DNA of 58,830 bases from IMG/VR virus record IMGVR_UViG_3300021185_000238, positions 1-58,830 of that record, one strand, 5' to 3'. A model generated the notes under the pieces. It was not told where the DNA came from and ran no database searches. It worked only from the letters and a program-made list of their open reading frames with translations. Below are positions 1 to 58,830 of the stretch, piece after piece. The translations under genes were made by a program, and so were the position numbers. The stretch comes from a virus (lineage: Duplodnaviria; Caudoviricetes). Positions within the stretch are counted from its first letter, which is position 1. Every line of letters begins with the position of its first letter.

Positions 1-34
1 CTTCAGCAGCTATTCTTTCTGCTTCTGCTTGTGC
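1..34. repeat. 34-nt terminal overlap identical to 58797-58830 (circular assembly join)
   Basis: cttcagcagctattctttctgcttctgcttgtgc occurs at both ends. It lies inside a tandem coding repeat, so copy number at the join is uncertain. Confidence 0.85.
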
Positions 35-1627
35 TGCTGCTTCTGCTTCTGCTTGTGCTGCTTCTTCAGCAGCTATTCTTTCTGCTTCTGCTTGTGCTGC
101 TGCTTCAGCAGCTATTCTTTCTGCTTCTGCTTGTGCTGCTGCTTCTTCAGCAGCTAGTATATCCTGCCTTATTTCTTCTTCCAGAGCGGCTATTATTGCT
201 GCTTCGGCGGCTGCTTCTGCTTCTGCTTCTTGTTCTACAACTTCTTCTTCATCGTCAGTTAAAATAATATCTACAATTTCGTTTACAACATCAAGTCCTG
301 TTGTGTCTGAGACAGCGTCTTCAGGACTATCTACTGTATCTTCAAGCAGATTTAAAACAACACCATCACCTTCACCTTCAGCAGCGGCTTCTAAAGAACT
401 AATAGCGTCTGCTATGTCTTGCCCAGCAGAAGTAACTACATCTGCGTCTGTAGCAAAATCTGTTAAGTCTACTCCCATAAATGTTCCTGAAACATCTATA
501 GAAGCTAATGTGCTTTCATAAAGAGCCTGTGCTTCAGTAGCCGTAGTTACTGTGCCGTTAGTTATTGCTTCGTCTACTGCTGCTCTAGCTGTGGCCTCTG
601 CTTCAGCAGCAGTAGTTCCTGTGGTGTTAGCAACTTCTGATAAACCAGATAAAACTAAAGCAGTCCAATCTTCTGCATGTAGTGTTTCACCTGTAGCAGC
701 TCGTAAAGCTGTTAAACCCGCGACCCCCGCAAACCCTAAAGAAGAAGCAGCAGCTTTAATAGGAAGACTGTTTAAAAACCCACTTAGTTTGCTGCCTGTA
801 AGGTCACGCCCTGCTGATTGGTCTTGCCCTATTAAATAATCAAACGTATTGTATTCGTTATGTCCTGTTACTTGGTCATTAAACAATATTACTTTTTTGT
901 AAGCAAAAGCACTGTCAGCCATGTGAGAAGGAGCTGTGTATAACTGACCGTTTTGTATAGTATAGACGTTCCTATCAAACCCGTCTGCCGCCATTAATGT
1001 CTGAGCAGCAGAGTTTAGGTAGTCATCTTTGCTTAATGTGTTTTGATTATAGAGTTTATTTAAAAACTTTAACTGACTAGATTTTACGAGGTTTCCGTAT
1101 TCTTCTGTAAACTTTTCTGGACTGTCTTTAGCTAACTCAACAAGATTATTTGTTTGGGTATTTGTAACCTCTCTATCAAGCCTAGAAGTTAATGAAAACA
1201 TTTCTTGATCTGTTAAGACTTTATTACCAAAGTCAGCAGAACTAACGCCATACTTTTCTAGCTCATTGTTCTGCGCTCTTAGTGCTTTTTCTTTTTCAGT
1301 AGCGTTAGCAAAGGCTTCTCGATTAGCGGCTCTTTGCTCTGCATTTGCTATACGTTGTAAAGCAGCTTCTTCAGGAGTAACAGCACGCTCTTGGTACAGA
1401 ACTGTTCCATAATCAGAATAACGATCACTTTTATCTGGGTTGTATTTTACTTCTCTCCAGTTTACAGGATTATCAACAGATGGAGGAACTAACCACTCTT
1501 CTACACTAACTTCAGGAAGAACTACAGAACCGCTAGCTAAAGCCGCTTCAGCAGCAGCAGTTGCTTCTTGTCTTTTTTTAATTCTACTTCTTTTACCTCC
1601 CCTACCGGGTCTAAATGCAGTAGCCAT
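1..1627 (-). CDS. 5' part of a ~1290-aa acidic low-complexity putative internal virion/ejection protein; continues across the window join into 58830..56557
   Basis: Not in the ORF track because it runs off the window edge. ATG at 1627 (MATAFRPGRGGKRSRIKKRQ...), read by eye as open to base 1, ending in [10 protein letters not shown] repeats. Bases 1-34 equal 58797-58830 and the frame matches ORF 56557..58479. Confidence 0.8.
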   Translation of the reverse strand, partial: MATAFRPGRGGKRSRIKKRQEATAAAEAALASGSVVLPEVSVEEWLVPPSVDNPVNWREVKYNPDKSDRYSDYGTVLYQERAVTPEEAALQRIANAEQRAANREAFANATEKEKALRAQNNELEKYGVSSADFGNKVLTDQEMFSLTSRLDREVTNTQTNNLVELAKDSPEKFTEEYGNLVKSSQLKFLNKLYNQNTLSKDDYLNSAAQTLMAADGFDRNVYTIQNGQLYTAPSHMADSAFAYKKVILFNDQVTGHNEYNTFDYLIGQDQSAGRDLTGSKLSGFLNSLPIKAAASSLGFAGVAGLTALRAATGETLHAEDWTALVLSGLSEVANTTGTTAAEAEATARAAVDEAITNGTVTTATEAQALYESTLASIDVSGTFMGVDLTDFATDADVVTSAGQDIADAISSLEAAAEGEGDGVVLNLLEDTVDSPEDAVSDTTGLDVVNEIVDIILTDDEEEVVEQEAEAEAAAEAAIIAALEEEIRQDILAAEEAAAQAEAERIAAEAAAQAEAERIAAEEAAQAEAEAAAQAEAERIAAE

Positions 1628-1648
1628 TATCGTTATCTCTGTACGTTC

Positions 1649-2554
1649 TTAGTTCTTTATGAGGATGCCTTGAAAAGACGCCCCCACTTCTACGTTGGTG
1701 GTATCGGAAAACGCTCGGCACTCTATATCCGTCTTTTCTTCTACCTTGAACGGGTACGTGAGTGGTAGCACTAGCAAGGAACTCTGCATGGTCTGTACTA
1801 TGCGCGTGCGGAACGTATTAGAACCGAAGTCTCGTGTAACGAAACTTGCAGTAACGTGTTTGTTTGCTAGAGATATTGCAGAGGTAAACGTAACGTCGTC
1901 TAGGTACAGAGAGTATCCGGCAGGGACTGTATAAGCAGCGATCTGAGACTGGTTATCTCCCTGTATGACGTGTGCATACGTAACTCCTGTAGGTACTCCA
2001 GAACTTACTCCGCTGTTAGCTACGTATATGTCTCCCGCAGCCGTGCCACCACTACCAGAGGTAGCTACAAATATCCTGTTAACACGTAACCACGAGCTAG
2101 CATCGCTTACCTGCACCTGAGTCTGGCCGTTCATATTAACAGTTACGCTCTTGGCGTTGTAGCTGCCGTCCACACCTTCCACAGTTACAGTATTAGCTCC
2201 CGTACCCCCGTTAGAATCGGCAGTGCTAGAACTACTTATGTACACAGTGGAAGCAGATGTAAGGTAAGGGTAGTTACCGCCAGTACCCCACACAGTCTCT
2301 TCAGTGCCATTTATGTCAGGATTAAACCCAAACTTGTATACGGTACTAGCCCCAGCTACCTGACCTTTTGATACTTGTAGCTCGTAGGGTTCTTGAACTG
2401 CCATAGCGTTTCTCAGTGCGTTATCTAGCTGGTTAAAGTAAATACGCAGTACTTTGTTAAACTCTTCAAACGACTCTTGGTCGTATACCTGCGGAGGATA
2501 CGGTAGCGCCGGAGCACGAAACGGTACGTCATACCTAGTATTGTCTACAGCCAT
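1649..2554 (-). CDS. putative virion structural protein (beta-rich, Gly/Ser/Thr-rich)
   Basis: 301-aa ORF coupled (TAATG) to the upstream tail gene, inside the structural operon. Confidence 0.65.
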   Translation of the reverse strand: MAVDNTRYDVPFRAPALPYPPQVYDQESFEEFNKVLRIYFNQLDNALRNAMAVQEPYELQVSKGQVAGASTVYKFGFNPDINGTEETVWGTGGNYPYLTSASTVYISSSSTADSNGGTGANTVTVEGVDGSYNAKSVTVNMNGQTQVQVSDASSWLRVNRIFVATSGSGGTAAGDIYVANSGVSSGVPTGVTYAHVIQGDNQSQIAAYTVPAGYSLYLDDVTFTSAISLANKHVTASFVTRDFGSNTFRTRIVQTMQSSLLVLPLTYPFKVEEKTDIECRAFSDTTNVEVGASFQGILIKN

Positions 2555-4398
2555 TATCGTCTGCCATCAGGTCGCATATCTATACGGGGAGAACCTAATT
2601 GCCAAGTAACTCCAATATCGCTAGATTCTACCTTGATTGATAGCTGCCGTCCACGCACTCTAGTATAAAGTTGATCTGTAAACTGCTCTACAGGTAGCAC
2701 TGCGGTGCGCGTTATTGAGCCGCTGTTAGACCCTCCTACGGACGTGGGGTTGTTATACCCTGCACCAGAATCTGTTAACGGGAGCAATGTCATAGTAGCA
2801 CTGGGAGACCCTGCTTCGGAGTCATCAAACCGTATGTCAGGTATTAGACGCCATATAAACGCGAACTTATGCCCATCGTCTAAGTCAAACTGCGCGGAGG
2901 TAATATAGGCAGGAATAGCTGCTGTAACACCTGTCTCATTGTCGTCTACGCCCTGCTCTTGATTTACTAAGTTGTAGGTGTACGTAGCTGCTAGAGGGTT
3001 GGTACGCAGTCCAGAGTCAAGCCACGCACTGCGCGTCATGGTGCCGTAGTACCATACTTGTTCTAGGTAGTTATACACTACATACCTGTCAGCAACCAGA
3101 GAATCACTTGAACAGTAGAACCACCATATTTCGTGGTACGATTCATTAGTCCCCGCGAACACGGAGTCGTACTGTTCTTCGTTAAAGTCGTTAAACACAA
3201 ACTTACGTAGGTCGCACTTTAGGGGTTTAGTACGGCCATCATACATGTAGAATTTGTCTTTGCCCATCCAGTATGCTACGCCATTGGCGTATGCCACAGC
3301 GTTTTGAGAAGCGGTAGATATGTTCTCTCCTACCAACTGCGCAGTCCATACCACTGGAGCGCCCACGTACTGTAGTGCATACAAGGCTGAGTCAGTCCAC
3401 ACTAGTACTTCCTGACGTGCTTGTTTGGCGGCCACGATTCTTGAGCCATTAGACAGTACGAGATCGCCTGCTTGGTTTGTTGCGCCGGGAGTCCAGTTAG
3501 TAGCATCTTCTTGATCTGACCACCGGATAAGCATAGGGTTCTGGGTAGCACTGCCCAAGGTGTTAGCGCCAAAACAAAATACAAACCTGTTTATATCAGA
3601 CACTAAAATAAACTTTTGCGTAGTGGGTACATTAGACGCACCCGATAGGGTAGATAACTCTACACCCACACCACTTACTCCGCCACTAGCGTCCCAAAAA
3701 TATATGGGGCTATCGTCGTGCGAGAACAATAAGTCTTCTCCAAAGTTAGCCTGACTCCATATCCGTATGGACTCTGTAGAAGCTGAACCTGTACTCCACG
3801 CTCCAGACCCCCACGTATTCGCTCCCCAACCTACTAGAGGCGTGGCTTGCGCAGGGCCGACATTTATCTGGTAAACAGCAGTTACAGTACCCCCACCCGT
3901 AGCCGCGCTAGAAGCTGTACTAGAAGCTGTTATGGTGTATGAACCAGAAGCCACTGTTTGGATTTGGAACTCGCCATTGAGGGTCAACCCGCCAACTGCG
4001 GAAGCGTTACTAAACGTAACAAAGTCCCCAAGAGTATAACCCCCCACTGCATCTGTAACAGTCACAGTAGCCGAACCAGATACGGTGGTAAACGGGTTAG
4101 TCAGCGTATTAGTAGCGCGTGTTGGAGTTACATTGTAGTACAGCCCGCCTTGTTCAATATAGAACTTTAGGTTCGTACCTACCCCCACAAGGTTTTGGCC
4201 GCTCAGAGTTACCCAGTTCCATAAAGAACGGCATACTCCGTCGAATATAGACGTAGATATACGCTGCCACCCACCTATCTTTTCCGGCGTACCTTGACGA
4301 AACCGTACTTTATCGCACTCATACCATCCACCTTCACTGGTGTACCTAGTATTCTCGCGGTTTACTCCGGCCTTTAGCTGTAACTTCTTTAGTGGCAT
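2554..4398 (-). CDS. putative tail/head-closure protein (P22 gp10 / tail tubular B-like)
   Basis: 614-aa beta-rich ORF with N-terminal GVNRENT..EGGWYECDKVRFR, IRWSDQED motif and C-terminal RPDGRR, typical of podovirus nozzle/stabilisation proteins; position fits. Confidence 0.65.
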   Translation of the reverse strand: MPLKKLQLKAGVNRENTRYTSEGGWYECDKVRFRQGTPEKIGGWQRISTSIFDGVCRSLWNWVTLSGQNLVGVGTNLKFYIEQGGLYYNVTPTRATNTLTNPFTTVSGSATVTVTDAVGGYTLGDFVTFSNASAVGGLTLNGEFQIQTVASGSYTITASSTASSAATGGGTVTAVYQINVGPAQATPLVGWGANTWGSGAWSTGSASTESIRIWSQANFGEDLLFSHDDSPIYFWDASGGVSGVGVELSTLSGASNVPTTQKFILVSDINRFVFCFGANTLGSATQNPMLIRWSDQEDATNWTPGATNQAGDLVLSNGSRIVAAKQARQEVLVWTDSALYALQYVGAPVVWTAQLVGENISTASQNAVAYANGVAYWMGKDKFYMYDGRTKPLKCDLRKFVFNDFNEEQYDSVFAGTNESYHEIWWFYCSSDSLVADRYVVYNYLEQVWYYGTMTRSAWLDSGLRTNPLAATYTYNLVNQEQGVDDNETGVTAAIPAYITSAQFDLDDGHKFAFIWRLIPDIRFDDSEAGSPSATMTLLPLTDSGAGYNNPTSVGGSNSGSITRTAVLPVEQFTDQLYTRVRGRQLSIKVESSDIGVTWQLGSPRIDMRPDGRR

Positions 4399-4416
4399 AT
4401 AACACCTATATACGTT

Positions 4417-4758
4417 CTAGTAGCACCAGACTACGGGGGTAGTATCTCTAGTGTCTACGTGGATAAAGGTTTTTGCTACACCTATACCATTAAACCCCAT
4501 TGCTTGCGCGTTCTTAATGATAGCATACGACTGACTACCATTGGATACTTTGATGTCGCAGGCTATCCCGCGTGCGTGCGTGCCCGGCTTTGATTTTCGC
4601 GCCTCTATGCTGTGGCTGGGGTCTCTATACCCGCTGGTGATAATAAATGGAAAACCACACATGTGGCGTAGCTCATCAAGTTTTACCAAGAAATCGTCAC
4701 TCATCTCGTTGTTGCCGGTCTCCTGACAGTCAAAGTCAGCCCGATTAAAGTATCTCAT
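4417..4758 (-). CDS. endolysin, peptidase M15A family (Zn D-Ala-D-Ala carboxypeptidase fold)
   Basis: Motifs ITSGYR, H-x2-G-x-A-x-D (THARGIACDI) and FIHVDTR; adjacent to a holin-like gene. Confidence 0.85.
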   Translation of the reverse strand: MRYFNRADFDCQETGNNEMSDDFLVKLDELRHMCGFPFIITSGYRDPSHSIEARKSKPGTHARGIACDIKVSNGSQSYAIIKNAQAMGFNGIGVAKTFIHVDTRDTTPVVWCY

Positions 4759-5126
4759 TTGCGCATACCCATTAGTTTGCTCGCACCTTTGATGCCAAAG
4801 CTAGCGGAAATAGCCACAAACAGTAAGTATTGATACCATTCTGGCAGATTATTGAGGGCGGCAAATGCTTGCTCAACTCTATGTATTACCGACATATCAT
4901 TTACCACTATGGCATACCCAACCATAAAGATGGGTACCGCTAACACAATTGTCCAAAATTCGTCTTTCCAGCTCGATGCAGAAGCATCAGCCATTTTAGC
5001 TTCCCAGTCAGAATCATTCTGAATAACGCTCATTTTGGCTTCGTGCTTTGCTTTTGACTGTTCAGCTTTATTTTTTAGGAACCCGCCAGCTAAATCTGCA
5101 ATGGGGCCAAGTAGTAATTTAAGCAT
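4755..5126 (-). CDS. putative holin
   Basis: Start taken at ATG 5126 (TAATG overlap). Hydrophobic helices, SWKDEFWT and LPEWYQ..SFG motifs, basic C-terminus, directly upstream of the endolysin. Confidence 0.7.
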   Translation of the reverse strand: MLKLLLGPIADLAGGFLKNKAEQSKAKHEAKMSVIQNDSDWEAKMADASASSWKDEFWTIVLAVPIFMVGYAIVVNDMSVIHRVEQAFAALNNLPEWYQYLLFVAISASFGIKGASKLMGMRK

Positions 5127-5329
5127 TAGTACATTTTCTCCACACAATACAGGCCAATAATAAGTACATACATACCTCTAGCGACCATATCAAAACGATC
5201 AAACTTAGCAGAGCCGTCGTCGAGTCGTTTTTCTATACGCTCAAACTTTTCCTCGATAGCCTGCATTCTTACTGCGCATTCACGCTCGTGAGCCTCCAGC
5301 TTTAAAAGTGCTTCCTTAACCGTTGCCAT
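5126..5329 (-). CDS. small coiled-coil protein with C-terminal hydrophobic helix (lysis cassette)
   Basis: HERECAVR..IEKRLD coiled coil followed by GMYVLIIGLY; overlaps both neighbours. Confidence 0.6.
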   Translation of the reverse strand: MATVKEALLKLEAHERECAVRMQAIEEKFERIEKRLDDGSAKFDRFDMVARGMYVLIIGLYCVEKMY

Positions 5330-5801
5330 TTATGGCTCCTAATATTAGTGCGAACACAAAGTAAACGGCATAGCCAAGTACAGCTATCCCAGTGATCTGG
5401 ATACTATTCCAGAAGAATGCCTTTCGCTTTCTTGCCTGCAAATAGACTGTCTTTTCTCTCTGCGCGGCAATAGACCTACGTAGTTGGACTAGCTCGTTGT
5501 AGCCATCCTTGCCGTATTGATACATCAAGAGTTCCCTGAGTTCGCGTTCCATCTGCTGTGTACGCTTAGTCCGAGCGTATGTCTCCATAGCTTCTTCGTT
5601 GACAGACTTGGCGGCAATGATCTTCTTAAACAGCGGGGGATTATCAGCCTGACGTTTTGCCTCCGAAAGATCAGACACAGCACCATAGAATCGCCCGATC
5701 TGTGACAAGGTATCTTCTACTTCTTTGCCAGCAGACACCATACGCTTGATAGTGCCAAACGCATTTACGGCTACTGACATTGCTGTGACTGGATCAATCA
5801 T
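5316..5801 (-). CDS. hypothetical protein with C-terminal transmembrane helix
   Basis: 161 aa, MIDPVTAM start, helical, with C-terminal ITGIAVLGYAVYFVFALILG. Confidence 0.65.
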   Translation of the reverse strand: MIDPVTAMSVAVNAFGTIKRMVSAGKEVEDTLSQIGRFYGAVSDLSEAKRQADNPPLFKKIIAAKSVNEEAMETYARTKRTQQMERELRELLMYQYGKDGYNELVQLRRSIAAQREKTVYLQARKRKAFFWNSIQITGIAVLGYAVYFVFALILGAINGNG

Positions 5802-5817
5802 CGAAAAGCCCTTCTAT

Positions 5818-6021
5818 TCACTCAGACGCAGAACGAATGTCTTTAGCAACGCCTTCGACAGCAGTGGCAGACCCTGAGCCTATGCCCTTGGCTGTATCTA
5901 CGACCATAGTCTGAGCAGAATCTACAGTAGTACCTACAATTTCTTGTGCGCCATCTACTGTCCCGTTAAATGTGTTACAGCCCATAAGGGCTACTGTTGC
6001 TAGTGCTATTAAGTATTTCAT
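5818..6021 (-). CDS. small lipoprotein, entericidin EcnA/B-like
   Basis: Signal peptide with lipobox LMGC, then CNTFNG and C-terminal GVAKDIRSA; AAGGA RBS upstream. Confidence 0.6.
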   Translation of the reverse strand: MKYLIALATVALMGCNTFNGTVDGAQEIVGTTVDSAQTMVVDTAKGIGSGSATAVEGVAKDIRSASE

Positions 6022-6033
6022 TATATTTTCCTT

Positions 6034-6675
6034 TTAGGTCTCTAGACCGTATCTTGCGTAACCCTTCGCTACGCTATATTCAAGTGTGTTCTTGTTAAAA
6101 ACAAAACCCCAAAAAATTATTTCATCAGCCTCCCTATGTGTTGTCGGTGCAAGCGGATACTGTAGATCATTGTCTCTACAGAAATTAATAATGGTTGATG
6201 GGGATGCTTTGCAGTAAACATCAACCCAATCTGAAGACGTTCCGTCCTGAAAGTGCGTGACAGCATAAAAACAGTTGTCCATTGGCAACACAGGTTTAGC
6301 GCCATCGTATTCTCTTATTACAACTTTAAGCTGTACGGCTTTAGTTACCAAATCAAATTTAAGACCATACCAATGTTTTAAGTTACTATTAGGATAGCTA
6401 GTTCCAAATGAAAGCTGTAGAGCCTCTGATGGAAACGCATTAAGCCCATACCAACTAATGCTTGGGTTTGTATAAGGCTCCCTGTATCCGTCATACCGAC
6501 CTACAAGATTATTTCGGCTTACCCCGAAAGGACTATACGTAGGAAACTTTTCTCTAAGTTCTTCTAGTATAGCTTTGCTTTCGTTTGCACCGACCGTGAA
6601 ATCTTGTCTGACAATCGAGCCGTCTACGTATACATCGTCACGTAATTCATGTCTGTGCTGAGAATAAAATGCCAT
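6034..6675 (-). CDS. hypothetical protein (fibre accessory cassette)
   Basis: 213-aa ORF, 10 nt downstream of the previous gene; no recognised motif. Confidence 0.7.
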   Translation of the reverse strand: MAFYSQHRHELRDDVYVDGSIVRQDFTVGANESKAILEELREKFPTYSPFGVSRNNLVGRYDGYREPYTNPSISWYGLNAFPSEALQLSFGTSYPNSNLKHWYGLKFDLVTKAVQLKVVIREYDGAKPVLPMDNCFYAVTHFQDGTSSDWVDVYCKASPSTIINFCRDNDLQYPLAPTTHREADEIIFWGFVFNKNTLEYSVAKGYARYGLET

Positions 6676-6685
6676 GTTTATATCT

Positions 6686-7048
6686 CTAGTCCGTGGGGAT
6701 CAGGTCAATGTCTTTTTGTGTGTACTGTGAAACTCTAAACATTTCTTCTAAGTTCCCAGAGTGACCGCCCTCTAGCAGTGAATCTAAAAAATCTGTACCG
6801 CCTTGTTTAGCTAGCGCCCACTCAACAATGTTGGCTTTTGTCACGTCCGAAAACGCTACAAAAGATTCAGCAGTGATAGCGTCTACATCTAGTTCTGTTT
6901 TAACAAGTCCAATGCTGTGATTATCTGGCAAGCTAGTCTCAAAAAAATGAATCTCCCACTCGACATATTTTACAATATCAGTGAAGCCCTCAGTCGTAAC
7001 GCACCCTACTCGTTTGAGTTCTGAGGTGTAATCAATTGTCATGCTCAT
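6686..7048 (-). CDS. tail-fibre-associated small acidic protein
   Basis: 120 aa; the pattern DIVKYVEW...FVAFSDVTKANIVEW resembles small proteins commonly found beside aquatic phage fibre genes; ATGA overlap with the upstream gene. Confidence 0.6.
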   Translation of the reverse strand: MSMTIDYTSELKRVGCVTTEGFTDIVKYVEWEIHFFETSLPDNHSIGLVKTELDVDAITAESFVAFSDVTKANIVEWALAKQGGTDFLDSLLEGGHSGNLEEMFRVSQYTQKDIDLIPTD

Positions 7049-7767
7049 CTGGTAACTCCTAATGGTAAATTTTCAGCCAGCCCTTTTCTTAGCTTGGCGG
7101 CTCTATGCGATGTTTTTAATGCTACTGCCTCAACCTTTTTACGGGCATCATCAGGTAATCCCTCTGAAAACTCTAATGCTGTTTCCAATCTATAGGCAAA
7201 CATCTCGTTGCCATTAGCTGTCCCTTTTTCATAAACAGAGGTGTAATTCAACACAGATGCCTGCTCTCCCAGCATTCCGTAATCCATAGCGACTCTTGCG
7301 CTGACAGCCTCTGAAATAATTACATCGCACTTATGGTTCATGTGCCGAGGCATTCTTAACCTCTTCACGCGGCCAAGGACACCTGCATCAGCGTCTGGTA
7401 TTTTTATCCAGCGCCTTGGGTTTATACAAAAAACAGATAAATCAATAGACTTTTTGTTAAGGTTGCTACCGATCAGCCCGTATATATGCTTGTTGTAGGC
7501 GTTGTCTGTGAACACTCCATCTCGACTTACGCATATATCGTATTGCTCTAGTAACGATTTTTCTGGCAAATCGCCGTCTTGAATATCCAATATTACTCCA
7601 CTCTTGACAGCCAAGCAAATCTCATTAGAGTTCATTAGGGCTGTTCTTATAAACCCACCATCATAATCAACTACATCAAACTCCCAATCAGGCATATTCT
7701 TACGAATGCTATTAAGCGTAAGCTCGCTTAACTGATTGCATTTGATTACCAATATTTTTAGGCGCAA
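7045..7767 (-). CDS. glycosyltransferase-like protein (GT-A/GT8-like, degenerate)
   Basis: Likely start is TTG 7767, preceded by AGGAGG. TLNSIRKN near the N-terminus, CLAVKSGVIL where GT8 has LYLDxD, and LSVFCINPRRW resembling GT8 NSGVMLINLxxW. The DxD motif is not intact. Confidence 0.45.
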   Translation of the reverse strand: MRLKILVIKCNQLSELTLNSIRKNMPDWEFDVVDYDGGFIRTALMNSNEICLAVKSGVILDIQDGDLPEKSLLEQYDICVSRDGVFTDNAYNKHIYGLIGSNLNKKSIDLSVFCINPRRWIKIPDADAGVLGRVKRLRMPRHMNHKCDVIISEAVSARVAMDYGMLGEQASVLNYTSVYEKGTANGNEMFAYRLETALEFSEGLPDDARKKVEAVALKTSHRAAKLRKGLAENLPLGVTR

Positions 7768-8611
7768 GATGTTCCTCCTGATCGTATTGCAGAAAAAATT
7801 GTTGTATGCGTTCTTGCGGTTCATCAATGCTCGCGGGAACAAGTCCCGAAGTTTTGCAAGACAAAATCGCCTTCAGTTTTTCCGCGCTCAACTGTCCGTT
7901 ATGCAGAAGAGATTTGTAAATGGCACTGTAAGTACACCACTGGTTATCTTTGCCAAACCTATACACTGTCTTCCCTTTAGCTAATGCCGCAATTCCCATT
8001 TCAGAGTTATCACAACACCCAACAATTTTCGCTTCTTGCAATAACTGGTGTCCACTGATTTTCTTTGGTATTACAGCGTCACCGTATTTGTGAACTAGGT
8101 GCTGATAAGCAGGTGCTGAGGTAAGAGGGTGGCACTTCAGCTTTGCCCCCTGCCTAACAGCGTCATCCACTTTTGCCCAATCAGTAACTTTGTTCAGAAT
8201 GTTAGTTCCTGCCAAAAAAATTACAAAGTCATGCGAACTTCTGCTTGGCCTTAGACGATACTTGTCTTCACAATTCCTCGCTATCTCAAGAAAAAGTCTT
8301 TCGCCTTCATCAGTCACTTCAGACTCAGCCGCTCTACTCATGGCTTCAGTGGCAAACTTTTCACTGGCTACTCTCAGATATATAAAATTCGTAAGCAAGT
8401 CTGTGTAAACATACCCATGTATCTTATTGTCTGGAAAACTGTACCATACGTCATACTCAACCCTCGTGCCTTTTTCCCAAGATTTTGGCAGGAAACTTTT
8501 CAGGCCAACCAAGCCGCGATCATCTGCTTTTCGTAGAACATTCCCGCTCTTGAAAAAATGCGCTACAGGATTCCCAAGTTCGTCATTGTTCGCTAATTTT
8601 TTTAAGCTCAT
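7712..8611 (-). CDS. glycosyltransferase-like protein, capsule-synthesis (KpsS/KpsC-type GT-B) C-terminal domain
   Basis: KLKCHPL followed by LLQEAKIVGCCDNSEMGIAALAKGKTVYRFG, matching the K-x-HP ... NS-x-G-x-EA-x3-GK-x-V-x3-G signature of KpsS/KpsC-like transferases. Confidence 0.6.
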   Translation of the reverse strand: MSLKKLANNDELGNPVAHFFKSGNVLRKADDRGLVGLKSFLPKSWEKGTRVEYDVWYSFPDNKIHGYVYTDLLTNFIYLRVASEKFATEAMSRAAESEVTDEGERLFLEIARNCEDKYRLRPSRSSHDFVIFLAGTNILNKVTDWAKVDDAVRQGAKLKCHPLTSAPAYQHLVHKYGDAVIPKKISGHQLLQEAKIVGCCDNSEMGIAALAKGKTVYRFGKDNQWCTYSAIYKSLLHNGQLSAEKLKAILSCKTSGLVPASIDEPQERIQQFFLQYDQEEHLAPKNIGNQMQSVKRAYA

Positions 8612-8729
8612 TTGTCAGCCTTAAAACCTCATCTTCAAGTTCCGTGATTCGATCTTCTGTTTCGCTAAAATGCTCCATGATTATTTCCAGAGCATTTTCT
8701 AGCTTCCCATTAATTTCTTTGAAGTCCAT
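8583..8729 (-). CDS. 48-aa acidic coiled-coil protein (below ORF-track cutoff)
   Basis: MDFKEINGKLENALEIIMEHFSETEDRITELEDEVLRLTNELKKISEQ; TAATG overlap with the upstream stop and a GGAGG RBS. Confidence 0.7.
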   Translation of the reverse strand: MDFKEINGKLENALEIIMEHFSETEDRITELEDEVLRLTNELKKISEQ

Positions 8730-10006
8730 TAATCCTCCGTCCACTGAGAGCCGTCCCAGTAGCGTTCGTTGTGAGCGCTTCCGCTAGTTACTTCAGTCTG
8801 ATTTCCGGTCGCTGTCAGGCGCTCGTAAACTACTGTTGCCGTGTCACGACTTGCACTTGTTGCGAAGCTAGTTGCTGTCAAGCGGTTAGTGGAGCGCGTT
8901 GTGTCTGTATTAAACGATGTTGTAGTAGCGTTCGATGTTGAGTTTGATGTGCCAAACGTAACCGTCGTATCGTAAGCCGTTGTCGTTGAGTTAGAAGTAC
9001 CGAAAGTAGTGGTCGTATCGTAAACCGTTGTCGTAGAATTCGATGTACCGAAAGTGGTTGTCGTATTGAACGAGGTTGTCGTGGTCGGGGCGGTAGTGCG
9101 CGATGTATTGAAGCTAGTCGTATAGGAAGTTGTTGTGCTTTTGCTAGTCGTCTTGCTAGTGTTGTAGCTAGTCGTATAGGAAGTCGTTGTGCTTTTGCTT
9201 GTTGTGCGGCTGGTGCTAGTTGTAGACGATGAAGTAACAGTCCTAGTAATCTTATAATTGCTTATAGTTCCAGTGTATGGGTTAAAAGAAGAACTGACAA
9301 ACGCGCCGCGATTGTAGGTAGTGCTTCCAGATGTGACTGACGTTGCACCAGACGATCCTGTGCCTACAGTTGCACCACCGTAAGTGAAAATAGCTGAAAA
9401 AGCAGTGTTCATCACATTATAAGAACTGCTATATGCTGGCGAAGTTGTGCTACTAGATGTCCCTGTCGTGTTGAATGTCGTGGTATAGCTTGTAGTGGTC
9501 GCTTTGCTAGTCGTCTTGCTAGTCGCGTAGGTAGTTGTATAGGAAGTCGTTGTGCTTTTGCTTGTTGCGCGGCTAGTTCCATACGTTGTGGTGTATGAAG
9601 TTGTTGTGCTTCGACTTGTGCCAGTAGCGCGGGTCGTATTGTATGACGATAAAGTGCTTCGACTTGTGCTTATTGCGCTAGTCGTATTGTAAGAAGTCGT
9701 AGTCGCTTTAGAAGTGCCTCTTACGCTAGTCGTATTGTAAGAAGTCGTGTAGGTCGTTGTCGTTGCCTTAGATGTCCCAGTAGCAAACGTAGTCGTGTAC
9801 GTTGTTGTGGTATTAGAAGAAGTAGTCGTAGAAAATGCTGTTGAAGTGTCACGACTAGTTTCGTAGATCGCACTCCACGCTGTGCTTAACGTGCCGTTAT
9901 TGTTAGCGACAACATAGTTCACGGCGTACAGTGTACCCTGATCTCCTTTTGCAAAGATTTGGGTAGGCTCTTTTAAGGTGCCACTGTCATTTACTTTAAT
10001 TGTCAT
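8729..10006 (-). CDS. Thr/Ser-rich (mucin-like) repeat fibre protein
   Basis: 425 aa with repeats like TS[KR][AS]TTT[ST]Y[TN]T, a non-repetitive central insert and C-terminal RYWDGSQW; directly downstream of the tail fibre. Confidence 0.75.
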   Translation of the reverse strand: MTIKVNDSGTLKEPTQIFAKGDQGTLYAVNYVVANNNGTLSTAWSAIYETSRDTSTAFSTTTSSNTTTTYTTTFATGTSKATTTTYTTSYNTTSVRGTSKATTTSYNTTSAISTSRSTLSSYNTTRATGTSRSTTTSYTTTYGTSRATSKSTTTSYTTTYATSKTTSKATTTSYTTTFNTTGTSSSTTSPAYSSSYNVMNTAFSAIFTYGGATVGTGSSGATSVTSGSTTYNRGAFVSSSFNPYTGTISNYKITRTVTSSSTTSTSRTTSKSTTTSYTTSYNTSKTTSKSTTTSYTTSFNTSRTTAPTTTTSFNTTTTFGTSNSTTTVYDTTTTFGTSNSTTTAYDTTVTFGTSNSTSNATTTSFNTDTTRSTNRLTATSFATSASRDTATVVYERLTATGNQTEVTSGSAHNERYWDGSQWTED

Positions 10007-10015
10007 TGGTCGCCC

Positions 10016-12250
10016 TTAACTAACTACATACCAAATGTGCCCATTAGCAAAGCCACTGGCGCTGGTAGGTGCCGTAGTTACAACAGATTGCGCCGCTCCA
10101 CCAATAGAACCCCAAGCACCATCCTGATAACCCTCAAACTCAGCAGTTGTAGAGTTGTATCTAAACATACCGTTAACTGGGCTACCATTTCTTTGCGCTG
10201 TTGTTCCGCTAGGTACTTTTACAGAATCAGTGCCGCTTAGTGTTAAATTACCCGTTGCTGTAACGTCACCAGTTACGCTAACGCCCGTTGCAGCCGTTGC
10301 AACCTTAGCCACAGCGTTATGGTATAAAGTTACTGCGCCGTCTTTTTGGCAAAGAATAGCAGATTCATCATCATTGAACAGTTTAAGTTGTGGGCCACCT
10401 TTAATAAATAAACTGCCGCCACCAACGTCTTCAATAATAGAATGTGAACCACTGTGGTAAATCTCCAGATTTGGCTCGTCACCAAACGTAGCCTTTACGT
10501 TGTCTCCAAGCGCAAGAGTACCTGTCATGGTTCCACCGGCTTTAGGAAGCGCCGCATTTGCAGTAGTTGTAGTGGTAGTTAGTACGCCATCTCTTGCTGC
10601 AATATCAACACCATCAACCGTGCCGCCTGCTACTATGTTACCAGACACATCTAAAATGCCATTTACATCAACTGTAGTAGCAGCTATCTGTACTTCTGTA
10701 TCAGCAACAATATCAAGTTGTCCATCAGCACTAGAGTTAATGTACAAGCCTGCGTCACGGAACTGAATTTTAGTATCAGTAGTTGTAGTATTTCCAATAG
10801 CTAGAGTTTGTTGTAGGGTTTCATTACCACCTGAAGCAGTGCTTGCAATTGTTCCGTCAGCAGCGATAGTAATATTAGAACCTGCGGTTAGAGAAGCTAC
10901 TACATTAGTTGTGTCCGTTACATCTGCACTAGCTTCAATACCGTCTAGCTTAGTGCCATCAGTGGCTACGTCTCGCCCATCAAACGTGCTATTAGTGGTT
11001 ATAGCTCCAGTCATAGCACCCCCAGACTTGGGTAGTGCAGCGTCTGCTGTAGTGCCTTGAGCTGCTGTAGCGTAATCTGAAGAATCAAAAGCCTTAACCT
11101 GTGCAAGGTTAGTTACTTCAGAATCCATTAGTGCGCCAGCGGCTGTAACATTAGTAGTATCAGTAACGTCTGCACTAGCTTCTATACCGTCCAGCTTAGT
11201 TCCATCAGTAGCAACATCTCGCCCATCGAACGTACTGTTAGTTGTAATGGCACCAGTCATTGCCCCGCCAGCTTTAGGAAGTGCCGCATCAGCAGTTGTA
11301 CCCTGAGCAGCGGTAGCATAGTCAGCAGAGTCAAAGGCTTTAACTTGTGCTAGGTTAGTAACCTCAGAATCCATTAACGCGCCTGCGGCGGTGACGTTAG
11401 TAGTATCTGTTACATCTGCGCTAGCTTCTATACCGTCCAGCTTAGTTCCATCAGTAGCGACATCTCGTCCATCAACTGTACCGCCCGCTACTATATTCCC
11501 AGAAACATCTAGGATGCCATTTACATCAATTGTAGTAGCGGCTATCTGTATTTCTGTATCAGCAACAATATCAAGTTGCCCGTCTGCGCTAGAGTTAATG
11601 TATATAGCTGCGTCGCGGAACTGCACCTTGTCATCAGTAGATACGGATACGTCTGTACCGCCAGTGGTATTTCCATTAGCTAGTACTTCCGCGAGGGTAT
11701 CGGATGTGGCTACTTGAGCATCTACGTATGCTTTGATCGACTGCTGTGTAGCGAGAGACACGGCGCTGTTCGAGGCCATGTTGTCTTCATCGAGTACCGC
11801 TGTTACCGTCGTGCTAGTACCCAACTGCAAAGAAGTAGTACTTGTTACCGCCTCAACTACGTTAGTCCCATCACAAAACAAGAACATAGTGCGTCCGTTA
11901 GGGACTAGAATGCCGGTACCGCCAGATGTTTTTAGGGTTACGTTTTGTCCAGAAGCATTCTTAGCTATGTATATCTTAGATAGGGTTGGGCATACTACAC
12001 TACCCGCTCCGGTTAGCTGGGTGCCTGAGTCAGTAAACTCTAGCATTGCACACCTAGATTCGGACGTAACTCCATTAGCAGTGGTTAGCGTGTGTGCGTT
12101 TGCAGTCCACGAATTAATGACCGCACGCCCCGCTATAGCCTGTTCTACCATAGAGGTTATATTATCGTTTACTACATCACCCCACGTACCGCTTAGTTCT
12201 CCCTGTACAGGTAGGGCTAGTTTTAAAATCGAAGTGTATTGCGTTGTCAT
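10016..12250 (-). CDS. tail fibre protein with internal repeats
   Basis: N-terminal GELSGTWG anchor, 82-aa tandem repeats (DGRDVATDGTKLDGIE...ALPKAGGAMTG), and C-terminal VPSGTTAQR...GMFRYNSTTAEFEGY...W typical of fibre modules. Confidence 0.85.
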   Translation of the reverse strand: MTTQYTSILKLALPVQGELSGTWGDVVNDNITSMVEQAIAGRAVINSWTANAHTLTTANGVTSESRCAMLEFTDSGTQLTGAGSVVCPTLSKIYIAKNASGQNVTLKTSGGTGILVPNGRTMFLFCDGTNVVEAVTSTTSLQLGTSTTVTAVLDEDNMASNSAVSLATQQSIKAYVDAQVATSDTLAEVLANGNTTGGTDVSVSTDDKVQFRDAAIYINSSADGQLDIVADTEIQIAATTIDVNGILDVSGNIVAGGTVDGRDVATDGTKLDGIEASADVTDTTNVTAAGALMDSEVTNLAQVKAFDSADYATAAQGTTADAALPKAGGAMTGAITTNSTFDGRDVATDGTKLDGIEASADVTDTTNVTAAGALMDSEVTNLAQVKAFDSSDYATAAQGTTADAALPKSGGAMTGAITTNSTFDGRDVATDGTKLDGIEASADVTDTTNVVASLTAGSNITIAADGTIASTASGGNETLQQTLAIGNTTTTDTKIQFRDAGLYINSSADGQLDIVADTEVQIAATTVDVNGILDVSGNIVAGGTVDGVDIAARDGVLTTTTTTANAALPKAGGTMTGTLALGDNVKATFGDEPNLEIYHSGSHSIIEDVGGGSLFIKGGPQLKLFNDDESAILCQKDGAVTLYHNAVAKVATAATGVSVTGDVTATGNLTLSGTDSVKVPSGTTAQRNGSPVNGMFRYNSTTAEFEGYQDGAWGSIGGAAQSVVTTAPTSASGFANGHIWYVVS

Positions 12251-12281
12251 TTCTTTGGCCTCACACGGCTATTCTGTTTGT

Positions 12282-12722
12282 TTAGGCTATACGCACTATG
12301 GCGCTTGTAGCGTTACCCGTAGGAAATTGTATAGTAAAAGGACTGTTACTAGTGCTTTTGTTCGCCCCAAAGTCCAGTACTGCTATAGAAGGGTTGCCTC
12401 CTCCTACTTTATATATAAGCGCACCACGAGCAGTAATTGTAGAGTTTGCCCACGTAGCGTCTGCGAAGTCCAGAAAAGCTGTAGTGCCCGAACCCCCGTC
12501 TGTAGGGTTTGTACTAATGGTCAGAGTATACCCGCCAGTAGTGTATCCGTTACCGTTTGCTACTTCATTACTAGTTGTATACGCCGTAGTATCTGCGCCT
12601 AAAGAGGCGTCTCCTGTATACAGGGCTACCTTAAAAGTCTGCGCAGTATCACTACTAAAGTCCATCTCTCCGTTTAATAGAGCGACTTTAAAAGAAGTAC
12701 ACATTGCTTGAGCTATAGCCAT
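12282..12722 (-). CDS. conserved virion structural protein
   Basis: 146 aa; MCTSFK, FKVALYT, GYTTGG, ITARGALIY, AVLDFG and FTIQFP are motifs seen in phage structural proteins. Confidence 0.65.
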   Translation of the reverse strand: MAIAQAMCTSFKVALLNGEMDFSSDTAQTFKVALYTGDASLGADTTAYTTSNEVANGNGYTTGGYTLTISTNPTDGGSGTTAFLDFADATWANSTITARGALIYKVGGGNPSIAVLDFGANKSTSNSPFTIQFPTGNATSAIVRIA

Positions 12723-12733
12723 AATTTAATTCC

Positions 12734-13366
12734 TTACTTAACAGCTACCTTAGTTTGTCCAGACCGATACGAATCCTGACGCAACTTACCGTCACCGAGA
12801 TTCTTTAGTAGAGCCATGCTTTGTAAGTACATACTCTCGTATTTAGCGACTATATCTTGCTCACCCTTCATAAACCGGATAGCTTCTACCAAGGCTCCAT
12901 TTAACAGTGCAGAGTCAAAGTTATTACCTAACCATGAAGTACCCGCAGTTACTATAGACGTAGGGTAATGCCCGTAAATGTGTTCTATTTCATAGTTAGC
13001 ATCGGGGGTGGGAGCCAGCTCTAGTTTAGTGTCGCTATAGTAAGCATAAAACTTAGGTAATCCGTAGTTAGCGGCAGTATTAACTGGGTACGCTTCACGT
13101 AAAAAGTTAACGTCTTTGTTTAACAGATACGTGTACGTGTTATTACTTATTACCGCTATGCTGTACGTATACAGGTAGTCGCTAGGTAAGGTATACAGCT
13201 TGTTGGTTTGAGCTACTGGGCCTTCATCTAACTTACGCAGGGCAGGTATCTGTACTGAATTGTATATCTTCTGCTCCGCCTGCTCCGTGAACATAGCGAG
13301 TTGGTCATCTGTGAACGTGTTCTCACAAATGTCTTGGATATTAGCTTTCAGTTCAGTGTAGTTCAT
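12734..13366 (-). CDS. putative head-tail adaptor / tail tubular protein A-like
   Basis: MNYTEL start, TLPSDYL, G-x-PKFYA, LAPTPD and LLNGALVEA; position between head and tail genes. Confidence 0.65.
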   Translation of the reverse strand: MNYTELKANIQDICENTFTDDQLAMFTEQAEQKIYNSVQIPALRKLDEGPVAQTNKLYTLPSDYLYTYSIAVISNNTYTYLLNKDVNFLREAYPVNTAANYGLPKFYAYYSDTKLELAPTPDANYEIEHIYGHYPTSIVTAGTSWLGNNFDSALLNGALVEAIRFMKGEQDIVAKYESMYLQSMALLKNLGDGKLRQDSYRSGQTKVAVK

Positions 13367-13383
13367 AACTTATGCCATTGGGC

Positions 13384-13749
13384 CTATGAGGTAGTTACAG
13401 TAACTTGTCCTATACTACCATTTATTAACAATATGTTGGGGGTTAATCCAAAAGGATCGACTCCCCCACCTACAGGGTTCCAACCCCACTGTATGTCCCT
13501 ACTACTACTGTTTCCTGATTCTCCTAGGCTTTGGTCTGGTCTAGGATCACGTAACGCTTGTGGATCGTGTACAGGAAACTCTCCTAGCATATTCTGAGGC
13601 TGATCTGGATTCCAACACTCAGGGCACGCTTTTAAATTAGTATCTACATTCTTTACAACTAGGTTCTTCAGTTCCTTTAGTTTGTACTGGAACCCACACA
13701 CGTCGCATAACGCGATGGCTTTCTTATCAGAAGCAAACTGAGTAGCCAT
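13384..13749 (-). CDS. conserved phage protein with CxxC...CxxC
   Basis: CDVCGF...CPECW and DPQALRDPRPD. Confidence 0.65.
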   Translation of the reverse strand: MATQFASDKKAIALCDVCGFQYKLKELKNLVVKNVDTNLKACPECWNPDQPQNMLGEFPVHDPQALRDPRPDQSLGESGNSSSRDIQWGWNPVGGGVDPFGLTPNILLINGSIGQVTVTTS

Positions 13750-13751
13750 GC

Positions 13752-14441
13752 TTACATATACCCTATGCGGGGGGTAAACCTAGCCGAGGTCTTCTCTCTA
13801 TCTTCTCCTGCGGCCAAGGCAAACTGCTCGTCGTACACAGACTTTAACAAGGGCACTCTTTCTGTCATCTCGGGTAGCTTCATGGCTATGTAGTATGCCA
13901 GTCCTGCTACTAGGCACGGGAAGAATCTAAAGTTCATATCCGCTGTTTCTACGCCACTACCGGCATCTTGTATGCGGCGCATACGCCAGTAGTACAATAC
14001 GTAGTCATTAGTATCTGGTAGAGGCCATACATTTACTTTGGGGTTATCCCGCAAACGCTCAATATATAGTTGTATGGGCCTGCCTTGTGTTAACTTGTTA
14101 GGGATAGAAGCGTACGTGCTCACACTAATCCGGCTTATGGATAGGTCAGTTTGTGTCGCTGCATTCCCGCTACCCGTGCGTATCTGGTGCTCCAACAAAT
14201 CAATGGTGTCTGCGGGCAAGTCATAGGGAGTGGTCTTACCTTTAACTAAGTTAATAGTGCCTTCGTCGATAGTCCACATGTTGATGCCGCGATTTTGCCA
14301 CTCAATAGTAAGCAAGTTCATGGAACGTCTAGCGGTTTTTAAGTCGTACCCAGAACGCATCTCACGGCCCGCTCGCTCAAACGCTTCTTCCGCGATCTCA
14401 GTGAACTCCATGTTAAACGCTGTAGAGTTTGATGTAGCCAT
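13752..14441 (-). CDS. putative head completion/adaptor protein (P22 gp4-like)
   Basis: EIAEEAFERAG, ARRSMNLL..EWQNRG, Y..IPNK..GRP and LVAGLAYY; position fits. Confidence 0.6.
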   Translation of the reverse strand: MATSNSTAFNMEFTEIAEEAFERAGREMRSGYDLKTARRSMNLLTIEWQNRGINMWTIDEGTINLVKGKTTPYDLPADTIDLLEHQIRTGSGNAATQTDLSISRISVSTYASIPNKLTQGRPIQLYIERLRDNPKVNVWPLPDTNDYVLYYWRMRRIQDAGSGVETADMNFRFFPCLVAGLAYYIAMKLPEMTERVPLLKSVYDEQFALAAGEDREKTSARFTPRIGYM

Positions 14442-14623
14442 TATTTACCCCACCCTGCCTTAGCTTTGACCTTAGCTTTATTAGATAGGTCGCCATAGTG
14501 ATACAGTTTCTTAGACGTATTTGACATAGCTTTGCCAGTCATAAGAGTCCCGTCAGGGTGCTTGTGCATACCACCCTTATGTTCTTTACCGTCTTTGAAG
14601 TAGTGCTTAACACCCATACCCAT
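14441..14623 (-). CDS. small basic His-rich protein
   Basis: 60 aa, HKGGMHKHPDGTLMTG; TAATG overlaps on both sides. Confidence 0.65.
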   Translation of the reverse strand: MGMGVKHYFKDGKEHKGGMHKHPDGTLMTGKAMSNTSKKLYHYGDLSNKAKVKAKAGWGK

Positions 14624-14925
14624 TATTTCTTTCTCCGCTTAGTAGCCGATACTCGTCTAGGCTTACCTGCTGGTTGTCCTAGCCTTTTCTTTTCCGCTAC
14701 CTTCTTTGCTTTCTCGGCGCTAGACATCTCACCAGAAGTCTTGGGGGTTTTTTCAGATACACGCTTAGAAGGGCGGCAGTAAGGTGTTCCCCTACCGTCT
14801 CCCTTCTTTCTACCACAAGCCTTTCCAGTCTTAACGTCTTTCCAATCTTCTTTGAACCAACGCTTTAGGGCCGCACCCTTTTCGGTTTTGCGAACTCCTC
14901 CACCAGACTTGTAATACGTACGCAT
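14623..14925 (-). CDS. small highly basic protein
   Basis: 100 aa, LKRWFKEDW...CGR...PYCRPSKRVS..TPKT; coupled to neighbours. Confidence 0.7.
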   Translation of the reverse strand: MRTYYKSGGGVRKTEKGAALKRWFKEDWKDVKTGKACGRKKGDGRGTPYCRPSKRVSEKTPKTSGEMSSAEKAKKVAEKKRLGQPAGKPRRVSATKRRKK

Positions 14926-15104
14926 TACTTACCAGCCTTTTTCTTCCGGCACTTAGCAATGGCTCCCGACGCGTAAGCAGACGGGAACACCTTATATTGC
15001 TTCTTGACCTTTTTATAGCACGCGTCTTTTACAGTGCCCCCTTCTTTCATCTTTCGGGGTTTACTGCCGCAACCGCAATCGCTCTTCTTGTAGTAGCGTC
15101 GCAT
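14925..15104 (-). CDS. 59-aa basic protein (below ORF-track cutoff)
   Basis: MRRYYKKSDCGCGSKPRKMKEGGTVKDACYKKVKKQYKVFPSAYASGAIAKCRKKKAGK; fills the gap exactly, with TAATG overlaps at both ends. Confidence 0.75.
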   Translation of the reverse strand: MRRYYKKSDCGCGSKPRKMKEGGTVKDACYKKVKKQYKVFPSAYASGAIAKCRKKKAGK

Positions 15105-15454
15105 TACGCACCTTTCATCTTGACCATCTTGCAGACTCTACCACCACGAGCCATACCGCAGCCACGAACCTTACCACCAGCTTTCATCTTGCCTTTACCA
15201 TCCGCAGCGTAAAAAGGGACTTTCTTACCACCTTTTTCTACCATGTCTAGCTTGCCACCAGCTTTATACTTCTTAGCCATACCACCAGCCATCATCTTCT
15301 TGGCAGACTTATTTTTGGCTTCCATAGCTTCCTTAGCTTTTTTCTCTTCGGGGCTAAGGGTTAAGTTCTGCATCATAGCTTCCCGCTGACGGGCGGCCTT
15401 TTGTGCGGGGGTCATCTTGTCAAACTCTTCTTTAGAAGGTACTTTTGGTTCCAT
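15104..15454 (-). CDS. small basic protein with repeated x-x-x-GG motifs
   Basis: 116 aa containing MMAGG, YKAGG, MKAGG and MARGG. Confidence 0.7.
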   Translation of the reverse strand: MEPKVPSKEEFDKMTPAQKAARQREAMMQNLTLSPEEKKAKEAMEAKNKSAKKMMAGGMAKKYKAGGKLDMVEKGGKKVPFYAADGKGKMKAGGKVRGCGMARGGRVCKMVKMKGA

Positions 15455-15459
15455 CTATA

Positions 15460-15753
15460 TCACCATTTAGATTTATTTGCCCAATACGCCGCAGACATTT
15501 TGCCTTTGGCTATATTTTTACCGTGACGGGCTTTAAAAGATTTACGTTTAGCTTTCATCTTAGCGGACTCGCCCTTCTTAGGTTTACCTGCTGTAGATGC
15601 GCCTTGCTCACCGTAACGTATTATTTTCTCTTTGCCGTTCTCACATGCCTTAACTATGTGAGATTTCTTAGCGTGCGAGGGAGTCCGACGTGGTTTATTG
15701 CACGCCATAGCCTTTTTATCGACTTTACCGCCGGACTTGTAATAGCTACGCAT
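15460..15753 (-). CDS. small highly basic protein
   Basis: 97 aa, KIIRYGEQG...RKSFKARH...SAAYWANKSKW. Confidence 0.7.
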   Translation of the reverse strand: MRSYYKSGGKVDKKAMACNKPRRTPSHAKKSHIVKACENGKEKIIRYGEQGASTAGKPKKGESAKMKAKRKSFKARHGKNIAKGKMSAAYWANKSKW

Positions 15754-16031
15754 TAACTATAGAACACTGTAATAGCGTCGATATTGGTAAAAGCAGTAAT
15801 AAAGACATCACTTTGAAAACGTACCCCGTAATCGGGAATATTAACAGAGTGAGAGTCATTAGCTTCAAAATCAATATCTAATAGGGTAGCTCCACCGTTA
15901 CCGTCGGTTATAGTAAGCCGCCCCGCGCCAGAGTTATTAGTCAGTACTTGTACTTGCCTTACTCGCGCTGGCCCTACACCTACCGAGCCTGCGCCAGTAA
16001 TCCGCTTTGCGGAAACATCAGAACTAGACAT
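15753..16031 (-). CDS. small putative virion protein
   Basis: 92-aa beta-rich ORF ending IPDYGVRF...ITVFYS; AGGAGG RBS. Confidence 0.65.
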   Translation of the reverse strand: MSSSDVSAKRITGAGSVGVGPARVRQVQVLTNNSGAGRLTITDGNGGATLLDIDFEANDSHSVNIPDYGVRFQSDVFITAFTNIDAITVFYS

Positions 16032-16043
16032 AAATGCCTCCTA

Positions 16044-16253
16044 TTAGCTAAGAGCCGCGCCAATAGCAGTTACCCAAGCAGCGCCAGTGTTAATTACGAT
16101 AGCGTATTCATCGTTACCAGAGCCGTTATCGCTGACCATATAAGCAGTACCTACAGCTACATCACCAAAAGCTGGGAGGTTAGCAGTAGTTACAACAGGG
16201 ATTTGAAAGCCGTTGTCCGAACGGACTGGGCCTGAAAAAGTAGTTTTAGCCAT
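16044..16253 (-). CDS. small putative virion protein
   Basis: MAKTTFSGPVRS.NGF N-terminus; first gene after the capsid terminator. Confidence 0.65.
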   Translation of the reverse strand: MAKTTFSGPVRSDNGFQIPVVTTANLPAFGDVAVGTAYMVSDNGSGNDEYAIVINTGAAWVTAIGAALS

Positions 16254-16279
16254 TATAAAGTTCTCACATGTGAGGTTAA

Positions 16280-16338
16280 GGCAAATCTGTCTACATGTCG
16301 TCAGTCGGGTCTGTCAGATTCACCGGATTGTTTCCCGA
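16280..16338 (-). ncRNA. candidate structured 5' leader RNA (stem plus pseudoknot)
   Basis: On the minus strand GGUGAAUCUG pairs with CAGAUUUGCC, and loop CCCGA can pair with upstream UCGGG. Confidence 0.3.
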
Positions 16339-16346
16339 TATATGAG

Positions 16347-16375
16347 AACATACCACAGTGTGTGATTTTACGCAA
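16347..16375 (-). promoter_or_regulatory. putative sigma70 promoter downstream of the capsid terminator
   Basis: TTGCGT-17 nt-TATGTT with TGn extension. Confidence 0.4.
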
Positions 16376-16378
16376 ACA

Positions 16379-16403
16379 TAAAAAAGGGGGCCGAAGCCCC
16401 CTT
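16379..16403 (-). terminator. rho-independent terminator after the major capsid gene
   Basis: AAGGGGG-C(UUCG)G-CCCCC followed by a U7 tract. Confidence 0.9.
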
Positions 16404-16425
16404 AGTACAGCATGTTACTACGCTA

Positions 16426-17331
16426 TTAAGCGCCGGGCGATCCGTAGATACCCAGTGGATCGGAAACACCAAACGAGTAGCGTTCACGAGCCTTGTAACG
16501 GCTGTTGCCAGTATCGAAATCAGCGTCCATAGAGGTAGCCATTGGGCTACGTACAAAGTGCTTCAGACCATTTGGCACGTCAGTCATCATAAACCAAGCG
16601 TCAGTGTCAGTCAGGTAGTGATTGACTGCATATCCGCCGGGTACTGCGCCGTTAGTCATAATGGCGTTGATGTCGTTATCAGCAGTTCCTACACGACCTT
16701 CAGTCTCAAGCAAACGAGTTGCAACAAACTGCAAGGCAGGTGGGATAACTAGCTTCTTAGGCTTGGCCGCGATCAAGAGACCACGCTCATCAGTGTAGCC
16801 TGCTACCTGAATGATAGCTGCTTCCAGAGAAGTTTCGTTAAGGTCAGCCGCAACAGTAGGACGGTTGGAGTTAGTTCCACCGCTAACCAGAGGGTGATCG
16901 GTAGCACAAAGTACTTTTCCGTCGCCGTAGGTAGTGCCAGCAAAAGCGTTGTTCAGAATGTCTGCGCCTTTAACTTGCTTGGTGTATGCCATAGCGCGAG
17001 CCAGTGCTTTGGTGTAACGAGATGACAGAGAGTCATACAAGTTATCTTCAATCGCTTCTTCAGTGATTGAGAAACCCATTGCAACAGTTTCGTGCGTGTA
17101 GCGTGCGCTCCATGCTTCCTGCGCGTTATCGTACTCGATTGCAGAACCTTCAGCTTTAGTTGGGGCAGAGCCAAAACCAGACAGCTTAGTTTCTTCTTCA
17201 AAAGAACGGTCAGAGGTTTCAGTCTCGAAAATCTCTTTGTGCTCTTCGCCATATTTTGCATACTCCAGACCAAATAGTGCGTTAAGTCCGGGTAGCAACT
17301 CTTTGAGTAATTGACTTCTTGAAATAGCCAT
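16426..17331 (-). CDS. major capsid protein
   Basis: 301 aa, MAISRSQLLKELLPGLNALFGLEY...FDTGNSRYKARERYSFGVSDP. Follows the scaffold/decoration genes and precedes a strong terminator. Confidence 0.88.
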   Translation of the reverse strand: MAISRSQLLKELLPGLNALFGLEYAKYGEEHKEIFETETSDRSFEEETKLSGFGSAPTKAEGSAIEYDNAQEAWSARYTHETVAMGFSITEEAIEDNLYDSLSSRYTKALARAMAYTKQVKGADILNNAFAGTTYGDGKVLCATDHPLVSGGTNSNRPTVAADLNETSLEAAIIQVAGYTDERGLLIAAKPKKLVIPPALQFVATRLLETEGRVGTADNDINAIMTNGAVPGGYAVNHYLTDTDAWFMMTDVPNGLKHFVRSPMATSMDADFDTGNSRYKARERYSFGVSDPLGIYGSPGA

Positions 17332-17335
17332 CTAG

Positions 17336-17950
17336 TTATTCTCCTACGATGCCGGTACCAAACTGGTGGTACGGTAGGTTAAATTTAACCAAGACATCAG
17401 TCTTAGCGTCGCCAATGGCAGAACCAGTTTTGGTTACAAAGCCAATCACTTTGAACGCTTTAGTAGCAGTAGCAGTAGTAGCGTCCAATGCAACATTAGA
17501 CTTACCAGTAGCAGTATTTACTGAAGTAGTGGCGTTCTGTGCCGCAGTCAAAGGAGCGTTGTGCCCAAGAGCAGCCTGAGCGATAGCGCCGTCAGCTTGT
17601 ACTTGGAAAGTTACGCCCGGATCAGTAATGACATAAGCAGTAGCGTTAGCAGTGCCTGATGGGTAGTACTGAGCAAAAATCAATTGACCTTCAGCGTTAA
17701 CATATTCACAACCAACGAACACACCCAGAGCACCGATAGTGTTGCCACCGAGGTTGTTAGTAGTTGCGTCTGTGCCAGTGCCAGAAGCTAGTTGAACATA
17801 ACCTGCATTAATCTCAACGAGAGAGCCGTAACCGATGTTCTGAGCTACGCCAGCAGGAGTAATAAGAAAAGCATCGCGGGCACCAGCATAAGGTGTACCG
17901 TCAGCTTTACGTACGGGAACAAACCCGTATGGAGAGGCTGTAGTTGCCAT
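17336..17950 (-). CDS. putative capsid decoration / minor capsid protein
   Basis: 204 aa, Ala/Gly/Thr-rich, PYGFVPV and GVFVGCEY; immediately upstream of the capsid gene. Confidence 0.6.
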   Translation of the reverse strand: MATTASPYGFVPVRKADGTPYAGARDAFLITPAGVAQNIGYGSLVEINAGYVQLASGTGTDATTNNLGGNTIGALGVFVGCEYVNAEGQLIFAQYYPSGTANATAYVITDPGVTFQVQADGAIAQAALGHNAPLTAAQNATTSVNTATGKSNVALDATTATATKAFKVIGFVTKTGSAIGDAKTDVLVKFNLPYHQFGTGIVGE

Positions 17951-17975
17951 TTATTTCACCTATAAAATAGTTTGA

Positions 17976-18425
17976 TTAAGACCCGCTACCAAAGGTAACT
18001 TTCGATCTGCGGTCATTAAATAACGGCATTCGAGGGTCGTTTTCTCGCATTAGGCTGTTGTCAACTGATTGCATTTGCGCGGTACTCTGATCTTTATAGT
18101 ACGTGTTGCGCTCGTCAACCATTTCAACAGGAGCTTTACACAGCATCAATCCACCGATTATCAAGTTGTCTTTGAACTTTTCGTTCTCGATAGACACAAG
18201 AGTAATCTCTGGGTGATCCGATGCCTTTACTGGCTCCCAACCTTCGCGTAGTTTTGAGGATACGTTAGTGGCGTCCATGTTACCTTGCGTGCTTACACGA
18301 ATCCAGCGAAATGCGTAGCCCGGCTCGGGGTGAGGCGAAGGCAATACTTCTGGCCTAGTCCAAGCTGCTTTACGGGCCGTTTTTTCACGGGTAACTTCTT
18401 CACGTTTGATTCTATTCTCAGCCAT
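17976..18425 (-). CDS. conserved head-module protein
   Basis: 149 aa, PGYAFRWIR...LREGWEPV...IGGLMLCK. Confidence 0.7.
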   Translation of the reverse strand: MAENRIKREEVTREKTARKAAWTRPEVLPSPHPEPGYAFRWIRVSTQGNMDATNVSSKLREGWEPVKASDHPEITLVSIENEKFKDNLIIGGLMLCKAPVEMVDERNTYYKDQSTAQMQSVDNSLMRENDPRMPLFNDRRSKVTFGSGS

Positions 18426-19426
18426 TATACTTTCCTCATCTCTTCTGCAACCTTTTTGGCGTATAAATCTAGGGGTACTCCAAGTTTTTTAGCGATAGCC
18501 ACCTGTGTCTGCGTTAACCTAATTTTCTTAGGTGCTGTGCTCCGCGTAGCGGGTGCAACCACATTAGCCTGCTTCTTACTTGTCCTAACCTCTGATTCTT
18601 CAGTTTCCCCAAACTCTTCGGGGAAGGTATTTCGCATACGAGAATTAATAGTCTCGTAGTATTCATCGCTAGTGGTGTCCACACCTTGCTTAACCAGCTT
18701 ACTGTGTACACCCATAGCATAAGCTGTCATCTCGTCATCAGAGCCGAACCAAGAATTTTCATTTGCCCATTCGGACGCTTTGGTATCTGGCTGAATCGGA
18801 GCTTCTTGCGGTATTTGTACAGGAATCTCAGCTTCTTGTAAAGCCTCTGGCTCAAAATCTGCTAACTTATCCGCTTTTATCTTAGCATTTGTTAGCTTTT
18901 CTTGCGCATCCAACAGTTTATCTGCATCTCCGGCCTCATACGCTCTTTTGTATGCCCGTTTAGCTAGTAACATCTCTCCACTAGCAGTTTTCTTAGCTTG
19001 CTCCAGTAACGCTGCTTGATTCTTTTCGACACTACTCTTTAACTTGTTGTTCTCTTCAACAAGCGTTTTTGCGTAGTTTTCAAACTCCACACGTTCACGA
19101 TGCGCCGCTTCTTTGGCACGCCGCTCGTCGTGATAACCTTTACTAAAGTGCTGTATTCGTTTGCGTACCTTATCTGAGTAATCTTCTAACTCTTCATCAG
19201 TAAGGTCTTCGGGGGGCTTAGATGCTTTACGCCCTCTGTCCGCCTTCGGTATGTCGTCTACTACTTCGACTTCTACTTCGGCTTCTTTCTCTTGCTTAAC
19301 AGGTTTTTCCTCGACAGGCTCTGATTTGCCAGACAAGTCAATCTCTACTGCGCTAGAGTCCTCTACTTCTATTACCTCATCCTTCTCTTCGTCAGGGAAG
19401 GTGTACTCAACTTTTTGAAATCCCAT
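18425..19426 (-). CDS. putative capsid scaffolding protein
   Basis: Acidic N-terminus, long coiled coil, W..ENSWFG and C-terminal LTQTQVAIAKKLGVPLDLYAK; between portal and capsid genes. Confidence 0.7.
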   Translation of the reverse strand: MGFQKVEYTFPDEEKDEVIEVEDSSAVEIDLSGKSEPVEEKPVKQEKEAEVEVEVVDDIPKADRGRKASKPPEDLTDEELEDYSDKVRKRIQHFSKGYHDERRAKEAAHRERVEFENYAKTLVEENNKLKSSVEKNQAALLEQAKKTASGEMLLAKRAYKRAYEAGDADKLLDAQEKLTNAKIKADKLADFEPEALQEAEIPVQIPQEAPIQPDTKASEWANENSWFGSDDEMTAYAMGVHSKLVKQGVDTTSDEYYETINSRMRNTFPEEFGETEESEVRTSKKQANVVAPATRSTAPKKIRLTQTQVAIAKKLGVPLDLYAKKVAEEMRKV

Positions 19427-19436
19427 TATTTACTCC

Positions 19437-19823
19437 TCACACTCGTGTAACGCCACGAGGATCGTTTACTACTGCTTCAATTGAGTCATCATTCATTAAA
19501 CGATACTCAACACCACCTACTTTAAAACGCGTACCAGTATTGGCACGAAACATCACATAGTCGCCAGCTTTACACCAAGCACCTGTAGGAAAGCGATCCT
19601 TATCAGAATACGCCTGCTCACCCATATCAAGGACAACCCCGATAGTAGACATGATGTATTCGTTATGGATTTCCTTACTAGACTTGATGATACCGCTTTC
19701 GCCGTATGTATCCTCTACTTCCGGCATGGCTACTAGAACACGGTACCCTACAGGAGTAGGAATTTGGTGGTCTAGTTCTTCTTCACTTTCTGCTTCTTTT
19801 GGTACTATTGTTAGATCAGTCAT
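19437..19823 (-). CDS. groES: co-chaperonin GroES-like protein
   Basis: PVGYRVLV...ESGII...GVVLDMG...KAGDYVMF...GTRFKVGGVEYRLMNDDSIEAVV; start taken at ATG 19823. Confidence 0.85.
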   Translation of the reverse strand: MTDLTIVPKEAESEEELDHQIPTPVGYRVLVAMPEVEDTYGESGIIKSSKEIHNEYIMSTIGVVLDMGEQAYSDKDRFPTGAWCKAGDYVMFRANTGTRFKVGGVEYRLMNDDSIEAVVNDPRGVTRV

Positions 19824-20013
19824 TATCATCTTCCAAATAATTACGCGAGAGGTCATTTACATGATTCAGACAGGAAGTGAGACCTCGTAGCATTCCTGTT
19901 ATTTCTTTGTACTGAGCGAAGTCTTTAGCCCCACCATTACCTAGAAATTTTGTTGCAGAGGACATATCTTCCTCGATTTTGTTCTTGAGCACGTCAAAGA
20001 CGGTTTTAGCCAT
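19816..20013 (-). CDS. small conserved head-module protein
   Basis: 65 aa, G.AKDFAQYKEITG..RGL; between portal and GroES. Confidence 0.65.
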   Translation of the reverse strand: MAKTVFDVLKNKIEEDMSSATKFLGNGGAKDFAQYKEITGMLRGLTSCLNHVNDLSRNYLEDDND

Positions 20014-20016
20014 GAT

Positions 20017-22488
20017 TTATTCCCTACGTTTGTTTGCAGAATCTGTTGCTGTTTTTATAGCGTCTAGCTTTAATTTAGTCGCATCTTTGCGCCTGTCCGC
20101 AGCCATCTTAGCAACGGTTTTTTCGGTGTCTAACTGTAGTTCTTGCTCTTCTAACTGTAGCTGCCCCTGATCTATAGCTGCATCAGCCATATCTTTCTGC
20201 ACCTTGCGTTGCAATTCAGCCTGTTTGAGTTGCGCATCGGCTTGGTCTTTCTGAGCCTTACGCTGCACTTCTTGCTGCTTAATTTGTAGCTCCGCTTGCT
20301 GCATCTGTACAACGGGGTCTTGTTGCTTCTGTTGTGCCTGCTTTTGCGCCGCTTCTTGCTGGTGCTGCTGTGTAAGCTGCCTACCGCCCTCCGCTACTAG
20401 TCTAGCCAGTTGTATTTCTGTTTCCTCTGTAAGCTCTTCATTAGGCGCTGGTAGGGGTGCTCCTAACTTCTCTTCCATCTGAGAGCGGTACAAGAACCCT
20501 AGGTGCTCCGCTATGTGAGCCTGTAACGCAGACATTATTTTCTGCGCCTGTGGGTTCTGGCCTATGGTCTGTGCAATCATGGGGTCTTTCATAAACGACT
20601 GGTGCGCCGCTATATGTGCTGCATGGTCTTGGTAGATGAACGCTTTTATGGGGGTACCTGTTAGCGCGTTCATGTTTTCGCTTACGGGATCAGTAGGTTT
20701 CACATCATCTTCCGTAGGTACTAGCTTGTCAGCGTTCTTGACGCCGAGCACTTCAATCATCTGGCGATGTAATTGAGGTAGGTTGTATATCTGAGGTGCC
20801 TGTTGTGCCATCTGCAACACTGCTTGGTACTGAACTACACGTTGCGCCATAGTAGAACTGTTAGGGTCACTAACAGGGATTACATCGACCATAGCGTAGT
20901 CAGCTTGGCGGGCGGCTACTTCACCTCTGTTAGGCATGTAGTCGTATTCCACAGATGCTTCTTCGGCCATGATAGCTTTGAGCATCTTGAACTCTAGCTT
21001 CATAGCGTAGTGGACACGCGCCTGTACCGCAGCCATAGGCTTTAACGTACGTTCTAGCAATGCTAGCGTAGTACCCACTGGGGCGTTTGCGGACATATCA
21101 GATATGTTCATGTCACTGATAGCACCTAGACGGCGGCCTTCAGTAGTGATCTGGTTAAGCAATGCTAACAGAGTCTGGCTAGGCTCCTTATAAGGTAGGG
21201 GCATGATGTTTTCTTTGATGCTGCCTGATGGCACATCTACATCTTTAAACTCGCCCGGCTCGATAGGAGTGTCATCACCTTTAATACGTAGCCCACGAGA
21301 CTTTAAGCCGCCGGGAAGGTTAGACAGGGTACCAGCGTCCACCAGTTGTCGTATGAGCGACGTTCCTGCTTTAGCGTACCCACCTACTATGTGGATGAGT
21401 CCTAGGCCGTAGAAGCCAAATCCGGGCACATATACGTAGTGTACAAAGTGCTGACGTTTTAGCGTTAAGGCGTCCTCTTCTTCCCAGTTACGACGGATCG
21501 ACAATATCTCTTCAGTACCGCGTTCTATAGTAACAATGTAGGGCTTTGCGATACCGTCTTCGTCGTCTACACCCTCAATGATGAGGTCTGCATGAATCTC
21601 ATATATAGTGTAACGATCATCATCAGTGATGTCGTACCCACCTTCCTCGGCCTTCTTTTCCTCAATATCGGTGTGGAACGGGCGAGGTTCTCCTAACTCT
21701 ACGCCAGAGTAGAAACCACTCACTTGTAGCTTCATTATCTCGTTCTTGGTTTTACGCATTACATGGGTAACGCGTTCGGCAGATTCTATGTTGGATGCGC
21801 CATAAGGCACAATAACGTCTTCTGCTGGAATATAGATGGCGGCCTGTCTACCCATATTGGGGTCGAAGTAAACCTTCTTAAACGCCGATCCTGCGAGTCC
21901 TAGGCTATATAGCATTCTTTCGTGCTCTGGACGGTACTCCACCATGTTCTCTGTAAGCTCATAGTTCATGTCCGCTTTTACACGCTCTGCTGCTTCTAAC
22001 TTCTCTTTAGTCTCTTTACCTAGAACCTTTACCTTTACTGGCCCTTGAGCAGGGAAAGTCTCACTCATGGTCTCTGCTTGGAACCGTATAGCTGCTTCGG
22101 CTAGGACTGTAGAGTTGACGCCACACGCGCCCTGCCAAGGAGTTGTACGCTCTTCGTACTTAAACCCTAGGATGTCCAGTCCTTTGACGTAGGTATCTGC
22201 CCAGTCTTTGCGGCTGTCCACATCTGCGTCTACCATACCTATTAACTCACCTGATAACTCGTTTAAGAGTCCTTCATCAAGTGCGTCCACCAAGTTGGCG
22301 TCAAACGCCATTAGGTCGGTCTCGTTGGCATCAGGGATCAGGGTGATCTCCATACTACCATCAGACAGAGTAACCATCTCAGGATCGACTATCTCAATAG
22401 ATAAGTCTCCCTCAAGCACTTCGGCCTCTTCTACTTCTACGTCTTCTATGCCTTCTGGTGCGGCGTAGATACCTTTCTCAATTGCCAT
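20017..22488 (-). CDS. portal protein
   Basis: 823 aa right after TerL; SRKDW, LAEAAIRFQA, GSAFKKVYFD, GFYGLGLIH and a Gln-rich C-terminal coiled coil (P22-like barrel). Confidence 0.88.
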   Translation of the reverse strand: MAIEKGIYAAPEGIEDVEVEEAEVLEGDLSIEIVDPEMVTLSDGSMEITLIPDANETDLMAFDANLVDALDEGLLNELSGELIGMVDADVDSRKDWADTYVKGLDILGFKYEERTTPWQGACGVNSTVLAEAAIRFQAETMSETFPAQGPVKVKVLGKETKEKLEAAERVKADMNYELTENMVEYRPEHERMLYSLGLAGSAFKKVYFDPNMGRQAAIYIPAEDVIVPYGASNIESAERVTHVMRKTKNEIMKLQVSGFYSGVELGEPRPFHTDIEEKKAEEGGYDITDDDRYTIYEIHADLIIEGVDDEDGIAKPYIVTIERGTEEILSIRRNWEEEDALTLKRQHFVHYVYVPGFGFYGLGLIHIVGGYAKAGTSLIRQLVDAGTLSNLPGGLKSRGLRIKGDDTPIEPGEFKDVDVPSGSIKENIMPLPYKEPSQTLLALLNQITTEGRRLGAISDMNISDMSANAPVGTTLALLERTLKPMAAVQARVHYAMKLEFKMLKAIMAEEASVEYDYMPNRGEVAARQADYAMVDVIPVSDPNSSTMAQRVVQYQAVLQMAQQAPQIYNLPQLHRQMIEVLGVKNADKLVPTEDDVKPTDPVSENMNALTGTPIKAFIYQDHAAHIAAHQSFMKDPMIAQTIGQNPQAQKIMSALQAHIAEHLGFLYRSQMEEKLGAPLPAPNEELTEETEIQLARLVAEGGRQLTQQHQQEAAQKQAQQKQQDPVVQMQQAELQIKQQEVQRKAQKDQADAQLKQAELQRKVQKDMADAAIDQGQLQLEEQELQLDTEKTVAKMAADRRKDATKLKLDAIKTATDSANKRRE

Positions 22489-22499
22489 TCTGTAACCTC

Positions 22500-24059
22500 T
22501 TAATAAAACCCGCTACCGCGATGTTTAAACTGTTTAATGTCTTCTGGCTCATCAGTAGGTAATCGTATAAATCCGCCTTGTCTGAACCGCATAAGTGCCA
22601 TAACTGTGGAATCCACCAGATCGTCATGGCTCATAAAGGGAAACCCTGCGATCTCTTCTACTACTTCTTCTGCCCATCTAGTCTGTGGAACCCATACTAA
22701 CCCAGATTGCACAATGTCTGATACAGAGTTTAGACGTGCTAGTTTATCACCAGAACCTCTATGGGGGGTATATTCTTGTACAAGTAAGCCCATACGTCGC
22801 ATTTCTTGGTACAACGCTACACCGGAACTCTTTTTCTCTACTATAAAAGCGTCTGGTTCCCATTCCGTGTACTGATCCATAGCCAATTCTTTTAGCTCGT
22901 GGAACTCCATACGCTCTTTTATGCTGTTAAGCAAGATTATATTATACGCTGAAGTCTCCTCATTAAGGAACACTCCCCACGTAGTAAGCGCCGTGTAATC
23001 CGCTCGGTTGTGTTTTTCTGCTGCGGAGTCCAAGGACATGATTATATATTCGCAGGCGGGGGGCCGTTCTTTCTCCCACTCATTCCACCACTCTCTTTTT
23101 ACTAGGGCGGCTTCCTCGGCGGTGGGTTGTTGCTGATACTGGGCGTTCCACTGGAACGTAGGCATTGATGCCTTGGTACGCAATAACGCCTCAAGATCAA
23201 AGAACTCAGGCCACAGAGGTTTCTGTATGGGCTTGCCCGTCTCTTTATCGTCCACATCTAATATAGCGGGGAACTCTATGACCTCATACTGGTCAGCACG
23301 GTCGTTCTGGGCCATATCCTTGACCACACGCCCCGTTAGGTCGTCCATGTGCCACCGTGTCTGGATAATAGCTACACTACCTCCGGGCATCAGACGAGTA
23401 CGAGCACCGAACGTAAACCACTCATACGCCTTCTCAAAGACAATAAAGTTGCCATTAATCACGTCTTGCTCAGAGTGAGGGTCGTCTACAAGTAGTAAAT
23501 GCGCACCACGGCCCGCTAGAGCCGATCCAACACCACATGCGTAGTACTCCCCGCCCATGCTCGTACTCCAGCGTCCGGCTGATTTAGAGTCACTGGCGAG
23601 TTTTACTGTAGGAAAGATGTCTGCGTAGACTTCACTGGCTAGGATGTTTCGTACCTTACGCCCGAAGTCCACCGCCAAATCGGTAGTATGTGACACCATC
23701 ATAACCTTCTTGTCAGGGTTACGCCCTAGGTACCACGCAGGGTAGAAGATAGATACAAGCTGGGACTTACCGTGACGAGGCGGTATGTTTACGCACGCCC
23801 TGTCTTTGTCTCCTCGCTCAATGGCCATTAGGAGGTCGGCCAACATGCGGTGATGCTTCCCAACTAAGTAGTCAGGCTGCATAAGTTTACAAAATTCTAT
23901 TAAATCGTCGTGTGCGGCTTTAACTGTACGCCGTTTGTCTAGCTCATCGACAAGTTTCTCTATCTCCACCACCTCGTCGGTGCTGAACTCGTCAATGTTA
24001 TCCAACATGTGCTGGATTTCTTCTTGGGTAAACGCTTCAGTGGTGCTAGGCGCAGTCAT
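22500..24059 (-). CDS. terL: terminase large subunit
   Basis: Walker A IPPRHGKS, Walker B LLLVDDP, TRWHMDDL, YQQQP, and nuclease motifs SLDSA and HDDLVDS. Confidence 0.95.
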   Translation of the reverse strand: MTAPSTTEAFTQEEIQHMLDNIDEFSTDEVVEIEKLVDELDKRRTVKAAHDDLIEFCKLMQPDYLVGKHHRMLADLLMAIERGDKDRACVNIPPRHGKSQLVSIFYPAWYLGRNPDKKVMMVSHTTDLAVDFGRKVRNILASEVYADIFPTVKLASDSKSAGRWSTSMGGEYYACGVGSALAGRGAHLLLVDDPHSEQDVINGNFIVFEKAYEWFTFGARTRLMPGGSVAIIQTRWHMDDLTGRVVKDMAQNDRADQYEVIEFPAILDVDDKETGKPIQKPLWPEFFDLEALLRTKASMPTFQWNAQYQQQPTAEEAALVKREWWNEWEKERPPACEYIIMSLDSAAEKHNRADYTALTTWGVFLNEETSAYNIILLNSIKERMEFHELKELAMDQYTEWEPDAFIVEKKSSGVALYQEMRRMGLLVQEYTPHRGSGDKLARLNSVSDIVQSGLVWVPQTRWAEEVVEEIAGFPFMSHDDLVDSTVMALMRFRQGGFIRLPTDEPEDIKQFKHRGSGFY

Positions 24060-24282
24060 TTATCGTCACATCAGCGGTAGTTACCATGACTACTCGCGCC
24101 CCACAACTCAAAATCGGCTTATCTGTGGTACTTTGCAGGACTTCAGACGGCCCATTTATAGTTACAGAGTTACAATACGTGTTTTTCTTGCCTTGTTTTA
24201 CGGTAATTACAGGTTCGTTCGTCCCATTCTTGAGATTGGCGCGGATTTTGTGCTGATTCACGTGAATATACGTCTTAGGCAT
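24046..24282 (-). CDS. hypothetical protein
   Basis: 78 aa, IHVNQHKIRAN...PVITVK...LSCGARV; overlaps both terminase genes. Confidence 0.65.
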   Translation of the reverse strand: MPKTYIHVNQHKIRANLKNGTNEPVITVKQGKKNTYCNSVTINGPSEVLQSTTDKPILSCGARVVMVTTADVTINDCA

Positions 24283-24859
24283 CCTTACTTACCCCCAATT
24301 CTGCGTCTACGTCTATAACTTCTCCGTCCAGTGTCACCTCATCCGCAGGATTTACGAGCTTTTCTAGCTTTTTGCGCAGTTTTGCCTTGAGATCATCCGT
24401 TGACTGGTGCGTAACGGTCACTTCCGACTTCTCTGCGAACAGTCCTACGTCCGAAATCTTACCCAGTAACTCCAACGCTCGAATACGAACGCGTGGATCG
24501 GGGTTCTCTGTCTCTAATATCAGCTTATTCGTTACCAAGTGGCGCACAGAAACGGCTGACTCCACTACAGAGGCACCAAATTCCGTGAGTATGTTACTAG
24601 TTAGCACCAGCGAGGCTGGGGTCAAGTTAGCCATACGTTTGTTTGTTGCTTTCTTCGATGTCTTTTCAGGATCATCGGCATACGCTATGGCAAGTTTAGC
24701 TGCCACGTCTTCATCTTCTTTGCTGGGCTTCAATTCTAGCCCGTGTTCTGCCAGCTCTAAGGCCGTCGTCTTCGCTGCTCGCGCACGGACACTCAAGTCC
24801 ACGGCGGGGTCGTCATCAAATAGCGGAACCCCTGTCTCGGGTTCGAGTTTAATCGTCAT
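24275..24859 (-). CDS. terS: putative terminase small subunit
   Basis: RIRALELLGKISDVGLF motif; upstream of TerL; start taken at ATG 24859. Confidence 0.6.
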   Translation of the reverse strand: MTIKLEPETGVPLFDDDPAVDLSVRARAAKTTALELAEHGLELKPSKEDEDVAAKLAIAYADDPEKTSKKATNKRMANLTPASLVLTSNILTEFGASVVESAVSVRHLVTNKLILETENPDPRVRIRALELLGKISDVGLFAEKSEVTVTHQSTDDLKAKLRKKLEKLVNPADEVTLDGEVIDVDAELGVSKDA

Positions 24860-24891
24860 ATTGTAATCGCAGGTTGTTAAACCGGAGTGCC

Positions 24892-24920
24892 TTTGTACCA
24901 TACTTGTTTACACAAGACAA
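24892..24920 (-). promoter_or_regulatory. putative promoter of the packaging/structural operon
   Basis: TTGTCT-17 nt-TACAAA with TGn extension, ~30 nt upstream of the terS start. Confidence 0.4.
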
Positions 24921-25042
24921 GCATAGGGAGTTGCCCATACCATTTATGGTATATCCTACATGATTATTATACATTTCCGATCATATCGGATCACTAATAT
25001 AATAGCGCCTCTTTCAACCCCCTACTGTTCTGAGGTTTCTTT

Positions 25043-25135
25043 GTGTTTGGTCTTACTGTGTTTATTGTTTCGGCGTGTATTGTTGTTATTGTGGGGCTTG
25101 GTGTTATTGCCCTAGAGGATGGTCTACCCTTTTAA
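25043..25135 (+). CDS. possible 30-aa single-pass membrane peptide
   Basis: GAGGT RBS, GTG start, MFGLTVFIVSACIVVIVGLGVIALEDGLPF; TATAAT at 24998-25003. Confidence 0.35.
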   Translation: MFGLTVFIVSACIVVIVGLGVIALEDGLPF

Positions 25136-25538
25136 AGTTACGTAGGAGGTTTAGTCCCTCCTTTTCTGCTTCTTCTGTAAACTTGTCGGGGAGTAGCTGC
25201 AAACACCCTTTACTCCCCAGCTCTTCCGTAGGTTTTATAAGCACTCTCTGCTCGTCTAAAGCAATGAACATATAGAAGTCCGCCACTTTCTGCGAGGCTA
25301 GGCTGTACAGGTACTTACGTACTGGGTTTCTGTACCGCTGCTTGAGTGTTGCAAGGTTAGCCGCCTTCACCTGTAACGTGAACATCTCTTCGTGGTACGA
25401 CTGGCACCATAAGTCTACGCCGGAACGGTCTACGTGGTGGCACTCTATGCCGTGGCGCTCCAAAACATACATGGCAAAGAACTCACCTATCCTTCCTGTG
25501 TGTGCGGCGTTATCTATTCTGCCCTTTATTTTACTCAC
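25104..25538 (-). CDS. PD-(D/E)XK family endonuclease (free-standing, homing-endonuclease-like)
   Basis: GRIGE...L..HG...VDL...LQVK catalytic pattern; DFYMFIAL. Confidence 0.65.
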   Translation of the reverse strand: MSKIKGRIDNAAHTGRIGEFFAMYVLERHGIECHHVDRSGVDLWCQSYHEEMFTLQVKAANLATLKQRYRNPVRKYLYSLASQKVADFYMFIALDEQRVLIKPTEELGSKGCLQLLPDKFTEEAEKEGLNLLRNFKRVDHPLGQ

Positions 25539-25793
25539 GTCCCGCCTATGTATTACCTAATAGGAACGTACACCGTACAGTATAAAAAATTTTTTACAAG
25601 GGGTCAGAAAAAGAGGTGGGGGGTGTTCCTATATAGAGGGGGTAGGGGTCTCGAACTCATAAAATAACGATTTATTCGTGGAAATTAGTAATATATAGAG
25701 CGGTGGGACTCCTGTCTGACATAGCGGGTCATGGGGGCGGGGTAGGGGTCGGATTCTGGCCATTCGTGGGTAAACCTACCAGATAACCAGTAA

Positions 25794-25811
25794 TGTATAC
25801 ATATGTATACA
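25794..25811. repeat. 18-bp palindrome TGTATACATATGTATACA, copy 1
   Basis: Perfect palindrome; identical copies at 27088, 27622, 27869 and 29225. Confidence 0.9.
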
Positions 25812-25827
25812 GTCGGCGGCCTATCTA

Positions 25828-25855
25828 TTGTAAACAGGGGTAAACTTGTTATTAT
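25828..25855 (+). promoter_or_regulatory. putative early promoter
   Basis: TTGTAA-16 nt-TATTAT with TGn, upstream of the first plus-strand gene. Confidence 0.4.
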
Positions 25856-25937
25856 GCGAACCATCAAAGCCAATAACGGATTTGATCGGTTAACGCGGCA
25901 CCGCTACAAGCCCGCGCATTTTACAAGGTAATAAGTT

Positions 25938-26528
25938 ATGAAAAACGTAAACGAAGCAACAGCACTGCCAGCCCGATTCACCCCGAAAGCGGCTGATTTA
26001 TTAAGTAAGACTTCCAGCAAGGAGGAAAGTGCCCGTAAGCAAGCGCAGGCGGCCTATGATCAAATGATCAGTGATGGCATGCTTTGGACTGATTTCTTAC
26101 CAGTTAAGGCTAAGGGATCAACGGCCACGCCGGAGTTGAGAGAGGCGCTACTCGCGGCGCGGCGGAAAGGGTTCGGAGCATGGGCACCGAAGCTATACAA
26201 GACGCCCAATACGGCACTTAGCGATGAGGATATAGCCAAGAAAAATAAGTTAAGGACTGACGTAAATAAGAAAATAACGGACGATAGGACGGCTATGAGA
26301 TTACGCCAAGACCCTGAGTTTAAAGCCAGCGAGTCCGAGAAAAATAAAGCTAAACGGGCACCCCAACAGCCCACCGGCCAAGCCAAGGCGGCGGGGTCAG
26401 CGGCCAAGGTACTGGAGTCACTACAACAGGCGGCCAAGCGGGCGCAGGCAATTGAGGAACCGGAGTTTGATGTAGTGGCACTGGTTGCACTGCTAGCTAA
26501 GGCTCAACAGATTGTAGTTAAACACTGA
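25938..26528 (+). CDS. early hypothetical protein (Lys/Ala-rich, helical)
   Basis: 196-aa ORF, first gene of the plus arm, AAGGT RBS. Confidence 0.75.
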   Translation: MKNVNEATALPARFTPKAADLLSKTSSKEESARKQAQAAYDQMISDGMLWTDFLPVKAKGSTATPELREALLAARRKGFGAWAPKLYKTPNTALSDEDIAKKNKLRTDVNKKITDDRTAMRLRQDPEFKASESEKNKAKRAPQQPTGQAKAAGSAAKVLESLQQAAKRAQAIEEPEFDVVALVALLAKAQQIVVKH

Positions 26529-26568
26529 TCACCACCGGCCAAGGATGGCCATCCAACAGGAGTAAGTT

Positions 26569-26688
26569 ATGACGCGTAATGAAATCACTGATGCAATACT
26601 GGCCGCGCTGGTCACGATAGTTTTAATTCCGGCGGCAGGCATTCTGTTAACTATCCTCTGGGTACTGATACAGGGGCAACCATCATGA
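26569..26688 (+). CDS. 39-aa membrane peptide (below ORF-track cutoff)
   Basis: AGGAG RBS; MTRNEITDAILAALVTIVLIPAAGILLTILWVLIQGQPS; ATGA overlap with the next gene. Confidence 0.65.
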   Translation: MTRNEITDAILAALVTIVLIPAAGILLTILWVLIQGQPS

Positions 26689-26879
26689 AAAATCAAAAAT
26701 TGTTAAACCTGCTACAAGCTGATGCGGTTGATTACTATCTCCGCCAAGGGCACTCAATTGAGACCGCCAGATATATGGCCACCTATAACCACGCTGAACA
26801 TATTGACAAATCACTTGAAGACGAATGGTTAGCATTCGAGAATCGCCAGCATGCAATACACGGACTCGATCCTTTTTAA
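26685..26879 (+). CDS. early hypothetical protein
   Basis: 64-aa ORF followed by a terminator. Confidence 0.65.
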   Translation: MKNQKLLNLLQADAVDYYLRQGHSIETARYMATYNHAEHIDKSLEDEWLAFENRQHAIHGLDPF

Positions 26880-26895
26880 CTCCCCTGCAATCCTT

Positions 26896-26920
26896 GCCCC
26901 GCTCCGGCGGGGCTTTTTTT
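26896..26920 (+). terminator. rho-independent terminator
   Basis: GCCCCGC-TCCG-GCGGGGC followed by a T7 tract. Confidence 0.9.
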
Positions 26921-26939
26921 CGCCCCGAGAAAAGTCGTT

Positions 26940-27139
26940 TGATACCAGTTCTACATCTGCGTAGCGCATAGCGTATTCGTCTGATACCAGTTCTACATCT
27001 GCGTAGCGCATAGCGTATTCGTCTGATACCAGTTCAGAATCTGCGTAGCGCATAGCATGGCACGTTAGCGCGTGGACGTTTTTGGTTTGTATACATATGT
27101 ATACATTTCTCTGATACCAGTTCAGAACCTGCGTAGCGC
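26940..27139. repeat. 42-bp tandem repeat (3 units) plus a fourth spaced copy; core TGATACCAGTTC-N5-CTGCGTAGCGC
   Basis: Cores start at 26940, 26982, 27024 and 27112; the 12-mer recurs at 34343. Confidence 0.9.
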
Positions 27140-27141
27140 GT

Positions 27142-27431
27142 TGTTACTTTTACAATGTTACTTTTTTTCTTGTAATGTTACCGCAATGTTACCTTTTTTT
27201 CGGCCAAAAAGTAACAATACAAAAAGTATCTAAACGTGCTGTTTCGTGACAGTGCATGACTAGGCATGTGCGGAAAATGGCCTTTTTTATACTCTTTTTA
27301 ATAAATAATTTATAATGTTACCTTTTACAAAAATAGTATCCGGCGTTCAAAAAATTCTCCCTTTGTTACCTCCCCTTTCACCTTAAAATAATACCCTCAT
27401 ATTTCCACCAAAAAGGTAACAAAGTAACATT
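27142..27431. repeat. cluster of nine TGTTAC/GTAACA motifs around an AT-rich tract (candidate replication origin)
   Basis: AATGTTAC at 27154, 27174, 27185, 27314; TGTTAC at 27142, 27364; inverted GTAACA at 27211, 27416, 27424; AT-rich ~27285-27340. Confidence 0.55.
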
Positions 27432-27529
27432 GTATAAATATCAGTAACTTACAGACCACACGTAGGTACACACTGGTACAACGTAGTACACTACACCGCT
27501 ACACACTAAACAACACGTTTGTGTACCAT

Positions 27530-27557
27530 TTGACATAAGCCGCCATTCCTGTATAAT
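27530..27557 (+). promoter_or_regulatory. consensus sigma70 promoter for the early operon
   Basis: TTGACA-16 nt-TATAAT, both hexamers perfect. Confidence 0.85.
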
Positions 27558-27619
27558 GGTTTTAGTAGGTCGAGTTATGGCCTTCGGGGCGACACAGCTA
27601 AACGTGTCAACACAAACTA

Positions 27620-27665
27620 AATGTATACATATGTATACAAATCAATCGGAGCAATACAGTTATGA
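27620..27665 (+). repeat. 46-bp leader (palindrome + RBS + ATG), identical to 27867-27912
   Basis: aatgtatacatatgtatacaaatcaatcggagcaatacagttatga occurs twice; variants precede 29265 and 32253. Confidence 0.9.
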
Positions 27666-27868
27666 GCGAAGCACTGAGGCACGCGGAGATTCACCACCAG
27701 AACGAGGTGCGTGAGATAGTTGGTAAGCAGACCCGCGAGTTGAAAGAAATGTCCCTTGTACTTAAAAGTGCAGTCGTTGCATTGCACAAGGGCAAAGCAG
27801 ATGTTGTAGACGCGCTATTGGAGCAGGTCATATACGACATAAGCAAGAAGGTCGAAAAACTAAACTAA
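27662..27868 (+). CDS. early hypothetical protein (helical)
   Basis: 68 aa, GGAG RBS, flanked by 46-bp direct repeats. Confidence 0.7.
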   Translation: MSEALRHAEIHHQNEVREIVGKQTRELKEMSLVLKSAVVALHKGKADVVDALLEQVIYDISKKVEKLN

Positions 27869-27908
27869 TGTATACATATGTATACAAATCAATCGGAGCA
27901 ATACAGTT

Positions 27909-28847
27909 ATGAACAATCTAAATCAAATGGTAGCAACAACAGCACCACAGGCAAGCGCACCATCAATCGGATCGAGTGCCATGTTGGGAGAGTTGAAGAT
28001 CAGTTGCTGGACTGGACGCAAGAAAGACAAGTCAGCATCCGCATCAGTGACGAGCCAGAACTACGCCGATAATGGTACGGCATCAGTCAATAAGAAGTTA
28101 CTGGGTAACTGCGACGAGTTAACCGCCATACAGAAATTCGTGGCCAACGCACGCAACATCCACTACAGCATGACAATGCCATGGAGTGATCTGGGTATGC
28201 GACTGTTACCGACAGCGCAGTACTTCAAGTACCACCAACAGATGACCGAGTTGCAAAGCGAGTTCGAGCGCATGGTCGATACGTTCTGTAACAACTACAC
28301 GTGGGAGGTGAGCAGGGCACAGGCACGGATCGGTAGTTTGTTTCGAGCCGATGACTACCCTAGTGAGTGGTCGATACGTGAGAAGTTCGCGTTCAACATC
28401 TCGTATATACCGCTACCCGAGGCCGGTGACTTTCGTGTGGACGTGGGCAACGAGCAACGTGACGTGTTGGAGTCACACTATAACGAGTACTACAGTAAGC
28501 AGTTGGGGTCTGCCATGCAGGATGTGTGGGATCGTACGTACAAGGCTCTGTCTAATATGTCCGAGCGACTAGACTATGGTGGCGATGACAAGAAGAAAGT
28601 ATTCCGCGACTCGCTAGTGGAGAACGTGCTCGACATGGTAGAACTACTTACTGTGTGTAACGTGGCAGGTGACAGCCAGATGTCCGAGATGGCGCGTAAG
28701 CTAGACGACACACTACGCGGGGTCACTCCCGATGGGTTGCGCAACAACGAGGGGTTCCGTGCCGAAACCAAACGGGCAGTGGACGATGTACTGAGGCAAG
28801 TACAGCCCCAAACTGGGCACGGCCTACTACCATCATTGGGGATGTAA
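27909..28847 (+). CDS. conserved early protein (DUF3150-like)
   Basis: ISCWTGRKKD, TMPWSD.G.RLLP, F...DYP and FRDSLVEN; this type of gene commonly precedes AAA/vWA pairs in phages. Confidence 0.6.
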   Translation: MNNLNQMVATTAPQASAPSIGSSAMLGELKISCWTGRKKDKSASASVTSQNYADNGTASVNKKLLGNCDELTAIQKFVANARNIHYSMTMPWSDLGMRLLPTAQYFKYHQQMTELQSEFERMVDTFCNNYTWEVSRAQARIGSLFRADDYPSEWSIREKFAFNISYIPLPEAGDFRVDVGNEQRDVLESHYNEYYSKQLGSAMQDVWDRTYKALSNMSERLDYGGDDKKKVFRDSLVENVLDMVELLTVCNVAGDSQMSEMARKLDDTLRGVTPDGLRNNEGFRAETKRAVDDVLRQVQPQTGHGLLPSLGM

Positions 28848-28849
28848 TC

Positions 28850-29026
28850 ATGGATAAAAAATATTCAATCGCAGTGTGGGACATACAGTTCTACAAAGTA
28901 GACGAGGACGGCAACCCACTCACTGATAACAAGGGCAACGTCCAGCTATTCACCGAGGGAGGCAACATGGACTTATCGTATGTAGCTGAACACGTTACTG
29001 ACGATGAGTTATGGGAGGTAGAATAA
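28850..29026 (+). CDS. 58-aa acidic hypothetical protein (below ORF-track cutoff)
   Basis: MDKKYSIAVWDIQFYKVDEDGNPL...ELWEVE; TAATG overlap with the next gene. Confidence 0.65.
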   Translation: MDKKYSIAVWDIQFYKVDEDGNPLTDNKGNVQLFTEGGNMDLSYVAEHVTDDELWEVE

Positions 29027-29214
29027 TGTATTACGTTGAAGCCTATGACTCAAACGACCGTCAAATACTGGGAAACCTTGACGGTCAAACGGTGCTACGT
29101 GTGCGCAACTACAAGCGCACCAAGCACTACAAGAACCTACGCACGCTACGTACGCCCCGCGTGTCGTATTACAAAATCGTGGCCGTTGATGGCCGCATTG
29201 TTGAAACGCTGTAA
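29026..29214 (+). CDS. basic hypothetical protein
   Basis: MYYVEAYDSNDRQILGNLDGQ...; GGAGG RBS; start at 29026. Confidence 0.65.
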   Translation: MYYVEAYDSNDRQILGNLDGQTVLRVRNYKRTKHYKNLRTLRTPRVSYYKIVAVDGRIVETL

Positions 29215-29264
29215 CTAAACTAAATGTATACATATGTATACAAAACAATTGGAGCAATACCATT

Positions 29265-30347
29265 ATGAATACACAAGCTATGTACGCATTATCGCTAGAC
29301 CAAATCGCCAACGCTATCGCTACTGTTGGCCACCAACGCACCATACTCGTACAGGGTCACATGGGTAACGGTAAGTCATCACTGCTCAAGACGTTAGCAG
29401 ATAGATTCCCTGACCACGTGCCATGTTACTTTGACTGTACCACAAAGGACTTGGGTGACATCAGCATACCGTCACTCAATACCGATGAGGGATACGTGAC
29501 ATACCTACCCAATGAGGAGTTCGGTATACATCACGGCAAGCCACTAATAATCAACATTGATGAGTTAGGTAAGGCGAATCCATCAGTCAAGAATGCCCTA
29601 AACATTACTATGTTAGAGCATAAGGTAGGTAATAAGAAGTTACCAGAGGGTAGCATTGTGTTTGCTACTACCAATCTAGGTGCAGAGGGTGTGGGCGATT
29701 TGCTACCACCACACTCACGTAATCGCATCACAGTTGTCACAGCACGCAAGTCTACCAGTGACGAGTTTATCGACTGGGGTATCAGCAACGGTGTCGATCA
29801 CAGTGTGCTAGGTTTCGTGCGCGAGTTCCCGCAGGTGTTGCAAGGCTTCGAGGACGTGAAGAACCCCGATGACAACCCGTACATCTTCCACCCCAAGCAG
29901 TCGCGTGCCGCGTTTATCACCCCAAGATCATTGGAGGCCGCGAGTGACGTACTCAAGTTACGCGATCAGTATGACGATCACACCCTGACAGCTTTACTTA
30001 TGGGTACTATCGGTGATCGTGGCGCTATGGATATGATGGCGTTTGTGAAGCTGGCCGACCAACTACCGAGCCTACAGTCTATCAAGGACGACCCGCTCAA
30101 TGCCAAAGTACCCGAGTCAGCATCAGCCGTGTGCATGACAGTGTTCCGTGCTATGGGTGCGATGCAACGTGACTGGGTCGATGCGTGGGTGACGTACATG
30201 CAACGTCTCGACAAGGAGGCGCAAGGTCTGTTCGCCAATGGCATACGTGCTAACTCGTATGCGCACCGCGATGTTGTGATGCAGAGTAAGGAGTTCACCG
30301 CGTGGGCTATGCAGAACAACTACATGTTCGCAAGTGACAAGGTATAG
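29265..30347 (+). CDS. MoxR/dynein-related AAA+ ATPase
   Basis: Walker A GHMGNGKS, Walker B INIDELGKA, sensor ATTN, arginine finger RNR and TPRS. Confidence 0.85.
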   Translation: MNTQAMYALSLDQIANAIATVGHQRTILVQGHMGNGKSSLLKTLADRFPDHVPCYFDCTTKDLGDISIPSLNTDEGYVTYLPNEEFGIHHGKPLIINIDELGKANPSVKNALNITMLEHKVGNKKLPEGSIVFATTNLGAEGVGDLLPPHSRNRITVVTARKSTSDEFIDWGISNGVDHSVLGFVREFPQVLQGFEDVKNPDDNPYIFHPKQSRAAFITPRSLEAASDVLKLRDQYDDHTLTALLMGTIGDRGAMDMMAFVKLADQLPSLQSIKDDPLNAKVPESASAVCMTVFRAMGAMQRDWVDAWVTYMQRLDKEAQGLFANGIRANSYAHRDVVMQSKEFTAWAMQNNYMFASDKV

Positions 30348-30357
30348 GAGAGATACT

Positions 30358-31617
30358 ATGTTGACTATAGGTAAACAACTTACTGCGGAGGAGCGACTGT
30401 CTAAAGCAGTCGTTGCCATCATGGGACACCCGAGATACACAGCACTAGCAGGTGTGTTGATGATCGGTGAGAAAACTATCGAGGACGATGTACCGACAGC
30501 CTGTACCAACGGGCGTGATGTGAAGTACGGACGTGCATTCGTTGATGGACTGACCGATGCCGAATTGCGTGGGCTAGTACTGCACGAGGACGAGGGGCAC
30601 AAGCTACACCGCCACCTTGAGATATGGAAGTGGATGTATGAGATTGATCCGCATCTAGCTAACTGCGCGTGTGACTACGTTATCAACATCAAGATCGTCG
30701 ATGACAACAGGCAAGATGGGTTCGCCGAACTACCCGAGGGTGGGCTAGTCGATGAGCGGTTCCGTGGTATGGACAGCGCACAGGTGTTCAACATCCTACG
30801 CAAGGAGCAGGACGAGCAGTCGCAAGACGATCAGGGTGATGGCTCACAGGATGACGAGTCAGGGGGTGATGGTGAACCTTCCAGCTCTCCCGGTGGTGGT
30901 GGTAGCGCAGGACTTGACGAGCACGACTGGGAGGGTGCGCAGTCTCTATCCGACGAGGACAAGCGTGAGTTGGCGCGTGACATTGACGAGGCTATACGTC
31001 AGGGTGCTATGGCCGCAGGTAAGATGGGTGGTACAGGCAACCGCGATCTCGACGAGTTACTACAGCCACAGATTGATTGGCGTGAGGTGTTGCGTGAGTT
31101 CATACAGAACACGTGTGCAGGTAGCGACTACTCTACATACGCTCGACCCAATCGCAGGTTGATGAGTCAGGGTATCATCATGCCTAGCGGTATCAGTGAG
31201 AAGGTGGATGAGTTGGTCATTGCCATTGACACGTCAGGCTCTGTCGGACAACGAGAGTTGACAGCGTTCCTGTCTGAGGTCAAGGGTGTATGCGACACAG
31301 TCAAACCTGACAAGCTACGCCTACTGTACTGGGGTAGCAGTGTTGTGGGTGACGAGGCATACGGCATGCACGAGTTAGACAATCTGGTCAAGTCTACCAA
31401 GCCTATGGGTGGTGGGGGTACCGATGTCAACTGCGTCACGCAGTACATGGCCGCCGAGGGTATCAAGCCTCAAGCGTGTATCGTTCTGACCGATGGCTAC
31501 TTGTACTCTGGATGGGGTGATTGGACTTGTCCCGTACTCTGGGCGATACTGGACAACAAGAGCGCAGTGCCCGATGAGGGTAAGGCAGTACACATCAAGT
31601 CGAGGGATATGCTATGA
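30358..31617 (+). CDS. metallopeptidase-like (DUF2201-type) + vWA domain protein
   Basis: PTACTNG, LHEDEGHKLHRH, N.ACDYVIN, acidic linker, MIDAS DTSGS, GGGGTD and LTDG; start at ATG 30358. Confidence 0.85.
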   Translation: MLTIGKQLTAEERLSKAVVAIMGHPRYTALAGVLMIGEKTIEDDVPTACTNGRDVKYGRAFVDGLTDAELRGLVLHEDEGHKLHRHLEIWKWMYEIDPHLANCACDYVINIKIVDDNRQDGFAELPEGGLVDERFRGMDSAQVFNILRKEQDEQSQDDQGDGSQDDESGGDGEPSSSPGGGGSAGLDEHDWEGAQSLSDEDKRELARDIDEAIRQGAMAAGKMGGTGNRDLDELLQPQIDWREVLREFIQNTCAGSDYSTYARPNRRLMSQGIIMPSGISEKVDELVIAIDTSGSVGQRELTAFLSEVKGVCDTVKPDKLRLLYWGSSVVGDEAYGMHELDNLVKSTKPMGGGGTDVNCVTQYMAAEGIKPQACIVLTDGYLYSGWGDWTCPVLWAILDNKSAVPDEGKAVHIKSRDML

Positions 31618-31901
31618 CAGCAAGGTTGATAAAGTTTATGGGTTCGCACCCTGAGTTAACAACAGGACACATGTACTCCGCGAGGGACTACGCGAAGGTT
31701 GCGAACATCAAACCAAATGCTATGTCTACTAGGCTACACAGAGTGTTTGAGGTGTATAACTCGCATCTGCGCCCTATGTATCAGAACTATGACTACGAGG
31801 GCAACGCTATCAACAGGTCAGCAGATCGCCCATTGAAGAGTTCTTTCGATACACATGCAGAGAAGTTATCAGGTGAATGGTTAAACAGGAGATTGATATG
31901 A
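31614..31901 (+). CDS. hypothetical protein, possible HTH
   Basis: 95 aa; SARDYAKVANIKPNAMSTRL resembles a helix-turn-helix; ATGA overlaps. Confidence 0.55.
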   Translation: MTARLIKFMGSHPELTTGHMYSARDYAKVANIKPNAMSTRLHRVFEVYNSHLRPMYQNYDYEGNAINRSADRPLKSSFDTHAEKLSGEWLNRRLI

Positions 31902-32110
31902 GCGATAACAATTACAAACAAGCCTCAAAAGATTGCCTCCGGTCAACTGCGGAGGAGTTACGTATGGAGTGGGCAGATGCTGTCAACACTATAGACGAGG
32001 CGTTGGAGTTCTACTATGACCACGTTAGGGATACACCAGTGGACAGTGACTATGACCGCAATGACGTGGGGACAGTGCAACGTGCGTGGCAACGCATACA
32101 ACAGGGGTAA
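31898..32110 (+). CDS. hypothetical protein
   Basis: Start at ATG 31898 after AGGAG; ends AWQRIQQG. Confidence 0.65.
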   Translation: MSDNNYKQASKDCLRSTAEELRMEWADAVNTIDEALEFYYDHVRDTPVDSDYDRNDVGTVQRAWQRIQQG

Positions 32111-32113
32111 GGT

Positions 32114-32209
32114 ATGGACGATAAAAAGAAAGAAGACTACGGGTATAGAGTACTCGCGCTGTGTGTACTTTTTGCATACCTAGTAGTAAATCAAATGGTA
32201 ACTAACTAA
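32114..32209 (+). CDS. 31-aa membrane peptide
   Basis: MDDKKKEDYGYRVLALCVLFAYLVVNQMVTN; fills the gap before the next leader repeat. Confidence 0.45.
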   Translation: MDDKKKEDYGYRVLALCVLFAYLVVNQMVTN

Positions 32210-32252
32210 AAGTTATAACACGTGTTATAACAAAACAACTCGGAGCAATATT

Positions 32253-33140
32253 ATGGCTATGTATAATTATGGGCTAGACAGTTTCACGCACGTGGAACAT
32301 TTGTATAACAACACCAAACCAATCAGGGGTACTAACATAGTGCCTCTCGGGGATCGCAGACGTAAGTGGGAGTGCATCATTAAGGTGTCCCCACACCAGT
32401 ACGTGTTATCAGATTACGGTATTCAAGTGAACTATGCCTCCGCCACCCCAGCAGTGGTCTGGACTCGCAATGCCGATGGCACTGACACAGTGCAATTCCG
32501 TAACGAGTGTGGTGACGGCGCACACAATGGCAGGTACTCGTTCCTTGCGCGGTGTACGCCTACGAGCATGAGATTCATTGTGGATAGCGGCAAGCAGTAC
32601 ATACATTATGACGGGAGCCGCTACTACCTACCCAAGGGTGTTGATAAGCCCGTAGCGTTTACCAACGGTAAACAGAATTCAGTCGCAGGGCACCGACACA
32701 ACGGGGCATGGGCATGGGGGTTGACGACCGATCCGCACCCTGTACCCGTCATACGAGTACGTGTTAACAAGGAAGCCAAGGCACCGTACAAGAAAGCTAT
32801 CGACGAGTACTTGCACTGGGCGTGGACTATGACCCCGATACTTGAGGGCACTATGGACTGGGACTCAAACCGCGAGGCAACGCGGGGCGCTAGTGCAGTC
32901 AAGGGTTACACGTTTAGAGACATGCTAATGGACGATCAACACGAGCAACGTACCACTATGGTACACGCGTTCCTGTGTGAGTTAGCAGATAGCATGGGTA
33001 ACAGATACTGGTCTGGGTTTTCTGACAAAAACGTCAGCCTGACAAGTGACCCTAAGAAGTTCCGCACCAAGTTCAACGCGTGGATCAACTACTATGGCGA
33101 GTTCAATGAGTCGTTTGAAGAATACAGAGAGGTGAAATAA
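32253..33140 (+). CDS. conserved early hypothetical protein
   Basis: 295 aa, Y..TKPIRG...PLGDRRRKWE; preceded by the variant palindromic leader. Confidence 0.75.
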   Translation: MAMYNYGLDSFTHVEHLYNNTKPIRGTNIVPLGDRRRKWECIIKVSPHQYVLSDYGIQVNYASATPAVVWTRNADGTDTVQFRNECGDGAHNGRYSFLARCTPTSMRFIVDSGKQYIHYDGSRYYLPKGVDKPVAFTNGKQNSVAGHRHNGAWAWGLTTDPHPVPVIRVRVNKEAKAPYKKAIDEYLHWAWTMTPILEGTMDWDSNREATRGASAVKGYTFRDMLMDDQHEQRTTMVHAFLCELADSMGNRYWSGFSDKNVSLTSDPKKFRTKFNAWINYYGEFNESFEEYREVK

Positions 33141-33141
33141 C

Positions 33142-34068
33142 ATGGCTGAATCACATTATTCGTACAACGAGGAGGGGAAGTACTGTTTATATACAGTTGC
33201 TGACGTACAGAAGATTGCCCTGCCTTCACCCGTAGGTAACGCGACAAACCGTTACGAGTTGAATTGGTTTATCAATGAGATAAAGAAAGCCTTCAGAGGT
33301 TGTGAGGTACGCCCTGACAACGAGGACAATAGTCGAGACATGGTGTATCACGTTTACTACCCCGAGGACGAATACACTATGGGTTGGATAGACGTGGGGT
33401 TCTGTCATACCAACGAGAAGATGGTGTACCGTGTGTACAGTAGAGACATAACCAATAACAAGCACAGCAACTACTCTTCGGAGTTCCGCACAAAGATCAC
33501 TGCCCTACAGGGACAGGCCAAGCAGAACGCAAAGAAGTACTTGCGCAGATGTACGCACAGCGAGGTAGTGCTTGCCAGCAGGACTAAGTGTAGGAGTGCA
33601 TTAATGCACGCGGTAGATGATACTGAAACTAAGCATGGCACTGCGTGGACGCAACTGCTCGGTGCGAGGTGGGACAAGACAAATGAAGACAGGTGTACTC
33701 CAATACTCAATGAGATGTACATGCTGTTGGACTCTGGACATGAGTTCATGGATAAGACTGTGCCAGATAACCTAACGTCTCTACGTGTGGCCAAGGAGGT
33801 GAAAGATCAATCCAAGGCTGACGCAGAGATGCCTATGTATGCTGTACGAGTATACGAGAGGTTAGGCAAGCAAGCGTTCGATGTGTGTCCCGTGGGGGAT
33901 ATGCACAATATGGAGAGGACTAGGCTGTTGGAGTTTGATACTTACTACGGTGACTTACCCGATGGCGTGCTGGGTAAGCTGTCTACTCTATCTATATGTG
34001 GGGTGGGAGACTACATACCGCAGGTTGGGTATCGCCACAGTGAGGCTCTGTTCTATGTCACACAGTGA
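33142..34068 (+). CDS. conserved early hypothetical protein
   Basis: 308 aa, ending LPDGVLGKLSTL..C..GDYIPQVGYR. Confidence 0.75.
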   Translation: MAESHYSYNEEGKYCLYTVADVQKIALPSPVGNATNRYELNWFINEIKKAFRGCEVRPDNEDNSRDMVYHVYYPEDEYTMGWIDVGFCHTNEKMVYRVYSRDITNNKHSNYSSEFRTKITALQGQAKQNAKKYLRRCTHSEVVLASRTKCRSALMHAVDDTETKHGTAWTQLLGARWDKTNEDRCTPILNEMYMLLDSGHEFMDKTVPDNLTSLRVAKEVKDQSKADAEMPMYAVRVYERLGKQAFDVCPVGDMHNMERTRLLEFDTYYGDLPDGVLGKLSTLSICGVGDYIPQVGYRHSEALFYVTQ

Positions 34069-34333
34069 TACAATATGGGACGATCCGACAGAGATGCCTA
34101 ACGCTTACCGCGTTTCTACGCTGGGATACACTAACAGTATCGAGGTAACGTGTTTAGGTATGAATTGTGTTGACTCGGAGTGTGAGGGGTTATATGATCT
34201 GGATGAAGATGTACCGGAGTGGCTTGAAGAAAGGCTCTCGGTGCTGATGATGTGTGACCCTACACCGCCCACCGAACCTGTAGAGGGTATTGGTAGGCGT
34301 ATCGACGAGCACACGTTTTGGGTATTTAAATAA
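34055..34333 (+). CDS. hypothetical protein
   Basis: Start at ATG 34055. C-terminal PEWLEERLSVLMMC...VEGIGRRI...FWV parallels the C-terminus of the preceding protein. Confidence 0.65.
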   Translation: MSHSDTIWDDPTEMPNAYRVSTLGYTNSIEVTCLGMNCVDSECEGLYDLDEDVPEWLEERLSVLMMCDPTPPTEPVEGIGRRIDEHTFWVFK

Positions 34334-34374
34334 CAGAGGGACTGATACCAGTTCTCGACGAAAAGGAGAGGGTT

Positions 34375-34662
34375 ATGGCGATGACGCCAGAAGGGAAGGT
34401 TAAGAAGAAGATCGTTGAGCAACTGAAAGCGTTAGGGTGCTACTACTTTTTCCCTGCTACTGGGGGATACGGTAAGAGCGGAGTGCCTGACATAGTAGGT
34501 TGCTACAACGGAAAGTTCTTTGGGATCGAATGTAAAGCGGGTAAGAACACACCAACAGCTTTACAGGAGAAGAATCTCAGAGAGATAAGCGAAGCGTACG
34601 GAATCGCGTACGTAGTTAATGAAGACAACATGAACGATATTAAACAAATCCTCGGAGGATAG
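34375..34662 (+). CDS. VRR-NUC / Holliday-junction-resolvase-like nuclease
   Basis: TPEGKVK, GVPDIVGC, FFGIECKA and TALQ. Confidence 0.85.
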   Translation: MAMTPEGKVKKKIVEQLKALGCYYFFPATGGYGKSGVPDIVGCYNGKFFGIECKAGKNTPTALQEKNLREISEAYGIAYVVNEDNMNDIKQILGG

Positions 34663-34663
34663 T

Positions 34664-34993
34664 ATGAGTATTAATGACGCAACACCAGCCGATTGGGATA
34701 GGCTACGTGGACTCGGCCCTGCCCTAGAAAAGACTGGGCTAGAGCATTGGGGCACGGCTATAGCCGACACGTCCGATGATATGGTCAACCACCCCAATCA
34801 CTATACCTATGGCAATATCGAATGTATTGAGGGTATAGAAGCAAGCATGACTGCCGAAGCATTCCAAGGGTACTGCAAGGGTGCCTGTCTGAAATACCTT
34901 TGGAGGTACGAGCGGAAGGGCAAGCCGTTAGAGGACTTGCAGAAAGCGCAGTGGTACCTAAACAAGTTAATAGAGGTTATGGACTATGAGTAA
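34664..34993 (+). CDS. DUF3310 family protein (T7 gp1.7-like putative nucleotide kinase)
   Basis: VNHPNHY...IECIE...KYLWRY..KG..EDLQKAQWYL. Confidence 0.85.
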   Translation: MSINDATPADWDRLRGLGPALEKTGLEHWGTAIADTSDDMVNHPNHYTYGNIECIEGIEASMTAEAFQGYCKGACLKYLWRYERKGKPLEDLQKAQWYLNKLIEVMDYE

Positions 34994-35153
34994 GGGTAGC
35001 CGTCAGCGCCCTACAGCCGCTACGTTCAGGGATAACTGGGATAAGGTGTTTGGGGATAAGGAAGCCCCCAAGCATATCACCGAAGCCGAACACAAGGCAG
35101 ACATGGAAGTAGTGGACATAGAGGAGGATGAAGATGGACTTGATAACGGTTGA
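34986..35153 (+). CDS. 55-aa hypothetical protein (below ORF-track cutoff)
   Basis: MSKGSRQRPTAATFRDNWDKVFG...; overlaps both neighbours. Confidence 0.6.
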   Translation: MSKGSRQRPTAATFRDNWDKVFGDKEAPKHITEAEHKADMEVVDIEEDEDGLDNG

Positions 35154-36969
35154 CTTTGAAACGTATTATGACAAGGACTTCTCTCTCCGTAAGATGACAA
35201 CAGAAGCCTACATACGTGATCCTCGTTTTGAGGTAGTGGGTGTAGGTGTAAAGGTAAATAACAATGCTACAGAATGGGCTAGTGGTACGCACGAAGAACT
35301 TAAAGAATACTTACATACATTCGATTGGGGTTCATCTGTACTACTATGTCATAACACTTTGTTTGATGGCGCTATTCTTAGTTGGTTATTTGACGTTCAT
35401 CCTCGCGTTCTTACTGACACCCTTTGTATTGCTCGTGCTCTTCACGGTGTTGAAGTTGGCGGCTCTCTCCATGCGCTTACGCAGAGATACGGCCTCGGCG
35501 CTAAAGGGACGGAAGTACTAGATGCTATAGGTAAGCGTAGACTGGACTTCACTGATGCGGAGTTAGACAAGTACGGCGACTACTGCATCAATGACGTGGA
35601 GTTAACCTATAAGCTGTTTAATGTTATGGGCAGAGGGTTCCCCAAGGGGGAGTTACGCCTTATAGACTGTACGCTACGCATGTTCGTGGAGCCTGTACTG
35701 GAGTTGGACTTAGGACTACTTGAGCAACACTTGGAAGACACCAAGCAGATAAAGGAAGACTTGATAACGTCTTCTGGTGTTACAAAGAAAGAACTTATGA
35801 GTAATCCTAAGTTTGCCGAATTGCTTGAGGGGCTAGGTGTCATACCCCCTACAAAGATAAGTCTTACCACTAACAAAGAGACGTTCGCGTTCGCTAAGAA
35901 TGACGAGCAGTTCAAGGCATTGGAGAACCACTCTGACCCTAGAGTGCAAGCACTCGTAACTGCTAGGCTAGGCACCAAGAGTACGCTTGAGGAATCACGT
36001 ACTGAGAGGTTTATAGGTATAGCTAAACGCGGACTTCTCCCGGTACCTGTAAGATACTACGCGGCACACACTGGTAGGTGGGGTGGCGATGACAAGATCA
36101 ACATCCAGAATCTACCTAGCCGTGGTGTGAATGGTAAGAAGTTAAAGAACAGTATGCTTGCCCCCGAAGGGTACATGATGGTTGACTGTGACTCGTCGCA
36201 GATCGAAGCGCGTGTACTGGCGTGGCTTGCAGGGCAGGATGATTTAGTCCAAGCGTTTACCGATAAGGAAGACGTGTATATAAAGATGGCGTCTAAGATA
36301 TACAACATACCAGAAGAAGCGGTCACGAAAGACCAACGCTTTGTAGGTAAGACTACTATCTTGGGCGCAGGATATGGCATGGGTGCGGTACGCTTTGCAG
36401 ACCAGCTACAGTCGTTTGGTACCCACATGGACGTAGAGGAAGCACGTAGGGTAATCCGAATCTACCGAGACGCTAACTGGAAGATAAACACGTTATGGCG
36501 TGACTGTCAGAACATGCTGGTTGAGATGTCGCGTGGTAACTCGGGTAGCCTCGGCCCCAATGGGATAGTTAAGTACGGGGCTGACGGGCGTAATGGTTGG
36601 ATACTACTACCGTCTGGACTCAAGATGCGGTATGACGACTTACAGTACGAGCAGGGTGAGCGTGGGCCGGAGTTTAAGTATAAGACTCGGCGCGGGTACA
36701 CTAGGATATATGGCGGTAAGGTCACAGAGAATATATGCCAAGCGATAGCTAGATGTATCATTGGCGATCAGATGTTAGCGATTGCTAAAAGGTATAAGGT
36801 CGCTTTGACTGTACATGATTCCGTGGTATGTTGTGTACCAGAGGATGAACTTAAAGAAGCTACACGTTACATTGAAGAGTGTATGAGTAGCACCGCACCT
36901 TGGGCGGAAGGCTTGCCTATCACGTGCGAATCAGATAATGGTAAATCATACGGAGAAGCGGCAGGATGA
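35134..36969 (+). CDS. polA: DNA polymerase family A (3'-5' exonuclease + polymerase)
   Basis: Exo I DFET, exo II HNTLFD, exo III YCINDV; HTGRW; motif A DSSQIEAR, motif B RFVGKTTILGAGYG, motif C TVHDS. Start 35134 fits GAGGAGG spacing. Confidence 0.95.
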   Translation: MDLITVDFETYYDKDFSLRKMTTEAYIRDPRFEVVGVGVKVNNNATEWASGTHEELKEYLHTFDWGSSVLLCHNTLFDGAILSWLFDVHPRVLTDTLCIARALHGVEVGGSLHALTQRYGLGAKGTEVLDAIGKRRLDFTDAELDKYGDYCINDVELTYKLFNVMGRGFPKGELRLIDCTLRMFVEPVLELDLGLLEQHLEDTKQIKEDLITSSGVTKKELMSNPKFAELLEGLGVIPPTKISLTTNKETFAFAKNDEQFKALENHSDPRVQALVTARLGTKSTLEESRTERFIGIAKRGLLPVPVRYYAAHTGRWGGDDKINIQNLPSRGVNGKKLKNSMLAPEGYMMVDCDSSQIEARVLAWLAGQDDLVQAFTDKEDVYIKMASKIYNIPEEAVTKDQRFVGKTTILGAGYGMGAVRFADQLQSFGTHMDVEEARRVIRIYRDANWKINTLWRDCQNMLVEMSRGNSGSLGPNGIVKYGADGRNGWILLPSGLKMRYDDLQYEQGERGPEFKYKTRRGYTRIYGGKVTENICQAIARCIIGDQMLAIAKRYKVALTVHDSVVCCVPEDELKEATRYIEECMSSTAPWAEGLPITCESDNGKSYGEAAG

Positions 36970-37157
36970 GTGATATAGAAAAAGCAATGAAAGAAGCCCA
37001 CGCGTTCGCGGACAGGGAACTAAAGAAAGCACGTAGCAACGTGTCTGAACTACGCACTAAAGTTGTAGAGTACGCCCTTGGTACTGTAGAAATTAGTAGG
37101 GTACATGCGGTAGGTGTTGCATTTGTGTTGATTATACTAGGAGCATGGTTTGGGTAA
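36966..37157 (+). CDS. small protein with C-terminal transmembrane helix
   Basis: 63 aa ending AVGVAFVLIILGAWFG; ATGA overlap with the polymerase gene. Confidence 0.6.
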   Translation: MSDIEKAMKEAHAFADRELKKARSNVSELRTKVVEYALGTVEISRVHAVGVAFVLIILGAWFG

Positions 37158-37410
37158 CGTAACAGATATTAACGAGTTTAAGCGTGCCAAAGAAGTAACC
37201 TCTAATTTCCCCGAAACTGACGGAGATTACCTGACTATAATAGTAGGAGAAACAAAAGAGGGGGAAGAGATAATACTTATAGAGCAGTGCGAGATGGAAG
37301 GTACTGTGGAGCACAAGAATACTATATGTATGGATAAGGATATGTTGCACACGTTGATAGCTGAGTTAGTAGTGGCCGCAGGTATTATAGAGGGTAAAGA
37401 ATCGGAATGA
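37150..37410 (+). CDS. acidic hypothetical protein
   Basis: 86 aa, TTG start after AGGAG; NVTDINEFKR N-terminus. Confidence 0.6.
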   Translation: MGNVTDINEFKRAKEVTSNFPETDGDYLTIIVGETKEGEEIILIEQCEMEGTVEHKNTICMDKDMLHTLIAELVVAAGIIEGKESE

Positions 37411-38078
37411 GTATAACCCCGTGGTCGTTCTCAAAGATTAAGTCGTTCGAGCAGTGCCCTAAGAAGTTCTACCACCTCAAGGTGGCAAAGGACTACAGGG
37501 AGCCAGAGACAGAGGCCATGCTATATGGCACTGCCGTACACCTTGCCGCAGAGGAATACATTAGGGATGGCACTCCGCTACCCGAAAAGTACAACTACTG
37601 TAAAGACGTACTTGATGTACTGAATGGCATAGAAGGTGAGAAGCTGTGCGAGTTGGAGATGGGGCTTACTGAGAACCTAGAGCCGTGCGGGTTCCGAGAT
37701 GACAACGTGTGGTGGCGTGGTATTGCCGATTTAGTTATCCTAAACAAACGCACCAAAACAGCTTATGTGGTAGACTACAAGACAAGTAAAAATACTAGGT
37801 ACGCTGATAAAGGCCAGTTAGAACTGATGGCTATGAGCATGTTCAAGATGTACCCCAAGCTAGAGAAAGTGAAGGGCGGCCTATTATTTGTAGTGTGTGG
37901 TGAGTTAATAAAGGAAGACTACTCCAAGCCGGATGAGCCTAGGCTATGGGAGAAGTGGTTATCAGACTACAGCCGCATGGAACAAGCATTTGAAAATGAT
38001 GTGTGGAATGCCCACCAAAGTGGATTATGTCGTAGGCACTGTATTGTTACCGAGTGCGTACACAATGGGAGAAACTAA
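37407..38078 (+). CDS. PD-(D/E)XK (RecB/Cas4-like) exonuclease
   Basis: WSFS...CP, GTAVH, RGIADL, VVDYKT, QL..M and C-terminal LCRRHC...C. Confidence 0.85.
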   Translation: MSITPWSFSKIKSFEQCPKKFYHLKVAKDYREPETEAMLYGTAVHLAAEEYIRDGTPLPEKYNYCKDVLDVLNGIEGEKLCELEMGLTENLEPCGFRDDNVWWRGIADLVILNKRTKTAYVVDYKTSKNTRYADKGQLELMAMSMFKMYPKLEKVKGGLLFVVCGELIKEDYSKPDEPRLWEKWLSDYSRMEQAFENDVWNAHQSGLCRRHCIVTECVHNGRN

Positions 38079-38350
38079 TGCGTAAGAAAAGAAAGAAGCA
38101 GGTCAATGCCCCTGTCGGCAGTAAAGCGTTCGAGGCTAGGATGGAGCGACAGCGTGCCAGACGCAAGATGGACAGAGAAGGTAAAGACGCCAACGGTAAC
38201 GGCAAGGCTGACAAGCGTGAAGGTAAAGACGTTAGTCACAAGAAGGCACTGAGCAAAGGTGGCACTAATAAGGACGGTGTTACAGTAGAGGATCGCTCAA
38301 AGAACCGTAGCCGCAACTATAAAAAGAAAGGCAGTAGAAAGCCTAAGTAA
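38078..38350 (+). CDS. small basic HNH-like protein
   Basis: KDVSHKKALSKGGTN...V....NRSRN, a beta-beta-alpha-Me-like pattern; TAATG overlap at 38078. Confidence 0.6.
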   Translation: MRKKRKKQVNAPVGSKAFEARMERQRARRKMDREGKDANGNGKADKREGKDVSHKKALSKGGTNKDGVTVEDRSKNRSRNYKKKGSRKPK

Positions 38351-38372
38351 AGAACTCCCTATTGGTATGGGT

Positions 38373-38587
38373 TGACGCGTGCTTGATGCGTCGTTAAATG
38401 ATGTTGTGTCCTTTCCTTGGGACACCTATTGCGCCTCCGTGGTAGGTACGCGACATAAAATCGAGTAGTCCGAAGGGGGCGCGTTTGGGATGTTTGCCGC
38501 GCTCCGATCATAAGTAGACCTAGCCCTATCTATGGACGAAGCAGGGCCATTAAACTTTTTCGCGTGACGTGGACACCCACTTCATGC
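38373..38587 (+). ncRNA. candidate multi-stem structured RNA
   Basis: 258-nt intergenic gap with at least six complementary stems, many G-U pairs and a possible pseudoknot (see findings). Confidence 0.45.
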
Positions 38588-38608
38588 TATTTCGTATCGG
38601 AGCGATAA

Positions 38609-40144
38609 ATGAAGATAGTAGATGATAAGGCGTTATTACTTACGCTACGTAACCCCGCAAAGGTTACATCGGTTATACCAAAGAGCAGGGAGTTAGCAAA
38701 CAACCAAGTACTTGTTAACTGGGGATTAGAAGAGACACAGGTACTGCGCAACATGAATATCAATGCGCCATCCCCAATAGAATCTAAGTACGATTGGACA
38801 GGTAAGTACACTCCGTTCGATCACCAGAAGACTACAGCTAGTTTTTTCACGTTGAACCGCAAGGCTTTCTGCTTTAACGAGCAGGGTACAGGTAAGACCG
38901 CCAGTGCTATATGGGCATCAGACTACCTGATGAAGCAGGGGGTGATACGTCGAGTGTTGGTGGTCTGCCCCCTATCTATTATGGATTCTGCGTGGCGTAA
39001 CGACCTATTCAGTTTTGCTATGCACCGCAAGGTAGACGTGGCGTATGGGGCAAAAGCTAAACGCGCCAAGATAATCGAGGGCGATGCTGAGTACGTGATA
39101 ATAAATTATGACGGAGTGGAGATCGTAGCAGACGCCGTGGCTAACGGAGGGTTTGACCTCATAATCGTTGACGAGGCTACGCACTACAAGAACCCACAAA
39201 CAAAACGATGGAAGACCATGAACAAGTTAGTGGGGCCAAGTACGTGGTTGTGGATGATGACAGGTACTCCCGCCGCGCAAAGCCCTACCGATGCGTACGG
39301 TATAGCCAAACTCGTTAACCCCAATGGCGTGCCTAGGTTCTTTGGGTCGTTCCGCGACCAAGTAATGCGTAAGGTAACAAACTTTAAGTGGGTGCCGAAG
39401 GAAGATGCTACCAACACAGTGCATAGGGTACTGCAACCTGCCATACGGTTCACCAAGGAAGAGTGCCTAGACTTACCTGACATGGTGTACACCAAGAGAG
39501 AAGTGCCTTTGACTAGGCAACAGACTAAGTACTATAAAGAATTAAAGAATAAGATGGTAATGCAGGCGGCAGGAGAACAGATAAGCGCCGCCAATGCCGC
39601 AGTTAACATGAACAAGTTATTACAAATATCCGCAGGTGCGGTATACACCGACGATGGGGACTCTCTTGAGTTTGATATATCCCCACGCTACAAGGTACTC
39701 CGAGAAGTAATAGATGAGTCTAGTAAGAAGGTGTTGGTGTTCGTACCGTTCAAGCATACGATTGACCTACTGACTAATAAGTTACGTGATGATGGTATAT
39801 CTACGGAAATAATACGGGGAGACGTGAGTGCCGGTAAGCGTACGGAGATATTCAAACGGTTCCAAGAAGCTGATGATCCCCGAGTGTTGGTCATACAACC
39901 TCAGTCAGCGGCGCACGGTGTAACACTAACTGCGGCAAACACGGTGGTATGGTGGGCACCGACAAGTTCCTTGGAAACCTACGCACAGGCTAACGCTCGT
40001 GTACACAGATCAGGACAAGATCACAAATGTACCGTTGTGCAGCTACAAGGTTCGCACGCAGAGAAACGTGTTTACGCACTGCTTGACAATAGAATAGACA
40101 TTCACACAAAAATGATAGACCTTTACAAAGAAATACTTGACTAG
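38609..40144 (+). CDS. SNF2-family (SF2) helicase
   Basis: EQGTGKT, DEAT (DExx), MTGTP, HGVTLT and QANARVHRSGQ. Confidence 0.92.
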   Translation: MKIVDDKALLLTLRNPAKVTSVIPKSRELANNQVLVNWGLEETQVLRNMNINAPSPIESKYDWTGKYTPFDHQKTTASFFTLNRKAFCFNEQGTGKTASAIWASDYLMKQGVIRRVLVVCPLSIMDSAWRNDLFSFAMHRKVDVAYGAKAKRAKIIEGDAEYVIINYDGVEIVADAVANGGFDLIIVDEATHYKNPQTKRWKTMNKLVGPSTWLWMMTGTPAAQSPTDAYGIAKLVNPNGVPRFFGSFRDQVMRKVTNFKWVPKEDATNTVHRVLQPAIRFTKEECLDLPDMVYTKREVPLTRQQTKYYKELKNKMVMQAAGEQISAANAAVNMNKLLQISAGAVYTDDGDSLEFDISPRYKVLREVIDESSKKVLVFVPFKHTIDLLTNKLRDDGISTEIIRGDVSAGKRTEIFKRFQEADDPRVLVIQPQSAAHGVTLTAANTVVWWAPTSSLETYAQANARVHRSGQDHKCTVVQLQGSHAEKRVYALLDNRIDIHTKMIDLYKEILD

Positions 40145-40165
40145 CTAACAATAAGGCAATAAAGT
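40137..40165 (+). promoter_or_regulatory. putative sigma70 promoter
   Basis: TTGACT-17 nt-TAAAGT at the end of the helicase gene. Confidence 0.45.
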
Positions 40166-40193
40166 GTACGTCCCGTTAGTAAAGGAGCGTATA

Positions 40194-40592
40194 ATGAGTG
40201 AAGTAAAGTCTACCGCTGAACAGTTAACCAAGGTTTATCTCAAGATCAAAGATAAGCGTTCAGAACTATCGGCGGCGTTTAAAGAAGAAGACGGCAAACT
40301 GACTGAGCAGATGGACAAGGTAAAGAAAGCCTTGTTGGAATACTGCAAGGAGCAGGGCGTCGATAGTGTAAAGACTTCAGCAGGATTGTTTTATAGGTCT
40401 GCCAAGACTAGGTATTGGACTAGTGATTGGAGCAACATGCACGAGTTTGTTTTGGAGCATGAAGCACCCGAGTTACTTGATAAGCGACTCAACCAGACGA
40501 ACATGAAGCAGTTTCTAGAAGAGAACCCCGACCTTGTACCTAAAGGTCTTAACGTAGACTCAGAATATGTAGTCTCAGTAAGGAGAAAATAA
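40194..40592 (+). CDS. conserved replication-module protein
   Basis: Start at MSEVK after AAGGAG; coiled coil then DSVKT..G.FYR...DW...LLDKRL. Confidence 0.7.
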   Translation: MSEVKSTAEQLTKVYLKIKDKRSELSAAFKEEDGKLTEQMDKVKKALLEYCKEQGVDSVKTSAGLFYRSAKTRYWTSDWSNMHEFVLEHEAPELLDKRLNQTNMKQFLEENPDLVPKGLNVDSEYVVSVRRK

Positions 40593-40840
40593 TGGCGGCA
40601 TTTGTACCAGTCGAAGATGTAGCGAAGCACTTTGCAGTGTCTATCTCTACTGTACGTGCATGGATACGCACTAATAAAATCCCAAGCGATACCTATATAA
40701 AGGTAGGTTCTACTTATCGGTTTAAGTTGCCGGAGTTAGAAGCCGAACTTTTGGGTAAGCCTGCGGTAGTTGTAGATGAAGCACCCCAAGGCGACATGAT
40801 GTATGAGCAGTTAGAGTTAGACTTGGATGAAGACGCCTGA
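40592..40840 (+). CDS. excisionase/MerR-like HTH DNA-binding protein
   Basis: VEDVAKHFAVSISTVRAWIR..KIP...KVG..YRF. Confidence 0.8.
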   Translation: MAAFVPVEDVAKHFAVSISTVRAWIRTNKIPSDTYIKVGSTYRFKLPELEAELLGKPAVVVDEAPQGDMMYEQLELDLDEDA

Positions 40841-41517
40841 TGAGTGGTAACGGGCTACGCCGAATCAGCATACGTGGTGGCAAGTTTCACGTTATAGCTG
40901 ACGGCGAAGAAGTTACTAGGGACTTAGGCTATATGGATGTGGTGATAGTAAATGCCGCACCAGTATCTCGCGCTTACTATGGCGATGCGTATGACCCCAA
41001 TAGGGTTGCGGTACCAACGTGTTGGTCTTCTGACACACAGGTACCTTCAGTAGATGTACCCCAAGAGCAACGGCAAGCAATGCGTTGTATGGACTGCCCT
41101 CAAAATATAAGAGGTTCAGGTCAGTATGGGGGTAGGGCTTGTCGGTTCTCTCAACGACTAGCAGTTGTATTTGGGGATAACCCCGAAGAGGTGTATCAGT
41201 TACAGATACCTGCCACGTCTATATTTGGCAGTACCAATAGCGGAGACATGGGTATGCAAAACTATGCTCGGTTACTCGCTAAACATGACACACCTGTAGT
41301 TACTATCACCACCAAGATTTACTTTGATGAGGGTAGTACAGTACCAAAACTTTGCTTTAAGCCGGTAGACCGCTTAGACGAAGACACACTTGAGAGGGTT
41401 TCGGCCATGATTGACCACGAAGATACTATTCGGGCGATCACTATGTCTATCCCTATAACAAGTGAACCTGTGTCTCCGTTCAGTGCGGTGGAAGGTTTCG
41501 AGTTAAATGCAAACTAA
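40840..41517 (+). CDS. Cys-rich putative ssDNA-binding/annealing protein
   Basis: RRISIRGGKF, PTCWSSD, CMDCPQN and GRACRFSQRLAV; located in the replication module. Confidence 0.5.
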   Translation: MSGNGLRRISIRGGKFHVIADGEEVTRDLGYMDVVIVNAAPVSRAYYGDAYDPNRVAVPTCWSSDTQVPSVDVPQEQRQAMRCMDCPQNIRGSGQYGGRACRFSQRLAVVFGDNPEEVYQLQIPATSIFGSTNSGDMGMQNYARLLAKHDTPVVTITTKIYFDEGSTVPKLCFKPVDRLDEDTLERVSAMIDHEDTIRAITMSIPITSEPVSPFSAVEGFELNAN

Positions 41518-41535
41518 TTAATTAGGATTTATCAG

Positions 41536-42258
41536 ATGGCTACAAATAATCAATATGTAATCTCAAACGTCGAAGCCCTATGGCCTCGTATCAATAAGAC
41601 TTACAAGTTCGATAACGCAGAGAACCGCACTGTACCGTGTGACGCGTTTGACGAAGGCGCTAAGTATGAAACCCGCTTCCGTATGACTAAAGACCAAGCC
41701 AAGGCTCTGTTCGTGGAAATGGTTAAAGCGTATGAAGCCAAGAAAGAAAAGGGCTGGCCTGACAAGTTCGACATGCCCTTTAAGAAAGAAGAAGATGGCA
41801 CTTACACGCACAAAGCATCACTGAAAGGGGCGTACGGTAAAGACGCTACGTTTAAACCTGTACAGTACGATGCAAAAAGCGTTAAACTACCAGACGACTT
41901 CATGCTTACCACAGGTAGCACAGTCAATGTAGCAGTTACGTTTACTCCGTACAACATGCGCGAAGCAGGTGTATCTCTACGACTACGTGCAGTACAGGTT
42001 ATCAAGTACGTACCTATGGAAGCCGCATCACCGTTCGGTGCTGTAGAGGGAGGGTTCCAGTTCTCTGCGGAAGAAAATCCGTTTGAAATAGCTGAAGCCC
42101 CCGCTAAAGCCCCTGCGGAAGCAGTAACTGATGAGTTGTTTGGGGATGATGAACCCGCAAAAGTCGAGGAGCCTAAGAAGGTAGTTAAGAAGAAGGCACC
42201 CGCACCAAAAGCATCTGACGATGCACTGGCTGATATAGTAGCCGACTGGGACGACTAG
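41536..42258 (+). CDS. single-stranded DNA-binding protein (T7 gp2.5-like)
   Basis: GSTVNVAV...GVSLRLRAVQVI and an acidic tail ending ADWDD. Confidence 0.75.
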   Translation: MATNNQYVISNVEALWPRINKTYKFDNAENRTVPCDAFDEGAKYETRFRMTKDQAKALFVEMVKAYEAKKEKGWPDKFDMPFKKEEDGTYTHKASLKGAYGKDATFKPVQYDAKSVKLPDDFMLTTGSTVNVAVTFTPYNMREAGVSLRLRAVQVIKYVPMEAASPFGAVEGGFQFSAEENPFEIAEAPAKAPAEAVTDELFGDDEPAKVEEPKKVVKKKAPAPKASDDALADIVADWDD

Positions 42259-42275
42259 TCCCTGCAATACTGAAC

Positions 42276-42323
42276 TGTAGCTAGGACATATTCCGAAAAG
42301 GGCGTGCAAGCGCCCCTGCTACA
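42276..42323 (+). promoter_or_regulatory. candidate structured leader upstream of the primase gene
   Basis: TGTAGC/GCTACA closes GG..CC-GAAA and GGGCG/CGCCC stems; no U tract. Confidence 0.3.
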
Positions 42324-42349
42324 ATACCTCTCGGATTTAGGTATTTATT

Positions 42350-45160
42350 ATGCAAGTAGAAGACTTTTTAAGAAGGGTACTGGGGGAAGATGGGCACTAC
42401 TGCCTATTCTCTTTCCGTACAAAAGATGACAGGAGGGTACAGAAGTTTTACACCTCCGTAGGGGATATGGCTGATGCCGCACGTGACCTAGATAGCAAAG
42501 GATATGATTCTTATTTTGCACTTAGTACATTTAAAGAATCAAACTCACGTAAAGTAGGCAACGTACACCAACTCAAGTCTTTCTTTTTAGACCTCGACTG
42601 CGGGGCTACCAAAGACTATCCAGATCAAGATAAAGCCCTTGTAGCATTACAGGGGTTCTGTAAGACGTTATCACTACCCAAACCTAAACTGGTTAACTCT
42701 GGCCGTGGCGTTCACGCATATTGGTTCCTATCGGAGTCGATAGGGTTGGACGACTGGCTACCTGTAGCAGAACGTCTAAAGAAGTTATGTGCTGAACACG
42801 GACTACTGGCTGACCCCGCTGTCACCGCCGATGCCGCTAGGGTACTGCGTGTACCTACTACGCACAACTACAAGACCGATCCACCATCACCTGTAGAGTT
42901 CTTTGGAGATGACCATCCTGATGACGTAGACTTTGACAAGTTCTCTACGCTATTGGGAGGGGGGTTGATACCAGTTCCCAAGAAAATGACCCCGTCCGGT
43001 AGCAATGCTGTCATGGATGCGTTGATGGGTAACAAGCAAAACAAGTTTAAAGACATCATAGCTAAGACCATGAACGGCACTGGTTGCGACCAGATAAAAA
43101 CTATATGGAAAGACCAAGAGAATTGCAGTGAACCCATGTGGAGGGCGGGGCTGTCTATCGCTAAGTTCTGCGTAGACTCCGAATCTGCGGCTCACAACAT
43201 ATCTAAGAAGCACGAGGGGTACACTCCCGAAGACACACGGGAGAAGATGGAACTGATTAAAGGCCCATACAAGTGTACGTCTTTTGACGAGTTTAACCCT
43301 GACGTATGCCCGAACTGTCCTAACTGGGGCAAGATAAAATCCCCCATAGTGTTAGGCAGTAGCGTGGTGGAGGCAACGGAGGCAGACAACATCGTAGAAG
43401 TACCCGCGTTAGACCTCCCCTTTGCACCTGCTACTACCTACGTTATTCCGGCGTACCCTAGACCATTCTTTAGGGGAACCAACGGTGGTGTTTACATACG
43501 GACTACCAATGCCGAGGGCGACCCTGACGAGAAGGTCGTGTACCACAATGACCTGTACGTGGTTAAGCGTATACAAGACGTGGAGATGGGTGAAGCTGTA
43601 GTTGTTAGGCTACACCTACCTAAAGATGGAGTGAGGGAGTTCACAATCCCGCTTACCTCCGTTACCTCCAAAGAAGAATTACGGAAGCAGATGTCCATGA
43701 ACGGGGTTGCTGTTTCGAGGATGGACGATCTTATGACTTATATGACTACTTGGGTAAACGAGTTACAGGCTACCAGTGTTGCAGACGAAGCACGTAGGCA
43801 GTTTGGATGGACTGATGATTCGTACACATCGTTTGTAGTAGGCAACCAAGAAATATTTGAAGATAGTATAAAGGCCAATCCTCCTTCCACCCCCACGGTG
43901 GGCTTGTTCCATGCGTTTGAACCCAAGGGTACTTTGCAAGAGTGGATCGACATGGCTAACTTCTACGACCGTGACGGGTTTGAACTACATCAGTACATAG
44001 TTGCGTCCGCGTTTGGATCACCTCTTATGGCACTTAGTCCGGTAGCTTGCTCGGGGTTCCACGTGCATAGTAAGGAGAGTGGCCTTGGTAAAACTACTGC
44101 TATGTTCGTAGGGGCATCTGTATGGGGCAACCCCGAAGAGTTAGTGCTGGATAAGAACGATACGCAGAACTCTAGGATGCTACGTGGAGAAGTGTACCAT
44201 AACCTGCCACTGTACATTGACGAGATGACTAACGCTAAAGGCGACGACCTATCAGACATGGTGTACCAACTGACTGGGGGTAAGCAGAGGAACCGCATGA
44301 CTGGCGGTGGAGCAAATACGGAACGGGCACGGGGTAAGCCTTGGAGCCTACAGGCTGTCACTACAGGTAACACTAGCATCATCGAAAAGATAAGCATGTA
44401 CAAGAATGGGCCGAAGGCGGAGGCTCAACGTATGCTAGAGACCAAGGCAGTTAAGCTGTTTAAAGAAGCGGGAACTAAGAGCATTACTGATGCTCACGCA
44501 CGCAACGCTGTGTCTATATACGGCCACGCCGGAACGGTTTACATACAGTACGTTATGAAGAACCTAGAAGAAGTAAAGAAGCTACGCGACTCCGTGCAGG
44601 CAAAGATAGATGAAGTGGCAGGACTCACCGCTGAGAACCGATTCTGGTCAGCAGGTGCGGCAAACAACCTGACAGGTGTACTCGTGGCTAAGAAGATAGG
44701 ACTAGTTAACTACGACACTAACAAGCTGTTTAAGTATGTTATCAAGTTACTACGTGAGAACTTAAATGCGGTAGCTGACATGGGTTCTTCTGCGGCAGAT
44801 ACCCTCAACGACTATATCCACGAGCATTGGGGTAGCATACTTAAAATCAAGAGTAGTGACGACCTACGCAAGAATCAGGGCAACGGCATGGACGACCTAG
44901 TTATACCCGAACTAGACCCTAAAGTGCGGCTAGTTGGTAGGTATGAGACTGACCTCAAACGTGCGTACCTAATACCTAAACCGCTGAAGGCATGGTGTGG
45001 GCGACAGCAGATAAACTACGGATCGTTTATACAGGAACTCAAAGATGGCTTTGGGGCTAAGACCACTAAGGTGCGACTTACTAAAGGTACTACTACCGTG
45101 TTACCTCTAACGCACGCGTTGTTTGTGGACTGCTCTAAGGTAGATGTAGAGACACAGTAA
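42350..45160 (+). CDS. primase-helicase (AEP/RepB-like primase + DUF927 + P-loop helicase)
   Basis: FFLDLDCG, SGRGVHAYW, ARVLRVP.T.N, CPNCP, RQFGW, SGLGKTT and YIDE. Confidence 0.88.
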   Translation: MQVEDFLRRVLGEDGHYCLFSFRTKDDRRVQKFYTSVGDMADAARDLDSKGYDSYFALSTFKESNSRKVGNVHQLKSFFLDLDCGATKDYPDQDKALVALQGFCKTLSLPKPKLVNSGRGVHAYWFLSESIGLDDWLPVAERLKKLCAEHGLLADPAVTADAARVLRVPTTHNYKTDPPSPVEFFGDDHPDDVDFDKFSTLLGGGLIPVPKKMTPSGSNAVMDALMGNKQNKFKDIIAKTMNGTGCDQIKTIWKDQENCSEPMWRAGLSIAKFCVDSESAAHNISKKHEGYTPEDTREKMELIKGPYKCTSFDEFNPDVCPNCPNWGKIKSPIVLGSSVVEATEADNIVEVPALDLPFAPATTYVIPAYPRPFFRGTNGGVYIRTTNAEGDPDEKVVYHNDLYVVKRIQDVEMGEAVVVRLHLPKDGVREFTIPLTSVTSKEELRKQMSMNGVAVSRMDDLMTYMTTWVNELQATSVADEARRQFGWTDDSYTSFVVGNQEIFEDSIKANPPSTPTVGLFHAFEPKGTLQEWIDMANFYDRDGFELHQYIVASAFGSPLMALSPVACSGFHVHSKESGLGKTTAMFVGASVWGNPEELVLDKNDTQNSRMLRGEVYHNLPLYIDEMTNAKGDDLSDMVYQLTGGKQRNRMTGGGANTERARGKPWSLQAVTTGNTSIIEKISMYKNGPKAEAQRMLETKAVKLFKEAGTKSITDAHARNAVSIYGHAGTVYIQYVMKNLEEVKKLRDSVQAKIDEVAGLTAENRFWSAGAANNLTGVLVAKKIGLVNYDTNKLFKYVIKLLRENLNAVADMGSSAADTLNDYIHEHWGSILKIKSSDDLRKNQGNGMDDLVIPELDPKVRLVGRYETDLKRAYLIPKPLKAWCGRQQINYGSFIQELKDGFGAKTTKVRLTKGTTTVLPLTHALFVDCSKVDVETQ

Positions 45161-45161
45161 C

Positions 45162-45377
45162 GTGTTAATGGTAGATGACATATCCCCTGACGGAATAAAA
45201 ATCGTAACAAACTGGGGCGCTATGCACGTGGGAGCATCTGTGTTTATCCCGTGTCTAAACACACAAGTAGCTAAGGAACAGGTCGTAAAGCTGTTTAAAC
45301 GTAAGAAATGGCAAGTTAAAACAAAAATAGCCATAGAAAATGGCAAATTAGGTATACGTATCTGGCGGACTATATGA
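45162..45377 (+). CDS. small conserved protein
   Basis: 71 aa, W..M.VGASVFIPC...E.G.LG.RIWR; last gene of the plus arm. Confidence 0.65.
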   Translation: MLMVDDISPDGIKIVTNWGAMHVGASVFIPCLNTQVAKEQVVKLFKRKKWQVKTKIAIENGKLGIRIWRTI

Positions 45378-45433
45378 TACTATATGGGACGTAGTGGGAA
45401 TCTCCCCTGACTCACTATGGTTATACCCCTCTC

Positions 45434-45471
45434 AACCCCCTGCTCGTTTCCGAGGCGACAGGGGGTTTTTT
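45434..45471 (+). terminator. terminator at the convergence of the two arms
   Basis: AACCCCCTG...CAGGGGGTT hairpin with an inner CTCG/CGAG stem, followed by a T tract. Confidence 0.75.
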
Positions 45472-48400
45472 ATCTAGGGTAAACCGCATCTAACGCGGCC
45501 TCATCTACCAAGTTTAGGAGTTTAGGGTTTACGTATAAACCGTTCGCACGTTGCATACTCGCAGTCGTCTGTACATCACGCAGTAAGGCTTCAGCCAAAC
45601 TACTTCGGGTTATAACGACAGTGGGGTTTTTATCGTTAAAAGCAATTATTTTTGGCATTATTTTATCTAGTCTTTGCGAATCATCTATCATGTACGACGT
45701 GATATACTCGCTCATTAGGTCTTTTCTTTGCTTACCTATGGCCCTCGCCTTTTTACTTACCCTAGCGTTCACTTCCTGCTGTAATGCGTACCCCATAGGA
45801 GGAAAACCTACGCCACTAAGTAACAAATCTTTATTGGTTAGTCCTTCGTATATAGCAGCACGTGACCTACCTTGCGTTGTCTTGGTATACATACCCCTCT
45901 CTTGATAAAATCGCCCTACAGGAGTTACCCTATACAGGTTAGTAACACCCGCAGGTAGAAAATTTTCAATGGCTCGCTGATAATTCTCTTTTTTTACGTC
46001 TTCGATCCCTCTAATAATTCTCTTTACAGTGCTCCATGCAGGGCCACCCGTAAACATAGCTACAAGTTCTTCTTCTGTGGGTTCTGGGTTGTACCTGTTC
46101 TCTTGAAACAGCAAGTTTGTAAGGGCTACACGCTGAGACACGTCTACACCTGAGTAGTAAGACAGTGGCCCTTTATATGCCATAAGCCCCAAATGAATGT
46201 CATCGAAGACGGCTGTCAGAGCGTGCTGTAGTTCGGCCCTAGTCATATCCTCATCGTCTTCTTTAAACAAGTCCCTTACGAACTGTACGATCCCAAACAA
46301 GGGCATACCCTGCACACCGGCAACAGCAAATGCGGTCAGGTTAACGCCTACTATAGCTTTTAATGCTTGCGTCCTTATCTCGTTCCTTTCTTGGCGCGGC
46401 ATGTCCTTGGTGCCTCCAACGACTAGGTCGTAGTGACTCTTTATCATAGTAGTGTACATACGCATACCGAAACTCTTGTACATACCTGCAATGCGTCCTA
46501 AGTTAGCGCGTATGAGTCGGGGGGTAGTCTCCAGAGTCGCGCCGCCATTTAATTCGTGAGTTACGTACGCCGCTTCCTCTGCCGCAAACTTTCTCTTAGC
46601 CTCTGTATTACTTGGCACGTCAACAAACTTAGCTTGTAGTTTACTGTACACTCGCTTACTAGAATCCATCTGCTGTAACAGTAAGTCGTAACTAGCAAGT
46701 AAAGAAGACTGCCGGTTAAACCTCTCAGCCGAGTTAAACATAATAGCCGAAGTCTCTCCCCACCAGTCTAGGCTCGTCCACTTCTTAGTTCTCTTCTCCC
46801 CACTGGCCTCTACCGCCGCAGATATATCCATACCTACTGTAGTCTCTATAAGCCCTTGCTCCAGAGCGTGCTTTATCAGGGGTATGTCTCGTTCAAGCGC
46901 CTCTATATCTCTTTTAACCTGCGCTGTATCGTCTAAAGACAGGGGATTCTTAGCGGAGGATATTAACTGCTTTCGCTTACTTTCTTTCAGCGTGACTTGC
47001 AACTCTATAGCAACCTTACCGTTACGTGTTACTTTGACTTGCTTAACGTCGTAGTCTCTGTCTATCCTGTTACCCCTAGCCATTACTCTTGCCGTAGCAC
47101 TGTTGAGCGCCCCAACGGTAGCGTCTATACCGTACACAGAAGCTAGGTTGGGAAATACCATTGTGGGGAGTTGAGCCAAATTAACAAGTGCTGATGACGC
47201 GTTAAAACCAATGGTGTATATGAAGGCTATCTGATTAGCAATCTTAGCGCCCTTCTCAAACATATTGTTTGGAGACCCAGACAGAGCAAAGTCAGCCCTA
47301 TCCAGCAGTTCATTGCGGGTATAGTTACGTAACGCAGTACTCTTCCACTTAGGGTCTATAGACTTAGGGTCTCCCGCCGCCTCAATTATTTTTTCTTTAA
47401 GAGCAGATATTTTTGCGGCGCTTCTAATCTTAGCTATTTGCGCGGCTAGGCTATAGCCTTTTTTCTCTAAGCCTAGTGCTGCATTGGGTTCAAACCCGTA
47501 CACGTTATTACGTCCTTGTAGAGACTTAGCGAAGGCAGTCTCTGGTAATGTATTGATGAACATGTTCATCACCGAAGTCTGTATATCCGGCGAAATATCA
47601 TTAGCCCTTAGTAGCTGTAGTATGTCTGCCACAAGTGATCCAGAAGGAGCTGTTTTGTTGAACTGCTTAATGTCCATGTCGGCATCGTATGTCCTGACTC
47701 CCTCCACTCCACCTATAGCATCTTTCGCCGCGTTTAAGGCCGCCGCTTCCTGCTCTCCTTTAGTCTGGAACATAAGAAACACGGGTTGTTCTTTACCATC
47801 TACCTTAACACTGTAGGCTACCTTGTATTTTCCCTCCCGTACTAACGGGAAGTACACGTCTAGAGCACCTTTCCCCGCCAACTCTCTGGCTATCCTGTCC
47901 TTCATTTTTGCGGCTAATTCCTTGTTGTCGCCGGAAGTACTATCAATTTGCCCGAATACCACATCCAACAGATCATCGAACTGCCCTTTATACAGCTTGC
48001 GTTGTCTTCTGAACTCCGCCTGCCCTCTCTCCCCTATATTATCCCAGTGCTCTCGCTGGTCTAACCACACGTCAAACAAGTCTCTGCCGTCACCAGCTTC
48101 TTTACCTTCATACCTAGTTCTAGCGTCTACTTTACTTAATTCGGGGTCTACTCCATATATAGTAGCGCCAAACTTAGTGCTGTATATTAGAGTGTTAAAC
48201 GAATCAACTACTTTACTATCTACGGAATTTGCCCAATCTCTAAATTTAACTAGTACGGACTCTACGGATTTCTGCCCTAAACCTATCTGTACCCTTTGCG
48301 CACTAATTGCCCTATACAAATCATACCCTAGCTGCCCAAACCCTGTGTTTCTGGCTACATCTCCTAGAGTCTGTAAGTCAAGTGCGCCAAGTGCAAGTTG

Positions 48401-51400
48401 AGTAGGCTGCTTGGCCATGTCTACGCCTTTAAAGAAGAACTCTCTCAAAGTCGCAAGTCTCTGACTACTAGAAGATGACTTACGCTCTAACCCTCTAAAT
48501 ATAGCCTTGGCCAACGGAGAAGTAGCGGGACGCCATTTGTCCTCCCCCGTAAAGTCTCTCACAGCAGATTGCGTTTCCATCGCGGCTAGCTTATCCATAC
48601 CCCTAAAATTTGAGTCGGTGGACAGCATGGTCAGTATAGTTTGGTCTACTGCTGTTAAAGCGGAGCCGCTAAACTCTACATTTACGTCTCCTCCAATACC
48701 GGATACCTTACTCCCTGCACGCTTTACCGCGCCGTACGCTCTACGCACTATATTAGTAACCGCATCAAAAAACGCCTGTAAGGCAGTGTAATCCTTACCC
48801 TGAGAGTTTAATTCCGCCAGACGAAGCTGAAACGCTGGGTTGCTAAATGCTTCTGCTACAAATTCACGTATGTTAGTTATGTTGTCGAATTGCTTAATCT
48901 TGCCGCTTGCTACGAGGTCGTTATATAGCTTTTGTATTTTCTTGGTGTTGGGGTCAGACGGATTATTAAGCGTAGCAACAGTAGCCGCGTGAGTAATCTC
49001 GTGCAGTAGAGTATGTACTGTAAGGGGGTTGTCGGAGTTGATAAATATAGTGTTGGAGTCCGCGTCGTATACCCCTGCTATAACATTATCATCTGTTCTA
49101 GGAGTGTACCCTATACTTTCTAGGTCTCCGGTGTTTACTACCTCTACCTTTACCCCATCAACTACGTTAGATAACGCTTTTATTACCTGCTTAACGCGGT
49201 TATTCTTGGTTCCTCTAGCAAGCGCCTGCATAGCGCCGGGTAAATCTCCTTTGGATAACAACTCTATAACGTCTTTAGATAAGTCCGTATCCATAGTTGC
49301 TGCAACATCTACATCTAACTCTAGGAAATCGTACCCGAACTCTTTTTGTATTTTATATATTCTTGCGCTTTCTTTAATGAGGTCAGGGCTGGCATCCGCA
49401 AAGAACTTTTTGGATTCGGCATCTCTCTTACTACGGGGTACGTCGTGCATGGCTAAGTTGTAAGCAGCGATAACGTCTTCTCGTGTTATGCCCTTAACTT
49501 TTGTAAACTTCTCTACAGCCGCATCTATTATTTCTTGTTTAGTAGTCTTGGGTTTAGGCTTAACGTCTTTACGAGCGTCTAAGTTAGCCTCTGCTTCTGA
49601 AACTTTCTTGGCGTCTTGCCTATCTTTTTTAGCTTTATTTCTAGCTTCGGCTTTAGCCTTTTTAGCTTCAGCGCGTTTTACAGCAAGCACTTCCGCTAGT
49701 TGTTTTAAGTTAGTCTCTGGATCACTGCTAGCGTTAGCGTAGGACTCTGCCCGCTCAACATTCCGTTTAGCCGTGGTGGTCAGTAACCCTTTGTTATTAG
49801 TAGAAGTGTAATCTAAGCTATTGTTGTTTATAACCTTGGCAAAGTTAGCGTCCGCAGATTCTTGGGCGGATTTTCGCTTACTTACTTCCTTTTTCTTCCT
49901 CGCACTTTTATCTGCTGTCTTAGCACGAGTTGTTTCTACCCTGCCCTCGGTGTCTAGTATTTCCTGTGCTTCTGCGGCGTCTGCTTCGGCATCAGCTATT
50001 TCTTGGGCGCTACCCACCTCTTGCAGGCTTTCTTGTGTCCTTGCATCGGCCTCTCGTTCTGCCAGCATAGCTGCATCAGCAGCGGCAGCTTCGCCCTTCT
50101 TTATTATTCCTTCTTCCGCTAACTTTAAACGTGCCTTCGTATCAACCATACGTGCCCTGACCTGTCGCATAGTCTCAGCACTTAAATTATTCGTCGCCCA
50201 GTCTAGTACCTTTTGCCCGTTTTCTCCGCCGGTAGATTCTAGGTTGGGTGCTAGCGGGTCTACTTCACCAGACTTTTTATTAGGTTTTTTGTATACAACA
50301 CTCTCAGGATCAGCCACGTCATATATGGCGCTATCCAAGGCGCTATCAAGATCGTCAAATTGATTAAGGTACTTATGCACAACAGTGTTCGCGTTGTATG
50401 CTTCTTTCTGCCCTGCATCGTACCCATCGGGGGCTTTATCTTTTCTTGGGGTGTTTTTTAATCCGTTTGCTCTGGACGTATCTCTACCCGAAGCTGCGTG
50501 AGGCTTCACAGTAAAACGAGTCCTACCAGTAAACCTGAACTTCCCCGTCTCTGGGTTAATAGTGGGTGCTACCGTCGTATCCTCACTAGAAGGGACAAAC
50601 CCGACCGCTTCCAGCTTCTTCTGCATATCTGTTTTCGGCTTTGCTTTCGGCTTTGCTTTCGGCTTTGCTTTCGGCTTTACCGCAGGGGTAGTTGTTTCTA
50701 CCGCAGGTGTAGTTGTTTCTACCGCAGGTGTAGTTGTTAATGCACCACGCTTAGTTCCTTTTCCTGTTCTAGCAGGGCTAGTGCTTTCGACAGGGCTGTC
50801 CAATCCTGCAACGTCAGTTGGTGCAGTATCTCTGGCACCTTCAAGGGTCTCTCCCCCTGCCACGACTGCTGGACTATCTTGAACGCTGTCTCTACCTCTT
50901 TCTGTGTCAACTGCTGTAGTAAGTCCACGTTTGGCTCCTTTCTCAGGTATTAACGCTTCCATTTCAGCCACGTCAGAGTCCGCAGCGGTTAGCTTTTCAT
51001 CTTCAGCTTGCTCTGCGGCTAACCTCCCCGCTTCTGTGTCGCGGTCAGCGAGTTGGAAGTTAACGGCTTTTTGTATAGCACCTGCTTCTGTCTCAGTAAT
51101 TATTGAGTCTGTTACGCCCTCGGCCTCTAGCGCACTCTGGAAGGCTTTACCCAAAGAGTTGTAATTAGTTGTGGGGTTTTGCTCTATAACTTCTTGTAGT
51201 ATGGCTTCTCTACGCCGAGCGGTGTCGGATAGTGTGCGACCTTCTACCCTACCAGTTATACTTTCTAGTTCTGATTCCTGCTCTAACTCTTGCCTTTGAT
51301 CTGCGGTGCGCGTTCGCTCTTGAGCCTTTATGTCTTCTTCCGCTTGTATTTCTGCGTAGGCGTCATCGTCTACTAATTCTTGTATTTCAGCGGTTTCGGA

Positions 51401-53110
51401 GGCGTCTATTTGATCTATAAAGTCGTCTTCTCTGGGAGTGATCTGGCCTTCTTCTCGGGCCTCGGCAAGAGTTCTCGCCTCTGCTTCAGCGGCTTCTTGT
51501 TTACGAACATTTCTAGCGGCGAAGGCTTCCTGCTCCTCGAAGGTCATATCTTCAAACAAGGCTGCTTGTTCTTCTTGCGACAGGTCTTCTATAAAGCCTA
51601 AGTCTGATTCTGCCTCTATCTTTACTTCTGCATCTGTCTTTCTATCCCGCATCTTATCCAAGAATGCTTTAAGTTCAGGAGATAGGCTCAAAGCCATTTC
51701 AGTTTCGGTTTCAAAAGTTATTGAATTGTCAGCCCCTACTTTACGCTTCCAACCGGCATACTTCAGTACTTTTCTTTCTTCGGCATCTGTTAAACGCCTA
51801 TCAGTATTTACTAACTTGGCTAGTTCTTTTTGGTCTATGTAGTACTCGCGGTTCCCGTCGTCGTCAATGACGTAAGGGTCTCCGGTTTTCTCGTCTACGA
51901 GTACTTCTCTATCCAGTAACTCGTTTACTTGTTCTTCGGTGGGTGGCGAGTCCAACGTCTCAGGAGTATCCAAACCTAAATCTAGCTGACGATCCTCAGA
52001 ATCAACCTGTGTCTCGGCTTGAATATTATCAATTTGTTCTGAACTAATACCTGTTCGTACCTTACCGCGTCTGCCAGTAATTTGGTCTGCGACAAGCTGT
52101 ACAAAGAAGCCCGTAGCACCGCCGACTTGCCCCTCTTCATAGACTCCTGCGTCAATCGCTACTTGATCGGGGTCGTACCCTTGAGCAATTAAGTTTTGTA
52201 GTATTGCCGCACCAGCTTCTTGAGCAGCTTCTCCAGTACCAGCAACAACGGCACTACCGACTCGCCCTATAGTGTCTGCGTCTAACTTGTTAAACACTTC
52301 AGACACTCCGGGAATACGTAGCATTTTAAGTATGGGGACTTGCTCTAAAGTACCTACGCCAAACCCTTTAAGGGCGGCTGTGTTTCTTTCGTCTTCACTA
52401 GCACCAAAAGCTCTTGCCCTTTCACTCGCTTCACCAGCACCTGCAAACGCGGTCGTTAATGTGCCAGCAGCAACCCCCGACAATCCTGCGGCAACCGCTG
52501 ATGCTCCCAAGGCACCCGCACCATATATAGTACCTAGAGTGACTCCTATAGCACCGGCTACAGAGCCTATGCCGGTTCCTAATTTATAACTAAAGTCATC
52601 TGGATTACCCGCGTCGGGGGTTAAAGCGTCACCAACTCCTTGAATAAATTCACGAGACCGAAGCTCGGCTTCTTCTTCCTGTAAAGTAGCTAAACCTAAC
52701 GCAGAGGTTTCTGCTAGATTAACTACGCCCGCTGCTGTGCCCGCTAACAAGTTTTCTAGTAAACCTGCTTCGTCTGGAGATTGAGGTTGGCGGTCAGCAA
52801 AAGCCTGTGCGGGGGTACGAGGATTAGGCGCAGGAGTAAGAGTACTAGGCGCGGGAGTAAGAGTACTAGGCGCAAAAGTATTAGGCGTAGTGGGGCTGGG
52901 AGACAAGTTAAAACTGTCTAGTTGTTGTTGTAGTAATCCTGCACTTGCAGTGTCCCCCGCATCGTTAGCGCGGTTTATTGCGTCCGGCAGCCAGCTAGAC
53001 TCTTCTGAGTATACTCTGTTAAGTTCTTGCTCTAATACTTGCACTGATGCAAAGTCGTTAGCGGCTTTAGCCCTTCTTATCTGGGCGCTTAGAACGTCTA
53101 TTTGATTCAT
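45470..53110 (-). CDS. giant (~2550 aa) putative internal virion protein with a zincin-like metallopeptidase motif
   Basis: Gly/Ala-rich hydrophobic N-terminal helices, acidic and basic coiled regions, G.YD...TI...LLHEITHA...EFVAEAFSN, and YFPLVREG; last gene of the structural arm. Confidence 0.75.
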   Translation of the reverse strand: MNQIDVLSAQIRRAKAANDFASVQVLEQELNRVYSEESSWLPDAINRANDAGDTASAGLLQQQLDSFNLSPSPTTPNTFAPSTLTPAPSTLTPAPNPRTPAQAFADRQPQSPDEAGLLENLLAGTAAGVVNLAETSALGLATLQEEEAELRSREFIQGVGDALTPDAGNPDDFSYKLGTGIGSVAGAIGVTLGTIYGAGALGASAVAAGLSGVAAGTLTTAFAGAGEASERARAFGASEDERNTAALKGFGVGTLEQVPILKMLRIPGVSEVFNKLDADTIGRVGSAVVAGTGEAAQEAGAAILQNLIAQGYDPDQVAIDAGVYEEGQVGGATGFFVQLVADQITGRRGKVRTGISSEQIDNIQAETQVDSEDRQLDLGLDTPETLDSPPTEEQVNELLDREVLVDEKTGDPYVIDDDGNREYYIDQKELAKLVNTDRRLTDAEERKVLKYAGWKRKVGADNSITFETETEMALSLSPELKAFLDKMRDRKTDAEVKIEAESDLGFIEDLSQEEQAALFEDMTFEEQEAFAARNVRKQEAAEAEARTLAEAREEGQITPREDDFIDQIDASETAEIQELVDDDAYAEIQAEEDIKAQERTRTADQRQELEQESELESITGRVEGRTLSDTARRREAILQEVIEQNPTTNYNSLGKAFQSALEAEGVTDSIITETEAGAIQKAVNFQLADRDTEAGRLAAEQAEDEKLTAADSDVAEMEALIPEKGAKRGLTTAVDTERGRDSVQDSPAVVAGGETLEGARDTAPTDVAGLDSPVESTSPARTGKGTKRGALTTTPAVETTTPAVETTTPAVKPKAKPKAKPKAKPKTDMQKKLEAVGFVPSSEDTTVAPTINPETGKFRFTGRTRFTVKPHAASGRDTSRANGLKNTPRKDKAPDGYDAGQKEAYNANTVVHKYLNQFDDLDSALDSAIYDVADPESVVYKKPNKKSGEVDPLAPNLESTGGENGQKVLDWATNNLSAETMRQVRARMVDTKARLKLAEEGIIKKGEAAAADAAMLAEREADARTQESLQEVGSAQEIADAEADAAEAQEILDTEGRVETTRAKTADKSARKKKEVSKRKSAQESADANFAKVINNNSLDYTSTNNKGLLTTTAKRNVERAESYANASSDPETNLKQLAEVLAVKRAEAKKAKAEARNKAKKDRQDAKKVSEAEANLDARKDVKPKPKTTKQEIIDAAVEKFTKVKGITREDVIAAYNLAMHDVPRSKRDAESKKFFADASPDLIKESARIYKIQKEFGYDFLELDVDVAATMDTDLSKDVIELLSKGDLPGAMQALARGTKNNRVKQVIKALSNVVDGVKVEVVNTGDLESIGYTPRTDDNVIAGVYDADSNTIFINSDNPLTVHTLLHEITHAATVATLNNPSDPNTKKIQKLYNDLVASGKIKQFDNITNIREFVAEAFSNPAFQLRLAELNSQGKDYTALQAFFDAVTNIVRRAYGAVKRAGSKVSGIGGDVNVEFSGSALTAVDQTILTMLSTDSNFRGMDKLAAMETQSAVRDFTGEDKWRPATSPLAKAIFRGLERKSSSSSQRLATLREFFFKGVDMAKQPTQLALGALDLQTLGDVARNTGFGQLGYDLYRAISAQRVQIGLGQKSVESVLVKFRDWANSVDSKVVDSFNTLIYSTKFGATIYGVDPELSKVDARTRYEGKEAGDGRDLFDVWLDQREHWDNIGERGQAEFRRQRKLYKGQFDDLLDVVFGQIDSTSGDNKELAAKMKDRIARELAGKGALDVYFPLVREGKYKVAYSVKVDGKEQPVFLMFQTKGEQEAAALNAAKDAIGGVEGVRTYDADMDIKQFNKTAPSGSLVADILQLLRANDISPDIQTSVMNMFINTLPETAFAKSLQGRNNVYGFEPNAALGLEKKGYSLAAQIAKIRSAAKISALKEKIIEAAGDPKSIDPKWKSTALRNYTRNELLDRADFALSGSPNNMFEKGAKIANQIAFIYTIGFNASSALVNLAQLPTMVFPNLASVYGIDATVGALNSATARVMARGNRIDRDYDVKQVKVTRNGKVAIELQVTLKESKRKQLISSAKNPLSLDDTAQVKRDIEALERDIPLIKHALEQGLIETTVGMDISAAVEASGEKRTKKWTSLDWWGETSAIMFNSAERFNRQSSLLASYDLLLQQMDSSKRVYSKLQAKFVDVPSNTEAKRKFAAEEAAYVTHELNGGATLETTPRLIRANLGRIAGMYKSFGMRMYTTMIKSHYDLVVGGTKDMPRQERNEIRTQALKAIVGVNLTAFAVAGVQGMPLFGIVQFVRDLFKEDDEDMTRAELQHALTAVFDDIHLGLMAYKGPLSYYSGVDVSQRVALTNLLFQENRYNPEPTEEELVAMFTGGPAWSTVKRIIRGIEDVKKENYQRAIENFLPAGVTNLYRVTPVGRFYQERGMYTKTTQGRSRAAIYEGLTNKDLLLSGVGFPPMGYALQQEVNARVSKKARAIGKQRKDLMSEYITSYMIDDSQRLDKIMPKIIAFNDKNPTVVITRSSLAEALLRDVQTTASMQRANGLYVNPKLLNLVDEAALDAVYPR

Positions 53111-53195
53111 ACACACTACTCACTGTCTTATGCTAGTAGTATACCAGTGAAATGCTAGTAACCACACTACGTTGTTACATGGTGTTTAAGGGCTA

Positions 53196-54785
53196 TTACT
53201 GACCCATCATATTTTCTAGCATGCCAGTCATTTTTTCCATTAAACTTGAATATTGCATAGTAGCATCTAATATCTTTTGATCTAATATCTTTAGTTCTGC
53301 TTTAGCAGCCGCAATACGCTCTCGACCTTTATCAGAATTTAGGTTCTGAGCATTGCGGAGTTCAGAATCAATCCGCGCTCGAGTTAGCTCCTGAGATTTG
53401 AGTAGCATGTCCTCAGTCTTCTGTATAGCGCCTGCTTGCGCTACAATCATACTATTGAGCTGTTGGAGGGTTAACGATTCTTGCGTTAGTTTTCTTGTAT
53501 CTTCAGCTACTTGCGCTTGTACTGCACGTAATATGTTTCCCATCTTACCTTGGTCGTACTTGATGTCGTTAGCAAACCTCTGTTCTCGGGCAGCAATATC
53601 TGCGCTACTCAGACCTTTTAGGCTATCAAACGCTTTACTCTGCATCTCTGCGTATACCTTAAACGCGTCAGCAGCCCCAGCGTCTGCATCTTTAAGTAAA
53701 TTTAACGTAGCTACATTCTTTTCATTAGTCATTTTTCTTACGCGGTCTATACGTTCTTGATCGCCTTTTGCTCTGTTGGCCGCTAACTTATTCTGGGCTA
53801 TAGTAGACCCTCGAACACCGCCTAGAGCCATGCCACGCAGTATGGCATTCCTGTCATCTTTTTTCATTTTAGCTGGGTCTGTAGCAGAAGCGTCAAGTTT
53901 TTTCTGTTCGTCTATCTGTCTCTGTAATTCAGCTTGGATACCGACGCCTTCGTAGCGTTTTGTCAGGCGATCACGTTCCTTGGTCTTCTCCTCCTCAATA
54001 TCCTTACTAGCCATTTCGCGTTGCGCGGCAATTGCCTTTGGCCCCATAGCGTCTGACACTTCTGTAGTATCGCTACGCAAAATCTCTTTATTAATATCGG
54101 ATTTGTCTACACCATACTCTTTTAGGCGATCATCCACACTCTTACTTGTGGTAGAAGTAGAAGTTGTAGTTTTGTTTATGGGGCGTGCACCTGTACCACC
54201 TGTACCACCTGTACCACCGTATTTCGACTGCGCCTGTTTAAGTGCCATAGCGGTCATTTGTTTGGGCGTAAGGGCGGGGCCTGCGTAAGTACCCTGCTGA
54301 GGCTGGGCTGTTTGATTAAGTATCTGGAGCGCCGACTGGCTAGTACCCCCACCGGCTTGAAACCCTACGATTCCGCCTTGCGCCATATTCCGCATGTTAG
54401 GACGTGGATTATTGGCAATACCCTGTGGCATGGGACGCTGCCCCTGTTGAGGAAGTCGAGGGCGTGGATTACTGGCAATACCCTGTGGCATGGGACGCTG
54501 CCCCTGTAAATTTTGAGGTATATTTCCAACTCTGGCTGCTCTATCCATCATGCTGTCCCTACTACCAGAAACTAAGCTTTTTTCGTACTGATCTTTAATT
54601 GACGAGGGCTGCTTACCCTCTCGAAGCATAACGGCTTTGGACAACGCTTCTTTCTCTTCCATCAATTGCTGGTAGGCGATTAAGTCTGCCAAGTCTTTAC
54701 TGACTTTATATCTTTCATCTAAGACTTCGGGATTACCTCGATACGCCTTAACGGTACGGTCTACCTTGGTACTGAAATTGCTCAT
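53196..54785 (-). CDS. putative internal virion protein (coiled-coil)
   Basis: 529 aa, helical; duplicated QGQRPMPQGIA.NPRP, then MAQGGIVGFQAGG. Confidence 0.7.
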   Translation of the reverse strand: MSNFSTKVDRTVKAYRGNPEVLDERYKVSKDLADLIAYQQLMEEKEALSKAVMLREGKQPSSIKDQYEKSLVSGSRDSMMDRAARVGNIPQNLQGQRPMPQGIASNPRPRLPQQGQRPMPQGIANNPRPNMRNMAQGGIVGFQAGGGTSQSALQILNQTAQPQQGTYAGPALTPKQMTAMALKQAQSKYGGTGGTGGTGARPINKTTTSTSTTSKSVDDRLKEYGVDKSDINKEILRSDTTEVSDAMGPKAIAAQREMASKDIEEEKTKERDRLTKRYEGVGIQAELQRQIDEQKKLDASATDPAKMKKDDRNAILRGMALGGVRGSTIAQNKLAANRAKGDQERIDRVRKMTNEKNVATLNLLKDADAGAADAFKVYAEMQSKAFDSLKGLSSADIAAREQRFANDIKYDQGKMGNILRAVQAQVAEDTRKLTQESLTLQQLNSMIVAQAGAIQKTEDMLLKSQELTRARIDSELRNAQNLNSDKGRERIAAAKAELKILDQKILDATMQYSSLMEKMTGMLENMMGQ

Positions 54786-56556
54786 GTGTTTATCCCTAGT
54801 AATTTTAATAAATCTTCTACGCCTGCGGTGCCTTTGGCCAGTTCGCTTGCACTGCTAGGCCCAGTATAATAGTTTGACTGTGCTTCGAGGGGTAAGCTTT
54901 GCAACAATGACTGCATGTACTGTACTTGCTTGTAGGGGTAGTCTCGCTCTTCTCTGAACTGCGCGTAGTCTGCGGCCATACCTTCAGACTCGATACCTCT
55001 CTGGATAGCGCCAAGCCCCTCCTGCTGTGCCATAACATCAAACCCATACTTATTACGGGCGGCTTGCTCTTTGTTATACTGATCTCGCGCTACATCGTAC
55101 GCGGTTTCATACCCTTTACCTGTTATGCCCGCAAGATTTGTTTGTAGGTTGCGTAGCCCTTCTGATTCCATAATAGCCTGACGAGAACCACCGAAACCAC
55201 CTGCGCGAGTAAGTCGGCCTGCGGCAGCTACACGGTCTATCTCTGCTTGCCTACGGGCTTCGTCCAACTGAGGGTTAAGCGACGCCATAAGGTATGGATT
55301 CATATACTGTTGCGCTTGGTCTGCGCCGAAACTAGCTATGCCCATGTTAGCGGTGTCCGCATCTAACCCTCCTGCGGTAGTAAACGCCTGCTCTTGTAAG
55401 TCTGATGCTCCGGCACTGAGTGGCCCTGTATAGGCTTCATACCCAGTATCTGCTAGCGCCGCGCCTCTACCCAGCATGTCGGTGACATAGTCGCCCGCCC
55501 AGCTAGATAGGGAGGACTCAAACCCTGCGTTAGCGCCGCCTTCTTCAGGGATAGTATCAAATATACTATCAGTAGAACCGCCTGTACCACCAGTACCTGT
55601 ACCACCAGTACCTGTACCACCAGTACCTGTACCACCAGTACCTGTACCACCAGTACCTGTACCACCAGTAGTAGTCACGGGGTCTGTAGTCACGGGGTCT
55701 TGGGAGCCGGTATTAAATTTTTGTACGGGGCCGCCGTTGTTATATGCCTGTGCAATTCCGCCTTGAGCCATCTTAGGCATAAACTTGTTAGGGTCTATTT
55801 GTTTACCCTGCTCGGAATTACCAGTCCGTGCCTTACGTATACCGTCCATCATACCGTGTAACTGCTCTGCACCTGCATCAGAATTGCCGTTACCTAAGTG
55901 ACTTACTACATCAGCGGGAATAACGAACTCGCCGTCACTAAGACGGGCTTCTTGCGTACCATCAATAGTTGCGGGAACTTCGTCAGCCATGCCGTCAGTC
56001 TTACCGCCTAGGTAGTAACCCTTGTGCGCGGAGGCTATACCACCTGCCGCCATAGTAATCACGGGGTCTGTAGTCACGGGGTCTTGGGAGCCGGTATCAT
56101 TGGTGTCTGTACGGGTGTTAGCATCTACGGGTACAGGGGCGTTAGGGTCTAAGAATCTTTTGGACAGCACTTCGTCCTGAGTAGCTATCGGATTAGTAGA
56201 CAACTCTTGTGCGTAGTCTTGACTCAGCGTTTTAGCTTGTTCAAGCGTAAGAGGAACCTTATCTTCGGGCGTCTGTGCAAATATAGTGTCAGAAAAGTAT
56301 CTACGCCCCGATTCGCCGGGCCGTCTAGGAACTTGACCCGCAACAGGAGCGGGCATAGGCACACGGTCTCGTACAGCAGTATATTCTGGAATCTTGCCCT
56401 GATACCCTACTTGAGGAGTTTTAGTCGCAAACTCATCTTTAGCTAGGTACCCCAACCCTAAATTAAATAGGTTTCCCCCAAACTCACTGTCAATAAAATC
56501 TTGTCCGATGTCTATTGCTGACCCGACGCCGTCTACTATATCGCTGAACCAACCCA

Positions 56557-56557
<1 letters not shown>
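54782..56557 (-). CDS. putative internal virion / DNA pilot protein
   Basis: 591 aa; GKTDGMADEVPA...ARLSDGEFVIPADVV domain, (GTGGT)n, and YMNPY...AGGFGGSRQ. Confidence 0.7.

Positions 56558-58830
<2,273 letters not shown>

What the first reader, a model, noticed from the sequence alone, without database searches (positions are those of the whole stretch)
38351..38608. ~240-nt densely structured non-coding RNA candidate downstream of an HNH-like gene
Seen: by far the largest gap in an otherwise overlapping operon, and nearly all of it can pair: GACGCGU/AUGCGUC (38374-38392); AUGUUGUGU/ACGCGACAU (38401-38456) enclosing ACCUAUUGCG/CGUGGUAGGU, with a competing GUGUCC/GGACAC; GUCC/GGAC (38468-38537) enclosing GGGGCGCG/CGCGCUCC and GUAGA/UCUAU; loop GCCCU pairing with AGGGC (38543-38547) as a pseudoknot; and GCGUGA-GUGG/CCAC-UCAUGC before the helicase RBS. 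The many G-U pairs favour a plus-strand RNA. Inference: a new ncRNA class, ribozyme or riboswitch-like leader controlling the helicase, or an RNA partner for the very basic HNH-like protein just upstream.
Basis: partly seen in the sequence, partly recalled or inferred. Interest (0 to 1): 0.72.

Follow-up and report, generated by a model that had tools for sequence, protein, structure and literature searches.

The report
New double-pseudoknot RNA before phage helicase
The gap before the helicase gene of this uncultured marine phage encodes a real, conserved, intricately folded RNA that matches no catalogued RNA family and probably controls how the next gene is expressed, though its trigger is unknown.

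Summary
Window 38374-38547 (+ strand) is a conserved structured RNA. Five helices were scored across 67 distinct relatives: 99.3% of cells pair, 16 of 25 pairs show compensatory changes, and slid controls pair 31-46%. It missed the strongest helix, a 7-bp pseudoknot between the P1 loop (38381-38387) and 38460-38466. P2 and P4 are variable, dispensable hairpins. The 3' domain (38467-38547) is the core and occurs alone in some relatives with fully compensated stems.

The element is single-copy in this complete 58.8-kb phage record. It always lies on the gene strand between a small basic gene and the SNF2 helicase, or an inserted small nuclease-like ORF. It was found only in uncultured marine, estuarine and aquatic phage contigs: none in 185,579 prokaryotic species genomes and none in three cultured relatives. 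Rfam 15 has no match.

Function is unproven. My best reading is a cis-acting leader abutting the ribosome-binding site or a terminator-like hairpin (38562-38587). Ribozyme, trans-acting RNA and N/nut-like antitermination remain open. The "RNA partner of the HNH-like protein" idea gains no support, because that protein occurs in 47 loci without the RNA.

The parts
38374..38392 (+). P1 hairpin: GACGC (38374-78) pairs with GCGTC (38388-92). Its 9-nt loop carries the 5' strand of PK1.
   Evidence: helix 1: 98.7% of cells paired and 3 of 5 pairs compensated (GC/CG/AU, AU/GC, CG/UA). This helix was not part of the model that made the alignment.
38381..38387 (+). PK1 5' strand (GCTTGAT) in the P1 loop.
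   Evidence: 7 of 7 complementary to the 3' strand in 55 of 65 parsed distinct sequences. helix 2: 98.4% paired, 5 of 7 pairs compensated.
38393..38459 (+). Junction GTTAAA (consensus NWTAAA), the variable P2 domain (38401-38456, which in the window is a stem enclosing two hairpins, one with loop CCTC), then an A-run.
   Evidence: P2 length ranges from 7 to 98 nt, and P2 is absent in the L090/L108/L126/L147/L175 type. The P2 base pairs covary among close relatives.
38460..38466 (+). PK1 3' strand (ATCGAGT).
38467..38547 (+). 3' core domain. It comprises a conserved A, P3 GTCC/GGAC (38468-71 / 38534-37), variable P4 (38472-38509), junction ATAAG, P5 TAGA/TCTA (38515-18 / 38529-32) with loop CCTA-GCCCT-A, a conserved GAAGC (38538-42), and PK3 GCCCT/AGGGC (38523-27 / 38543-47).
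   Evidence: helices 3-5: 100%, 100% and 99.7% paired, with 3, 2 and 3 pairs compensated; the domain occurs alone with other stem sequences (GTAC/GTAC, GGGC/GCCC, CACG/CGTG, GCTCAGT/ACTGAGC). The descriptor hits 26 of 77 upstream regions, against 7 hits in 649,444 nt of background.
38548..38561 (+). A/U-rich linker (CATTAAACTTTTTC) between the element and hairpin B.
   Evidence: a similar A/U-rich linker is present in loci that carry both modules.
38562..38592 (+). Module B: an interrupted hairpin (38562-66/38583-87 and 38569-72/38577-80) followed by TATTT. It is terminator-like and also occurs in loci that lack the 5' domain.
   Evidence: 9 pairs in 10 sequences, 2 compensated. Relatives carry CTTTTTG or CTTTTTTG after it. 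The terminator scan did not flag it.
38599..38611 (+). Shine-Dalgarno GGAG (38599-602) and the ATG of the SNF2 helicase gene (38609-40144).
   Evidence: PF00176 1.6e-24; phrog_62 3.6e-113.
38078..38350 (+). Upstream 90-aa very basic protein. It has an invariant RMERQ.ARR helix and a GKD..H.K.L..GG.N.DG...NR motif. It is context, not shown to be part of the RNA system.
   Evidence: (phrog_4590).

Best explanation
Window 38374-38547 is transcribed on the + strand as part of the replication-module mRNA and folds into two adjoining H-type pseudoknots.

The fold:
- 5' domain: hairpin P1, whose loop pairs with a downstream segment (PK1). The connecting strand is A-rich and carries an optional hairpin, P2.
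- 3' domain: helix P3 closes a junction with optional P4 and hairpin P5. The P5 loop pairs with the 3' tail (PK3). A conserved unpaired GAAG lies between P3 and PK3.
- The 3' domain is the essential core and the 5' domain is an accessory.

The fold is shown. What follows is inferred.

The element acts in cis as an intercistronic leader for whichever gene follows, normally the SNF2 helicase. Its compact 3' pseudoknot ends a few nucleotides before the Shine-Dalgarno sequence. In the window and its type, it ends instead before a terminator-like hairpin that itself abuts the Shine-Dalgarno. Whether the fold forms, or is held by a bound factor (small ligand or protein), would therefore set how many transcripts or ribosomes reach the helicase start.

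The effector and the sign of the effect are unknown.

The confidence given is for the whole statement, including the cis-leader inference. That the RNA fold itself is real I hold at about 0.95.
For: Structure:
- 25 pairs in 5 helices pair in 99.3% of 1610 cells.
- 16 of 25 pairs have compensatory changes.
- 0 of 500 shuffles reach the observed values on four of the five measures, and 1 of 500 on the number of further pair types.
- Slid controls pair 31-46% with 2-4 compensated pairs.
- P1 and PK3 were not in the model that made the alignment.
- PK1 complementarity was also shown without any alignment.

Strand: 90 G-U cells against 12 non-standard cells.

Core: 3'-domain-only variants have fully compensated P3, P5 and PK3 (L164).

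Position and orientation:
- There were 28 matches in 27 of 81 sources, all on the + strand just upstream of the helicase, and one in the window.
- The complete 58,830-bp record holds one copy.
- Among 63 distinct pattern hits the next ORF is the helicase in 48. It is a 137-152-aa inserted ORF in 10, a 56-aa ORF in 1, and the contig ends in 4.
- The next start codon lies within 30 nt in 26 of 59 distinct variants and within 31-80 nt in 28 of 59.

Inheritance and coding:
- The full element is inherited in clades of the helicase tree: 4 label changes against a shuffled mean of 20.3, 0 of 500 shuffles as low (quick tree).
- It is not coding. Lengths run 100-179 nt with no multiple-of-3 bias (21/17/27), and the longest stop-free stretch is 24-53 aa.

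Related pattern: element-less relatives carry a simple hairpin at the same place just before GGAGAAC.
Against: - No switch was found. Complementarity between the element and the 16 nt before the start codon is no better than for shuffled sequence (mean longest run 6.83 vs 6.66).
- The Shine-Dalgarno is never inside a conserved helix.
- U-tracts after PK3 or after hairpin B are inconsistent, and the window's is weak (TATTTCG). The terminator scan did not call B.
- Two thirds of the nearest helicase relatives do without the element, so it is not essential for helicase expression.
- Two tandem copies occur in L066/L126/L255. That is unusual for a simple leader.
- No transcript ends, strand or levels could be read. 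The RNA-library data are assembled contigs only.
Confidence: 0.5

Rival explanations
1. Stand-alone or processed trans-acting phage ncRNA. The folded RNA would be cut out of the operon transcript and act elsewhere, for example as a decoy or guide against a host system. Its position before the helicase would be incidental.
For: - The fold has 5 conserved helices and 2 pseudoknots, which is more complex than most leaders need.
- Tandem duplication occurs in L066/L126/L255.
- No SD sequestration was found.
- The element is optional within the lineage, present in 24 of 73 loci, like accessory or counter-defence cargo.
Against: - It is never found elsewhere in the genome or on the other strand.
- It has no promoter of its own. 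P1 covaries, so the RNA starts upstream of the only promoter-like hexamers, TTGACG-16-TTAAAT.
- Its 3' end is fixed a few nucleotides from the next RBS in 26 of 59 variants.
Confidence: 0.15
2. A new self-cleaving ribozyme that cuts the polycistronic mRNA between the small basic gene and the helicase. That would uncouple their stability or translation.
For: - Pseudoknotted compact core with near-invariant unpaired nucleotides in the full-length variants (AAA run, CCTA, GAAGC).
- Intercistronic position in a phage operon.
- The known small ribozyme classes are pseudoknotted and are often found in phage DNA (recalled knowledge).
Against: - No Rfam ribozyme family matches even at E up to 10.
- The 3'-only variants lose CCTA and change P5 entirely. 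Few unpaired nucleotides are therefore universally conserved (an A before P3, and GAAG).
- One RNA-library contig runs unbroken across the whole element (X3 record 8, 38315-38686). This is weak evidence, because it may be DNA or uncleaved RNA.
Confidence: 0.1
3. N/nut-like antitermination. The arginine-rich helix of the upstream small basic protein binds the PK3 region of the nascent RNA. The PK3 stem GCCCU/AGGGC with adjacent GAAG resembles lambda boxB as I recall it. Binding would let RNA polymerase read through hairpin B into the helicase genes.
For: - The gene order is basic protein, then RNA, then terminator-like hairpin, then downstream genes.
- RMERQ.ARR is invariant in a predicted helix.
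- The boxB and N resemblance is recalled, not tested.
Against: - The protein is present in 47 loci that lack the full RNA.
- Its C-terminal half looks like a small HNH-type beta-beta-alpha unit rather than an N-like disordered protein.
- Hairpin B is absent in 26 of 59 variants.
- The PK3 stem covaries freely (GCCGT/ACGGC, GCTCAGT/ACTGAGC), so its sequence is not specifically recognised.
- The boxA-like TGCGTCTTTAAACAA overlaps the covarying P1 strand and is lost in the L090 type.
Confidence: 0.08
4. A DNA-level element (replication origin, promoter or recombination site), or a hidden small ORF, rather than an RNA.
For: - It sits inside the replication module.
- The window has TTGACG-16-TTAAAT promoter-like hexamers over P1.
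- Folding z-scores are similar on both strands.
Against: - 90 G-U cells would be A-C mismatches on the other strand.
- Compensatory changes preserve pairing, not sequence.
- Lengths are not multiples of three and no frame is conserved.
- The promoter-like hexamers are not kept in the L090 or L096 types.
- The promoter scan found none here.
Confidence: 0.04

Closest known systems
Pseudoknotted translational riboswitch aptamers (SAM-II/SAM-V, preQ1-II: H-type pseudoknots next to the RBS, preQ1-II with a hairpin embedded in a loop). Recalled knowledge.
   Same: - H-type pseudoknots with A-rich crossing strands.
- An optional hairpin embedded in the long loop (P2).
- Location directly 5' of a Shine-Dalgarno sequence.
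- Occasional tandem copies.
   Different: - No sequence or profile match to any Rfam riboswitch.
- The SD is outside every conserved helix.
- The downstream gene is a helicase, not a metabolic gene that would suggest a ligand.
- No ligand is known.
Intra-operon processive antitermination RNAs (HK022 put, Bacillus EAR) and lambda nut/boxB. Recalled knowledge.
   Same: - A structured RNA inside a long operon, followed in about half of the variants by a terminator-like hairpin.
- The window's PK3 stem GCCCU/AGGGC with GAAG resembles boxB.
- A small arginine-rich protein gene lies next door.
   Different: - The EAR family in Rfam was not matched.
- The stem sequence covaries freely.
- The protein occurs without the RNA in 47 loci.
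- No terminator follows in 26 of 59 variants.
Flavivirus exonuclease-resistant RNAs (xrRNA) and tRNA-like structures with a pseudoknotted arm. Recalled knowledge.
   Same: Same secondary-structure topology as the 3' domain: a three-way junction closed by one helix, with one hairpin loop pairing to the 3' tail.
   Different: - No homology was detected.
- P4 can be nearly absent (L128, L096).
- No evidence of exonuclease stalling.
- The host RNases are unknown.
Phage intercistronic hairpins (for example T7 RNase III processing sites) and intrinsic terminators. Recalled knowledge.
   Same: Same genomic niche. Element-less relatives carry a plain hairpin at exactly this place. Module B is a hairpin followed by a U-rich run.
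   Different: The element is a double pseudoknot, not a long irregular duplex. It has conserved unpaired nucleotides and long-range pairings.

Membership tests
Any Rfam 15 family (4227 models) | Covariance-model score at or above the family's gathering score. | tested here: not met
   There were 0 matches over the whole window. At E up to 10 on 38200-38750 the only match was a C/D snoRNA model at 22.4 bits against a gathering score of 70. None of the 4 weak matches in 14 divergent relatives lies at the element.
Riboswitch (generic) | Conserved aptamer fold with covariation, located in a 5' leader. | tested here: met
Riboswitch (generic) | An expression platform with mutually exclusive pairing (anti-SD or antiterminator). 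| tested here: not met
   No excess complementarity to the SD region (6.83 vs 6.66). By eye I found no antiterminator for hairpin B, and this was not searched exhaustively.
Riboswitch (generic) | Specific ligand binding. | not testable with these tools
   Needs in-line probing or ITC.
Self-cleaving ribozyme | Site-specific self-scission. | not testable with these tools
   Only assembled contigs of RNA libraries were available. No known ribozyme model matches.
Lambda-type N/nut antitermination | Strict co-occurrence of the RNA site with its small basic protein. | tested here: not met
   The protein is in 71 of 73 loci and the full element in 24 of 73.
Lambda-type N/nut antitermination | A terminator downstream of the site. 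| tested here: inconclusive
   Terminator-like hairpin B is present in the window type. It was not called by the scan, and the element runs straight into the RBS in 26 of 59 variants.
HEARO / omega-RNA (HNH-nuclease-associated guide RNAs) | A match to the RNA family, next to an IscB- or IsrB-type RuvC/HNH protein. | tested here: not met
   No Rfam match. The neighbour is a 90-aa protein with no Pfam domain.
Intrinsic terminator (module B only) | G+C-rich hairpin directly followed by a U-run. | tested here: inconclusive
   The hairpin is conserved. The U-run is 5-6 in L022/L023/L027/L042 but only TATTT in the window. The scan did not flag it.
HNH (beta-beta-alpha-Me) nuclease, for the upstream 90-aa protein | HNH profile match or a clear fold match with the catalytic His and Asn. 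| tested here: inconclusive
   No Pfam or PDB sequence match. The AF2 model (pLDDT 77.5) has E51-54, E68-71 and H73-79. H54, N64 and N76 are invariant. The best fold matches are HNH nucleases, but only at Z 4.4 or below and Foldseek E about 7.

The most novel reading that the evidence does not exclude
The 3' core (junction plus loop-to-tail pseudoknot with an invariant GAAG), with its accessory 5' pseudoknot, is a new class of ligand-sensing riboswitch or a new self-cleaving ribozyme class. It would be carried by an abundant lineage of marine phages to time or dose expression of their replicative SNF2 helicase.
Probability: 0.22. Interest if true: 0.85.

Novelty: new variant of a known kind. 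Interest (0 to 1): 0.62.

Why it matters
Structured RNAs with two pseudoknots and this much covariation are usually riboswitches, ribozymes or dedicated protein-binding sites. New classes of those are rare and tend to expose unknown regulation.

This one belongs to a very abundant, wholly uncultured group of about 58-kb marine phages. The neighbouring small protein alone has 5090 relatives in the protein collection.

The element sits directly before the replication helicase, so it may be a control point of the phage replication programme.

It also offers a natural dissection series:
- a plain hairpin in some relatives;
- the 3' core alone in others;
- the full double pseudoknot;
- tandem copies.

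That series could show how complex RNA folds are built up. The covariance model made here can annotate the element in viromes.

Tried and rejected
- **Thermodynamic z-scores.** They were modest and did not separate the strands. The MFE fold misses the pseudoknots, so I did not use it as support.
- **DNA similarity to deposited phages.** blastn found no match.
- **Promoter reading.** The hexamers TTGACG-16-TTAAAT lie over P1. I rejected this because P1 covaries and the hexamers are not conserved.
- **A third small pseudoknot.** TAG (38466-68) with CTA (38520-22) is not supported. The first pair is T-A in 25, C-A in 5 and A-A in 8 of 38 sequences.
- **Anti-SD hypothesis.** There is no general excess of complementarity. 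The window's 9-nt match between CGCTCCGAT (38500-08) and the SD region is not kept in close relatives with other P4 sequences. CCUCC-like P2 loops are frequent but not universal.
- **Recoding.** I considered readthrough, frameshifting and bypassing at the upstream stop codon. Spacing is wrong and the downstream frames are short or unconserved.
- **boxA-like string.** It overlaps the covarying P1 strand and is absent in the L090 type.
- **MAFFT and the first two covariance models.** They mis-registered PK1 by one column for the window type. A third model, built from correctly registered rows, fixed it.
- **RNA-library contigs.** X1, X3, X4 and X5 cover the element. Because they are contigs they show no ends, strand or level. 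The depth spike at 38505-38551 in X3 probably comes from many strains sharing the conserved core, and parts without cover mean nothing.
- **Runs with small shares of words.** I did not use them as evidence of habitat.
- **Earlier scan notes.** None concerns this element.
- **Literature.** I saw three search listings only and passages of one preprint, 10.64898/2026.10.21.760802. None describes this motif. Supplements were not consulted and might list unnamed motifs.
- **Helicase tree.** The careful tree did not finish. The quick tree was used.
Full report
**Setting.** The window is a complete IMG/VR virus record of 58,830 bp with direct terminal repeats. Positions 25.9-45.2 kb carry a + strand early and replication module. 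Its relevant genes, in order, are:
- family A DNA polymerase (35128-36969);
- PD-(D/E)XK exonuclease (37407-38078);
- a 90-aa very basic protein (38078-38350; phrog_4590, no Pfam domain);
- the 258-nt gap;
- an SNF2-type helicase (38609-40144);
- further on, a gp2.5-like SSB.

No deposited phage is close. blastn finds nothing. The best protein match to the helicase is 42% identity, in Pseudomonas phage Rollin, followed by Acinetobacter and Rhizobium phages and Xp15. IMG/VR holds at least 597 relatives of the helicase, of which 80 were kept.

Folding energy alone is unconvincing: z = -2.22 on the + strand and -3.05 on the - strand.

Comparison with relatives is decisive. Six close relatives align over the whole gap at 78-98% identity. 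Invariant blocks alternate with hypervariable, length-variable stretches that fall exactly on the proposed peripheral hairpins. More distant helicase loci keep only the block around 38508-38554.

These gave 63 distinct versions.

**Building the alignment.** I built covariance models and aligned 101 matches, 67 of them distinct. MAFFT and the first two models placed the window type one column out of register in one region. A third model, built from correctly registered rows, resolved this.

**Structure.** On that alignment (A6) the five helices I propose comprise 25 pairs and 1610 cells.
- 99.3% of cells form standard pairs.
- 16 of 25 pairs show changes on both sides.
- 0 of 500 shuffles reach the observed pairing, the number of pairs or of cells changed on both sides, or the covariation score; 1 of 500 reaches the number of further pair types.
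- Sliding the 3' partners by 1-3 columns drops pairing to 31-46% and compensated pairs to 2-4.

P1 and PK3 were not part of the model that produced the alignment, yet they pair at 98.7% and 99.7%.

The last seven nucleotides of the P1 loop (GCTTGAT, 38381-87) pair with ATCGAGT (38460-66). Taken sequence by sequence, without any alignment, this is 7 of 7 complementary in 55 of 65 parsed distinct sequences. It is realised through combinations such as CCTAGAT/ATCTAGG, ACTCAAT/ATTGAGT, GTCCGAT/ATCGGAT, GTTAGAT/ATCTAAC and GTGTGAT/ATCGCAT.

The RNA is therefore two adjoining H-type pseudoknots:
- 5' domain: P1, PK1, and the optional P2 hairpin lying in an A-rich connecting strand.
- 3' domain: P3, which closes a junction with optional P4 and with P5, and PK3, the pairing of the P5 loop to the 3' tail.

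The 90 G-U cells, against 12 non-standard cells, fix the + strand as the folded one.

Lengths range from 100 to 179 nt without a multiple-of-three bias, and no frame is conserved. A hidden ORF is therefore excluded.

**The core is the 3' domain.** I ran a descriptor search for A-P3-(variable)-P5-loop with PK3 strand-P5'-N-P3'-GAAG-PK3'. It hits 26 of 77 regions upstream of the helicase, against 7 hits in 649,444 nt of background from the same loci.

The hits include seven loci that the covariance model had missed (L022, L023, L024, L035, L042, L058, L065). These have no 5' domain, and all three helices are rewritten:
- P3 as GTAC/GTAC, GACC/GGTC, GGGC/GCCC or GGCT/AGCC;
- P5 as CACG/CGTG or CACT/AGTG;
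- PK3 as GCCGT/ACGGC, TCCCGT/GCGGGG or GCTCAGT/ACTGAGC.

The A before P3 and the unpaired GAAG stay the same. In L022, L042 and L065 the upstream gene's stop codon TAG overlaps the first nucleotide of P3. L164 has likewise lost the 5' domain to coding sequence.

**Module B.** In the window, a second module follows the element after an A/U-rich linker. It is an interrupted hairpin (38562-87) followed by TATTT, 7 nt before the GGAG of the helicase. It is conserved in 10 of 10 loci given, with 2 of 9 pairs compensated, and relatives have 5-6 U after it.

**Distribution and context.**
- Among the window plus 80 helicase loci there were 28 matches in 27 sources. All are on the gene strand and directly upstream of the helicase. 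One locus carries two tandem copies.
- A second set of 79 IMG/VR helicase loci, fetched with the L080 helicase as query and searched together with the three cultured phages below, gave 20 strong matches in 19 loci.
- The three cultured relatives gave none, and their helicase genes abut the upstream genes.
- The complete window genome has one copy.
- The core pattern is absent from one genome each of 185,579 prokaryotic species.
- Of 63 distinct pattern hits, the next ORF is the helicase in 48, a 137-152-aa ORF inserted before the helicase in 10, a 56-aa ORF in 1, and the contig ends in 4. By eye the inserted ORF has a D...E-V-K motif; this was not tested.
- The next start codon lies within 30 nt of the element's 3' end in 26 of 59 distinct variants, within 31-80 nt (module B between) in 28, and further away in 5.
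- On a quick helicase tree of 73 rows the full element is clustered: 4 label changes against a shuffled mean of 20.3, 0 of 500 shuffles as low. The 3'-only forms sit in sister clades. One "none" row, L006, is probably a contig-end artefact.
- Relatives without the element have either overlapping stop and start codons or a plain hairpin just before GGAGAAC.

**The neighbouring protein.** It is present in 71 of 73 loci with at least 500 nt upstream, including 47 that lack the full RNA. It therefore does not depend on the RNA.

It has 5090 relatives, all unnamed, and no Pfam or PDB sequence match. It carries an invariant RMERQ.ARR segment and a GKD..H.K.L..GG.N.DG...NR segment. The model (pLDDT 77.5) shows one long helix plus a beta-beta-alpha unit.

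Fold matches are weak: Foldseek E about 7, and VIA Z of 4.4 or below. HNH nucleases dominate them, including the Gme HNH nicking enzyme, EcoKMcrA, Cas9 and IscB HNH domains, GVE2 HNH and colicin E7. "HNH-like" is thus plausible but unproven.

**What it is and how it may work.**

Shown: a conserved, + strand, double-pseudoknot RNA family specific to a clade of uncultured marine and aquatic siphovirus-like phages. It is fixed in the intercistronic space before the helicase.

Inferred: it works in cis on the gene that follows. The arguments are:
- its constant strand and position;
- its 3' end lying a few nucleotides from the RBS or from a terminator-like hairpin;
- the fact that simpler hairpins occupy the same site in relatives;
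- the fact that an inserted ORF takes over the position behind it.

I could not find an expression platform. The SD is outside all conserved helices, and complementarity to the SD region is at chance level. The effector is therefore open. It could be a ligand, a protein, the ribosome terminating on the upstream gene, or nothing.

The rivals are a new self-cleaving ribozyme, a processed trans-acting RNA, and an N/nut-like antitermination site for the neighbouring arginine-rich protein. None is excluded. The last is weakened by the co-occurrence data and by free covariation of the supposed boxB-like stem.

RNA-library contigs from four studies cover the element, and one spans it into the helicase gene. 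Being contigs, they prove neither transcription nor ends.

**Comparison with what is known.** No Rfam 15 family matches the window or 14 divergent variants. No paper in the searched library holds the core 14-mers. Two topical searches and one preprint checked by passages did not describe the motif. Supplements were closed.

From recalled knowledge, it works most like pseudoknotted translational riboswitch aptamers or intra-operon antitermination RNAs. Its 3' domain shares topology with xrRNAs and pseudoknotted tRNA-like arms. Membership in any of these failed or could not be tested.

**Verdict.** The "new ncRNA class" reading is supported and the function is unresolved. This is a good candidate for experimental follow-up.

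Noticed in passing
L066:984-1192, L126:9145-9353, L255:935-1143: Two complete copies of the minimal (P2-less) element sit in tandem, about 10 nt apart, before the helicase.
   Followed up: partly
L011:2591-3004, L087, L095, L138, L141, L153, L164, L097, L128: An optional 137-152-aa ORF with a D...E-V-K (PD-(D/E)XK-like, judged by eye) motif is inserted between the element and the helicase. It uses the RBS directly behind the element or behind hairpin B.
   Followed up: partly
L114:5857-6104; also L004:2804-2955, L097, L110, L128, L172: A further optional insert lies between the element and hairpin B. It contains a TATAAT-like box and a hairpin. In L114 it carries a long (CAGTTATT)n microsatellite.
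   Followed up: no
window 38351-38373 and the equivalent in L004, L013, L018, L110, L128, L144, L165: A G/T-rich tract, from GGTATGGGTT up to (TG)n, precedes P1 wherever the upstream stop codon is some distance away. In the L019/L082 type the stop codon TGA instead lies inside the P1 loop.
   Followed up: no
window 38500-38508 with 38594-38602: There is a 9-nt complementarity between the P4 3' strand (CGCTCCGAT) and the helicase SD region. Other lineages have 9-10-nt matches from P2 or P4 (L123, L003, L138). Overall, complementarity is not above shuffled controls.
   Followed up: yes
window 25791-29242: The palindrome TGTATACATATGTATACA occurs five times in early-gene leaders. The 57-nt leader is repeated at 27609, 27856 and 29212.
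   Followed up: no
window 26935-27148: Four copies of a 42-nt repeat (three tandem, one 88 nt further on) lie in the early non-coding region. They could be iterons or an operator array.
   Followed up: no
window 38078-38350: The small basic protein family is very abundant in marine data (5090 relatives, all unnamed). It combines an invariant arginine-rich helix with a cysteine-less HNH-like beta-beta-alpha unit.
   Followed up: partly
window 1-260 and 56980-58830: There are long in-frame 9-, 15- and 18-nt coding repeats on the - strand. The array at the window end recurs at the window start, consistent with the terminal repeat.
   Followed up: no
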